Below, in pieces: positions 1 through 64,000 of a DNA stretch of 64,000 bases (position 1 is the stretch's first letter; every line of letters begins with the position of its first letter). Source of the stretch: Carcharhinus amblyrhynchos (Eukaryota); assembly GCA_965287045.1 (NCBI GenBank), contig OZ336871.1, positions 53,816,001 to 53,880,000 of the forward strand, written 5' to 3'. Position numbers and translations under genes: made by a program. The notes under the pieces are model-generated. The model made no database searches, was not told the origin of the DNA, and saw only the letters and a program-made list of their open reading frames with translations.

Positions 1-2298
1 TAACAGATGCATTCAACAGAAAGAAACGGGAATCGAATCAGTAAGCAGGGCGAAAAACTTCTACCGTTCACAGCAAGACCGATTAGAACATAAAGTACAA
101 CAGAAATGGGCACATGACTGTTTAACACGCGTTGGTATGATAATATTAATCCCAGTAAATAATAAAACATATTTGCTTAAACAAATCAGTGGAAATGTCT
201 GGAGTAAAGTATGAATGCATTCATTTGTTTTATCTTAAGCGATTTCCGTTCAGCAATTTTACTTTTTCTACAATTATCTACTAGGAAACCACTTATGCAA
301 TGAAAACAAAGGGATAGCGATGGAAGTTTGTGATTCGAAATGAATCCACCGAGTCCGAATATGAACAATGCATAACATTTCGCAAGGTAAACGTTCTAAA
401 TGTGAAGTTGATGGTTTACGCTCCTGGTGAAAACTGGAACCATTTACACATTTTATATATCAGCAACAGTTTTTGTCACTCAAAGCTATTCAATTAAAAA
501 CTTTTCCAGCAATTCAAAGTAACGTTCCGATGGAAATAGGGTGTGTGTTGGGGGGGGGAACCTTGTTGTCAGGGTTTAAAATCTATTATCTAGGCTGAAT
601 AGAGTGAATTGTTTCCTGTGCAGTATTATGAATGACACGTTGATACCGGTTTCCCTTTTAAAAAAGAAGTCTTTCAATGATTCAAACGCTAATTTCCCTT
701 CAAAGAATACAGGTGAAAAATGTTCACATTTGCAGAAACCATGCATAAAAAACACATGAACATAAAGACAGAAAAGCGCCGACACGCTCAGATATACCCT
801 TCCATGTCGCTTTAGAATTAAAGAGGTTTTGATTGGATTTTGTTGAAATACGGAGCGGTTTATTTGGGAAGATAACTTGATGTTAATTTATATAATTTAT
901 AATCAGATTCACGAATTCTGATTTTATTTGGCGTTATTCTATGTAAATTGGTGCACAGCGTTATTGAAATCCGCTGACTGAATTGTCCATTGGGTTTATT
1001 CCACCCCCCCCCCCCCCAAGCTAACACCCCCAAAGTACTGCGATTCAGTCACTTAGGCCACGGTGAAGGTGACGCAGCGGGGGTCAGGTCACAAACCAAA
1101 AGAATGCCCATGTTATGTGCCACATCGAAAATAAAGTCTCGGCGTAAAATATACAATTACAACAAATTTCTCACATTAGTCTCCTGTGTAGAGCTGCACT
1201 GATTGGAACGCTTTCATTCAATAGTTTGATACCTCAGAACAAAGAAGGATTTGTGGTATCAATGCTCAATCTAAAATCGCTCAATAACATAACGGAATGA
1301 CTAATGTCTTACAACAAAATGCAGCGTAACGTCTTCAAATATGAAGTGTGCACATGCTATTTCTGTTTAATATATAGTTTCAATGATCCAGAATAAAGTA
1401 AACGTTAACCTTTCACTATTACATTTCCTTCTTCTAAACAAAGGACCTACTGTAACCAGGCCTATCTTTTTTTGGCAATTCAGTGCTATGGAAACAAGGC
1501 TGTTCTTTAGCGAAATATTTGTTAACGCACATTATTATTTCTCTTGCGGAGCTCAGTTGTTACACTGCGAAAGTTTGCATGCAAAGTAACGGGTTAGGGC
1601 GCTAACCCGAAAATGCCCTTGAATATGAATGATTATAAAATTTAACAAGCTGCCCAAAATGAAAAGCGGTTGCCGTGCGTTTTTTCTGAAATCGCAAAAG
1701 AAGAAATTGCTAATCTAAAAAAAATCGATGAATGTGCAATTAACTTTGAGATGTCTAGACGGTTCTATTTTCCGAACAGTTAAATTGAAGCTCACAGCGG
1801 CAGGTCGGGGCTAATGTTTGTTCTTTGGTTCCTCTTACTGTTTCTTATTCATTCTTCACAGTTGCAAAGTGTTGGCAATCTCACGTGTAAAATCATCACT
1901 GTTTCTCCGGTTTTTTGGGGGGATTTGAGAAACCCCTGACCTACTTAACGAACTGTTTAATACTTGCATACATTTTAGATGTTTCTATTTTGGCAATTGT
2001 TGCCTATGAGACGCTTTTTGGAACATGTAATGTTATGTTCCGAGCAGAAGTAAATGGAGATTGCTGAAGGCGTCTCTTTTTAAATATATAACCTCTTACA
2101 GATAGGCTACCATTGGCTATATAGGGTTATTGTGGAAGTAAAGGTAACGACTGCCCGCAGAAACAGAACCCTCTTATTAGTTGCATTTATTAACTTCTGA
2201 TTATCAAAATAATTTAGTTATTCAATGCCAGATTAAACCCTTTACAGCAAGGAAAACCAGAATGAATCACTTGTGTGCTGTTGCGCAAGAGCTGATTC

Positions 2299-2316
2299 TA
2301 GACCCAGGGGGCGCTA
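2299..2316 (+). promoter_or_regulatory. Candidate CTCF site (3' of HoxA11)
   Basis: TAGACCCAGGGGGCGCTA resembles the CTCF core CCACCAGGGGGCGC; motif match only. Confidence 0.5.
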
Positions 2317-4372
2317 TGAGCTGAATTTGCCTCAGCTTCTAGCTCAGATGCATTAAATATTGAGGTTATACTGATTCTAGATGGGATTACAGCATGCATC
2401 GAACACTAGCTAACATTTTATTAAAATAACAAGCACCGTAAGAATTGGAAGATGTCGGTTTTGTCATATCGTCTAAAACAAAGAGATTATTTGAGAGGGA
2501 GAAAATATATTGCAAATCTACAATCTGATCATTATTCGGGTTTAGAAACTAAGTTGCGATTTAACTAAAGCAAAAAATCGGATTAAAACCAGGCAGCATT
2601 TCATGCGTAGCTTTTTTTTAAACCAAATCTTTCACTAGATAAACACAGTCACGTAAATTTACACATGTATACACGGAAGCACAGTGAACAAAAATACATT
2701 ATATACACATTTTACTTCCAATGCATATACTACATAAAAATGAACACAATAATAGTTGTTGCATATAATTTGTTCGGGTAACTTTAGCTAGGCAGTTCAT
2801 TAGAGGGAAACGTTGCCGAAAGAGATGTTCTACAGGACAATTTTGATTTGTTTTCCTGCACATGCAATTTAAGACCAACAGGTATAATGTTCACAACAAA
2901 TTTACTTCAAAACGGCTCTAAGATCGCGTTTAAGTTTAGTTAATAAATCCAGAGCTAAAATGATTTTCTGTCAAATGTTCTGCATCCCATTGCATTATCT
3001 GAGGCTATTTATTTCGAGTTAAATGCCTTCGTTATTTAGTCTCCATATTTAAAGAAAAGTAAACGTTTGAATGAAAAGTATGCAGGAAAATACTCTGTAA
3101 ATATACATTCCATTCATTCCTGATTTAACCGTTTAATTTCGTCTGGTACATGCATTAGAAACAAGCTGGCGTTCCATCGATTTTTAAAAAACAATATCTC
3201 TAAAATTGTTCTTTGCAACAAGTGCAATGATTCTTTAAATTTTAAAGTTAACTTTGAATTGATGCGAAACAAGCATTGCCCGATCTGGCATAGAAGCGGC
3301 AAATCTCAAATTAATGCATCAAGCAATCTCAGCGGTTCAATTGGAGTTTTAAGTTTCAATCGATATTTAAGAAACAGATAAAGATAAAGCCAGAATGGAT
3401 TATTCCTTCAAATAAAGGGTTGTTTTTTTTCCATAAACGGAAGATACCCAAGAAAATTCAGCAGACAACTTACAGAAGCGCGCTGTACACTGAACCCCAC
3501 GCCCAAGATCAACGGGTAAGTATATTTGAACTTTATCTGAGATTTTAAATAACACATATGATCATTTAGGGATTCGCATCATGAAGATGTAAAGTGCCCG
3601 GGTTGTTGGAAACCAGTTTAATTTAACATTGCACATCAAGTTCTAAGAACAGGCATGCCGGTTTTTTTCATGATGGCGTTTTGTTGATACTTCGTAAAAG
3701 TGAAAGTGTGCTACAGAAAATGTAGGATTAAACGGAAATTTAAAGTAAAAGCTTAACTCCTGAACCAAATCTTTCTTTCATGACCAGCAAATCTTTCAAT
3801 ATGCATTTCATATTGTTACTGCTATAAAATGGCTTACCAAAGTGTATTACTTAAACGGTAAGCTTTATCGTATCGACTATCCTACATTGGAAAATTCCAT
3901 TCCCGTCTGCTGTGAAATGAAACCGGGCAGCCCCCCTTTCCCAGAGGGTTTCCCGACGAAATGAAAGAAATTTCAAACGGACCTTTCAGCTCTCTAATCT
4001 TTAATTGCTACATTAGCTGAGACATAACACCTGTGATATTTATTTCGTTGACACTAGTGTCCTAATATTTATCCAGCGGGTTGAAAAATCTTTAAACTAT
4101 TATGTGGATTTGGGTCGAATAAAACCTCCATGTTGTGTCTACATGGAGTCCACTCACCTACCTTTGTTAACAAAAACGATTATTTGGGAGCTCTTTTGGG
4201 ATATTCCGGGCCTATTGGATTTAATTTACCTTGCGAAGTTCTTCAGCATTCGATTCGGATTTAAGAAACGAACATATTTCTTTTGGAACTCCTGCTTTGG
4301 AAAAACGATGGACCAAGTATTTCTGCTTATGGATTTTTTGCTGCCCTACAGCGGCTTTGACATTGATCTAAA

Positions 4373-4390
4373 TGGCGCCACCATGTGGAC
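4373..4390 (-). promoter_or_regulatory. Candidate CTCF site
   Basis: Reverse complement GTCCACATGGTGGCGCCA resembles CCACYAGGTGGCGC; motif match only. Confidence 0.4.
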
Positions 4391-7300
4391 TGAACGTCCT
4401 TTGAATTAATTCATTGTCACAGTTCTCTAGTGTGGCAGCTACAGAAACCAAGAACGGACGCAAAATGTTACCTAGAACGTCAGAACAGCTAAAATCGAAT
4501 TCTTTGATTATGTCCACCGCATTTGGAATTCTAAATATACTGCGGTTTTCTTACAAATACGCAAAGAGCCACATTAAACGGGCTTTATAGCTTGTCCTGC
4601 TGTTAGTAACCACAGCAACAGAGACGATCCCTTGTCATTTGCTTTGAATGCCACAGCCCCTTAATCCGGCACAACGCTGATCTCAACTCCCTCTTCCATC
4701 AAGCTAAAAGCTACGCTCAAATCTTTAATCACAGCCAGTATCATCCATTATTAAAACAACCTTGCATGCAACATTAAACTTCCATGATGCCAGATCATAA
4801 TTCGCTCGAACTCTTGATCAGACTCTTACAAATTGTATCGGGTTCCGGCTACCTCCGGCGGGAGTCTAACCAGTGTGTAGAAGCATCAGGCCTGATTATC
4901 CCTTCACCACCACCGCCCCCCCACCCCCAAGGTTAGAGGTGACGTCCATGGCGCAACAGAAGTTCAAAGCCAGGAAACAAGCAGGAAAAGAGAATGCAAA
5001 CTGGCATTAAAAAATATTGTAGTACAAACGAAAGCGATTATAGTCGATGCTAAACTAGGGCCCCTACAAACCCAATCAAACACAATGGAATGTTTGCCAA
5101 TAAGGGAAATTAAATTCGCGGTATTATCCAAATTTCAGAATCAACATTTGCCTTTGCAAAATAAATTAGATTTAAATTAATCCGAATTCTGGCAATTCAA
5201 CCTTTTTTTTCGTCAAGTTGTGTTCAATTCTGCCATTAAGAAGCGAACTGGTGTAACATTGCCCAAAATCTAATTTGAGTTTCCAAGTTTCCAGGAAGTG
5301 AACTAAAGAAAAGCATACCCATGTATATAGAATGATGTGGAATGTTATCCAGCTTTAATGATTGTTTATTACGTACATGAAATGCACATTAATACAGCTC
5401 TTTGCATGTGTTTTAGTTTTCGCCTTGAATACCCAGCAAAGTTGAAGAAGCCTACATTGATCGTCCTCCAGAACAAGCAGAATTTCCACCTTGCATCCCA
5501 CTGTGCGCTCTCTGAACAGTATACATGCAAATCTTACACTCTTTTAATCAAACTGATAAATATAAATTATATACAAATGTTAAGCAAATGTCGGCATCAC
5601 ATTTAATTAAACAGCATTTGATTAAGACCTCCCCTTCAAGGAATTTGCATTTCTTTTCAAAATTTCAATGTTTAATGTAAAAAGCACCACGGTTTGCGGT
5701 GCATATTCAAATCTTCTTAATACATCTCAGTGTTTTTCAGATTAATCTAAAATAATCCCCCTATCCCCCCGCCCCCCCGCCCCCACCCAAAAAAAGGCAT
5801 AGGCAAACACTCAGCCACTGTCGTCTGTCGTTTTGTGTGAAAAGTACAAGGAAATCATCTATTTTAATGAGGGTAATGGCCACAAAGAAACATTTAAATT
5901 AAATTGGTATAATAACGAGAACAATTTTTAAAGGCTGGTATATGTTATCAGGTAACGGGTAGGCGATAGTTGTACAATGCGGCCTATAGCTATGTCGGCC
6001 TATAAAAAGATTATACGGTGAAGTACAGGAAATGTTACCATTGTGCAATAAAACACGTATGTGTTCAAGGAAAATAAGTTTCTGTCTTTGGTTCACACGG
6101 ATAAAGATGGCTTCATTATTGTAAGTACTGCAAACTTGTCATCTCTTGAAGGAATCCGTGAAAATAATAGACGCATGAGCAGCAGTTTTTAAAACCCTAA
6201 TCCTATTTAAAACTGTAAATACACATTCATATTGTACCAAAAGAGCCTAATATTTACAATACTTTGTGCTCAAGTATGCCATCATGGATAGTATCTCTCC
6301 TCTTTCAAAAGTTAAAAGTAAAAACTGCATTTCCAAATGACGACGCACAATATGTCAAGTACAAGTAAACACTCACGGATTGCTTCAGCAAGCATAAAGT
6401 AACCTGTTTTCAAAAATCGTATTATTCCAAGCTATGTTTTCAACGGTAAAGTGTTTATACAGAGAGTACCACGGCAAAAAAAGGTACAAACTTTACATTC
6501 TAAACAGAATTCAATCACACTTGCTTATTTTGGTGGCGATTATGAATTTAACACAAAAACGCCTTTGAGCCCATCAGCAGCCATTTTATGAGAATGAAAT
6601 CCAGCTTGGATATTTACATGCATGCTCTCCATTTGGGATAGTGGAGGGTGGGGTGGGAACTACTCATCTTTATTTATGGGGGGGGGGCAAAACAGGGATT
6701 TATTGTGGAGATGTAGGTTTTAATCTGCCTTTTATATAGACAAGTTTCAGTGCCCTAAGCGGTGATGAGCAGGCATTGTTTAGAGAATTGTCGCGCAAAA
6801 TCCCCCCCCCCCCCCGCCTCCCCCACCTCACCCCCCGACGGAAGGTTCAGTTACAAAAGAACCAGACTGGTTCCTACCCATTGTAACTGAAGATAAAAAA
6901 TATATATACCCAATACTTGTGATTGATAGTGAGCGCCACTGAAAGCTTCCTAATCTAAAGCATGCGCACATTTTATTACTTTGTTTTTATATTGCAGCTG
7001 GTCCACAACAGTCAATTCGTTTTCCTAGGGCTCGCATACACAGGTCCGTGTTCATATAGAAGCTGCATTCTTCTTAGAATTAAGACAAATCTGTTTCGCT
7101 GAACTAAATCCAAACATTCACCTTGGTATCCCAACAATAATCTCTTGAGACACCCTCTGTACAAAGCATGTAGATCACACAAGTGAGAATATGATAGTAA
7201 GTGTGTGTGTATGTTTGTGAGTGTGAAATAAACGATGAACATTAATTCCAGTTAGTTTCTTTTTAAGTTGAAACTAAACGTCCCATTTAGTTTTGCAAAG

Positions 7301-7448
7301 TTGTCCGGCCTGTTAAAACTGTACCAAAGTGTCTGCTCCCAAACTCGAACTTGAGTTTTATTTTACCTCTGCATTCTGCCCTGGTCGCTTTCCTCGTAGA
7401 AGGCGAAATTAGGAAGGAGAAATGCCTCTTTGGAATCTCAGTCTAATC

Positions 7449-7681
7449 TCAAAGCAATGGATTCGTGGTGTAATATTGAAGGCGGTCCCTGTTTAACTTC
7501 TTTTCCTTCATCCTCCTGTTCTGAAACCAAATTTTCACTTGCCGGTCGGTTAAGTTGAGCATCCGGGAAAGTTGCAGCCGCTTCTCTTTGTTGATATAAA
7601 CACTGAAAAAAAATTCCCTCTCCAGCTCCCTGATCTGGTACTTGGTGTAGGGGCACCTTTTTTTGCGTGTACGCTGGCCAC
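7449..7681 (-). CDS. HOXA11: HoxA11 exon 2 (homeodomain)
   Basis: Minus strand after acceptor ttacag| reads (S)[76 protein letters not shown]-stop (TGA 7451-7449). This is a PG11 homeodomain; the phase-1 junction matches exon 1. Confidence 0.97.
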
Positions 7682-8699
7682 CTGTAACAGGTAAACAGTA
7701 CGTTAAACTTTGATCATTGGAAATGTAGAGGAGACATCATCTTTCCATGCTTTGCTGTGCACATATTCACAGGGCTTGGGGGTTTGAAGCGGGGCGGGGG
7801 GGGGGGGGGTCTCCATAGCTCCTGATTTTCAGACAATACTTTTTTTTTCACCCAGCAGTGTCCAAAGTACCGAATCGTTCTCTAAAGCATACCACCCCTT
7901 TTCTTTCATATTTTGACTGGTCCTTGGGACAAAAGATGGCTGCCTCGATCTGTATTAGTTCTAATGGTTGTGGAATTGTTAAGTTGAAGCTAGCTCCATT
8001 CCAATGATATACTTCAAAGTTACAAATGAACTTCCCGCATCCAGGGATTAGCTACAATTTTTATTTTGAAAAGGGAAACGCTTTTCTTTAAGGAGGGGCG
8101 TCCCACTATCTGTGCGTTAAAAACAGCAAATGGATGAAAAGCAGGAAGTTTTTTTAAAAGTTTTATTTTATCTGCTGAGTTCAAACTAAAAGGGACTGGG
8201 GAATGGGAAACTTGAGCTGTCTTTTTTTTCAAAAGACGTTTGGTAGCAACAATCCGTTCCTTAGGGGAGGGGGCTTAATTCTTTAGTCATTCTGCGCTGT
8301 AAAACTCAACATGGAGCTGCCTTCAGAGGCAATATTGCAGCGTTAGAACTGCGTCGATCAAACGTCGAGCTATAAAATGCGATTATTAAATAAAATACGG
8401 TCACCCGGCCCTGAAATAAGTTTTTATGATGGAAAGCTCTATGCTAGAGGTATTGCAGTATTTATATAGCTGTTAAAAATGTCATTTTGCCACATTATGT
8501 TTTAAAGCGGTTACTCATGGAACTGAATACAACCTATAAATAGAGTTTTTGTGTCAACACGTGTGTTTTATAGAATTGTTGAGCTGTATTAATACACGCA
8601 AAGATCGCAAGCCGCCAACTGCCAATTTTGCTAACTTTGCACCCACTCATATAAATGATCGGATTTTTAACCCCAATCTCACTTTTTGAGGTGCCGGTG

Positions 8700-8870
8700 G
8701 AAGTATTTTAATGCAGCGATTGGCTGGAGTTATTTCACGGCCAATTTCAGAGCTGAACACGTGATCCTGTCATTTATATAAAAAAAGTTTTGTTGGGAAA
8801 TCTACAGGCCATCCATAAACCCTCTTATATGCTTATAAAACAGCACATAAAATTTTTAACAGCAGCGCGC
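8700..8870 (+). promoter_or_regulatory. HoxA11 intronic regulatory module (CCAAT, E-box, TATA, dense TTTAT/ATAAA Hox13/Cdx-type sites)
   Basis: ATTGG 8719, CCAAT 8741-8745, CACGTG 8758-8763, TATATAAAA 8775-8783, followed by CCATAAA, CTTATAAAA and CATAAAA next to the exon 1 donor. Confidence 0.5.
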
Positions 8871-8916
8871 GAGATCGCAAAACTTTCTCTCACAACTGGG
8901 CACTGACTCTACCTAC

Positions 8917-9526
8917 TGGAGTTGCTGCCTTTCTCCTCATTGTTGCCGGAAGAAGACTCCGGGCTGCTGCTCCCGGGGCTCGTCTCTTTCTCCACGGACA
9001 CCCTGGAAGTCTCCGAACTTGAAGTTGCCGCAGACGGCACTTTATTTGGACTCTTCTCTCCGCAATACTCCGACTGCTGATTCTCGCTGGAACCGTAGGC
9101 TGTCTCGAAGAACTGGTCAAATCCTTGCGGCAGGACCCCGTTCCTCCCCACCGGGTTGTAGAAGCTGGAGGACGCGTTGGAGCTGGGATGGTAAACGCTG
9201 GCGCTATTTTTCATTAACATCTCGCCCATGGTGCTGGCAGGCAGGCACTCTCTGTGCATCAGCTCCTCTGCGGAATAGCAGTGGGGCAGATTACCCCTGT
9301 GATGCCACTTATTGGAGGGATCGATGGCATAGTCTCTGAAGGTAACTTCTCGCACAGGTTGAACCTGGGGGATATTGGACGAGTAAGAGTATGTCATGGG
9401 GCGAGAAGCCGGCGTTTGAGGTAAAAAAGAAGGCAGGCTGGAGAAATCCGGACCGGAGACATAATAGGTACAGCTAGGCAAATAAAGATTAGAGCCACAA
9501 GAAACCCGCTCATCAAAATCCATCAT
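8917..9526 (-). CDS. HOXA11: HoxA11 exon 1
   Basis: ORF 8909-9571 contains [39 protein letters not shown]...[15 protein letters not shown]...[19 protein letters not shown], the typical HoxA11 N-terminus. Donor A|GTAGGT at 8917/8916. Spliced CDS is 843 nt (280 aa). Confidence 0.96.
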
Positions 9527-9579
9527 CGCTTGCTTGGGGTCCCCTAGCGCAAGAATAGCTTGCATTCGCACAGCTAAAC

Positions 9580-9760
9580 ATGGTCCTTAGATGCTGCTGC
9601 CTCTTTGAAGCTGATCCGCGGAGTAAAAATTTGGAAACGTAAGCTGACGTGGAAATGTATCTCCATACATCGCAGGGACAAGCTAGTCATGTGACCAGAT
9701 GCCTGGAGAAATTGACATGCATCACTTTGGATTCCCCCCCTCGCACCAGCAGCGCAAAGC
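9580..9760 (-). promoter_or_regulatory. HoxA11 proximal promoter / 5' leader region
   Basis: Immediately upstream of the ATG; TGACGTGG at 9645-9652 and near-palindromic E-box GTCATGTGAC at 9686-9695; CpG-rich. Confidence 0.55.
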
Positions 9761-11780
9761 TCTTTACATCTAAGCTCTGCACATTTCTAAAGAGGGGAAT
9801 GAAAGCTCGAATAATACTGTGAAGGTGTTCAGTCTTCACACCAGAGACGCATTTGGCACATTCACTTCGCGTCGCTCCAACAAGCTGATTAGAAGCGAGG
9901 GTGGACGTGGAAATAACACGTAACGATTTCCGCAGTGGAAATGTAATAAAAAACTGCCTATTTTCCAGAAAGCGCGGTTTTTGACCTATCTCACGTATAT
10001 TGGTTCTGCCAGAATATTGTTCGGCATTTTTTTTATTGGCAAATAATCCCCTTTGCTTTCTCCTCCTTGCCATTTTAATGAAAGCAAACCTAGTTCGCCT
10101 GCACAGAATGTGTGAAATCACTAATGAATAATGACTAAAGCTGTATATGAGATTTTATTGAAGTATAAAACGGTGAGACTGCAATCTTTAAATGGTTAAA
10201 TCATGCTTTATGCAAAATAATCTCCCTCTCTTTGAAGAAGATGAGAGCATACAATAATCTACAGACCACACAGAGACGTGGAGAAGCAAAGTTAGACCGT
10301 TCCACAAGTTCGAAATGGACCTACGCTTGTGTGCGTTTTTGACAGTTTCCAAATCCATGTTAGATCAGTTCTCCTCTAAAAAAAATTGAATGCACACAAA
10401 TCTGCCAAATGCATGAGGTGACTAGGGTGCCCCCCCCTCCCCCCCCCCCCCCCCCATCTTAAGATTGCTATGCTGCTTCTTATTTCTCACAAGCGGGCAT
10501 GGTCACGTTCAACTCCACCACATGCAAAAACCCTTCGACCTCTCACCAAAATTATTTAAGCAGTTAACCGCTTATGCGGCTACCGAGAACTATCAGCGTC
10601 AAAAAAGATCTCAATGCGCGATGCCAAATTCGCACTTCAGACAGAACTTGTGTGAGTGCGTTCTTCCAAAACGAACTCTTGCTCCCATTGAAAATAAGTT
10701 TAGGATGGAGCAGCCAGACGTGAGCAAAAGCGGATAAAGGGAATGTTGCTTTATTTGACATTGGCCATGGGTGCATTTTTTCATATTTTTATGAAGTGTC
10801 ACCAAGGACAACTGAATAAGCACCAGGTTCAGATTTAATGCACAATTGAGATATTTTGAATAGTTTTAGCTGAGTGAGGATTGCATTCATTGAAAAGTCG
10901 CTAATAAATTGCATTTTATTTCAGTACTCTCCGTGTAGCAATCTTTTTGATTTAAATACACGCAACAAGTCTGAAAACTATGCGAGGAATCCTGATGTGC
11001 TGAAAAGAATGGGACTGTAGAAAAGAGCTGGAGTTAAACTTTGCCTTAGAATTTGTCACAAATTAGCTTTTTAATGTTCCAAAAACAACTGCGCAGTGCC
11101 AAAACAAACAGGTTTCCTGGGAAAAAGGACCTTTGCCATAAACATTTGCCAGAAAGACCTTCTATTTAAATTAAATTCCATGCAGTGAAAAAAATCTCTC
11201 CACTAGGAAACATTTTTGCAAGGAGTTGACAATTTAATCTTGCTTTTCTCATTCTTCCGATGATCAATAGAAACCAATGAGATGCAAAGGCTTCAACATC
11301 CCTGCGTCAACCAGCTTCCTAATTTTTCTGACCTGCTGTAGCTGCATTCAAACGCTATACAAATAAGGCCAGCGGACAATACAACATTTGTAGACCCTGA
11401 AGCCACTGAGAATATTAACATATTTATATATTCGCACATCATTTTATAATAAGGCTGTGTAATATCAATTATAGAGACTATACATGCAGCCCAACCATTG
11501 TTGTCTGTAGAATTTGCATTGCAGCACTTCCAGAGAGTTATTTAAAATCGCGATAGAAAATATATTTACACGTACTATGCAGATGGATACAGGAAAGCCA
11601 TAATATGCAAACCTCTGCAAATTTGAATGTTTAAGAATAAGATATTACCAGAATAGTGCATTATGGTTTTGAAACAGAATAGGTTTATTTAGCAAATGCC
11701 ATGTTCAAAATTACTTAAGAACGATGCAGGATTTGTTCAAAGGTTTGGGATTTTTGGGTAGAAAGAACATCCGAAAGATA

Positions 11781-11799
11781 GTGGCACCATCTGTCGCTA
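11781..11799 (-). promoter_or_regulatory. Candidate CTCF site (A11|A13 interval)
   Basis: Reverse complement TAGCGACAGATGGTGCCAC; partial match to the CTCF core. Confidence 0.35.
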
Positions 11800-14700
11800 T
11801 ACGAATAGTCAAATTCCAACACATGTACAGTTCTCTTCATAATAAAGAAGGGCGCCTCTGAGAACCGAAAGCGGGCGGTTTAGATCGACCTGCGGTTTTA
11901 ACAGCAGCTTTGACAACCAGCTTCACCAGAACCCCGGAATAGGCATGATAGCGGGCCAGGGGTGAGCTGAAGACGCCACCTACATGGAATCCCTGACATG
12001 CCCAGCTAATGTGAGCAATCAAGCGTTCCCCAAAAGAGACAAGGACGCGGCTTTGTCTGATAAAATCAGACTGAGTGTTAGGAAGAATAAGTTTTTAACT
12101 GTACGTTATGCGTCTTTACTACGCGTTGAGCAAAATCTAGTTTATTTCCTTTCTCTCGCCACGACCCGGCTGAATTCTCAGTAATAATGCTGCTGTGTGT
12201 TCTAACGCAGTTTGCCGATGATGTTTCAAAGGCAGTAAGAAAAAGGAACGGTGCAGCTATTTAATAACCACCCAAACGAAAAGAGAAGCTGGCGATTGCG
12301 TTTCCGATTAAATAAAAGCCCATGCATGGGCCAACCTCTCTTCAGTATCTTAGTCGCTTCGCCATTTTCTATCCATCTGCATTTCCCAATTATCAGCCCA
12401 CTATTCAAAGATCGCTGTTTTTTTTACTGTGGCTTTCAATTACCGATTCTAGATCAAATTGACCCGTCCCTTCATTTTCTAGTCTTTAATCGTATAATTA
12501 TTTCCAAGGAGGTGGTCATGTGAAACTAAAGAGATGGTTTCAGAAATGAAGTTGACCTACCTTGTTGTTGTAAGATCAGGCATACAGTGCGGACATTCGG
12601 CTGATATTCGATGTGAATGAAATGCAATGTAAATACAGAACTTTAAGGACATCAGTGAATTATTGCGGCGTAGGCTATTTTCCTGCAGGAGTCCAACTCA
12701 ACGGGAGGGCTGAGACCCGGATGAAGCTGAATTTCAGCACACTGATGTGTACTTCGAAGCTTTGTCGCAGTTATTATCAGAAACGGAATCGCATTTAAAA
12801 CTCTTTTTGTTAAGATTCTTTTTTCTTTTTTTTAAAAAAAGCAAGCGCCAAAATGAGATTGTGGTAAGAGAAAGTCTTCAGTTGAGTTATTTGACAGCTT
12901 TGCAATTTAAGGGCGAGCAGCCTGCTTAACATTGAACTTCAACTCTGAGAAAATGTTCCACAAGCCTGCGAAATGTACTTTTTACAGATACGAGCCATAT
13001 TGAAGCTTAAGTCAAATGTTCATTTTGGGGGAAAAAAAAACATTTGGGCGAGCCCAGTCGACACTTGTAAAGCCGATCGTGTCATTAATTGTAATGTAAT
13101 GAATCGCTGAATTAAAATATAATTTGTCGTGCATTGAGTCATTCATTCTAAAATATCACTACCCACCGGTTAAAAGTTGATAACTTTATTTGTGGCCAAT
13201 AGATTTTTATTGTTACCCTAAATGTAATCAATACGGGTTGGAAACGGCCAGCCATATTGTCCTTTACAGATTTTTTTGCCAGAAATTGCATTCGCATTAG
13301 TTCTTTAGTTCCTTCCAGGAATTACATTGTGCACGTTGCTTATCACGGTGCAAATGAAGACACGTATGTCTTAATTGTCTGGCAAAATAAAAGCACTTAA
13401 CGATATTACAGCCCAATCCAATTCTTTAACATGGAATGATTTCACTTATTGCTGCACCATCACTTTTTTGGGGGGAAAAAAGGGTTGCAAATCAGAAGAG
13501 CATCTTCATGGATAAGTGAAAGTAAACATTTCCTGATCAACCTCTACATATACGTAGGAAAATTTCACAGGAGTTATTGTTAGATCTTAGTTGCTGCCTT
13601 TTAACCGAACTCCTCCACACGGTTGTCATACTTTATCATAATTATTGATTCAAACATTCGCTGACTTTGAAATCGACTGGGCGAGCTGCGAGTATTAAAA
13701 CGTTCATATATTTTCAAGGAAACGTCATTCCACGTTTGAAATCAATGGTGTGAAATGGAATAAACATCAAACCAAAACCGTTTCTTGGAGGTGGTAACCG
13801 TGGGGCGGGCGGGGATGGTTACTGTTGTGGGGAGCTCTGCAATGATATTATTTTTCCCGGATTACTAAAAAACACATGAATCTCAGAATCCAAATTGCAT
13901 ATATCGGCCCCAGAGAAGTGCGCGTCTTTGAACGAAAATGCCTCTTGTTTTTTATGTGGGTGGCTGTTTTGTGGCCTTGTTCAGTGGCAAGGACAAGACA
14001 ACGGTTACTTGTCGGCCATTTTTATGCCGAGTGTCTCGGAAATTCTGCAGAAAGTTCATTCAAGAGAAGGTACTTCAAGAAACGACCACTTTTCTGAAAT
14101 AAAAACGCCTTTTGTTGATCAAGAACGTTTTAAATTAAGATTTTAAAATGTCCCACGTAATAGAAGGCACAGCCCCCAAATGGGTCATACTTGAAGATGA
14201 AAACTAAGCCAGAGTTGTATCGTATTGTCCCATTGTTATTTTAGCTGGGCCACAGTAAATTTATTTAAATGGTCCTGCAATGAGAGATTGTACCCAGCAA
14301 ATTGTGATCTACAAATAAGCAAAATTAATATTTCAAACTTGTTTTTCTAACGTTATCTTTGTCTTCAGTATAACAGTAGTAGTCTCGCAGAGATAGGCAC
14401 ATTTAGTAAGGATTGGCGTGAAGGTAACAAGGTTTGTAAATTATTAGTGAGCAATTTACACCTCTGAGTAATTTGAGAGGACTTCCTTCTTTTTCTCTGA
14501 AATAATACCAGCTAGGAGAGCGTGCCTGTATCCATATCTATGTATCTATATCTATGTTTGGATGTAGCCATGTGCAATTCGGAATCTACAATATTTGTTC
14601 TGGTAAATATGTACTAGTTTCATTCCGAGTTCTTTTTAACTCGTGTATATTTTCCAAATAAAATTGTTGAAACTCTTTCGCATATTTTATTGAAAAGTTT

Positions 14701-17700
14701 GATGCAATTATTTCAATAATTTCATGGAATCCAGGGTCCAAAATATTAAGCTGCCCAATACATCACGTACAACACGCTGTGTCGGTGCCTTTTTAACACA
14801 CTGCATGACAAAATAAACGAGACATTAATTAATCCTGAACCTTCCCCTCTGAATAATTTAGACATAACCTTCTTAATACGGGTGCTTTATTTACAAATGC
14901 ACGTGAAAGCTCTTTCGCTTGCCCGTATTTTTCAATCTATCGCGAGGTTTTATTTTGAGCCTGGTATTCCGTTAACACTTTTACACGAAATGCTAAGTTA
15001 AGATGAGTGGGGGAGTCCATGTCATGTTTTTGAACTTGGTGGGCACGATAATAAAAAGAAAATGGAGTTATACCCTTCACTGCAGCTTTGTAGCTTAGTA
15101 CTTCAATATCGTTGTTCCAAAAAAAAATCCAGAGCAATATGCAGTCGTATCAAATTCAATGATAGTCTGCTGGTAATTTTCGGCAGTGCTCCCATTCATG
15201 AAAACAAACAGTAAAATGCCATTCTGTGTTAGCAGGACCCTCTTCCCGAATGCAATATGAGAGCCAGGCCAAGCAGCCATGAACATTGGAATAGCGAGAA
15301 GGGATACAGAGTTTCACTCCAACTGGTCGCTTTTGAACTTGGAAGATCTTTGAACTTGGCGAGAGGAAGGCAGCCTGGAATTTCAGAATATTCTCCGTTA
15401 AGAAGCGCTGTACTCACCTCCAAACGCAGCAAATCGCGAGGCACGAGCAACCGACCTATTTTCCTGTGTGTTTCGGATGGATTCTTCCAACTTTCTAATC
15501 CGCAATCTTTCAAAAGTAGCCGGTGCTGCAAAACGCACAGGTGCGGTGTGTTCCTAAAGCCTTTAAAAAAAATCTTTCCAGGGCCCAGTCGGCGCGCCCA
15601 CACAAACACACAAGCGGCAATCTTCTAATTGCACCTAATCTTTGTCAGGTTAGCATATTCCAAGCCGTGGTGTGATACAGTTGTCTCCCAGATGAACATT
15701 CAGGACCCACACACGTCGCATGTGTGCGCACTAAACTTGCAATGTGACAAAATGACTGAACCCTTTTCAACTGGAAGAACATATGGAATAACAATGAAAT
15801 AGTGAATTTGTGTTCAATGTCAACAAGAAAACTAATCGCGAATGTGTGTACCAGAGGAGAAAGAGTGAATTGCATTTTAATGAAAGCTACAATTAATGAA
15901 TTGCATGCGTGTTCTTTCTGATGCTTTATTAATGAGATATGTAAATTACTTTGGATGACAGTGACTCGGAATGCGGTTATATATAATTTCTGATTGTGCG
16001 ACTTAATAAATGTTTTGAGGTCAATGGGCAAAGTTCAGATGGTGATATGCTGCTTCATTTTTTAAGAGCGTGTTTTCACATAACTGTCAACGAATTTGCC
16101 ACTGGAACTTATATTCTATCTGCTTACATCTGCCCAAACAGAGGTGAAAAGCTAAAGTTTTACTGCGCATTCATTAACTATTTGAAACCAATCACACTAA
16201 CAAAGGGGGGGGGGGAAGCATTCTACGATATTGTATTCTATAGGCAGAGAAATAATTGCGATCACGGATTTCAAAATGCAGAATCTTCGAACTGGATTGC
16301 AGAGAACATTTTTGCCCCGTGTTATTTCGGACAACAATTAAACAGCACTATACTGCTAGAACTAAGCTTAGTTCAAGCTGATTGAAAGTGTTACAATTGG
16401 TGACAGAAATTAAGTGCACCACATTACAGAATGAAACATATTTTTTGCTTTCGTGACATGCAATCACTATTGCAATCTCAGAATTGGAGGTGCAAACATA
16501 GATAATTACATGTAATCTTTATTTTATGTCCAACATAGAAAGTCCGACAAGTGAAATAGGCAAACGTATGATTGGAAGGAAATCTCGAGTTTTATATTGT
16601 ACAAAATGTGTTACATGGCAGTAACGGATATATTTGAATGCGTGATATTATAATGCGTTAAGTTGAATTATAGCGACATCATTCCATAAATATATAGTTA
16701 GCTGGAATATACTTAGGAACGTTTGCAAATAGTCATTTCATTGTTTTGATTTCTGCGAAATGAAATACATTTTCGTCGAAATGCAACAGGAATGCAGCAA
16801 AGCTAATGTTTGAATTATCCCTCGTGTTATTTTGTAAACTTAACACTCAGATGAATGAAACGTTTCAGACTCAAAATGCCCGCAGCATAAACTGCCCTAA
16901 TTATTATTTCAATTGTTACTAGCTTGCTGTCTTATATGTGTGTGAATGTGCACCCATGTATCTATGTAGAAATATGAAACAAAATCGTTTATTACATGTA
17001 ATATCTAAGCATGGAATTTACCCGTTTAGCTTATCGATATGTATAAGCACACACATATGCAATAGTATTTATATTCTGTCACTAGTATGCACGCACATCA
17101 TCAATATTCGCAAATATACGTTGGTAGGTCATCTGTAAATTCAACGTTTGAGATTGCATTAATGGCATGGTATTTTAAAAATGCAGTTCTATATTTGTGT
17201 TTTACATTGGGCACATTACCAACTATGTGCTTTCCTAACTATCTAATTTCTGAAGAATTTAATTTTTCCGACCCATGATCTAGTATACTATTATTGTATT
17301 CTAGCTATCTTCTATTGCACATGGCAGGAAAGAAACGAATCAATTACCAATGTACATCCAAGCAGATTTGATTTAATTGGAACCAGATATATTACAAAAA
17401 AATCACTCCGTTTATTAAAACAAGTTCACCGCAGTTCATTCGCAGTTGGTTGCATATTTTAAAGTAAATTCAACAATTGTATAAATTGGCGAAATTTTAT
17501 TTTAAAAATTATAAACAACATTTTCAAGCAAATATATGCAGTCTTCTTTGGGGCGGGGCGGGGGTCTGTCGATGGTCGTAGGCGCGGATAGTATTAAACA
17601 TCCACTTTTAGCAATCTGTGGTTCATCGTTGAAGTCAGGTCAGGTATTTTAAGTAAATGCTGTATTGCACTGATCACACGAATCATTAAGCGCGCACTTC

Positions 17701-20172
17701 CATTGTTCCCATAATTAAAAATATTAAGTTTTAGATGAATTTATTATATGATATGAAGTTAACACGACACACAAACACATAAGTCGTTGTTTATATATCT
17801 ATATATAAATATACCCTTCATTGAATGATGTATGACCACAGAAATGATGGTATGGCTGCAGCCGCATTAAAAAAAGAAGCAAAATAAATCAAATAAACTA
17901 TTTTTTATCAAGATCAATAAACACATCGACTGCAAATTCAACAATGACTCCAACTTAATTTACTAGAAACAAAGGCACATATTTTTGCATTTCGTTCCCC
18001 CCTAAGGAAGTGAAGTTAATACCAGCAAAATGAAAGTCAAAACGATATTGAAGACATATCCTGGTCTTAATACGCCTTTAGTTCTCGACAATGACTTCTT
18101 TGTTTCGTTTTCCAATGGTCCCGAATACATCAACATATAATAGCCGATGCTATAATTATAGACGATTCAGCGCATAAAGCCTTTAAAAGTTCGTTTAATA
18201 ATGTTTCGTTTCGTGTATCTCTATCGCAATGTTATATTTTTATGGCACTCTGAAGTGACATGTGTGAGCTTCTCCACGAGGACTGCACAGGAGACCATTA
18301 TCGAGGGTATCTGCAGCGAAAATTCAATGATCCAAATGCATTATTGTTTTTACAATAAACTAGTTTAATCGCTCGTGATCGCCACTGTACTCATAAAAGG
18401 TACATGTATTTACTGTAAATAGACATTCACAGTTCAGGATGAATGCATTGGCACAGAGCGATTGGCAGGATGGAAAGCTGAATGATTATGTTCCAGACTG
18501 TCTGTTCCAATTGATTGCATTTTCTGTTTTGCTGTGCTTATACCATAAGCGTAATACTGGCAATTTAATTAATTTTACTTGAAACGTTATCTTGCGATAA
18601 ATTAATAACACGAAATGTTTCAGGTAATCAGAGATGTGTCATGAACTGCTCATTCTCATCTTTTAGCTTTAGCTTATTTTACTTAAAGCCCAAGAACGAC
18701 AAAAAAAAACATGCTAAAAGAAGATTCAGTACTTGACTAACTTGTTTGGAAAGCAATGATGATCCATCTACAAAACAATTCAACAATGGTTACCCCTAAC
18801 TAATAGACGCTGATTAACTATTTTTCTTCTATTTCCGTGTAAATAGACATCTTCCACATACTTCAACTCGGAGCATCTAAAAAACAACGATATTGTATCA
18901 CTGGACCTGCCTTGATCAGAGAGAATGTGGGTGGCTCTCCTCAAGTACTTTCCAACAAATATTTCAACGGATTTTACAAGAGGATGGCGTGATTGGCTCG
19001 AATGTGTCATGTGATGAATGTAGAATTCTTTAATCCCATAACATTTTGACAAATCAGCTTTCACTTTTCAGATGGACATTTCCAGGGTTGCGGCTCGGGC
19101 TGTGTTAAGTAAGGGCATAAGTGAAAATAAATAAATTGTTTTGGAATGTGCATTGCACACTTAACATTGATTAGAAAGAGATGGAAGAAAAATCTACTGT
19201 TTACATAAGCAAGCCTACTTAGGTTGGACGCAAGAACAAAGTGCAAAGATCGCAGTTCTATAATATTCACGTTTAAAACAGTACTATTTTTATGTCTATG
19301 AAATTCATCTGCAATTAGGTATTTTTAAGTAAATGTTTGGTTGATGCAAAGACACAAATGCAGATAGAGGCATGTTACTACTTCCGAAAAAAAAACCTTG
19401 TGGAATTTCACATTCAGTTAACCACACATTAAATTTGAGATGATGTAGACTGTATCCTTTTTGAACAGCTGAGAATAATTCTTAACATCTCGGGTTATTT
19501 CTTGCAAAATTGCCATTACTACCTCTAGCACGAAAAAGCAGAGATAAGCGACTATTTTAGTTTTGTGAAATTGCACATTGAAATATTTAATTACATGATC
19601 AGGAAAGTGTATACGAGTCTGATTGTGAGTCGATAAACTTGACTTGGATAAACAAGAGCACATAGGCACTATACAGATAGAGGCATTGAGACAGAGTGAT
19701 GCAAAAGTAAATGTGGACGGGCACGTTATAGGCTGATCAAATATATCATTAAATATATCACATATAATTAAAATAAAGCTATGTCAACTTTATCTGATCA
19801 GTTTGGTTGCCCCTTTGTTAGCTATCTTAGAAATTTAATTGAAATTTAAACCAGCCGCGAATATTAATCTACAAATCACGTTACCATAACTCTTTATTTT
19901 GATTCTACACAGCGCTTGTAATCCTAGTGCAATACCAGAAGTTAGTGGTTGTTTTTGTAGGTTTTATTATTTATAATAAGCAAATAATTCCTGACGAGCT
20001 GTTGAAATTCTTAAATAAATTCTCTAGTTCCACAATTTGGGCAATGCACAATTAATTATTCGTGTTACTGACCTACATCTGACGGTCCCAGTTCACCTTT
20101 TGCTCTTTTATTGTTGAAATAATTGTGTTTGTTTGCTTGCTCAAAGCCCGTAGAAACGGATATCCTCCGATT

Positions 20173-20191
20173 TAACAGTAGATGGCGCACT
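20173..20191 (+). promoter_or_regulatory. Candidate CTCF site just 3' of HoxA13
   Basis: AACAGTAGATGGCGCAC resembles the CTCF core CCAGYAGATGGCGC. Confidence 0.5.
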
Positions 20192-20701
20192 TGCTCTACC
20201 AATCCACTTCATGACTATTCATGAGCTGTTAATAGTCAAGGTCAAAGACTATCTGTTTTCGTCAAGGTCAAGGTTTAAGCCCCCCTCCTAACGCCCTGCC
20301 TCCATATTAAAACCAAAGAGAGAGCTTATATTTCCAATCAGAATATGGAGACTAATTTATTGCCTTTAAACTTTCAGCATATCCTAATATAAACTTAAGG
20401 ATCCACTTCCAAAAACCGTTTCTATAATAATTATCGTGATACGTTTACTGGGTTCGATTAAAAAACAGCAGAGAATATTCTCGACTATCTTCAGCTCACC
20501 GCAATTCTGTTTTGATTATTTCTAAAACTTTAGTGCGAAAGCATGATTTCAATGTATTTTAAGTGTCTACACCAACGGCCTGGTTGACATCAAGAATAAA
20601 TCTAGCTGGCCCATACATATTTCTTTACATTTTGTTTTAAAAGCTGTTAGCTGGTGTCATGTTACTTAACAAAAAAAAGACGCTGTTGTTTATGAATATC
20701 T

Positions 20702-20707
20702 TTTATT
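20702..20707 (-). terminator. Possible HoxA13 polyadenylation signal
   Basis: AATAAA on the minus strand ~1.1 kb after the stop, followed ~25 nt later by a T/GT-rich tract (20668-20680). Other AATAAA hexamers exist in the UTR (e.g. near 20829 and 21301). Confidence 0.35.
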
Positions 20708-21810
20708 CGTGAAATAATCTGTTGTAATGCAAGTAATTCACTAGATGAAAAAGACAATAGGTTATACAAATTAAACAGCTGCATAATAATAATGCAAGAC
20801 ATTTTAATTTCATGATTATCATTCGTGATTTATTTTTTAACTATTATTGGTATATATTAACTAAGCAGGAGGGTGCATGCAGATATAATAATGCAGTATT
20901 TAAAAAAAATACAATTGCACGCAGATGTTATCATCTTTAGGAAGAAAGCTTGTGCGCCTTAAGTCTGCGTGAAGACTAATGCTATGTGAAGTGGATAATA
21001 TAACAAGCAGACAGAAGACTTCATATTTAGTTCATTTACACGGGAGGGGGTGGGTTCCATGTTTGCAGACAGATCTTTCTTCCGCTCTGTAGAAAATGGC
21101 AATCTACTCTGCTATTTAATTACGAGAGCGTGGATGCTCCTAAATATATACAGAAGACGAAATGTAGAATGCTAGAATAGTACGCATTTACTTTCCCATA
21201 TACATTGCTATTTAGAATATAATCTTCTTTCTACCTGTACATTAATATCTTTAGAGATAGCGCATCCCATCCAAAGAAAATGTAGTGCGTAAACATACAT
21301 TTTATTATACATTTCACGATATATCCCATAGTTTACCTGAGGAAAAAAAATTGATCATGCACTCTAGCTTTTTGCTAGCCAGAACCTTTTCCAGCAATAC
21401 ACATTTTCTTTAGGTGCTTAAATGACTTTTGTGTGAAGGTTACTGCATAAATCAAATTGGTACATTTATTCCTCTGAAGGACACATTTTTATGCAGTAAA
21501 CAATCTACCACGCATTGTTTTCTACATTTCAAAATTGCAACCTTCTAGATTCTTGATTAATGGGCTTGATTTACTTTTGCTGAACCTTAACTTGCTTTAA
21601 CATAATCTTTATACAATGTCTCTCTCCGAGAAATTTACTGGCGTGTTTCTGTATTTTTTTCAAAAGGGAAAGCAATGAGCAGGCAGAAAGGAAAAACACA
21701 AATCTAGCATCAAGAAAATGAACTGTGGTTGGGGTTTTTTTCTTCAGGCTGAGATCAGTTATTTTTTAATTTTTTTCAGATGAAGTCCGCATGTTTCTGG
21801 GATTGTCGCA

Positions 21811-22055
21811 CTAGCTGTTACTTTTCAGCTTAGTCAGAACTTTCTTTTCTTTGACTCTTCTGTTTTGAAACCAAATAGTGACTTGTCTCTCAGAGAGGTT
21901 TGTGGATGCCGATATCCTCCTTCGTTTGTCCTTGGTGATAAATTTATTGGTGGCATATTCCCGCTCAAGTTCTTTCAACTGCACTTTGGTGTAAGGCACC
22001 CTTTTCTTTCTTCCTCGCCGGAAAGAGCTCGCGTCTGAAGGATGCGAAACGACGT
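21811..22055 (-). CDS. HOXA13: HoxA13 exon 2 (homeodomain)
   Basis: After acceptor ttcacag| reads (D)[80 protein letters not shown]-stop; PG13 homeodomain. Confidence 0.97.
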
Positions 22056-22488
22056 CTGTGAAGAAAGGGGGAAAAAAACACACACACCTTATTATCCATG
22101 GCATTGAGCACTGGCCATCGGCTTCAAACACGGTGACTGTCGCCGGAGTCAAGTTCAAGATTGCGCCATGGCGATATTATGTCGACTGCACTTTTGGCAA
22201 ATAAATTTATATAGCAGAAATTATAATTTTGAAAAAAATGTGCGAGAATCGAGAAGTGATTGTGAAAAATCCTGCAAAATAATATTTAGGTAGTACACTA
22301 TACATTAAAGTTTGTGTTAACATAGCAGTTCTGCTGTTGGGGAATTACGCAAAGCATTTCTTAATGATAATCTCTGTTACATATTATCTCCGTTACCCGT
22401 ATGTATTTACACACCAGAATGCTTTGTTCCTTTCATTGTACTACTTTCTCGTGCTGGCTGAAAGACTTTTGTGTTTATCTCTACTTAC

Positions 22489-23137
22489 CTGGCAGGCTTG
22501 ATTTCCAGAGGTGGGTAGCTTGGGGTTGCTCTTTCGAGCAGCAGACTTGACCGTTCCACCCATTGGTAATTGCCCAGGGCTGGTAGCTCTCCATGGGTAA
22601 TAATGTCTCATGTCTCGGTTCCCCCGGAGCGCTGATGGTGGGAACCACAGGTACGTCCAAGTAGCTGGGCATCGGTTGGTATGGCCCCGCGTAACCTTGA
22701 TAGAAAGCGAACTCCTTAGCCCTTGAGGTGAATTCCTCGCCGGCGGACGTGTCCATGTATTTGTCGGCTGGATAGGCAGACAAGGTGGAGGGCTGCGCAC
22801 AGGACTTGATGCTGCTATGGTGGCTCATTCGGCAGGGGTAGTAACTGCTCCCAAAGTATCCATAAGGAAGGGCAGCACTGGACGAAGTTTGAGCAGCAGG
22901 ACAAGGACTACACTGTTTGACAGGTTCAGCAATGCCAGAGGCTGGCACTTCACTCGACGAGTAGGCTGAGCTGGGGGCTAGGGATGCTGGATGAGCCATC
23001 AGATTCCTGCATTGGTTCGCTGTGAAGTTCCCTCCTGAAAATCCATCCATGTTTTTATTAATTTCATCCAAGCTATTATCGTAGACGAACATCACCGTGT
23101 CGATCCAGCGGGGATGAAGTATCACGGACGCTGTCAT
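22489..23137 (-). CDS. HOXA13: HoxA13 exon 1
   Basis: [30 protein letters not shown]...KQCSPC...[13 protein letters not shown]...[12 protein letters not shown]...YLDVPVV...[13 protein letters not shown]...HLWKSSLP; donor G|GTAAGT at 22489/22488. Spliced CDS is 894 nt (297 aa). Confidence 0.97.
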
Positions 23138-23159
23138 ATCACGTCCACCATTGAGACTA

Positions 23160-23290
23160 GTGGCCGTTTTAAAAGCCCCTAAGACTGAAAAGAGATACTG
23201 AATCTCTCAGACTTAGCAGCATTGACGCGCCAGTGTCGCCGGAGCCTGCCTCCTCATTGGCTGCTAGATGTCCACGTGATATGCAAAGTA
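23160..23290 (-). promoter_or_regulatory. HoxA13 proximal promoter
   Basis: TTTTAAAA at ~23167-23174, CCAAT box (ATTGG 23256-23260) and CACGTG E-box 23273-23278 just upstream of the ATG. Confidence 0.6.
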
Positions 23291-26200
23291 GATGATAAAT
23301 ACATGAAGAATAAAAAGGTAGATACTCCATTAGTTTAATAAAGCAACGTTTGGGTATTTACGTGAGTGAATGATTGGAATAAAATACATTTACTAAAATA
23401 AAGTGCTACGGGGAGCACAAAATATCCGAGCTGTGTGTGGATGTCTGAGTGGTGGCGGTAAATGAAAACGCATGGCCAGACTGCAAAAGGCAATATTTTG
23501 CATGTACACAAAACAAGACAAAGCGAAAACCGTTGGCTTCTGCATGTATCAAACGGAACAATTCACACAATTAGAGGCCGTGTCACTAAAACGTTTGAAA
23601 TTTGGTTGACTGTAGATTCGAGTTGATCATAATGCCTCCGTTTGAGGTTACTTTTGCACAGGCGTTTGCACAGTTCATCTTTTTTTGACAATTTGCATCT
23701 CTGATCAATGAAATCGCACTTTCTTCTGAAAGAATTGTCCTTTCAGCAACACCTGATGTTAGGCTGGGCTAAAACGATACTTTCCCCGGGTTCCTTCCTT
23801 GCATTTCCCTTCATAAATAAAACCACAAGGTGCTTTAAACCAATAAGAAAATAACATTTGAAGAAATAGGTAGCAGCAGAATTTTATGGTGAGAAGGAAA
23901 CATCTGTATGACCTTTCTATTGCTTCATGACATAACTCGTTAGAGCAAATAGCAATAATGCCGAAGAACAGTCAGAGCCTTGATTTCTTAATCCGCAAGA
24001 TATTTGAGAGAATACATCCTTTCACCCTAGGTATAAAATTTGTCATTAAACTAAACACCAGAATAAAGTTTATTAAAATACATCACTCTACGTTTCCGAA
24101 TTCAATTTATGGAACAATGAAGTTACAGTTTGAATTTCTATTCGCATTGACCAATTCATGTTTACTTGTTATAATAAGTGCATCATTTCTTGCCAGCCAC
24201 AAGAATATAAATATTCAGATCAAAGGACATTTATAAGACAGATAAGGATATCCATTAATTCCTTGTTTGCCGTTTGCCAGCCGTGATACAAAAGTATTTA
24301 AATAAATGTCAGCCCTCATACTACCCCCGCTAATGCAGCCGATTCGTGTTAACTTGCTTGCTACAGAATGTGTGTTCATTCAGCAGCACCATAATTCACA
24401 TAACTGGACTTCACATTGAAATATCAGTGCATGTGTTTTATGAGTACCTGGCACAATTAAATCTATGGAAAATGGATAAAATGTGAATTATTTAACAATA
24501 TCTAGCACATTGTTAAATGTGCTAAAATCCATAAATATGATTTGTATTATAATATGTGGCACATTATTAAAAGTGTTATTTGATAGATAAATATCAACCA
24601 TGTTATAAATGCATTTGAAATTAATTTGCTGCAATTTGGCGAAAAGTGTGGGGATAAACGGTCTTCCTTCTGTCATATATTACATGATGAGGAATGGTAG
24701 CTAGTGAAGATGCATTAAAAAATCAGAAGTGCAACCGTTATTATTCGGTTAGCATAGGTCGTCACAAAGGGTGATTTTTAATGCAATTTCAGCCACATAA
24801 TTATATATCAGGTACTGTACTAAGTGGAATACAAAGCATTTCGTATCAGGCGAATTCGTCAAGCGTGTTTCGCTAAAGTTGCTTGTTCTGTTTCTTTCTG
24901 GAATATGGCCCAATGCTCCAGTGATGCAGCTGTTTAGAGCAATCATTTTACAATTAAATGCTCCTTTTTTATTCTTTGCAATTTATTTTCTCTCTTTAAC
25001 TCTCTCCTCCCTATTTTTTTCTCTCCCCTTCTATTATTGCAACTTTTCCATATTTCTTACAGGATTTCAATGCTGGAATCATACAACCGCTTGAGAAAAA
25101 GCTGCACAACATTCCTTTAGACTTGTTTTAGAAATGAGAAGTGATATCAGCCTTGGTGATTTAGGAGCTGTTGGTTCCATGCGGCCAGTGATCACCGTTA
25201 TTGAGGCAGAGACGTTGAATCCCAACTATTTGGAATATAAGCATTCTCCGCCGAATAAGGTGCCATGAAATAACGAGATTAAAACGTCTCCCCACCGTTT
25301 CTAGATATTCCCCACATTACCGTTCCTTTCGGGAATCCACCCAAAGTGTCGCCGTTTTCTGGATTCTAATTGTCTAATGATATCGAGGTAATTTCACAAC
25401 ATGAAAGACTGGAGCGAAATTTTGACAAGCCGAATCGGGAATCTTGTTACTTTTGTTTTCTCAATGTACCTTTAACGACTACTTCTTTACCTCCATCAGC
25501 GTTGAATATTCTTGCAGTTTCTACTTCAGTGCTGATTATGTGATAACATCATTGATATCCCAGTGTATCTGTCACTGACTGACATTGAATCGCTTTCTTC
25601 GCGTGATTATTAGCTGGTGGAATTCCTTGTGAGAATCTAATATAAGTGGTGTAGCTTGGTTTTCCCCCTGTATTATAAACATATGGTTTTATTAAAGCTT
25701 GTTTTAGTGAGTCAGTATTTTGAAGGCGAGCATTTTTTTCACGTAATTCTCCCATGTTAATCGTTAAGACCGCGTCCGCAATGTTAGTCTCACAATACAC
25801 ATCAAAGAGGCTTTATATTTAAATATATGCTCACCCCCTCCCCTCCCCCCGCCTCATGACCGGATTAAATACGAAAAAAAGATCATCGGCTGTATTGTTT
25901 TGGATTACGTTTCAATTTCAAATACATTTGAACCTCACTCAACCCGTATCGCATGTAATTCCCCATTCTTGAATTAAGAGAACATTGCCCCTCCCCCCAA
26001 CAAAGTACATGGTTAATTGAAACAAACATTCGGCTGCATACTTAAGTGCTAGGTAGAACCTCTAGCGCCTTCCACTTCCAAAAAAAGTCTTGTGCTATGG
26101 TATGTGTGCTTTACAAATACAAACAGTTTCATATTTAAACGGCCACATTGCGGATTATACTACAAAATGGCAGCAACCAAATGGGCAGCTCTTTTACATA

Positions 26201-29200
26201 CGGGTTAGACACGGCTAAAGGCCAAGGTCAAGTTGAAAGTTGCAGTCTAGCCAATGTGAGTGCTGTCATTCACGCGTTGACGACCCTGTCTGAATTCTTA
26301 TAAAGGCAAGCCGTGAGAATTGACTTTTTCATTGCCGTTTTGTTTGTTTTCTTTTGTTTTCCACTCAGCCCCCCAAATGAAAAAAAAGGTTGCACTGACC
26401 GTACCGTCTTCATTTCCAGCTCTTTCTGCATGGCTGGCAAAAGGATGTGAAATGGATGCAGTCGTTTTAAGATACATTGCAAATTATATAGCATTGCATC
26501 CGGTTTAAATGCACTGTTTACAAAACCTCTTGTTTTGAACTGACTGTTTGCACTGGCGGCCCGTCAATATCTCTGGAAAAGGTAGGGGTATTCTGTCCAG
26601 GATCATATTACGCCAAAGTACTGAGGGACATGATGTGAAGCAAAGTGTTATCTTCAAGAATTGGTTTCAAACTACGTACAGATCAGGACATCACCAATAA
26701 GGAGTATTTGTCCAGAGAGGTACTGTACGCCAATATTCCGGATGTGCTCATGATCTGCAGTATGATAACACAAATAAATCATTCTTAAAATTATTATTGT
26801 CTGCTATTTCGTTCAGTAAGGTCCTATCTATACATATATATGCGTTGAAATGTATTACAGAACATCCATGCTGAAGCAGTCGACCAGTCTAGTTGTGATT
26901 ATTCTGCCCGGCTAGAATTTCTGATAAATATCGCATAGGTGCGCGTTTGTGTGTCTGGAATTAAAACGGTGGCTGGAATAAACCTGCAAACACGTTGAGT
27001 GAGATAAATGCACGATTGTACATATTGGTGACTAATTTGATGCTGCCTAAAACATGTCCAGAGTTATTCTTCAGTGAACGAGAATTTGTATTTTGATACA
27101 TTTATGTGCATCATTATAGGGTTAAAATGTACTAGCTTTTGGAATATCCGAGATCCTGATTTGTCATTTTCACCAAATGGACCCGATTTACGTGGTCCAG
27201 GAAGCATATGTCTTTTAATCCTCCAAATTTTTCGTTATGAGTGGAGATTTGCATGTTAGTCCAATGGAGTATCCTTGAATATATTATCAATTGTGACTCA
27301 TGAGAGCAATACGCTTTTTAAAAAGTTCAACATAACATTGTAATTAAATAACTTAGAAACGGCGCATTAACCGTATAACTGTTAAGACTTGAAATTTTCC
27401 TACACTTTCGTCCAATGGCACCATACAATTCAAATATTTTGTTGTCGGCGTTATAAGTTTGGACTATAGAGTCAAAGAACTGAACTATCTCAAGTACATT
27501 TGTTATTTAACGTCAAAATGCTTCCAGAATCCTTAGCGAAAATGTTACTTAGTTTTATATTGCACTTACCTTCAAATTTGCTGACTAATTTTGTATGATT
27601 GCCAGCCTAATACGTTTGAAAAGGAAATAAACTGCACATATTCCAGGAAATGTGTTTAAACCGATTATTTTATTCATGCATTTCATACTTTCCTTAGTTG
27701 TTCCCTTCATTTGTCAATTAATATTTACCAATGTAAATACTATGTAACAACTTAATGACTAATTTTAATAAATAATTTAATGGCTGTCGTTTTGATTTTT
27801 GATTTCCTATCATACTGGTCATATCATAAGTAATACCACTCATACTCCAAGATCAGCTGACCTTCATTCAAACATTGCGTGCTACAGGTTAAAATGTAAA
27901 ACAATAGCTTAAACAGAACCAACGAAGAAGCTATATGTTCTTACGTTGTTCTATTGCAGATACATTTCTTATGTTAGAATTATTTCTAGGCCATAACCAA
28001 ATTAATCAAAATAAAGCATTTTATTATTGCAATGACCATTTTCGTAAAATAGTCAAATTGCAGCATGTTCACCATTATACCAGTCAAATTTGGAAATGTT
28101 GTACCTTTATTAGATTAACACTAGTATTCCACAAATCAATGAATCAATATGCCCTGCCAAGCATCCCATGTCATTTTCCTGAAATATTTCGAAATTCTAC
28201 CCTCAAGCCTGACTGAGATCTAGCAAAATGATTAATCATCCCCTCTTCCCATGAGCTACTCAACTTACAGTATGACAACATACACATCTGTAAACGTATT
28301 TACACTACAGATAGGATATGGCTTTTATTTTATCTCTTAATTCTGGCACATCTAGCGTACCCCATTGTGAATTCTGCCTCCTGACCCATACCATTGAGCA
28401 ACAGCGTAAGACAGACTTTGTAAGGGTATCATATATCCTTGAGGAACAATGTGTACCTATAAGAATTGGATATCATAGCTGGCTCTATCAATATTTCATA
28501 TGTACTCATATCACGTGAATTGCCAAGCCGTTTCAGAATACAGTGATGATACAATTACTTCGCATATATATTGCATTGGCTTCATTGGTCAATGACACAA
28601 ACCTACAGGAAATATACTAAAAGACGAACTAACTTAGTGTCACACATTTACAAATGTCAGCACATCATCCAAATAAAATTGTGTATGTCCTTTTATTAAA
28701 TACAATTAAAGAACAATGTACTGTACTTGAATTATAGGAAATAACATCATTGAATTGTTGGTACGGATCTGACTAGATTCTTCATTTTGGCGTGAGTTAT
28801 TTACACTTCCGTTTCTATCACCATTCTTACGCACAGTACATATGTATATTTGTTATGCTATTGTTGCAAAAGACAAAAATGCATGAAGTCAAGTGCATTG
28901 CAACAATTGTTCATGAAAGTGTTGCCATATACTTATCACCGACAATATAAAAAAGATTATGAGATTACTAGTGAGATATTTGGAAAAGATTTAAAAAACC
29001 AGTCACTTTTCATCAAAACTCTTTTAACATATTCCAAGAGATCAACTGAAACTATCGTTCCGACTAAAAAGAAAACGCGAAACATTCAATGATGAACCTA
29101 GAAACTTGCAAATTTAAGATTCAATTCAAAATTTGACTCTCATTTCAAATATTTAAAACCAATATATGTTATTACAGACAACGTTGTCGTCCTCAAAAGA

Positions 29201-29369
29201 ATGTTTACACAGTCCCAGCTTCAAAGCCCAATACACGTCATTTCTTCATTTTAGAACGATTTGTAAACATTTGTCAGAAATAGTTACATGTAAAGATAAT
29301 TTAATTATAAGGGTCTGGTTGTAGCTCTGCTAAGTTATTTATTCCAGTTTGCTAGCGGCGAATGGGCCT

Positions 29370-29408
29370 TTATTGTTGTTGATACTGATCTTGAAACCAT
29401 TTTCGTCC
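29370..29408 (-). pseudogene. HOXA14: HoxA14 pseudogene, exon 3 remnant (helix 3)
   Basis: ACG AAA A TGG TTT CAA GAT CAG TAT CAA CAA CAA TAA = (TK-)WFQDQYQQQ*, matching Hox14-type VKIWFQNQRQKEKK. It lies ~70 nt after the exon 2 donor; the acceptor AG is lost. Confidence 0.7.
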
Positions 29409-29477
29409 ATCCAGTGAAAATGCTTATATCTGCGCCCGTCAGGAACTTCTTTTCATTTTGAATATTCTAGCCTTTAC

Positions 29478-29674
29478 CTGTTGTTCTGCTAGCCCCAGTT
29501 TTGCAGAAGTTTTTTTTTATTTTGCTGTTATCGTATTCAAGCGTCAACAAGCAAGTGTTCTCAAAAGCTCTTGAAAGGGTTGTGCAATTTGGAGTTTTCA
29601 ATGATGGGTTCTTTTCTTCCCCTGTGTGTACTGTGCTCGTGGGTGGGCAGACCAGGGTGAACGAGCACTCGGGG
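29478..29674 (-). pseudogene. HOXA14: HoxA14 pseudogene, exon 2 remnant (homeobox up to codon 44)
   Basis: Bounded by acceptor ttacag| (29675) and donor CAG|GTAAAG (29478/29477). Reads TQGKKRTHH*KLQIAQ [frameshift] LSRAFENTCLLTLE [indels] TSAKLGLAEQQ|, matching the Hox14-type pattern I recall (approximately QRKKRxPYSKxQIxELExAFExNRFLTPExRxxISxKLGLTERQ|) with the intron after homeodomain residue 44. Confidence 0.85.
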
Positions 29675-32171
29675 CTGTAAATTAACAATATCGAATTATT
29701 AGATTCGACTATTTTCATTATTATGTTTATTATTTATTATATATGGCCTTACAATATATGAAAAGTGTCCATTGCTTTAACGAAATGTATATAAAGTTCT
29801 ATAGTGATACTACTTAGATTATTGAAGCCCAAAGACATTAAGTCTGCACAGTGAATACAAATAAAAAATTCCAGTACGCATATGAATGCGCAGATGCCAG
29901 TTTTGCGGTAACTTGAATTTACGATCTCAAACCATGAACATTCTGTAAACAACTGCCACCTAAAACTCTATATATGGCTTTAAATTCAAGTAAGACAAGT
30001 ATCTCTTCAAGCCTGCAGCAATAAACACAGGCAAGAAGATGAAATCAAAATTATACGAAGTCACATATACGTTCCTTTCTAAGCGGCAAATATCATCGTT
30101 CATGGCTCGTGGGCATAAACTATTATTAAACCTGAAGATAACCAACGCCAGCCAGAAAACAAGAAAAAACATACTATTGCACTGTAATATAACTGGTGCC
30201 CATATTATCGAAAAACAACCTTTCTTACATTTGCCAAGTTAAATGTCAAATCTAAACACAAAGTTAGTTTATTGTAACGCATTGTGCAGGCTTGTAATTG
30301 CTAAACTTAATTTCACAGTCCCTAAAAAGACACATATCATTTATTTGTTCTCCTTTAATGGCACATGATTTGCACTGACATCATTTTGTGTTACACTCTT
30401 GTAACTATGTTACATATCCCTGCTATGTGCCAAATGATATGTAATATATTTAATACTAGACAATGACTACATACTCAACAAAGATTGTTTTCTGTAGGTG
30501 TTATTTTACACAGTACGATGATAAGTTATGTGTAAGAATTCCAAATCAAGGTATTTTGTGCTTTTTACTGCTTTTTATTTGGAATTTTCATCCACGATAT
30601 TTGATGTATTGCTGTTGCCATACGTGCGTGCGAAAACGATTAGCTAAAATGTATTAGAATAAATACAGGTGCATATTTTCTCAACATCTTTCTATTTTGT
30701 ATAGTAAAATATACTTTAATCAAACTGTACGTTCCACGTTAAAAATCATTAATCTTGGGGGAGGATATTTTGTATACGTTCAATGAATGGGCGATCTATA
30801 TATGAATATTATTCCTTTCAAATCAATTCACCGGGTGCTTAGGAACAATTTACACGATGACACGGAATATTTAAACACACTATCTCTTCTGTGACTGGCT
30901 TTGGTTTTCTGTCTAAACATTTCGAAACAAACATCTGCACATTTTCGTTCACAACTGCCTCTGAAAGTCTTCAATGACTTTTATAAGTTTCAGTGATAAA
31001 GGTAGCATTAAAAAAAGGATGAAGGCTTTATTTTCTCTTTTTCCAGCCTGCGAGTAAGATGTTACTCGCACAGTAACAAACATTTCATCACCCACCCAGT
31101 GAATTGTTTAAAAATTATGTCATACATTAAGTCGTAAAGTGATAATCTGTTAATATTGTTTTGGGTACTTGAGTGGGGGATAGTATCAACATAAAGTTTT
31201 ACTGTCGCTTTTAGATTGAAACGTTTCTTTTTGTCAATTTATGATGCCTAAATACAACACTCTGTCAACATTATACCACACACGATCTTCATCGTGAACT
31301 GGGTTCTCCGTACGTTATGGAGGTAGACTGAAGTGTAATGTTCAGCGGATATTTGACATGAAGTCCTCCATACCTAAAACTAATTCAGGGTATACACGAT
31401 AACTTGCATCAGTCAGTACAGGACTAGAGAAAAATCAACGCATGGTATATTTGAAATTATGCAGAGGAGCAATGAGGCTACGAGAAAGGGCATATTTATT
31501 GCATGGTTTTTCTTGGTCGTTTTACGGATATGGAATGCTTTTCGAATCATTTAGTAACAATAATCTAGCCTCTATATATTTCAGCAAAATATCACCAGTC
31601 ATTTTGTTTAGTAATATAGTTCATTATCTCTGTCGAATCTTTCTAGCTCGATCTTAGCCTGATTACCAATGTGAGAAATTGATCAGAAATTAATCCCAGT
31701 CACTCGGTCTGCCAGCAAACACCACCCTCCCCCCTCCCTCCCCCGCCCCCGCCCCGCCACCCAACCAGACCTAAGGAAGGGGGTTATTAATTACTTCTTC
31801 GTTCCGAGTGAAGAATGAGTAATGGTAACGGGTTATCCTCAGGTCTGGTTCATTAGTATCAGTCTTAGTTTGACCAGTGAGATTAGAGGGTCGTGAGAAC
31901 CTATAGCTTCCTGATAAGCACGGCGACCCCTGCATGTTCAGCCCAGGCTCGGCTGGACTCGGCTAAGGAGCTTTCCTGAACTATTCAGATGCTGCGAGTA
32001 GCAGCGACTCCACAAGAACGAGACTGAAGAAAACTCGATCATAATCGGGGGCGGGGGGCCGGTGGTGGGGTTGGCGGGGGGATCACTGCTAAACAGTAAA
32101 CGCGCATGGGAACGGATAATGTCTGATACTATTCAGAAGGAGCAAAGTAATGTACATATATTTCACATTAC

Positions 32172-32785
32172 CAAGCAAGATCATTTCTGTATTTGCCATT
32201 GTAGTGGCGCAGTCTTTCCACTAGATGTCTGCAGAGTTACTTGAAGATGTTCAAGAATCCTTCCTGAATTTAGACTTCTGTCTTCAGAGATTGCAGTCAC
32301 GATATGTGGTACTACATTTGGATGTGTCTGGGTAAAGAACGGCTATGTACAGAACTTAAGTTTTTGCCATGCTATCAGAAGCAACTATTGCTGTCACTGG
32401 TTAAATATCCTGCAGCCATGCAAATGTATCATTATATTACAATGTATATGTTTAAATAGGAAGGTAAAACCGTCGTCAGGGTTAATCTTTAATCTGTTCG
32501 AGTCAAGGACACTAAGGCGGCAACCACATTGACATTGCCAGATGCAAAGTGTGATCCGAGATCAGACGTGTTGGCTTGCTTGGAAGTCCAGACGCACGTT
32601 TACCTTTGAACAGAATGGCGAAGTTTACATGACAAGGGTAAAACCGCCTGTGTTGGAGCTGAGTGTATGAAATATGGCTGGACAAATGGATCTGCTCCAG
32701 CTAATTTAACACAGACATGGGAGGTTTGAGGTTTATTGGTCGCTACAATGGGTAATACACCTAGAATTTCTTCAAAGACCTACAT
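32172..32785 (-). pseudogene. Probable decayed HoxA14 exon 1
   Basis: ATG at 32785 is followed immediately by TAG, then long coding-like stretches broken by stops and frameshifts. LPRHIQM/VVPHI resembles PG13-type [13 protein letters not shown]. Ends in donor-like G|GTAATG (32172/32171); size ~610 nt, similar to HoxA13 exon 1. Confidence 0.45.
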
Positions 32786-35700
32786 TAGACTTTTGAACAA
32801 ATATTTAGTCTCCAAGTAATAAAATGCTTAGTGCTGAACAAATGCAGTGTCCTTGGTGCCCCGGTCTAGTTTAAACTTGCTAACGCAGTTATTCTCTCCC
32901 TTTCCTGTACTTTTTATTAACAGTGTTCCGTTGCTCAGTGGCCATCTACTCAAACACATCTCCAGCCTTTAAGTAACAAGCTTTTATCGTGGTCCTCGCG
33001 CCACTTGCGACAGAAAAAAATTAGTAACATCGCTTTCAGATTTATTTCCGTGTAATTATAGCCAGAAAGTGCAATCGCCGCCCGATTAATGTGACTGCAG
33101 CATGATTTAATTTAGGCTTCGTTTTCATTAGTTTTAGTAAAGATAAATTATTGCCGAACTCCTAAGCAAGCAGCACCAAGTTAATCAATAATTCGCTTAA
33201 CCAATAAACAGAATTCAATGTGATTTTTTTGTAGAAATAACTTATGATTTCGTATTTCAAGTTTCTGGCGATGTTGACACAAAGTGAAAACTTCTTTTGT
33301 GGAAATTTATATAACACATTGAAGCTGATTCACTCATTTTATTTCGCGTCCACAATTTTTCTGGATCCGATTGATCCATTGTGTACAAGTTAAACTGTAT
33401 TGCCCTGTACAGTGATGTATATGAAGGGGAGAAGTGGGAGAACAATTCACAGTGAAGTGTAACACGGATCAGCATTAGCTAGGAAGGTTTTGGTATTCGC
33501 TTCTGTTTGTTTCTGGCCCACCGTTTTACTAAATGCCCATTTCGTCGCGTTTTTGATAGACTGTGGGGAATGCCTTGATTAGAAATTCGAAACAAATTGG
33601 TTAAAACATGGGAGCAAGGGCAAATAGACTCGCAGTTAATCGGCTGTGAAGCATTCGGCTATCTCAGGAAGGTGTTTTATTGCCACTAAGAGTGTTATGA
33701 GCAATCAAGAGCAAAGAACAAGATGCTGAGATTATTGATCCTTTCATCATCGATGATATTTCTCACAGCGAACAGTGGAGTTGAGAACCTATCAATATTT
33801 GGGCGCTTTCGCTACTCCAAACCCAGTTCGCCAGTGTTTGCCCCCCCCCCCCCGCCTCACAAATTAATTGCAACAATACATGCGCTGGTTATGGAATGAT
33901 TATTTCAAAATATTTATTTTAATGGCCTGAATATAGCGTTCGCATTTCCGAGAATTTACTAATCCCATCATTTCATGTTACGCTCGTAAAATCTTTAAAC
34001 GAATGGAATTTGTAGTTCAAACGTGTGCTTACTTCCACATTGCCATGCACCCCAGGAAGTCAAAAATCTCTTGAGTGACTGTGTTACCATTACAGACTAT
34101 AAAAATGCAATAAAAGCTATGAATCACTGTTGAGATTAATGTCAGCATATAGCGTAAATGAAAGAGGACCATTTCAGCTCTGTATTTGATCATTGTAGGT
34201 AAGTTACTGTTACATTCTACATATTCCATAGCAATAAGTGGCATTGTCCTTCAGATTTCTCTTTGTGTCCCGCGAAAATAAATGACACATGTATCAAGCA
34301 GAAAAATATACTCCACTGGTTAGAAATCTCCCCTACGTTATAAACTTAATGTCTTTGTGAAATGCTATTATATGAAGCACAAGACCCCCCAATAACAAGT
34401 CTAGCCTTTTCTGATGGCTAAGTTATGGGTTATCCTTAAACGTTTAACTTTTACAATGCAGCTCTAGCATGTGGAGTTTGTGAGGCAGCGAATTTGGTTA
34501 AATCTGTGTGTCTTAATTAGTTTAAACGGAGACGAAAACTAGTTTTAAAAAATCTGGCCTGTCTCTTAACTGTAGAGAACTTTTTGCTCTTAAACAATTC
34601 ACCCGCGTGTCCGGCAATTATAATCATTTTGTTTTCGAGAAGAAGCTCGTGTTTTTGCCTCGACCACCTCTGGAACTGCACCGCGGCTCAAAATGGTCGA
34701 CTCAAAACCCACCTTTCCACTGCTCGCAGCCTGCTGAAATTCGAATGGATTTTGTTAGAAGTTAATTTAAATGGCCTATATGCAGTTCCACTTGGTACCC
34801 AAAGGAGCCACCTGAAGACTATGCTGTAGTCTTCGTTTGCTTAATAATGTTACCTGAATTATTTTAATGATATTTCAATTTGGAAAAGAAATGAGTTTGT
34901 TTCAATATCATTCAGATTCTCATTGCTCTTGCAGTTTTAAGAGGAGTGGCGCGCTTTAGCAACATTAAGGTAACAATTAAACAGTCGGCAAGCTTAAGTT
35001 GCTCATTTCAATCATAATCACAGTAGCTTTATATATACATATAATTTTTTAATGACGAAGGGAATACTGTAAGTTCTGATAAGAGCAATTCAATTGGCAC
35101 AAGGAACATATGTAACACGGGACACGTAGGTTTTGCCAATTGGGTCTTATTCCGATTATTGTTTAGTAATGCGGATCAACGGTAGGGGGAGCACGAAGAC
35201 AGCGAGTGATACCGGGGCAGCGAGGAAGCCTGGAGCAGAGAAGTGGAAAGAGCCTTGGTAGTTTTCCTGAAAACGATACCAACAAACAAAACCTAACGCA
35301 TGGCTCGCCTCTCGTTCTTATTTCTACGTAGCATGATCAGTAGTTTTAGTTAACCTTGAAACTCTACGAACAATTGCATAAACATTACTTTTTAAGTCTC
35401 TCACCCGGATTATTTCAAGGGACTTTCAATGCTCCACAATCCAGTGTAATTCGATAGGCGGGTTATTATAATTGTAGCATTTGTTATAGTTACATTTATG
35501 TCTTATAATTCCCGTGTTCACGCGCTATGTGCCTTTGCTTTGGTGCACAGCGTACAAAGTGATGTATAAATAGCCATGAATAATATAATTAGCAATATAT
35601 TGTCATTTTTTTCAACTGTTGGGAAATGGTTTTTGGCAATGGATATACACAGTTCTTTCAATTACAAAGATCATTTCGTTCGGATGGAATCTCAAAAGAC

Positions 35701-35944
35701 ACCAAACGTGTTTTAATCGCCCCCATTTCACTGTTTATCTGTCGACAGCTGTTACAACAGGGAACTAATTAAGCGTGTACAATTAGTATCGACCCAGAGG
35801 GAGGGAGAGAATAGCCAGGCAATCTCATCTGCAGATACTGAAAGAGTATCAGGGGACGGGGAAGCTGCTCCTCAGCCAATCTCAGAAGCAGCTATTGTAA
35901 GTGGGCCAGATAAGGGGTATTCAGCCAATCTCAAACATGGATAT

Positions 35945-36480
35945 TGTAACAACTTGCTTTCATGAAACACTTCTAACCTAGGGAAAGGTCCTAAGCAGTT
36001 CCAGAGGAGAGCTATCAGATCAACACTAGCGCAGAGGCAAAGAAAGATATGTATTTATCGAAGTCTTGGTGGAAAAGGTAGTTCCACAGTGTCTTAAAGA
36101 AGATGGAGAAGTGGAAATGTAGAGAGAAATTTCAGAACTTGGGCTGTAGACAGCTGGAGGTACAGCCGTCAACAGTGAAGCAAAGAAAGTCGGGGACGCA
36201 CAGAAAGTCCGAATTGGAGGAACGCAGAGTACTCAAATCGTGTAAGGCTGAAGGAGGGTACAGAGATTAGGACAGGTGAGGCTATGGATGGATCTGAATA
36301 AAAAGATGGGAATTTTAAAATTAGAATCAGTGCTGGACCAATGTAGAGCAGCAAGTAGTGGGATAATGAACGAACGGCCGCTGTAAGGTACGGGCAGCAG
36401 AATTTAGGATGAGCTCAACGTTTCTCGGGTTGGGAAGATGGGAGGCTGGTCGGAAGAACATTGGAATACATCAGGAGGCC
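35945..36480 (-). mobile_element. Old L2-type LINE 3' fragment (first recognisable TE 5' of the cluster)
   Basis: Minus strand reads NFKIPIFLFRSIHSLTCPNLCTLLQPY, like the L2 ORF2 C-terminus FKILxLVFKSLHGLAPPYLxxLLQPY. Confidence 0.65.
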
Positions 36481-36606
36481 ATTTGACAGATACATTTTAA
36501 ATTTGAAACAACAGTATTTTTAAGATAAATACATGTAAACTCTGACTGATATCTGTGGCAGTGCGATGCCTTGAATCATTCTGCGCAACGCCGTGAATTA
36601 CATTGA

Positions 36607-36752
36607 TGTCATAGAATCCTACAGTGCAGAAAGAGGCCATTCGGCCCATCAAGTCTGCACTGACCACAATCCCACCCAGGTTCGACCTCATAACCCCAAG
36701 CTTTCACTCTACCTAGACTCCCTGACACTAAGGGGCAATTTAGCATGGCCAT
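36607..36752 (-). mobile_element. HE1-like SINE / CR1-tail fragment
   Basis: CATAGAATCCTACAGTGCAGAAAGAGGCCATTCGGCCCATC...ACTAAGGGGCAATTTAGCATGGCC; same tail as the full-length copy at 50966-51287. Confidence 0.7.
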
Positions 36753-37524
36753 TCCATCTTTGGTCAGGAGAGTTTTCTTTCTCTAGTCCATTAATTGTCT
36801 GGACACCTTTAAACTGCAGCTTCACAGAGTTTAGTACACTCAGTTGTCAGATCGTCACCTAACCACTGAAGTCTACTGAGTTTCTGTTTACCCCACTGCC
36901 GCATCCATACAAAGTGGCAGATTTTGAAAAACTAGCACTCAGTTATTCCGGACTGTAGAGTTAATTGACATCTTATATCACAAAGTACATAACGATAAAA
37001 TATTAAGTGATAATAGAATTGATACTCATTCACCAGAAACGAAGAATTAGATATCTGTGACTCAGTCAATCTTATACATTGGTTGACTATCAAAAGATCA
37101 AATAGCTAATATCCAGCAAATCAAATGCATAATACCAGTTGGAAAGCATTAGGCTCGGATAGTTTCAATACAGCCAATTTGGACCGGACACAAGAAGAAC
37201 TTTAGAAATCTTAAACTCGTCCAATCATACAAAAATAAGCAGAATCAAACAAAGGAGTAGTAAACGCCTTGGTAAACTGAGAAGTAAACTATGGAGTTTA
37301 AGGCTCTCTGACAACCTACTATACATAAGTGACAAAGGTTAGTTAGTGCAAAACACCTCCCAGAAGAGAGGGGGGACAGCAAAGCAAATTAGGAGAAATA
37401 GGTGACTAGTCATTATGGATATATAAGTAACACACGTTACAGATTTTAGTAAATTTGGTTTGGTTGAAGGTTTGGTTTGGTTGAAGGGAGAGAGGGGTGA
37501 TGATGGAGTTGTAGGATCGGACTC

Positions 37525-37740
37525 CAAGAGTGCGTTCTTCAGATAGTGTCATGGGATATTTAATGTCCACTTCAGCAGACCTTGGTTTAATGTATTTTCC
37601 AAAGATGATGCATGTGACAATGGGAAACGTACTCTGAATGTACTGAAGTGATTATTTTTCTCAAATGCACAGCGGATATTGGACCCAGAACCTTCTGACT
37701 CATAGGAGGAAATGTCAGAAAGGAACAGCTGATTTGATAC
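37525..37740 (-). mobile_element. DeuSINE (SacSINE1-like) fragment
   Basis: GTGTCATGGGATATTTAATGTCCAC...TTGGTTTAATGT...AACCTTCTGACTC resembles the Deu-domain/tRNA head in reverse; similar to 43501-43790 and 46820-47620. Confidence 0.55.
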
Positions 37741-37764
37741 TTGGTAAATGAACAAAAGCACTTA

Positions 37765-37915
37765 AGAGCTAACCCATGTTTGCACACTCGGGAACAGCAT
37801 CCACAGGGAGTGCAATGCGGGAAATTTTGCATACAGAGCCTGTGGTTTTCCATTCATTCATTTTAATAGATGAAAAATCACAGGGTGTGCACCTACAATT
37901 TCCTGCATTCTGCTT
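37765..37915. repeat. Small imperfect hairpin repeat, copy 1
   Basis: CCATGTTTGCA...CATCCACA.GGAG...TTCATTCATTTTAATAGATG...ACCTACAA.TTCCTGCA also occurs at 38908-39066. Confidence 0.6.
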
Positions 37916-38907
37916 CCTGTGACTGCTGCTTCCTGCTGGGATTGCGGAATCAGCCCTTTAGGGTACAGGTACAACAGTCATTAAAAATTAGCTTGCAGGT
38001 GCAAAGAGAACCATTTAAAGGTTCAAAGAATGCTGGACCTCACAACGAAAGTTATCACATTTAAATGGAAGAAAGCTGTGAAGAGCAATTGGGATCTGAT
38101 TCGAATAGTTTGCTCAGTTTTTTGTACGTTCTATAAATCAGGCACATTTTGTACGCGCACTGTCATCTCTCCTGATATCCTTTCTGTACCAAATGCTGTT
38201 TTTGTTATTGTTGCAACTGCTGCCACTTACATGTTGTGCTTTTTCTGGTCAGGATCTTCCTTGGATGTCACGAGGGAAAAAAGTTGCTTATTCAGCTTCA
38301 GAATGTGAGACTTGCCTTGCTTCAGGTGAGGAAAGCTCAGATTATCATTTGCCTCTCTGTTTCATCATATTATGAATATTTTACATCTTCATGAATATAT
38401 AGCTCTTCAAAACTGGATTCAATCAATCTTTTTTAAATGAGCATGGCTATATTTCATTTAAAAAATTTAAGTAAGAGTGTTGCCTCTCGAGAATGGCCAA
38501 TATGGTCAAGGATAAGGGCGAGCGAGATATTCCCAAATTAAACGTTCACTTTGAACCATAAGTGGGACTAAGTCAATTTATGGCATGTAAGGAATTGTGT
38601 GTGCCTGTCCCAGACTCACTTACGTTCAGAGCTGTACTCTGAACGGAACAAGTATGACAAGTATTGTGTTTAATCAAGTTTATTGAATATTGAATAATGA
38701 TTATAACAATAATAATGGTATGACAACTATAATTGATAACAAAAATGAAAAATAAGTGAAAAGAAAAAAAAAGACAGATTTTCCTAAAGTACAAACAATA
38801 ATCCTAAATAAATCTATCCCACAACAACTCCCCAAATTGGTATATACATTACCATCTCCTTGGTACACACATTACCAAGTTACTTGCTAAATGAACAAAG
38901 GGATTTA

Positions 38908-39066
38908 AGAGCCAATCCATGTTTGCATATTCCTAGCAGGGATCAACATCCACAAGGAGAACAAGGTGGAATGTTTTGTGCGCACAGCCTATGTTTTTTT
39001 TTTAATTCATTCATTTTAATAGATGTAAAAGAACAGGCCGTGTACCTACAAATTCCTGCACTGTGC
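38908..39066. repeat. Small imperfect hairpin repeat, copy 2
   Basis: Direct, diverged copy of 37765-37915. Confidence 0.6.
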
Positions 39067-40211
39067 TGAAGAAGTGAACACAATAGTCAGTGACTCCATT
39101 CCTGACCCTTTGTCCCATCTTCAGTGGTGACTAGTCCATTATGGCTGCAGCAGTGAGTCCTCGAAGCAATACCCCTCTTAAGCCAAATTTTTGGCTCCAT
39201 TCCAGCCCTGAGGCTTGGGGTGTAGTCATTTCCAAAACACATCTCAATTCTTATCAAACCTTCTCACAGGCACTGCATGGCTATGCAAATTTCACAACAT
39301 CCAAGTTGTTTACATATCTCTCGATGATGGTGTCTACTCACCTGTGTAGGGACAAGATCAGAAACTCCAAGGTATTTTATGAAGCTAGTCTAGACTCTGA
39401 TTTTTTCTTTTGATTTTGGCCTGAGAGTGAGCATAAGGTGTTTCGCTCCAGGGGAAGCTCTTATAAAAAGAAACTTTAGTTAAGAACACAGAACATAGCC
39501 AAAAAAATTAACATAACTTTTACTCAACTCAATCAAGCCCTACTCTGCAAAATCCCAGGGGAACACTAAAAATAACATAAGAACATTAAAACAAATTAAA
39601 ATAAACATTCTAGCAATTATACTGCTGCAGTAACAATAGAATTTGCCACATATAGACCCAGCGGTGCAGGTTAGAAAAGGCAATAAAAAAACCTGCACAA
39701 GATACATGACTCAAATCCATTTCTTAAAGGCACAGTATCATCACATTTGCCATCAATCAGACGTTATGTCCACCAATCAAACTTCAGCTTCTGATACTTC
39801 AGATGACCACTGCATATAAGGTTACCCATTGTCCTGGCCTAAAGTCAAAGAGTCACTAAATGCAGTTAAAATTACTTCTGATAAACAAAAGACGGCATAT
39901 TTTTGTATTCTGGCTTGGAAAATGGAAAACACAGATGCAGTCCAAATATCAACTATGCATGGCCAGTATGAAAAAAAAGTGGGAAAACATGTCACTACTG
40001 ATTATTATTGATTAATTAATAAAGCACAATCATAGCTGGATTAAGATCATTGTCAACCAAGTAAGTTTTAATACAAAATGACTTTAAATATTCACCATAG
40101 GCTTAAAATCAAGAGCAAAGTAGAAATAAAATGCAAAATACAGAATTAGAAAATGTAGTACCTGCAAGGTACCTTGGTTGGTGTACCTTGGCAGCTTCCT
40201 GTGAATAGGAA

Positions 40212-41280
40212 TCAAACATAATAAGAACATAAGAAATAGGAGCAGGAGTAGGCCATCTAGCCCCTCAACACTGCCCTGCCATTCAATAAGATCATGGCTG
40301 ATCTGATAGTGGTTCAGTTCCACTTACCCGCCTGCTCCCCATAACCCTTAATTCCCTTATTGATCAGAAATCTATCTATCTGTGACTTAAACACATTTAA
40401 CAAGGTAGCCTCCACTGCTTTAATGGGCAGAGAATTCCAAAGATTCACTAGGCTCTGGGAGAAGAAGTTCCTCCTCAACTCTGTTCTAAATTGACTCCCC
40501 CTTATTTTGAGGCTGTGCCCTCTAGTTCTTGTTTCCATTCTAAGTGGAAATAATCTCTCTGCTTCTACCCTATCTAGCCCCTTCTTTATCTTATATGTCT
40601 CTTTCAGATCTCCCCTCAGCCTTCTAAACTCCAACGAATACTAGCCCAGTCTACTCAATCTCTCCTCATAAGCTAACCCCCTCATCTTCATAATCATTCT
40701 GGTGAACCTTCTCTGCACTCCCTCCAAAGCCAATATATCCTTTCTCAAATAAGGGGACCAAAATTGCACACTGTACTCTAGTTGCAGCCTCACCAGTGCC
40801 TTGTACAATTGCAGCAAGACTTCCCTGCTTTTATACTCCATCTCTCTCGCGATAAAGGCCAACATTCCATTTGCCTTCTTGATCACCTGCTGTACTTGCA
40901 AACTGAGTTTTTGTGATTCATGCACAAGGACCCTTCTGCACAGTAGCATGTTGTAATTTTTCACAATTTAAATAATAGTCCATTTTACTATTATTCCTTC
41001 CAAAGTGGATAACCTCACACTTGCCAACGTTATACTTCATCTGCCAGATCCTTGTCCACTCACTTAGCCTATCCAAATCCCTTTGCAGACTTTCTGCATC
41101 CTCCACGCAATTTGCTTTCCCACTCATCTTTGTGTCATTTGCAAACTTTGTTACCTTACACTCAGTCCCCTCCTCCAGATCATCAATGTATATGGTAAAC
41201 AGTTGAGGCCCCAGCACTGATCCCTGCGGCACGCCACTAGTCACCAACTGCCAACTGCACCCATTTATTCCAACTCTCTG
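40212..41280 (-). mobile_element. 5'-truncated CR1 (HER1-like) LINE, RT C-terminal part and 3' tail
   Basis: ORFs VTSGVPQGSVLGPQLFTIYIDDL...KFANDTK, LQLYKALVRLQLEYSVQFWSPY...LEGVQRRFTRMI and RRLRGDLKETYKI...TRGHSLK...NLWNSLP, broken by frameshifts; ends in a (TTCTTATG)n-like tail. Confidence 0.92.
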
Positions 41281-43142
41281 TTTTTAATATTAAATTACAT
41301 TGCATCGTTCAGTTAGCTTGTGATCTAATACTTTTATATATGAAACCCAGTGAAGGCCACACTAAGCTAATTATGGTCAGTAGGATTATTTGAAGCTTTG
41401 AGATGAGCCAGGCATACAATTTGAACTAGGTTGCCTGCAATGATTTGTAGCATTGATTGGCTATATTGGGTCAACACTACAGAAATAGACTATTCATCCC
41501 ACTGGTCCAAGTCAATAATCATGCTCCACATGGCTTTCCACCCTTCTTCATCTAACCATTGCTTTACTACTTTATTCTTTACTCCATTATGTGTTTATCT
41601 AGACTTCCCTTTAAATGCACCATAGTATTTGCCTCAATGATTTCTTCCTTCATTCTTCCTCTTTAGGTCAAGAATTTATCCTAAACTCCCCACGGAAACA
41701 CATGGGCCATATAGTTGGTAAATTTAAGTTGGTATACCTTGGCAGCTTCCTTACGTTGTGCAATTTGTTCCCACAAACTGTTGCCATTTAATGGAGTTTT
41801 GAACCTGGTTGCCGCTGTCTGCCTGTGTTGCAGTATTGTATTTTGGACAAACTGCCCTGGAATGACAAACATCAGATGTTAAGATAACACGTTGCTCCAT
41901 CAATAAGTTAACAACTAGGTTTCCTGATGTTATTTTACTTGTGTAGTTATTGGGATACTGTCAGACATGTTTATTCCTCAAATGATATTTGGAAAAGTGC
42001 AAGTGTGTATTGAAAATTATTGCATGCTTTTTATAAGTTTATGCAAGTTTTGCTCCCATAATGAATCTGCTATTTTTATGTTGTTTCATCTCTTTAATTT
42101 CCCCATCATCTTTTTTCAGCAGTCCCTCTAATGGCTGCTAACCTTCCATTGAGTTCACAGCAGCAGGCTTAAACTTCTTAAAATTCAACTAGCCCCTAAA
42201 TTTTGGTGGTCAGTCCTCAACATCCAGGCAGATGTAAATCTCACAGCACACTGCTCCTACTGGGTCCAGACACACACTCAGAAATCTGTCCTCATACATA
42301 CATAGATATGGAAGGTATGCTGATGAGGAAAATCATAGAACACATTACAACCCCAATTTTGCCAGTCTCAACACAATGCAAGAAGTATGACTGGGAAAAA
42401 TCAGGCACACAGTTTTCGATGAGATTCTCACTGTGTCTGATCTTCTGATGGGTGACTATAGGGAGCTAGGAGGAGGTACACCAGTGAAGTGTATGGATCT
42501 CACTTCAGTGTCTAAAATATTTAATTTGGATCTTACATTAAATTATATGAGTTTAGGTGAAGCTCCACAAACAGAATTATTCCCCAAACTGCGCAAAGAG
42601 AGTGCTGAAAAGGTAAAGCATGTTCAGTACTTCTTCTTAATGATATTTTTTGTAATTTAGGTAACTTTTCAAGCTCCAGAACTTTTTTGACTGGAGTGTC
42701 TTTTCTTTCCTGCAGTTAGTTTGTTGTCCTTGCTGCTACTTTTTTGCAGACTTTCAATTTTCTGTTTTATGCTTTCCAAATTTCTATATTAATACAAATA
42801 ATACCTAAATAGTTAGGGAGGATGGGATGGACTATATCAATGGCAATATTTTGCACAACTGAACCAGAGAACTTAGGGAGAAGCATTGTCTTTATATTCC
42901 TGCCATAAGTCCAGGACCCTTATTTATTAAGCATATAATTTGTATGTGGACACTTTGGAAAGACCTGACTTTATTTGTGTCTGAGCAATGCCATTTTCTG
43001 CAGCTTGACATACAGATGACTCCATGGGCTAGGATTGTTCTTCCAGTTGCTGTAATGGGCACTGTAGAATTAGGTTTATTGGCCATCAAATGAGACATCT
43101 GCTATTTAAGTCAGTTTGCAATGCGTTCCTCTGTCAATGGGT

Positions 43143-43442
43143 ACAATAACATAGTGGTTACTGGTCTAGTAATTCAGAAAAAAATGGTTAATTAAATAAA
43201 TCTGCACACCATCAGGTGCAGAAAGATTAAAAGAGAGATTGTCACTCATGTTCTTTCAGGAAGGAAATCTACTATCCTTGCTGGCCTGGTCTGTATTTGA
43301 CTTCAAACCACAGATATCTGATTGACTCTTAGCTGCCATAGAAACAGTCATAGATCAGTCAGTTATCTCCATGACAAATAGGGATGACCTATAAATAACG
43401 ATCTTGCCAACGATGCCTTCAACCTATGAATTAATTTATTTA
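43143..43442 (+). mobile_element. Old SINE-like element
   Basis: tRNA-like head TAGTGGTTACTGGTCTAGTAATTCAGA; 3' tail AGGGATGACCTATAAATA...GCCAACGATGCC resembles the LINE tail seen reversed at 49970 and 59890. Confidence 0.45.
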
Positions 43443-43500
43443 AAAAAATGACACTTCACCTGTGTAAAAGACAGTGAATGGAGAAGACAAAAAGCTTTTA

Positions 43501-43790
43501 AAAGAACCTGAATTTATATGGTATCTTTCATGATTGCAGGTCATGCCAAAGCACTTTACATCAATGTAATATTCCTGAAGTTTAGTCAGTGCTATAATGT
43601 AGGAAACATATCATTTAATTTGTACACAGTATGGCCCACAAACAGCCATCAGATAATAAGCAGATCATTTATTTAAAATGTCGCTGAGGAATAATTATTG
43701 ACTAGGAAACTGGGGAAAAATCACCTACTTTTCTTCAGGTAAATACCATGTGACCTCTATTATCCACCTGAGAGGGATTTCGTCTCATCC
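43501..43790 (-). mobile_element. DeuSINE (SacSINE1-like) fragment
   Basis: CAAAGCACTTTACA...TGTAGGAAACA...CCCACAAACAGC...CCACCTGAGAGGG...CGTCTCATCC, reverse of the Deu-domain and tail. Confidence 0.6.
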
Positions 43791-45923
43791 TTGGCAGAAT
43801 TCCCAAGTGTTCAATGTATTAAATTAGAACCAACATAATCATTGGAACTCTTCATAGCCATGCCAGTTTCTGTATGATCACAAAGGATTTGCATTGTTAA
43901 CATTATTTTGGAATCTGACCACAAGATCTGCTTCACTGAGAAGGTGCTGAAGAAAATAACACTTTGAGCAGGATATTTAAGAATCTGTGGCTTTTCCTCA
44001 GCTACCAATTTTACTGACTAGAAAGGTATTCAGTTCTGTGTGGAAAAGAGTCTTGCAGGAAATATTGCCTTCCAGAAAGGTCTGTGCCATACTAGATAGT
44101 TCGCACAAAAATTGTGCGCATCATTGAAGATTACGTATTGTTATTCTCTCCCAAAACTATTCTTAATTTCCAGCCAGATACAAAGGACCTGGATTACTGC
44201 CTTGACTCAGTCAGTGATTTCTCACCATGTAGCTTTCACTTTTGCTTTTACTGGAGCAAGGATTTTAGTTCTAAATATGAATCCTTTGATTCAACGAAGC
44301 AAACTCCAACCCTGCCACATCAAAGGGAACAATCTTGTCCAGATGTCTCCACTGCGCAGTTGTGTGCAATTAGCTCACATTTCTGCGCTTACTGCAAGTT
44401 ACCCTTTAATGATAAATTGGAATCCTTTAAGAGCTGCTACCCAGGTAGATTTTACACTCTCAAGCCAAGTCTACCAGCAGACAAGCTCTCGCTACCTGTG
44501 TCTTCGCCAATTCAAATTAGGAGAAGAGAATCCATTATAAAGTTCTGCACAACTGGGCCAATACAACTTTTAATCTTTGCAAAATGAGGGCTAAAAATGT
44601 ATTTAAGTAGTACATTGCTTGAAGTTAATGTATTACCACTGCCTCCTAAAAATAAAAGTAGGTTTATTCAGTGCACTCAGGCATTCTCTAAACTACAAAT
44701 AGCTAAACAATGAGCTTGTACACACCTCCGAAAATCTAATGGCCTAGATCTTCTGTTTCTGTCTACTAAACAGTAGCCACTAGGGCAGCATCATATTGGA
44801 ACACTGTGATAAGACAAAAAAATTGCTCATTAAGCATTAAGGGCTTCCTTTTTCTTTGTCAAATTGTGAAAAATTCCCAAATTGATAAATTTATATTTTA
44901 ATCTAGATTTGGCATTGGCTTTTGCCCTTGTTGTGGAGTGAGCACCAGACCAAAAAGTTTAGAATGAAGGAAGACAATTGGATGGTGGTTTTTAAAGATG
45001 ATAATGCTGTTAGTTAAAGGTGAATGGGAGCGTGGATCCAGGTTCGACACATGGCAATGAACTTGCCACTGAGAACTCAAGCAAATAGAGGCTGTGATGG
45101 ACCCATGTGGTCAATACTCCCCCACCTCTTTCTCTTCCCTTTCCTACTCTTCTTCCCTCTTCCTATTCATGATCCCTCTGCTTATTGCTGCCTAGGTGAT
45201 CATAAAGCTTGGCTCCTAATGTTGCCAATATGGTTGGGCATCTAGAAAAACATGATTACCTATTCAGGGGCTTACAGCAAAGCTCCTCCATGATGACCAC
45301 ACAGTGGAAGTATATCTTGAGCAGGCAGACTGTTTGATTGATGATATTTGTGGTGGCAGTATGATTCTCATTGTTGGCATGCTTTACTGTGGCGTGCAAG
45401 TTCCTCTGTGTTGCCTGATAGCTTGTTGTAATTTGACAGCCTGGTTGGGATAAAGGACACTGCACAGAATAAGAGTCATAACTGCTGCCAAGATAGCGGG
45501 CATGATGCATTGCCAGTGGTCACAAAATAACTGTACATTGTAAGAGTGCAATTCCTTTCAAGCGACAGAGAAGCCAGACCGGTGATGGGATATGTGGAAG
45601 AAAGAAAAAGAAAGGCATGCATTGATATAGTACAGCCATTCCCAAACTGTGGGTCATAGCCTTCATTAGAGTTGCAGAAACAGAAGTTGGAGTCATGGAC
45701 TTCACACCCTCCAATCTGCGTCCCATACCAAGGCCCAAGCAGCATCTAGCCCTGTCCTTGCCTTGCTTGTCTCTTGCTCTCAAAATTTATTTTCTTCTTC
45801 TCAAGATTATTTAAAAATGTTGCTTGCAGGGCCAGAGCTACACACTGGTTCAGGTTCTCAAAGCTGCGATGCCTCCCCACTGGCTACAACTTTCTGGCTG
45901 ACTTGTATATGTTGTTGGGCAAG

Positions 45924-45925
<2 letters not shown>

Positions 45926-45954
<29 letters not shown>

Positions 45955-46059
45955 GAGGGGGAGAGATGCTGATATTTACTATATGTTGAATATTACTATG
46001 TTTTTTTATTGTGTGTGTGTGTACGTGGGTGGGGTACGATTGGGGGAGATAGGCTGATG

Positions 46060-46115
<56 letters not shown>

Positions 46116-46126
46116 CGTGTGTGTGT
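45926..46126. repeat. (GT)n microsatellite cluster
   Basis: GT runs at 45926-45953, 46010-46022 and 46064-46126. Confidence 0.95.
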
Positions 46127-47099
46127 GGTAAAGAATGGAAAGAGGCTGATTGCAGTGTATGTCTATGGGAGAGTGTGGATAGAGGTTGATGAGAGTGTGT
46201 GTATATATATGTTTCTCTGTGGTGGAGCAGACAGAAGAGCCTCCTAGAGTCTTCTGTCACTGTGGAAGATGTAGAGCTCGGCTGAAACCCTCAGTGGCCA
46301 CTGACTACCGTATATTATGTTTTATGCCTATATAGAGGCACTCTACCACTTCTACATTCAGGTAAGTTACTTACCTTGTAAACTAAATTCATCTTATTTT
46401 AAAGCTGTATTGAATCCAAAGTGAAACAACAGCCTCAGGGATTACAAGTATTATTTTGTGTTATTTGAAATTCTCAGTAGAAAATTAAAAGATGGTCTTT
46501 AGGGAACGTTGATATGATGCTTCAATCGATCAGTAATGTTGAACATCTATGGTATCCATTACTTCCTGGCCAAAGTCCATGTGATGGAGTGGCGCAAAAG
46601 AAATAATGGACTGGCGACTACATAAAATAATAACATTTTCTCAAAGTACTTTATCAAGACAGAATTTCATTTTTATATAACAAATTATTTGTTGATCCAC
46701 AATACACACATTTTAATAGTTATATGTTGAATATTACTACAATATCTTATTGCTGTATTGCTTTTGTTAATAATGTTCAAGTATTAAATTGGATCATATT
46801 GGATAATCATTTGCAGAGCACTGATATATGGCTTTTCATAGCCACTGGTCATCTCAAACTGCTTTATAGATAACGATGTAATTTTTAAAATGTATTCACT
46901 TCTGTAATCTAGGAAACACAGCAACCAATTTACACTCAGCAAACTCCCACAAAACTTCAATATGTTAATAACCAGCTAATCTGTTCTTTTGTGATGTTAG
47001 CTGAGGGGTAAATATTGGTCAGGTTACCAGGGATAAATCCCCTGCTCTTTTTCAAATGGTGCCATGGGATCTTTTACATGCACCCAAGCAGAAGACAAG

Positions 47100-47452
47100 C
47101 CACAAAAACAGAAAATGCTGAAAAATCTCAGCAGGTCTGACAGCATCTATGGAGAGAGAATAGAGCCAAAGACTGGAATTTTACTGCCATGCCCACCCTG
47201 GAATCGGGGCGAGTGCAGCTCGCAGATTGAAATTCTTCATTGGCCTAGGGTGGGATTTTACGAGTCTCGCCTGAGCAAGGTCGTAAAATACTGGCCAATG
47301 TCTTGAGTCTAGATGACCCTTTGCCTGAAGGGTCATCCAGATTCGAATCTTTGGCTCTGTTCTCTCTCCACAGATGCTGTTAGACCTGCTGAGATTTTCC
47401 AGCTTTTTCTGTTTTGTTTCAGTTTCCAGTAACCACAGTATTTTGCTTTTAT
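47100..47452. mobile_element. Penelope-like inverted-repeat element with 11-bp TSD
   Basis: Arms ACAGAAAATGCTGAAAAATCTCAGCAGGTCTGACAGCATCTATGGAGAGAGAA and TTCTCTCTCCACAGATGCTGTTAGACCTGCTGAGATTTTCCAGCTTTTTCTGT; TSD CAGAAGACAAG at 47089-47099 and 47453-47463. Confidence 0.7.
47171..47296. mobile_element. ~125-bp MITE (Harbinger-like TIRs), nested copy
   Basis: TIRs GACTGGAATTTTAC...GTAAAATACTGGCC; related copies at 48359-48483 and 60043-60148. Confidence 0.65.
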
Positions 47453-48358
47453 CAGAAGACAAGGCCTCCGTTTAACACCTTAGCTGAAATAAGCACCTTC
47501 AAAGGTGCAGGGCTCCCTTAAAGTTGTAGTCTCAGCTTTGATCTTTGCACACAAGAACAAGGATGAAAGTTGAACCTGAAGATTCAAAGGCAGTTGGGCT
47601 AACAGCTAAGCCATGGCCAAAACTTGAAGACATAATATAACATTATCAATGTCACCCTGTATTCTGGGAAGCCAGCCATGGATGGTAAATCTTGTGTTCA
47701 CCTTGCTTGTACATTGGTACACTGGGGAACATGAGATATTGTTGATGTCACATGTTACAGCCTGAAAGGAGTCTATAAATACTGAGGGTCACGGTGACCT
47801 TGACAGCACAGGCAGTGCTGCCCACACCTTGGTTTGAGCGCATATTTGTGGTTGCAGCGGATGGTATTGTTCAGTGACAGTCTCCTGAGTGGAGAAAAGT
47901 CCCTCCTAAATTGATCCTCTGTAAAGATGATGGAGGAGAATTGCTCTCCAAACACCCTCTGTGAACTCAGCACCCTGTTCAGTGACCTCAGTCTGCTTGT
48001 CCTGCGATATGCTATCTTCTATGCTATTCTCTCTTTTCCTCCAGCATCAAAGGCAATTCTATGACCACCCACATCCAAGTCTGCAACCAAACTATTTGTG
48101 AGCCAAAGAGAAACAAGAATAGTACCAGCAAAATCCCCCTATGCAAACAAAGTGAACTTTCCAGAGTGACACTGCAATGAGAGAAGCCAAGTAGCAGCTG
48201 GAAATAAAGCAGCAACTAGTCTGTAAGTACCACATGATCCATGAATGGAACTATTGCCTTACTGCAGCTTAGAGCCACAATTGTCAGTAAAATGCTAGAC
48301 TGGTAAAAATTGGAAAACAAGATCCTGCAAGGGGTACAGGACTCAACTGAAAGATACT

Positions 48359-48483
48359 GGGTGGGATTTTACAGCCTTGCTCAGGCAAGACTGGAAATTC
48401 CCGCTGCAGGTCAATGAAAACATCTGCTGTCGGAGCCAAGCCTGTGCTGATTCCATGGTGGGCAAAGTGGTAGAACTTCGACC
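48359..48483. mobile_element. ~125-bp MITE, same family as 47171-47296
   Basis: GGGTGGGATTTTACAGCCTTGCTCAGGCAAGACT...GATTCCATGGTGGGCA aligns by eye to the reverse complement of 47171-47296. Confidence 0.6.
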
Positions 48484-48487
48484 ACTT

Positions 48488-49596
48488 GGTGGGATTCTCC
48501 AAAAAAATTCTAAGTGCTAAATTTGCAGAAAAACTCAAGTAAATCCTGTTGGTTTTTTCAGCGGGAGTTTCAAAATGAATCTCCCACACCGTGTACCACA
48601 GAGAGCCTTAGCGTGAATCACAATAAAAATCATTTCCACTGGAGAGGCTAGCAGTATACACTGAGTAGGCCACTGATTTGTCAGCGCCAAGATCAGCGCA
48701 TGCGCAGTAGCCCCACACCACCAGCTTCCCAATGGCCAACTTGATCACCGGTCCCACAATCTCCCCACAGCCAATTGCTGGCCTTCCAGAATTTTCCGTG
48801 TCCGTCTTAACTGTGCGACCCCCCCCCCCCCCCCCACCCCACCAACAAACCTGCCTTGATCTATTGCACACCACCCCCCCAAACCCAGCAGTCCCAATCT
48901 CCCAATTCACAATCCCCCACAGCAGCAGCCCCAACACCCCTCTCCGCAGGGTGACACCCCACCCCCCAGCAGGCTGACCCCCCCCCTTGCCCACCATGAT
49001 GGCCAGCCCCAATTGCTGGCCCCCCCTCCTTCCCTCTGTCACTGATCCCAGTTCAGAGTGGCAGCTGGATCCTCCACCCCACTGATCACCCTGCATAGTT
49101 CCCATGACCCTCTGGCACTGCCCCTTTGGCACTGCCTGACTTCCGATGGGCAGTGCCAAAAGCCTTTGGGCAGTGTCAGGGGATCAGGTTGTGCCAAGCC
49201 GGCAATGCCCAAGGGGCACCCCATTTACCTACGATCTCCTGGGGGAGAGCAGCTCATGGCCCCCTTTCACTCTAGTGGGGTCAGGCCGCCAGCTTCAGCT
49301 AGTGGGGAGCTGTTGTAAACCCAACTGGAGTGAAACACTCCTGGTGGCAGGGAGGAGAGGCTAGTGAGTCTGGAGACCTCAGTCCCAGGCCCACTGATGA
49401 TATTAACATGATCATCTGCATAATTTATTCAGCTCTGCACCGATTTCTGACACAAAGCTGACAGTGCTGGAAATCCAGCAAGCAGAGATGACAGACGCCG
49501 TGGTGGCCAGCAGGAAGCCCGCTACACAGCCTCCACTTAAATCTCCCTGCCCACTGCATTGCTAGAACAGAGAAATGGGCTGGGAGAATCACCCCC
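48488..49596. mobile_element. Non-autonomous DNA transposon with C-rich internal low-complexity region
   Basis: Termini GGTGGGATTCTCC...GGAGAATCACCCC are inverted repeats; internal GCGCATGCGCAG and poly-C tracts. Confidence 0.55.
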
Positions 49597-49699
49597 ATTA
49601 CTCCTGACACAGAACTTTGCCAGTGCAGCCTATCACAACACTATTATTGCAGAGCAAAAATGTGTGCGTAACAACTCCAATCAGAGTCTACTTTCACCT

Positions 49700-49966
49700 C
49701 CTAATCACAAGTCACAAGTAAGGCTTGCATTAAGACTGCAATGAAGTTACTGTGAAGTTGCCACACTCCAGCATCTGTTCAGGTCAATGCACCCAACTAG
49801 CCCATCTTTCAGACTGTGGGAAGAAACCGGAGCACCCGGAGGAAAGCCATACATATAGAGGGAGAACACGTTAACTCCACACAGACAGTGAGACAAGCTG
49901 GGAATCAAACTCAGGTCCCTGGCACTGTGAGGCAGCAGTGCTAAATTCTGTGCCACCGTGCCACCC
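49700..49966 (-). mobile_element. tRNA-derived V-SINE
   Basis: V-domain (GAAACCGGAGCACCCGGAGGAAA...GGGAGAAC...AACTCCACACAGACAGT) and tRNA-like head; same family as 62778-63076. Confidence 0.8.
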
Positions 49967-49969
49967 ACA

Positions 49970-50260
49970 TTATGGGATGTGGGCATCACTGACTAAGCCA
50001 GTATTCATTTCCCGTCACTAACTGCCTTTGAAAAGACTTTGGTGAGCCACCTTCTTGAACTGCTGCAGTTCATGAGGCATACATACACCTAAAGTGTTGT
50101 TAGGGAAGGAGTTCCAGGATTTTGACCCAGCAACAGTGAAGAAACATTGATATATATTTCCAAATCAGGATGACAAAGGCAGCAAATACCAGCGCATCTT
50201 GTAGATGGTACACACTGCTGCCACTGCTTACTGGTGATGGAGGGATTAAATATTTAAGAG
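49970..50260 (-). mobile_element. LINE 3' end fragment
   Basis: TATGGGATGTGGGCATCACTG...GGAAGGAGTTCCAGGATTTTGACCCAGC...CTTGTAGATGGTACACACTGC; related fragments near 59890 and 60640. Confidence 0.5.
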
Positions 50261-50965
50261 TTTCCCAGCATAAAATGCTGGGTGGTGTGGTGGGAATACA
50301 CGCTTGATTTTTCACGCTCAGAACCTCATTAATTATGCATTGGTGAACCGCTCTCCAATTCATGTGGCAGGGCAGCAACTGATTCTTCCAACCCACCATT
50401 ACCCAATGGGATTGACGGTCTGGGCACCATATTTAAACTCCTCCAAACACACACTTTCACTCTCTCCAGCCTAGCTGTGTGGAGGAATTGTTTTGAGATG
50501 GCTTCACCCATGAAGAAAGCTTCACTAAGGTTGACAATGACTCCCTTGGAGCTCTCATTCATGGAGCTGGCTAGCCCCAGGATGTCCTCTGCCCTAGGGA
50601 TGCAAAAGGCCCACCAGCCTCACCCCACTAGCCTGTGAGGCAGTTCAGGGAGGACAGAGGATGAAAATCACATCCACCCCACCAGTTAAGCCGACCTACT
50701 GCTCAGCCCAATCTCACACTCCCATAATGGCTTCATGCACTCAAAGCTTACACTGTCCAGCTATCTCTCATAATATTCTCAGTAGACACACCATCACTGA
50801 TTGTCACATGGACACTTAAACATCCCCAGCATCTCATCTATCATGCAGCACACACTCCAATCTCAGCCCTTATTGAGGATGGCTCAGCATGCACACACAA
50901 GGCCCACATTCTTCTCAAACTATACTCCATCCCTTCTCATCACACTCCATCCATTTCATAAAAAA

Positions 50966-51287
50966 ATCATAGAATCCCTACAGTGAAGGAGGAAGCTATT
51001 TGGTCCATCGAGTCTGCACCAACTACAATCCCTCTCAAGCCATCCCCATAACCCTACTTATTTACCCTACTAAACCCCTGTCACTAAGAGGCAATTTAGC
51101 ATGGCCAAACTACCTAACCCACACATCTTTCGAATGTGGGAAGGAAACTGGAGACCTGGAGGAAACTCAAGCAGACACAGGGAGAACGTGCAAACTCCAC
51201 ACAGCCAGTGACACAAGCTGGGAGTCGAACCTGCGTCCCTGGCACTGTGAGGCAGCAGTGCTAACCACCGTGCTACCACACTGCCCC
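50966..51287 (-). mobile_element. HE1-like V-SINE, near full length
   Basis: tRNA-like head (GGGGCAGTGTGGTAGCACGGTGGTTAGCACTGCTGCCTCACAGTGCCAGGGAC...GGTTCGACTCCC), V-domain and CR1-type tail ...CACTGTAGGGATTCTATGA. Confidence 0.85.
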
Positions 51288-52850
51288 ACTTGTCTCCATA
51301 AAGGCCAAATGTGCTCACAAGAGCACATGATCCCAGAATGGAGGAGGGGCAACTTACATTCAGGAGCTCTGCATATCTGAGTCGAATGCAACCAAGTTGG
51401 AGGAGGAGGAGAGGGAATGTTCCTGTGGGGAAGGTGAGATCAGCCTCTCTCCGCAAGCCACAATCAGCCCACTATGAATTTATCACATTCTGACATTCTC
51501 AGTGAATGGCTTGCAATGTTGTACTGTGCCTCTTCCGGAACTAAATCTACCTGCTCCCTCTTACAGGCAGCTGCGGGTCCAGACACACCAGCAGAACCAC
51601 ATCTCTGCTCCCAGCCCACCTCAGAGGAGAATGATGAGGATACATATGAAGAGGTCTTGCCACTGTGTTCACCTACGCTCTCCATCAAAGCAAAGATACA
51701 CAGGCTGCTGGGTCATGGATACAGATTAGGTTCAGGGTCACGTTCTGGAAAACATCTCACTGACACGTCTCTGCAGCAGTCAAAGGCAGTAGCAGACCCA
51801 GCGTCTGAGGATGACTGCAGAACAGGTGCCGCTGAGCTTCTGGAAACAGCCATCGCAAACATGCTGGAGATACATTGACAGGCAGTGGAAAATCAGAGAG
51901 TTTAAAGGCAGCCAACAGACTAGTGATAAGGATGGAGTATCTCATCTACATTCTATCTGATGTTGTGTTCCAACAGGTTAGAACCTCAAGGCTTGCATTG
52001 GAAAGGTGGCAGCCACCTGAAAGATCTTTGGCCAGCAGACTTTGCTGGATTTGCATTTGAACCTGCATTCCATTGTTATAGGCATTGGAGGGATCCATCA
52101 GTGTCTGGTGATGGGGGCAGTTTACCTCGCCAACCTCCTGGTCCCCTTCTCCTCCTGACTAGGTAGGTGCCCTCAGGCACTCATAGGGAGGAGGACCAGC
52201 AGCAGGAGAACCCCAGCAAGGGCCATCTTCCCAGATGACCCCGAGAGTCTACAGCCAATTCCAGTCCCCTCTACATATTACCTCCATCACCTCCAACTTA
52301 CAGGCCAGAAACGATGCCTCTTCCTCACATCAGAACATCCAGCTGGAGCCTTCCAGGTCTCAGTCCTCAAGAGGATGACCCCAAAAACACTAGGATGTAC
52401 CAATCAGCAGGCTGTGTCCAACTCCGCACCAGGATATAAATGGTAAGGTTAGAAAAATTAAGAAACTTTGCCACTTCCTTTGGGCCTCAGACATTTGATC
52501 ATGCATGTCACAAATATATTTTCCATTTGTAAGAATGGTGGGGTAATTTGAAAGTGTCCTGCATATGCATCTATGCGCCCTCATATTGCAAAGGTGAGTC
52601 AAGCTCCCACACAGCATTCACCTACCTTTATGAGTCTCACGTTCATATGATGTCTGGCTGTGTCATAATAGTTACAGGACTCTTGTGATATGGAAGGGGG
52701 TTACGTCCAACTCATTACTGGAAATGTCAGCAAAATGCTTGAGTCATTTTACTTCTTAAAAGACAACATGGAGTTTGATATGCTCAATAGCCTTGAATGG
52801 TCAACTGTAGTTGTTTCTCAGGATGGGAAAGCTGCCTTCGTTGGAAATAT

Positions 52851-53316
52851 AGTAAGTAGTCTCACAACACCAGGTTAAACTCCAACAGGTTCATTTGGTA
52901 GCAAAAGCCACTAGCTTTCGGAGCGCTGCCCCTTCATTAGGTGAGTGGGATTTCAGTTCACAAACAGGGCATATAAAGACACAAACTCAATTTACAAAAT
53001 AATGATTGGAATGTGAGTCTTTACAAGGAATCAAGTCTTAAAGGTACAGTGTAAGTGGAGAAAGACCACTCTCCACTCACTTTGTCTGTACCTTTAAGAC
53101 TTGATTACCTGTAGAGTCTTGCATTTCAACCATTATTTTGTAAATTAAGTTTGTGTCTTTATATGCCCTGTTTGTGAACTGAAATCCCACTTGCCTGATG
53201 AAGGGGCAGCGCTCCGAAAGCTAGTGGCTTTTGCTACCAAATGAACCTGTTGGACTTTAACCTGGTGTTGTGAGACTTCTTGCTGTGTTTACCCCTGTCC
53301 AACGTTGGCATCTCTA
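52851..53316. mobile_element. Penelope-derived hairpin element (~210-bp inverted arms plus short 3' tail) with 13-bp TSD
   Basis: 52851-~53061 is the reverse complement of ~53068-53284; TSD CTTCGTTGGAAAT (52836-52848) / CTTCATTGGAAAT (53317-53329). Confidence 0.8.
53187..53227 (+). ncRNA. Minimal (Penelope-type) hammerhead ribozyme motif
   Basis: TGC-CTGATGA(53195-53201)-A-GGGGC AGC GCTCC (stem II)-GAAA(53216-53219)-GC-TA-GTG; palindromic minimal stem III; stem I TGC/GTG pairs with wobbles. Confidence 0.65.
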
Positions 53317-53749
53317 CTTCATTGGAAATGCCAAAGCATAAGACTGCAGCCATGATAGCCTCTCCAACCATGCGTGTATTTCAGTGTCTGCAGTAAATTT
53401 CTCATGAAAATGGCAACAATTGCATCAAGTTTTTGATGCAGCCTTTGGCTGTTGTGCTGACTTTCATGTCCCACAGTGCAACAAACCAGGGTTTCCAAGA
53501 TTAGGACCTGCTGAATCACTGAGGCTGAAGGTGCAAGTCCGAATGCTGGATTTGCTCTTGATGTTACTGGTTGTAAAGGTCTTTCAGTCCATTTGCATGG
53601 CACTAAGGGACAGGAGGAATGTGCCCATGAGCCATTACCTGCAACTTACTCCTTCTAAAATTGTGAGGCTATCAGTGTGTCACAGGTATTATCTTCCATA
53701 TCGTGCTTCAATGGCATCCTTACATGGAAGTTGGTTCATCGCTCTCTTC

Positions 53750-55050
53750 AGATTCTTGCCCCTCATTGTCCAATGAACTCTTAGCCTCCTCCATGTCTCC
53801 CTCTGGTAAGGGATCCTTCTCTTTGAAGTACAATGTTGTAAAAGTGCAGCAGACCATGCTTATGTGGGACATGCACTTTGGAGAGTACTGCAAAGCAGTC
53901 CAAACAATGGAAGTGCATTTTCAGGATGTCAACGGTCTGTTCAATGATGGATCATGTTCATCAATGTGCCACATTGTACCTTGCTTTCAAGGCACTCTGA
54001 GGACAATACACAGATGACATTAGCCATTGCTTGAATGGGCACCCCTTATCCCCAAGCAGCCATCTCTATATTTGCTGAGGCCCTTTGAATACTTGAGGTA
54101 CATAGGAGTGACACAGGATGTAGAGTCATGGGAATTCAAAGAACAAAAACAAAGAACAAAGAACAACCCAGCACGGGAAACAGGCCCTTCAGCCCAACAA
54201 GCCCGCGCCGCCGCATCACCCTACACCTATTCTACCCTGCGTGTCTACGAATAGAACCCCTGACTTAGTCAGATTCAGGGGAGAATAGTGTCAATTTGGT
54301 AAAACCAATCAGCCTAAGAGCACATCTTTGGGGTGTGGGAGGAAACCGGAGCGCCCGGAGGAAACCCACGCATCCGCAGGGAGAATGCACAAACTCCCAC
54401 AGACACAGGCCCAAATCCATGTATCTGCACAGCTAGCAGTGCTAGTCACCGAGCTGTTACGGCGCCCTTCTACCGGTCCAGGATCAAGCACACACACCGA
54501 CACGAAGTACTAGGCCACTCCTGGAACCTCCAAGAGTAGCCCACGCACGACCCACCGTGTGCATGCCCCTCGTTTGACAACGAGGTGGACCTCCACCATT
54601 CCCAGGGTACCTCACAAAAATGTGCATATCTTGCTTCTAATAATCACACACTGGTTGAATATTGATGCAGTGGAACTCTTTCTAGCTAATGAACATCAGG
54701 AGCTGCTGCCATGAAGCTCTCAAAACCACACATGTGCAATCAATTTCACCATGAACTCTCAGGAAGACTGAGATAGCTGCAAACCTCTGAAATCTAGCAG
54801 CATGGCTAGCTTCATCCAATGTCAGCTTCACACAATGATGAACCTGACTATATAGGACATCTGTCTTGAGGGAAGTGAAGGCCAACAGCTGCATGCCATT
54901 CACTTCCAAACATTTCTTAGACCAATCTAATCTCCGACTGATGTGGTACAAGACAGGGAGGTGGAACATGATTCGGGCAAGTAGTATTTTTAATGAGCGT
55001 GCATGACACAGCATTACTTGTGTGCCAAACAGCATAATCAGAACGTGATA
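53750..55050 (-). pseudogene. Harbinger (DDE_Tnp_4/HARBI1-like) transposase remnant
   Basis: RFAAISVFLRVHGEIDCTCVVLRA...YPGNSHDS (once the insert is removed)...WLLGDKGCPFKQWLMSSV...RYNVAH**T*SIIEQTVDILKMHFHCLD...LQYSPK; matches Harbinger motifs GAIDCTH, PGSxHDS, LLGDSGY and IERTFGLLKxRFRCL. Confidence 0.85.
54138..54597 (-). mobile_element. 5'-truncated copy of a CR1 3' UTR containing a V-SINE-like domain
   Basis: Reverse complement aligns by eye to ~59047-59463; (TTCTTTG)n tail; flanked by duplicated ATTC inside the Harbinger transposase. Confidence 0.75.
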
Positions 55051-55069
55051 CAGCTACGCGATTACACAA

Positions 55070-56392
55070 TCAATGAATCATCTCTAAACTCCGTAGTCCT
55101 GTCACATCCTGTGGTGGACAATTAAACAACTCACTGGAAGAAGAGGGTCCACAAATATCCTCATCTTCAATGTAGGGGGAACCCAGCACATTGGTGCAAA
55201 AGATAAGGCTGAAGCACTTGCAGCAATCTTCAGCCAAAAGAACCTTGTAGATGATCACTCTCTGCCTTCTCTGGAGGTGTGCAGCATCACAGATATCAAT
55301 CTTTAGCCATTTTGATTCACTCCACATGATACAAAGAAATGACTGAAGGCACTGAATATTGTGAAGGCAATAGGCTTTAATAACATTGTGGCAATAATAC
55401 CAAGACTTGTTCTGCAGAACTTGCCGTTCCCCTAGTCAAGCTGTTCCAGTACAGATACAAGACTGGCATTTACCCAGCAATATGGAAAATTGCCCAGGTA
55501 TGTCCTGTACACAAAAAGCATGATACACCCAACTCGGCCAATAACTCCCCATCAGTCTTCTCCCAATCACCAGGGAGATGATGGAAGAGGACAACAACAG
55601 TGCTACCAAGCAGCACTTACTTAGCAATAACCTACTCACCGATGCTCAGTTTGGGTTTCGTCAAGGTCACTCAACTCCTGACCTCATTACAGTCTTGGGT
55701 CAAACATGGACAAAAGAGCTGAACTCCAGAGTGAGGTAAGAGTGACAGTCCTTGACATAATACAATGTTTAACCGAGTGTGGCATCAAGAAGCCCTCGCG
55801 AAATTGGAGTCAATGGAAATCAGGGGGAAAACTTTCCGTTGGTTGGGATCATATTTACCATGATCGAAGATGGTTGTGGCTGTTGGAAGTCAATTATCAC
55901 AGTTCTAGGACTTCACTTCAGGAGTTCCTCAGGGTTGTGTCCTAGGCCCAACCATCTTCAACTGCTTCATCCATGACCTTCCTCTTATCATGAAGTCAGA
56001 AATAACCTGGACAATATCTAGGCTTGTGTTGACAAGTGGTATGTAGCATTCACACAACATATAAGCATCAATAAATGACCATCTCCAACAAGAGTGAATA
56101 TAGCCACTGCAGCTTGTCATTCAATGGCATTGCCATTGCTGAATCCCCCACTGTCAACATCCTGGGAGTTACTTGAAACTGACTTGGACTAGCCATATAA
56201 ATCTGTGACTATAAGAGCTTGTCAGGAGCTGGGAATCCTGCGGTAAGTAACTTACCTCCTGACTCTCCAACGTCTGTCCACCATTTACAAGCACGAGTCA
56301 GGGGTGCAATGGAATGCTCTCCACTTGCTTGGAAGAATGCAACTCCAGCAACACTCAAGAACCTCTACATCATCCAGAACAATGCAGCTCAC
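55070..56392 (+). mobile_element. Decayed non-LTR retrotransposon ORF2 (RT; clade uncertain, L2/CR1 group)
   Basis: Motifs PAIWKIAQVCPVHKK, PISLL, QFGFRQGHS and GVPQGCVLGPTIF, with stops and deletions. Confidence 0.8.
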
Positions 56393-56399
56393 TTCATTC

Positions 56400-57750
56400 T
56401 TACTATTGCTTCTTTTGCTAATTATCTTAAAGCCGTGCCCCCTGGTTCTCAGTTCACCAACAAGGACAATTTCTCTTTATCTATCTTTTTCCAGACCAGT
56501 CACGATTTTGAATACCTCTATCAAATCTTCTCTCAACTTTCTCCAAGAAGAATAGTCCCAAATTCTTCAATCTTGCCGTGTAACTGAAGTTTCTCCTCCC
56601 TGGAAACATTCTTGTGAATCTTTTTGGTACTCTCTCTAATGCCTTCACGTCCTTCCTAAAGCGTAGTGCCTAAGTGAAAGCAATACTCCAGCTGAGGTTG
56701 AACCAGTGTATTTTACAGATTGAACGTAACTTTCTTGCTTTTGTACTCTACGCTGGGGTACTGTGTGCTTTATTAACCACGCACTCAATTGTCCTGCTTT
56801 CAGAAACTGTTCACCTTCAATAGTTTGTGCACTTACACATCCAGGTCCCTCCAATTCTACGCCCTCTTTAGAATTGTACCATTTGTTAGGCGGTATCTCT
56901 CAGCAGTCTTACCAAAAATGAATCACTTCACATTTCTCTGCATTAAGTTTCATCTGCTAATTTCTGTCTATTCCACCAACTTGTTTATGACATTTTGAAA
57001 TTCTACATTATTCTCCTCATGGCCCACACACATTTCCAAGCTTTGATTCATCTGCAATTTTGAAATTATGCCCTGTGCACCAAGGTCAGGAAGAACAGGG
57101 GGTCCTAAAAACAACTCCTGAGGAATTTAATTATAACATTCCTTCTGTCTGAAAAACAACCGTTAATCATTACTCTCTTTCCTGCCAGTTCAGCCAATTT
57201 AGTATCTAAGATGTTAGTGTCACTTTTGCTCTGAGTTTTAAACTTGCTCACTAGTCTGTTGTGTGCCACTTAATTAAGTGCCTTTTGGAAGCCTGTACAT
57301 CATATCAACAGCATTGCCCTCATCAACTGTCTCTGCTACCTCATTAAAAACTCAAGTTAGTTAAACATGATTTGCTCTACACAAATTTGGTTTTCCTTAA
57401 TTAACCTGCTTTTGCACATGTTATTAATTTTGTCTCAAACTATTGATTCTGGAAGCTTCCCAACCACTGGGTTTAGACTGACTGGCCAGTAATACTGAGT
57501 TTGGGTGGGATTTTCTGGCTGTTCACACCAGCGGGATGCCTTGGCCCAGCTGCAGCGAATGGAGATTTGGATGAGTGCTAAATTCTCCATCCTCGCTGGC
57601 AGCAGCAGTGGGACATGAATGGCTGAAGAATTCCAACCCTTAGCCTTACACCCTTTGTTGAATAAGAGTGGATTATTTGCAATTCTCCAGTCATCTGAGC
57701 CAATACCCTGAAGACTGGAAAATGATGGCAGTGTCTCAAACTTTTCCAGT
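56400..57750 (-). mobile_element. Degraded CR1 LINE fragment
   Basis: Reverse-strand CR1 ORF2-like segments (reverse-complement equivalents of RGHxLK, LIEVFKI and LEYC); interrupted by a MITE at 57503. Confidence 0.65.
57503..57639. mobile_element. MITE with ~23-bp TIRs
   Basis: GGGTGGGATTTTCTGGCTGTTCA ... TGAATGGCTGAAGAATTCCAACCC; flanks TTT/TTA, close to the Harbinger TWA-type TSD. Confidence 0.6.
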
Positions 57751-57846
57751 CTCTCTGTCCAACAAAAACTCTGCTAAACTTCCAGAAACTCCACTGGAAT
57801 TTCAGGCCCTTTTATACACAGACAAATCTGATTTTTAAAATTTGAG

Positions 57847-58478
57847 TTATTATTGTCACGTGTATTGGGATACAGTGAGAAGTATTGTTTCTTGTGCACT
57901 ATACAAGCAAAGCATACTGTTCATAGAGTACATAGCAGATAAGGAAAGGAGAAGGTGCAGAATACACTGTTAGAGTCATAGCTAGGGTGTAGTGAAAGAT
58001 CAACTTAATATAAGGTAAGTCCATTCAAAAGTCTGATGGCAGCAGGGAAGAAGCTGTTTTTGAGTCAGTTGGTACATGATCTCAGATTTTGTATCCCTTT
58101 CCTGCTAGAAGGAGGTGCAAGACAGAATGTCCAGAATTTGCGGGGTCCTTGATTATTCTGGCTGCTTTTCCAAGGCAGAGGGAAATGTAGATGGAGTCAG
58201 TGGATGCGAGACTAGTTTGCGTGATGGGCAGGGCTATGTACACACCCTTTTGTAGTTTCTTACGGCCTTGATCAGAGCAGGAGCCATACCAAGTTGTAAT
58301 ACATTCAGAAAGAATGCTTTCTACGGTGCGGCTATCAAAATTGGTGAGAGTCGTATTGGACATGCCAAATTTCCTTAGCCTCCTAAGAGGCTAACGTCAG
58401 CATGGAGGGATCAGGACAAGTCGTTGGTGATCCAGACACCTAGAAACATGAAGCTCTCAACCATTTCTAATTCATCAA
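57847..58478 (-). mobile_element. Rex1/Babar-type LINE 3' fragment
   Basis: ORF TLTNFDSRTVESILSECITTWYGSCSDQGRKKLQ...AARIIKDP..GHS; 3' end CACGTGACAATAATAA typical of Rex1. Confidence 0.8.
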
Positions 58479-58527
58479 ACTGCGTTGTCTGGAAATTGCA
58501 AATAAAATTCTGGAACTCAGTTCTGAA

Positions 58528-59463
58528 GGAATAGAGTACAAAAGCACGGGGTGCAGAGTGTGGAGTGCGAAGGAGGTTTACCAGGATATTGCCTGGTATG
58601 GAAGGACTGGGTTATGAGGAGAGATTGAGCAAATTGGGGCTGTTTTCCCTTGAAAGATGGCAACTGAGGGAGGATCTAATAGAGGTATATAAGATTATGA
58701 AGGGTATAGATAGAGTAAACAGTGGTAAGCTTTTTCCTACGTTAGAAACGCACAGTATGAGGGGCCACGGGCTTAGGGTGAGGGGGGGACGAGGTATAAC
58801 ACGGATGTTAGAGGGAGGTATTTCACACAGAGGGTAGTGGGGGTATGGAATGCTCTGCCAAGCACGGTGGTGGAGGCAGGTACGCTGGAGTTGTTTGAGT
58901 TACTTAGGCACATGAGTGGGTTGGAGATGGGAGGATATAGGAGATTGTTTTAAATAAGGTTCATTAGCATTGGGACGTCCCTGGTAATGTATAAGGATGT
59001 GGAATGATACTAATGTTTTTCTCTTTTAATTCACAGGTTTTAAGTCGGTCCGCCTTGTTATCCAACGAGGGGCATACACGCGATGGGTCATATGAGGGCT
59101 GCTCTTGGACGTTCGAGAGTAGCCTAGTGCTTCATGTCATTAGTGTGTGCTTAAACTGGACCAGATGCTGGGCAACACGACAGCTCAGTGACTATTACTG
59201 TTTGCTGTGCAGACACTTGGATTTGGCCCAGTGTCTGTGGGAGTTTGCGCATTCTCTGGGTGCTCCGGTTTCCTCCCACACCCCAAAGGTGTGCTATTAG
59301 GCTGATTGGTGGTAATTAATTGTCCCTAAATTAGTTTTCCCTCAATGTGGAATGCCATAAGCATAGATAAGGGTCATGGGTGGATGGTAATGTTAAAATG
59401 GCAGCGCGGGCTCATTGGGCCGAAGGGCCTGTTTCCCAGGCTGTTTTTGTTCTTTGTTCTTTG
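58528..59463 (+). mobile_element. CR1 LINE 3' part with long 3' UTR embedding a V-SINE-like domain
   Basis: ORF RRRFTRILPGMEGLGYEERLSKLGLFSLERWQLREDLIEVYKIMKGIDRV...MRGHGLRV; the UTR contains GTCTGTGGGAGTTTGCGCATTCTC...GCTCCGGTTTCCTCCCACACCCCAAAG and ends GGGCCGAAGGGCCTGTTTCC...(TTCTTTG)n. Confidence 0.85.
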
Positions 59464-60042
59464 AATTTTACTTTCATATAGAACTTTTATTAAAGCCAAT
59501 TAAAGACTACTTTCTCCCTTTAGTTTGGACAAAGTTATCCAGTTCAATTAGTTAAACCTTCTAAATTGTTAAATAATAATTCAATGTTGTAGGGTAATAG
59601 TAAGAACTTATTTTTTTCCCACTCAGTGTAATAATGCATTTGTCCAGTCAATATCATTATGTGGTGAAAAAAAACCACATTGTCTACTAAAGAGCAACAA
59701 ATTGATGGTTTTTACAACAAACATGTTAATAAATCACTATGGGAATGCCTGTTAATGGTTACATGCCAAAATAGAAAATCATATTTGATAGAAAGAAAGG
59801 ATTAATTTTGGACCCAACAGTAAGAAAGGGATGAAGTATGATTGTCATTGGTTTCCCATGTGGTGACTTACCAGTCCTGCTTTATCCCTGTGTGGGACAT
59901 GAGTGTCACTGGCTGACCAGCATTTATTGCTCATCCCTAGGTGCCCAAGGTGGCAGTTGAGAATCAGTCACATTGCTGGTAAAATGATCAAGAGAGGCAT
60001 TGTTCTAACAGAAATAGGGGCAAAACTGAAGTATGAGTCAGA

Positions 60043-60148
60043 GGCCCAGGTGAGACTCGTAAATTCCTGCCCGAGGCCAATGGAGAGTTCTGTTCTGCAA
60101 GCCATGTCCACCTTGATTCCAGGGCGAGTATGGCGGTAAAATTCCGGC
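60043..60148. mobile_element. MITE, same family as 47171-47296 (one end lost)
   Basis: CAGGTGAGACTCGTAAATTCCTGCCCGAGGCCAATG...GATTCCAGGGCGAGTATGGCGGTAAAATTCCGGCC. Confidence 0.6.
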
Positions 60149-60544
60149 CTCAGTTTATGGTACATGGAATAACCTGACACTCTCGATATGTTATTAATGT
60201 TTACACAATCATCAGCTGCTTGTCCACATCTTAGAAGCTTCAATTCATTAATCTCTCGCCATTTCTGACAATGGGCCCATAACTCTCATGCTTTGATGCC
60301 GGCTGTGTCACCTTTCTATGATAAATTATTGAGACTAACTCCTATTCATTTCTTATGTGTATTTTGCCAGCATAATCATACTCTTCTGTCAAACATTTAT
60401 TTCTCTAATGGAAAGTCTTAAACCAGAAACCCTGAAATCTTTTCTAACGGATTGAGAAAAGCATCATATGACACTACCAGTTCTGCTCATTCATTTCAGT
60501 CTCTTTATAAGTACCTTATTAACACTTTTAAAGCTTTTTATGTC

Positions 60545-60627
60545 AATGCCTTGACCTGAAACTCTTTTTCTCTCTTCACAGATGCTGCCAGACTTGCTGA
60601 GAATTTCCAGCATTTTCTGTTTGTATT
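60545..60627. mobile_element. Penelope-like terminal fragment
   Basis: CTCTTCACAGATGCTGCCAGACTTGCTGAGAATTTCCAGCATTTTCTGTTT matches one arm of 47100-47452. Confidence 0.55.
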
Positions 60628-60982
60628 CCATCACACTTCTGACTTGTGCCTTGTAGATGGTGGACAAACTTAGGAGCGACAGGGGATGAGTTACTCGCCA
60701 CAGGATTTCCAATCATTGACTTGCTCTGTTCATCTTGTTTCACTTCCTGCACCTACACAAGGCAGGATTTTATCTGTTCCCACAGTGAGGCTTTTCCTGA
60801 GACAGGCTGCCAGCCTGTCACCAGAGACTTACAGCTTGAAGGGTGCCACCCCCCATTAAGCAGTGGTATTAACAGCCGGAAGGGAGTTTCTCTGGGAGTC
60901 CTCAACATTGACTCCGGATCCCATGAAGACTTATAGCATTAAATCACACACGGGAAAGGAAACCTCCTGCTGATCACACATA

Positions 60983-61880
60983 GGGCCAGATTTTACCATT
61001 CGGAGGCTAAGTGCTGGATCTGGATGTAAAATGGATTGGAGGCCGGAATTCTCATTCCAGCGCGCCCATACACTTTTTGCCGGCTCCAGTCTGATCTGCA
61101 CTGTGGGCGGGTCTTAGCGCTGCCGGAACGATTGGAGCTCTGAACTGCGCATGCGCAGTTCGGAAAAAAATCTGAAACAGCGTGCCCGGGCATGGAAGAC
61201 AAAAACAGAAAGAGATTGGGGGGAGGGGATGAGCTGTGATCGGACCCCCCTGGGAGGCAGGCCCCCCTGATCAGACCCCCCCCAGGAGGCAGCCCCCCCC
61301 CCCCCCAACGATCAGACCCCCACTGGAAGGCAGTCCCCCGCCCTCCCGATCAAATCTCCCCTCGGAGGCAGCCCTCCCCCGACCCACCCCCCCCCTCCCC
61401 CAGGAGGCAGCCCCTTCCCGATCAGACCCCTCCTGGGAGGCACCCCCCACCCCCCCCTCAGCAGAGCACACCCCCAACCTATTTCAATGGCTGCTCTCCC
61501 TCCACCAACCTTCTGACCTGCACTCGTTGATGTGGAGATGCTGGCACTGGACTGGGTAAACACAGTAAGAAGCCTCACAACACCAAGTTAAAGTCCTGTT
61601 GGAGTTTAACCTGGTGTTATGAGACTTTTTACTGCACTCGTTGGAAAGCCTGCAGCACCTTGCTGGCCTTCCGCTGGCGTCTGCCGAAGGAGGGGGCAGG
61701 CTCAGATGGATCTCTGGGTGGTGATGGGGTGGGGGCGCTGGTGGAGGATGTTGGGGAGGATGGACTTGGAAGAATCTCCACCACCAACCCCCCAACCAGA
61801 GATCCATGTGAGCCCGCCCCCCTCCCCAACCAGAGATCGATCTGAGCCCACCCCCCTCCCCCCCACCCCGGCAGACCCCA
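60983..61880. mobile_element. Non-autonomous DNA-transposon-like element with GC-rich minisatellite
   Basis: Starts GGGCCAGATTTTACC (same TIR type as the other MITEs); imperfect tandem units GATCAGACCCCC...GGAGGCAGCCCC at 61238-61450. Confidence 0.5.
61530..61631. mobile_element. Miniature Penelope-derived hairpin with 12-bp TSD
   Basis: Same termini as 52851-53316 (AGTAAGAAG.CTCACAACACCA.GTTAAAGTCC / GGA.TTTAACCTGGTGTT.TGAGACTT); TSD CTGCACTCGTTG at 61518-61529 and 61632-61643. Confidence 0.75.
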
Positions 61881-62169
61881 ACAGGACTTTAACCCGGTGT
61901 TGTGAGACTTCTTACTGTGTTCCTCCATTCCCTCTCTTCTGTTGTCCATTTGGGTGGGATTGCCTGGTTTCATTCATGTTTATCCAGAGAATCACTTACA
62001 AATGCTTTTCTTCATGGTCCCACAGTGTTACCTCTAGAGCCCCCAGAGATCTTCCCTTGGTTCTCTCTTATTTCTCACCCAGGCAAAATCTGTAAGTACA
62101 ACATTGTATGTATGCTTATTGATGCCCAACTCTTCTTCATCGCAACCTCTTTTCCTCCTTCCACTGTCT

Positions 62170-62365
62170 CTGATTTGCTCTATTTTAAAATTCTTATCCT
62201 TATTTTCAAATCCCTCCCCCTTCTCTATCTCAGTAACTTCCTCCAGCCCTACATCCCACTGGGTTGTCCAGCACTCACCCAATCCTGACATCTTGCAGAA
62301 ACCTGATTTTCATAGCTCTGTGCTGACCAGGCTTTCATGTGCCTAGGCCTTAAGTTCTGGAATTC
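62170..62365 (+). mobile_element. L2-type LINE 3' fragment
   Basis: LYFKILILIFKSLPLLYLSNFLQPY; same family as 35945-36480. Confidence 0.6.
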
Positions 62366-62777
62366 CCGGGTCGGTTGAGATTATACATAAAGGCCCCACC
62401 TTCTCAACCTTGCCCCTCACCTAAGGTGTGGTGATCCTCAAGTTAACACATCACCAGTCATCTCTCCCTTTCAAAGAGTAGCAGCCTATGGTCATCTGGG
62501 ATTGCAGCAACTTTACTTACTTGTACTAAAATAGACAATTTTGGGTCATGATTTCTCTCTCCTGATTTTCACTCCCATTGATGACAACAAGTGTAATTCA
62601 GGCTGTCAATTCACCATTGCTAATTTTGCACAAATTCCAGCCTGTCACTCTCCCACATTGTGTTGGTTTGGAGATTTCTAAAGAGATATAGCCTACTGAC
62701 TAGTCCCACAAAAGGCCAAACTTTAAGAAAAGAACAACTGCTTTCAGTGAAAAATAATCATTTCATTCCTGGTGAAT

Positions 62778-63076
62778 GGCAGCACAGTGGTTGGTACTGG
62801 TACTGCTGCCTCACGGTGCCAGGGACCCAGGTTCGACTCTCATCTTGGGTCACTATCTGTGCAGAATCTGCATGTTCTCCCCACGTTTGTGGGTTTCCTC
62901 TGGGTGCTCTGGTTTCCTCTCACAGTCCGAAAGATGCGCTGGTTAGGTGCATTGGGTGTGCCAAATTCTCCCTCAGTATCCAAGCAGGTGCCAGAGTGTG
63001 GCGACTAGGGTATCTTCAAAGTAACTTCATTGCAGTGTTAATATAAGCCTACTTGTGACACTAATAAATAAATAAA
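62778..63076 (+). mobile_element. tRNA-derived V-SINE with (TAAA)n tail
   Basis: Head GGCAGCACAGTGGTT...GGTTCGACTC, V-domain GGGTTTCCTCTGGGTGCTCTGGTTTCCTCTCACAGTCC, tail CTTGTGACACTAATAAATAAATAAA. Confidence 0.82.
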
Positions 63077-63329
63077 TTTGTTAATCTATTGTTGAATAAA
63101 TTAATTTGCTGGTTAAATTTGCAGAAAAAAACCTGGAAGCAGCAATTATCTCCCTGAAGATGTGAGAAAGATTCTGTGGAAAGACAGGATAAATCTGGTA
63201 GCCAAAGAATTTTTAAAGGAAGTACATTCTATTTCCTCAGATAGCTCTCAAAACTTACATGGTTTTTAGAGCCAGTTAAGGTATTCTTGAGGCATTAAGG
63301 AAATAAGAATCCATCTACATGAAGAATTT

Positions 63330-63800
63330 AGAAGCCATAAGCATCCTGGATAAAGAAGGAGCAGAGGAGTCGCAAAAGTGTAAGAGTGGTCACTCTTTAT
63401 CATCTCTTTGCAAACACTGAGATGTTTGTCGGTCTTTCATGAGGAGAGAATTGCATGAGCATTTGCTAATAATTTCCTCTGTTCAGCATCCAACAAATCA
63501 CTTTACAAGAAATTATATTTTTTGGAAAAAAATGGTCAGAATTTATCCAAGTAATTCATCATAAATACTATTATCTCTGTGCCTTTCTTGTAGTGTGGCA
63601 TTGGCAGTTGCTGGATAGCTGTAATTTCCATTTTGTCAGCCTTAACACTTTTACAAGCAATGGCATCACCAACAAACATGATGCCAAACACCCAATTATC
63701 CTTGTTATTTTTAAGTTTGATTCTCATAGAAACTTCAGTTTCCAAAGTCATGATTCTCTTTGGACTAACACCACACTATTTGGGCATCCATCTATGTGTC
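63330..63800 (-). mobile_element. Decayed Gypsy-type LTR retrotransposon pol fragment (end of RT)
   Basis: IKLKNNKDNWVFGIMFVGDAIACKSVKADKMEITAIQQLPMPHYKKGTEIIVFMMNYLDKF resembles LKLNxxKCxF...FLGHxIS..GVKPD..KVxAI..MPxP...FLGMVNYLxKF. Confidence 0.55.
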
Positions 63801-64000
63801 AGTATGTTCAGGATATTTATGTATCATGTGTATGGATTTGTCATATACTTCTGGAGTTCAGGCAATACCAGATGGGAAGCTTAAGAAACTTTTAGAGGAA
63901 TTACATCTGCATAATGCAGTATTTATTTCATGAAACTTCAGTTGCCAGAAAATTGGGTATACATGTAGTATGGTAAAAGAATCTGCACTGCCAAACTTTG

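Follow-up and report, generated by a model that had tools for sequence, protein, structure and literature searches.

Hox14 genes consist of three exons and read WFQNQR in the homeodomain, and group-14 pseudogenes occur in cartilaginous fishes, as stated in PMC3509897, which cites Powers and Amemiya 2004 and Ravi 2009. In the elephant shark (Callorhinchus milii), HoxA14 and HoxB14 are described as pseudogenes and HoxD14 as intact (PMC3707753). A preliminary description of the locus studied here had likewise noted that HoxA14 pseudogenes are reported from cartilaginous fishes. An intron splits the Hox14 homeobox at what is termed a 'conserved position' (PMC3707753, PMC3509897). For skate and horn shark, PMC2746220 argues that a HoxA14 gene is absent, the word pseudogene being unused in the sections available. 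HoxA14 is known from lungfishes (PMC3038165, PMC7875771), and Hoxa14 is reported as intact in caecilians and as pseudo-exons in turtles and crocodilians (PMC11600591). Bowfin hoxd14 is a pseudogene with many stops that is transcribed and spliced, and gar hoxd14 a pseudogene for which the same account gives no evidence of transcription (PMC8423624). Expression of Hox14 genes has been described around the hindgut and cloaca (PMC5054437, PMC3534614), and the excerpts available from PMC1845163, PMC5054439 and PMC9495127 hold nothing further on the question.

Here we analyse the 5΄ end of the HoxA cluster of Carcharhinus amblyrhynchos and describe a relic that is very probably a dead HoxA14 gene. 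A HoxA14 pseudogene of the horn shark was reportedly described by Powers and Amemiya in 2004. Our literature search found no HoxA14 relic, or transcription of one, in a ground shark; Powers and Amemiya 2004, Kuraku 2008, Ravi 2009 and Feiner 2011 lay outside its scope and may describe a shark relic. The locus resembles the group-14 pseudogenes of the elephant shark and other cartilaginous fishes, as far as these are described in the sources cited above, in being a dead gene at the 5΄ end of HoxA in a group that kept HoxD14, and differs from the elephant shark pseudogenes in belonging to a galeomorph shark. With the intact HoxA14 genes of coelacanth, lungfishes (P0122, P0123 and P0125) and caecilians it shares the order of its parts and its place upstream of HoxA13, and it is the coelacanth and lungfish proteins that match it best across exon 1 and the homeodomain flanks; those genes, however, have open frames, whereas the relic carries stops and frame lesions and has changed about half of the invariant residues. 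Similarly, the turtle and crocodilian pseudo-Hoxa14 keeps recognisable exons with stops and frameshifts, although it represents an independent, later amniote loss, and no shark is named among the 25 species annotated in that study (PMC11600591). Bowfin hoxd14 is likewise a dead Hox14 with many stops, but by its published account (PMC8423624) it retains WFQNQR and the split junction and its RNA has been demonstrated, whereas the relic reads WFQDQY and has lost one acceptor.

Results

The locus and its intact neighbours

The window (the whole stretch of DNA analysed, 64,000 nt) represents the 5΄ end of the HoxA cluster, lying on the minus strand, and its only intact homeoboxes are those of HoxA11 and HoxA13 (Table 1). 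The HoxA13 protein matches at 95% the representative of a 23-member chondrichthyan HoxA13 cluster. Compared with the 15 members of that cluster that were listed, it equals the Mustelus protein except at two exon-join artefact positions, which differ from all 15, and the Carcharodon/Cetorhinus HoxA13 is, among these 15, one residue further away than the Mustelus member. This resemblance points to a galeomorph and probably to a ground shark. The relic lies 6.2–9.1 kb upstream of the HoxA13 start on the same strand, in agreement with the preliminary description, which had placed it about 6 kb beyond HoxA13.

Table 1. Features of the putative HoxA14 pseudogene and of its neighbours (positions within the window)
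Feature	Position	Strand	Basis and remarks
Exon 1 remnant of HoxA14	about 31771..32243	-	tblastn, profile alignment, 31-codon reading
Intron 1, 2,096 nt, phase 1	29675..31770	-	donor AG/GTCTGG at 31,770, acceptor TTACAG/ at 29,676-29,675
Exon 2 remnant, 197 nt (the proteins imply 182)	29478..29674	-	16 residues before the homeodomain plus homeodomain residues 1-44
Spacer, 69 nt, after Gln44	29409..29477	-	GT at the donor end; AG lacking where the acceptor should lie
Exon 3 remnant, helix 3 and C-terminal tail; 3΄ end undefined	29334..29408	-	Trp48 at 29,399
HoxA13, intact neighbour, fixes cluster identity	21811..23137	-	Pfam HoxA13_N and Homeodomain
HoxA11, intact neighbour	7450..9586 (approximate ORF limits)	-	homeobox

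A profile search of the whole 64 kb detected no Evx1, the gene expected on the far side of a HoxA14, and no further homeobox was found between 32,300 and 64,000, so that Evx1 either is separated from the relic by over 31 kb or escaped detection. Rfam recognised no family in the window. The CpG observed/expected ratio is 0.76 up to about 36.5–37.5 kb and 0.25 beyond; the fall is sharp (window positions 36,500–37,500), lies upstream of exon 1 of the relic by about 5 kb, and probably marks the edge of an unmethylated Hox domain with the dead gene still inside. Just outside the CpG-rich domain there is a fragment of a LINE reverse transcriptase (40,918–41,283, minus strand; Pfam RVT_1, E 1.4e-9). 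A CTCF-like consensus had two matches in the window against 0.98 expected, none of them close to the relic.

Hox14 identity of the decayed homeobox

Reference proteins were fetched with a small profile made from pieces of the window, which returned 17 of 141 candidates; a first profile search for Hox14 had yielded 19 candidates, none of which scored. Six of the retrieved proteins are Hox14 by their sequence (WFQNQR). The source name says so for three of the six clusters, namely horn shark HoxD14 (P0124), Neoceratodus HoxA14 (P0125) and lamprey Hox14 (the cluster of P0129), and coelacanth P0122, Protopterus P0123 and hagfish P0130, which bear automatic names of other homeobox genes, are Hox14 as judged from sequence and tree position. 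Misleading automatic names are in fact carried by P0122, P0123, P0124, P0129, P0130 and P0145 (Hox-D12-like, Hox-B9a-like, Hox-B13a-like, Hox-B9-like, nob-1-like, MOX-2-like), so that searches by name miss the family.

The tblastn comparison advised in the preliminary description, run against the 64-kb window, met its target at 29,675–29,313 with both lungfish HoxA14 proteins (E=3e-6 and 1.3e-5), coelacanth HoxA14 (E=0.012) and horn shark HoxD14 (E=0.019). In frameshift-aware alignments over 29,674–29,334, the six Hox14 homeodomains scored 59–82 (z 8.6–18), with maxima of 34–40 among 100 dinucleotide shuffles each, whereas eight non-Hox14 homeodomains scored 25–42 (z -0.2 to 4.5; A13 38–39, A11 32, A10 25, others 31–42). 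The only windows to outscore the relic are HoxA13 and HoxA11 and, for the Hox14 queries, this concerns 1 of 620 control windows, overlapping HoxA11. Because the retrieval query had contained part of the relic, residues -15 to 29 were retested separately: the six Hox14 proteins scored 40–78, a level reached by none of 614 control windows, and two A13 proteins 27–30, equalled by 23 and 83 of the 614.

At 17 scorable positions Hox14 and A13 never share a residue, and here the relic is of Hox14 type 12 times, of A13 type once and of neither four times. It keeps Trp48, Phe49, Gln50, Gln52 and Gln54, and Gln at position 52, in place of Arg, is a mark of Hox14 (WFQNQR versus WFQNRR). The homeodomain tree that had been proposed as a check (17 rows, which include no HoxB13, HoxC13 or HoxD13, and 60 columns) puts the relic inside Hox14 with support of 99/96, although its end branch is long (1.68) and a placement with HoxA13 is not rejected by an AU test (p 0.135). 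Compared with the window, a HoxA14 profile found HoxA13, HoxA11 and then, all on the same strand and in collinear order, exon 2 (E 1.8e-6), exon 1 (0.01) and, weakly, exon 3 (3.4), plus one extra match at chance level (E 4.3).

Which Hox14 gene is it? The homeodomain is equally near D14 and coelacanth A14 (27 of 53 residues each), and the 5΄ flank of the homeodomain shares 4, 6 and 7 of 16 residues with the three A14 proteins and 3 of 16 with D14. Outside the homeodomain the parts are nearer to A14 than to D14, one D14 protein being compared and the far N-terminal extension being comparable with D14 only.

General searches were less sensitive. Pfam detected no homeodomain in either single-frame reading (a below-threshold match to MqsR was dismissed as noise), and phmmer with the read-through sequence matched 0 proteins among 1.84 billion. 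Searches with HoxA13 only left the relic at chance level (E 1.2 in tblastn, 0.52 with a profile), although the A13 profile still ranks it first among the matches outside genes.

Exon 2, the spacer and exon 3

Read on the minus strand, the relic shows every motif that the preliminary description had quoted, at its place: KKR...KLQIAQ, LSRAF...LTLE in another frame, SAKLGL...QQ up to 29,478 and WFQDQ from 29,399. The nonsense ORF of 83 aa mentioned there also exists (88 aa from stop to stop, with Met at 6), as do the one stop and two frame disruptions attributed to exon 2, which are a TGA (29,600–29,598), an insertion of 2 nt (29,579–29,578) and a net gain of 13 nt (25 nt in place of an expected 12, 29,535–29,511). 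These gains add up to +15 and leave both ends of exon 2 in one frame with stops between; we attach no meaning to this, as it has one chance in three. The extent given to the feature, 29,370–29,674, left out exon 1 and about the last 35 nt of alignable exon 3.

The intron of the Hox14 homeobox sits after homeodomain residue 44. In the relic, exon 2 begins after ttacag and is followed by gtaaag, and the GT comes immediately after Gln44; the same six bases are also the codons of Val45 and Lys46. No AG is found 9 nt before Trp48, and the nearest ones are 23 and 30 nt before it. The homeobox is probably still split at the position claimed, by a 69-nt break that is most likely the Hox14 homeobox intron, although the donor can also be read as Val-Lys and no AG closes the break; the acceptor and the gtaaag donor of exon 2, which had been called intact, are present, and the acceptor of exon 3 is not.

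Exon 3 contains two stops, TAA (29,372–29,370) and TAG (29,354–29,352), and its helix reads WFQDQY instead of WFQNQR. From position 48 to position 69, 21 of 22 codons are at most one base from a codon for a HoxA14 residue, and a pair-HMM gives +19 to +21 bits, which none of 1,270 window pieces attained. The remnants of exons 1, 2 and 3 are collinear on one strand.

Exon 1 and the first intron

Coelacanth A14 finds exon 1 by tblastn (31,947–31,813, E=0.001) and, taken alone, scores 67 on the exon 1 core, the highest value among 254 one-kb pieces; for the two lungfish proteins the scores there are 46 and 40, which other parts of the window exceed, and the D14, lamprey, hagfish and A13 proteins have no match to this core. 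A profile of three A14 proteins and D14 aligns over 32,243–31,813 with a score of 75.7, the best of 384 window pieces and as high as in none of 100 shuffles. An ATG at 32,184 aligns with Met1 of lungfish and coelacanth HoxA14, and the codons from there on can be aligned without a gap to residues 1–25 of Neoceratodus A14, 9 of them identical; the distance from the ATG to the best donor is 414 nt, where about 406 are expected. The frame that the ATG opens stops after 31 codons, and the alignment in the middle of the exon is loose. An earlier candidate for exon 1 at 32,750–32,170, chosen for its A13-like words, was rejected, its A13 scores being at shuffle level.

Upstream of this ATG, the stretch 32,243–32,199 (minus strand) is similar to the extension that horn shark HoxD14 has at its N-terminus (9 of 15 residues identical), a likeness that by itself does not reach significance (5 of 100 shuffles score at least as well). 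The ancestral A14 start may have been further upstream, the annotated lobe-fin starts being a second Met.

Among nine GT candidates for the donor, the one at 31,770 scores highest when the exons are joined and aligned with three HoxA14 proteins, by a margin of only 2 points over the next. Within intron 1, contigs of 80–90% identity pile up in four runs at about 30,136–30,760 and 31,150–31,400; these are old dispersed repeats, which do not recur elsewhere in the window. A G-rich stretch (minus strand, 31,720–31,772) just after the exon 1 donor and a C-rich one (32,047–32,081) inside exon 1 are places where the relatives' assemblies break.

Decay and comparison with relatives

All three exons bear lesions that interrupt the protein (the early stop in exon 1, the stop and two frame lesions in exon 2 and the two stops in exon 3), which, read from the sequence, shows that the relic makes no Hox protein. 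Four jawed-vertebrate Hox14 proteins have 52 invariant columns in common; the relic is identical at 26 of these, one base off at 22 and two bases off at 4, so 48 of 52 lie within one base, compared with a mean of 19 and a maximum of 33 for random codons. The divergence is estimated at 0.36 substitutions per site (0.25–0.52, kappa 4; 0.33–0.39 depending on kappa), which carries no calendar date because the available shark rate (PMC10587355) is given per generation and not per year.

Contigs of three related organisms (A, B and C), from four sequencing runs, were compared with the relic and differ at 20 of 3,028 (0.7%), 45 of 2,190 (2.1%) and 56 of 3,101 positions (1.8%), summed over the main pieces. 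The exon 2 TGA reads AGA in all four runs, hence in all three organisms, and is private to this genome; it is therefore recent and not the founding lesion. In relatives A and B exon 2 aligns without gaps, which means that they have both frame lesions too and that these are older; relative C has 17 gap letters, whose places were not listed. At 29,434, a CpG change in relative C makes a helix-3-like stretch of the spacer end in Arg-Val-Gln as in HoxD14, though normal decay of a CpG would explain it equally well. Divergence shows no difference between exon-rich and intron pieces (Fisher p 0.23, 0.60 and 0.72), and the relic thus appears to decay without detectable constraint, in a comparison that is weak, with few differences (40 of 354 listed) and an intron 1 baseline that may itself be constrained.

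Of the four splice dinucleotides, three remain. With the amount of decay estimated above, chance alone would preserve the two of exon 2 with a probability of 0.26 (0.16–0.38), and three of four with 0.33 (0.17–0.51); retention of splice sites is therefore not evidence of selection. The suggestion that their survival hints at a spliced non-coding RNA is supported neither by this estimate, nor by the exon 3 acceptor, which lacks its AG, nor by the exons, which vary between relatives as much as intron 1.

Discussion

Our results argue for a unitary pseudogene of HoxA14, the fourteenth HoxA gene left in place with the orientation of HoxA13, 6–9 kb upstream of it, and reduced to three exon remnants, and we give this neutral-relic account a probability of about 80%. 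The identity of the gene, taken on its own, we regard as close to certain, supported as it is by the Hox14-specific scores, the diagnostic residues (12 against 1), the tree, the collinear exon 1 and the place upstream of HoxA13; on this central point the preliminary description was right. We propose that the relic is the HoxA ohnologue of HoxD14, as its position, structure and sequence suggest: after the two vertebrate genome duplications, the cartilaginous fishes would have lost HoxA14 while retaining HoxD14. What was left of the gene would then have decayed by point changes and small indels, with lesions still accruing, and the remaining splice dinucleotides would be leftovers. That it can still be read may be due to the slow change of shark genomes and to its location in a CpG-rich, presumably unmethylated Hox domain.

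Other origins fit the data less well. One could argue, from the AU test and from a homeodomain as near to D14 as to coelacanth A14, that HoxA13 was duplicated locally and the copy decayed, or that a copy of HoxD14 moved here; nevertheless, the diagnostic residues point to Hox14, an A13 exon 1 query has no match at the relic, the flanks and exon 1 favour A14 over D14, the 2.1-kb intron excludes a retrocopy, and place and orientation are those expected for A14, which makes either origin very improbable. Chance resemblance in A-rich intergenic DNA might be suspected from the empty single-frame library searches and from A13-based E values of about 0.5–1, but is refuted by three exons in collinear order, for each of which window pieces and shuffles served as controls, and we consider its probability negligible. 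The nature of the spacer leaves somewhat more room for argument. Instead of being (only) the Hox14 intron, it could be an old tandem duplicate of the helix-3 tail, the intron having been lost or deleted and the 'donor' being Val45-Lys46. The spacer does start with GTA AAG, it has no acceptor AG, at 69 nt it is shorter than shark Hox introns, which measure 202–473 nt (PMC2746220, Table 1), and ten of its codons (29,460–29,430) fit Hox14 residues 54–63 with 22.5 bits, against 24.6 for exon 3, a fit equalled once among 1,840 window pieces and once among 500 shuffles. This helix-3-like stretch was, however, noticed after the fact; the global fit of the spacer is only -1.6 to +1.2 bits, far from that of exon 3, 14–29 of 1,270 controls do as well once the first six bases are fixed, and a direct likeness between spacer and exon 3 is absent (180 of 1,270 controls as high). 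Moreover, the homeobox intron is present in all vertebrate Hox14 genes, according to PMC3707753 and PMC3509897. A duplicate is thus unlikely, though it keeps some weight, and a plain intron is what we very much favour.

Could the dead gene still have a role? With the same origin, the locus could be transcribed and spliced as a non-coding RNA, from exon 1 to exon 2 and perhaps to a cryptic acceptor, or act as a regulatory element at the 5΄ edge of HoxA. Such a role would accord with the three splice dinucleotides still present, unchanged in the relatives among the differences listed (40 of 354), with the position of the relic within the CpG-rich domain, with AATAAA at 29,374 and 29,343, and with the precedent of bowfin hoxd14, described as dead yet transcribed and spliced (PMC8423624). 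These points lose force on inspection: survival of three of four dinucleotides is expected by chance with a probability of 0.17–0.51, the exon 3 acceptor lacks its AG, the exon 1 donor AG/GTCTGG departs at +3 and +4 from the consensus, the exon pieces are no better conserved than the intron pieces, relatives at no more than 2% divergence are too close to judge six bases, and AATAAA is common in the A+T-rich DNA found here (7 sites in 1.9 kb). We consider a persisting role quite unlikely. In its boldest form, equally doubtful, the relic would keep its promoter region and first intron and yield a spliced exon 1–exon 2 non-coding RNA in the old Hox14 territory, that is, the cloaca, the hindgut or the posterior fin, which might, from its place at the 5΄ border of the cluster, act on HoxA13 in cis. 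If this were true, then together with bowfin hoxd14 the conversion of a dead Hox14 into a regulatory RNA would have happened more than once, in two different clusters and two lineages.

On the neutral account that we prefer, the relic is a well-preserved example of a type known in cartilaginous fishes and also in turtles and crocodilians, and the accepted picture of Hox14 evolution is unchanged. What it adds is an exon-by-exon map, a recent extra stop, and a D14-like N-terminal extension lacking in the annotated lobe-fin A14 proteins. The map permits a direct test for an RNA like that of bowfin, and it permits asking whether sharks, rays and chimaeras have a founding lesion in common, which would mean one loss, or whether there were several losses, a question left open in the account given in PMC3509897. 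The finding confirms that HoxA14 was once present in the shark lineage.
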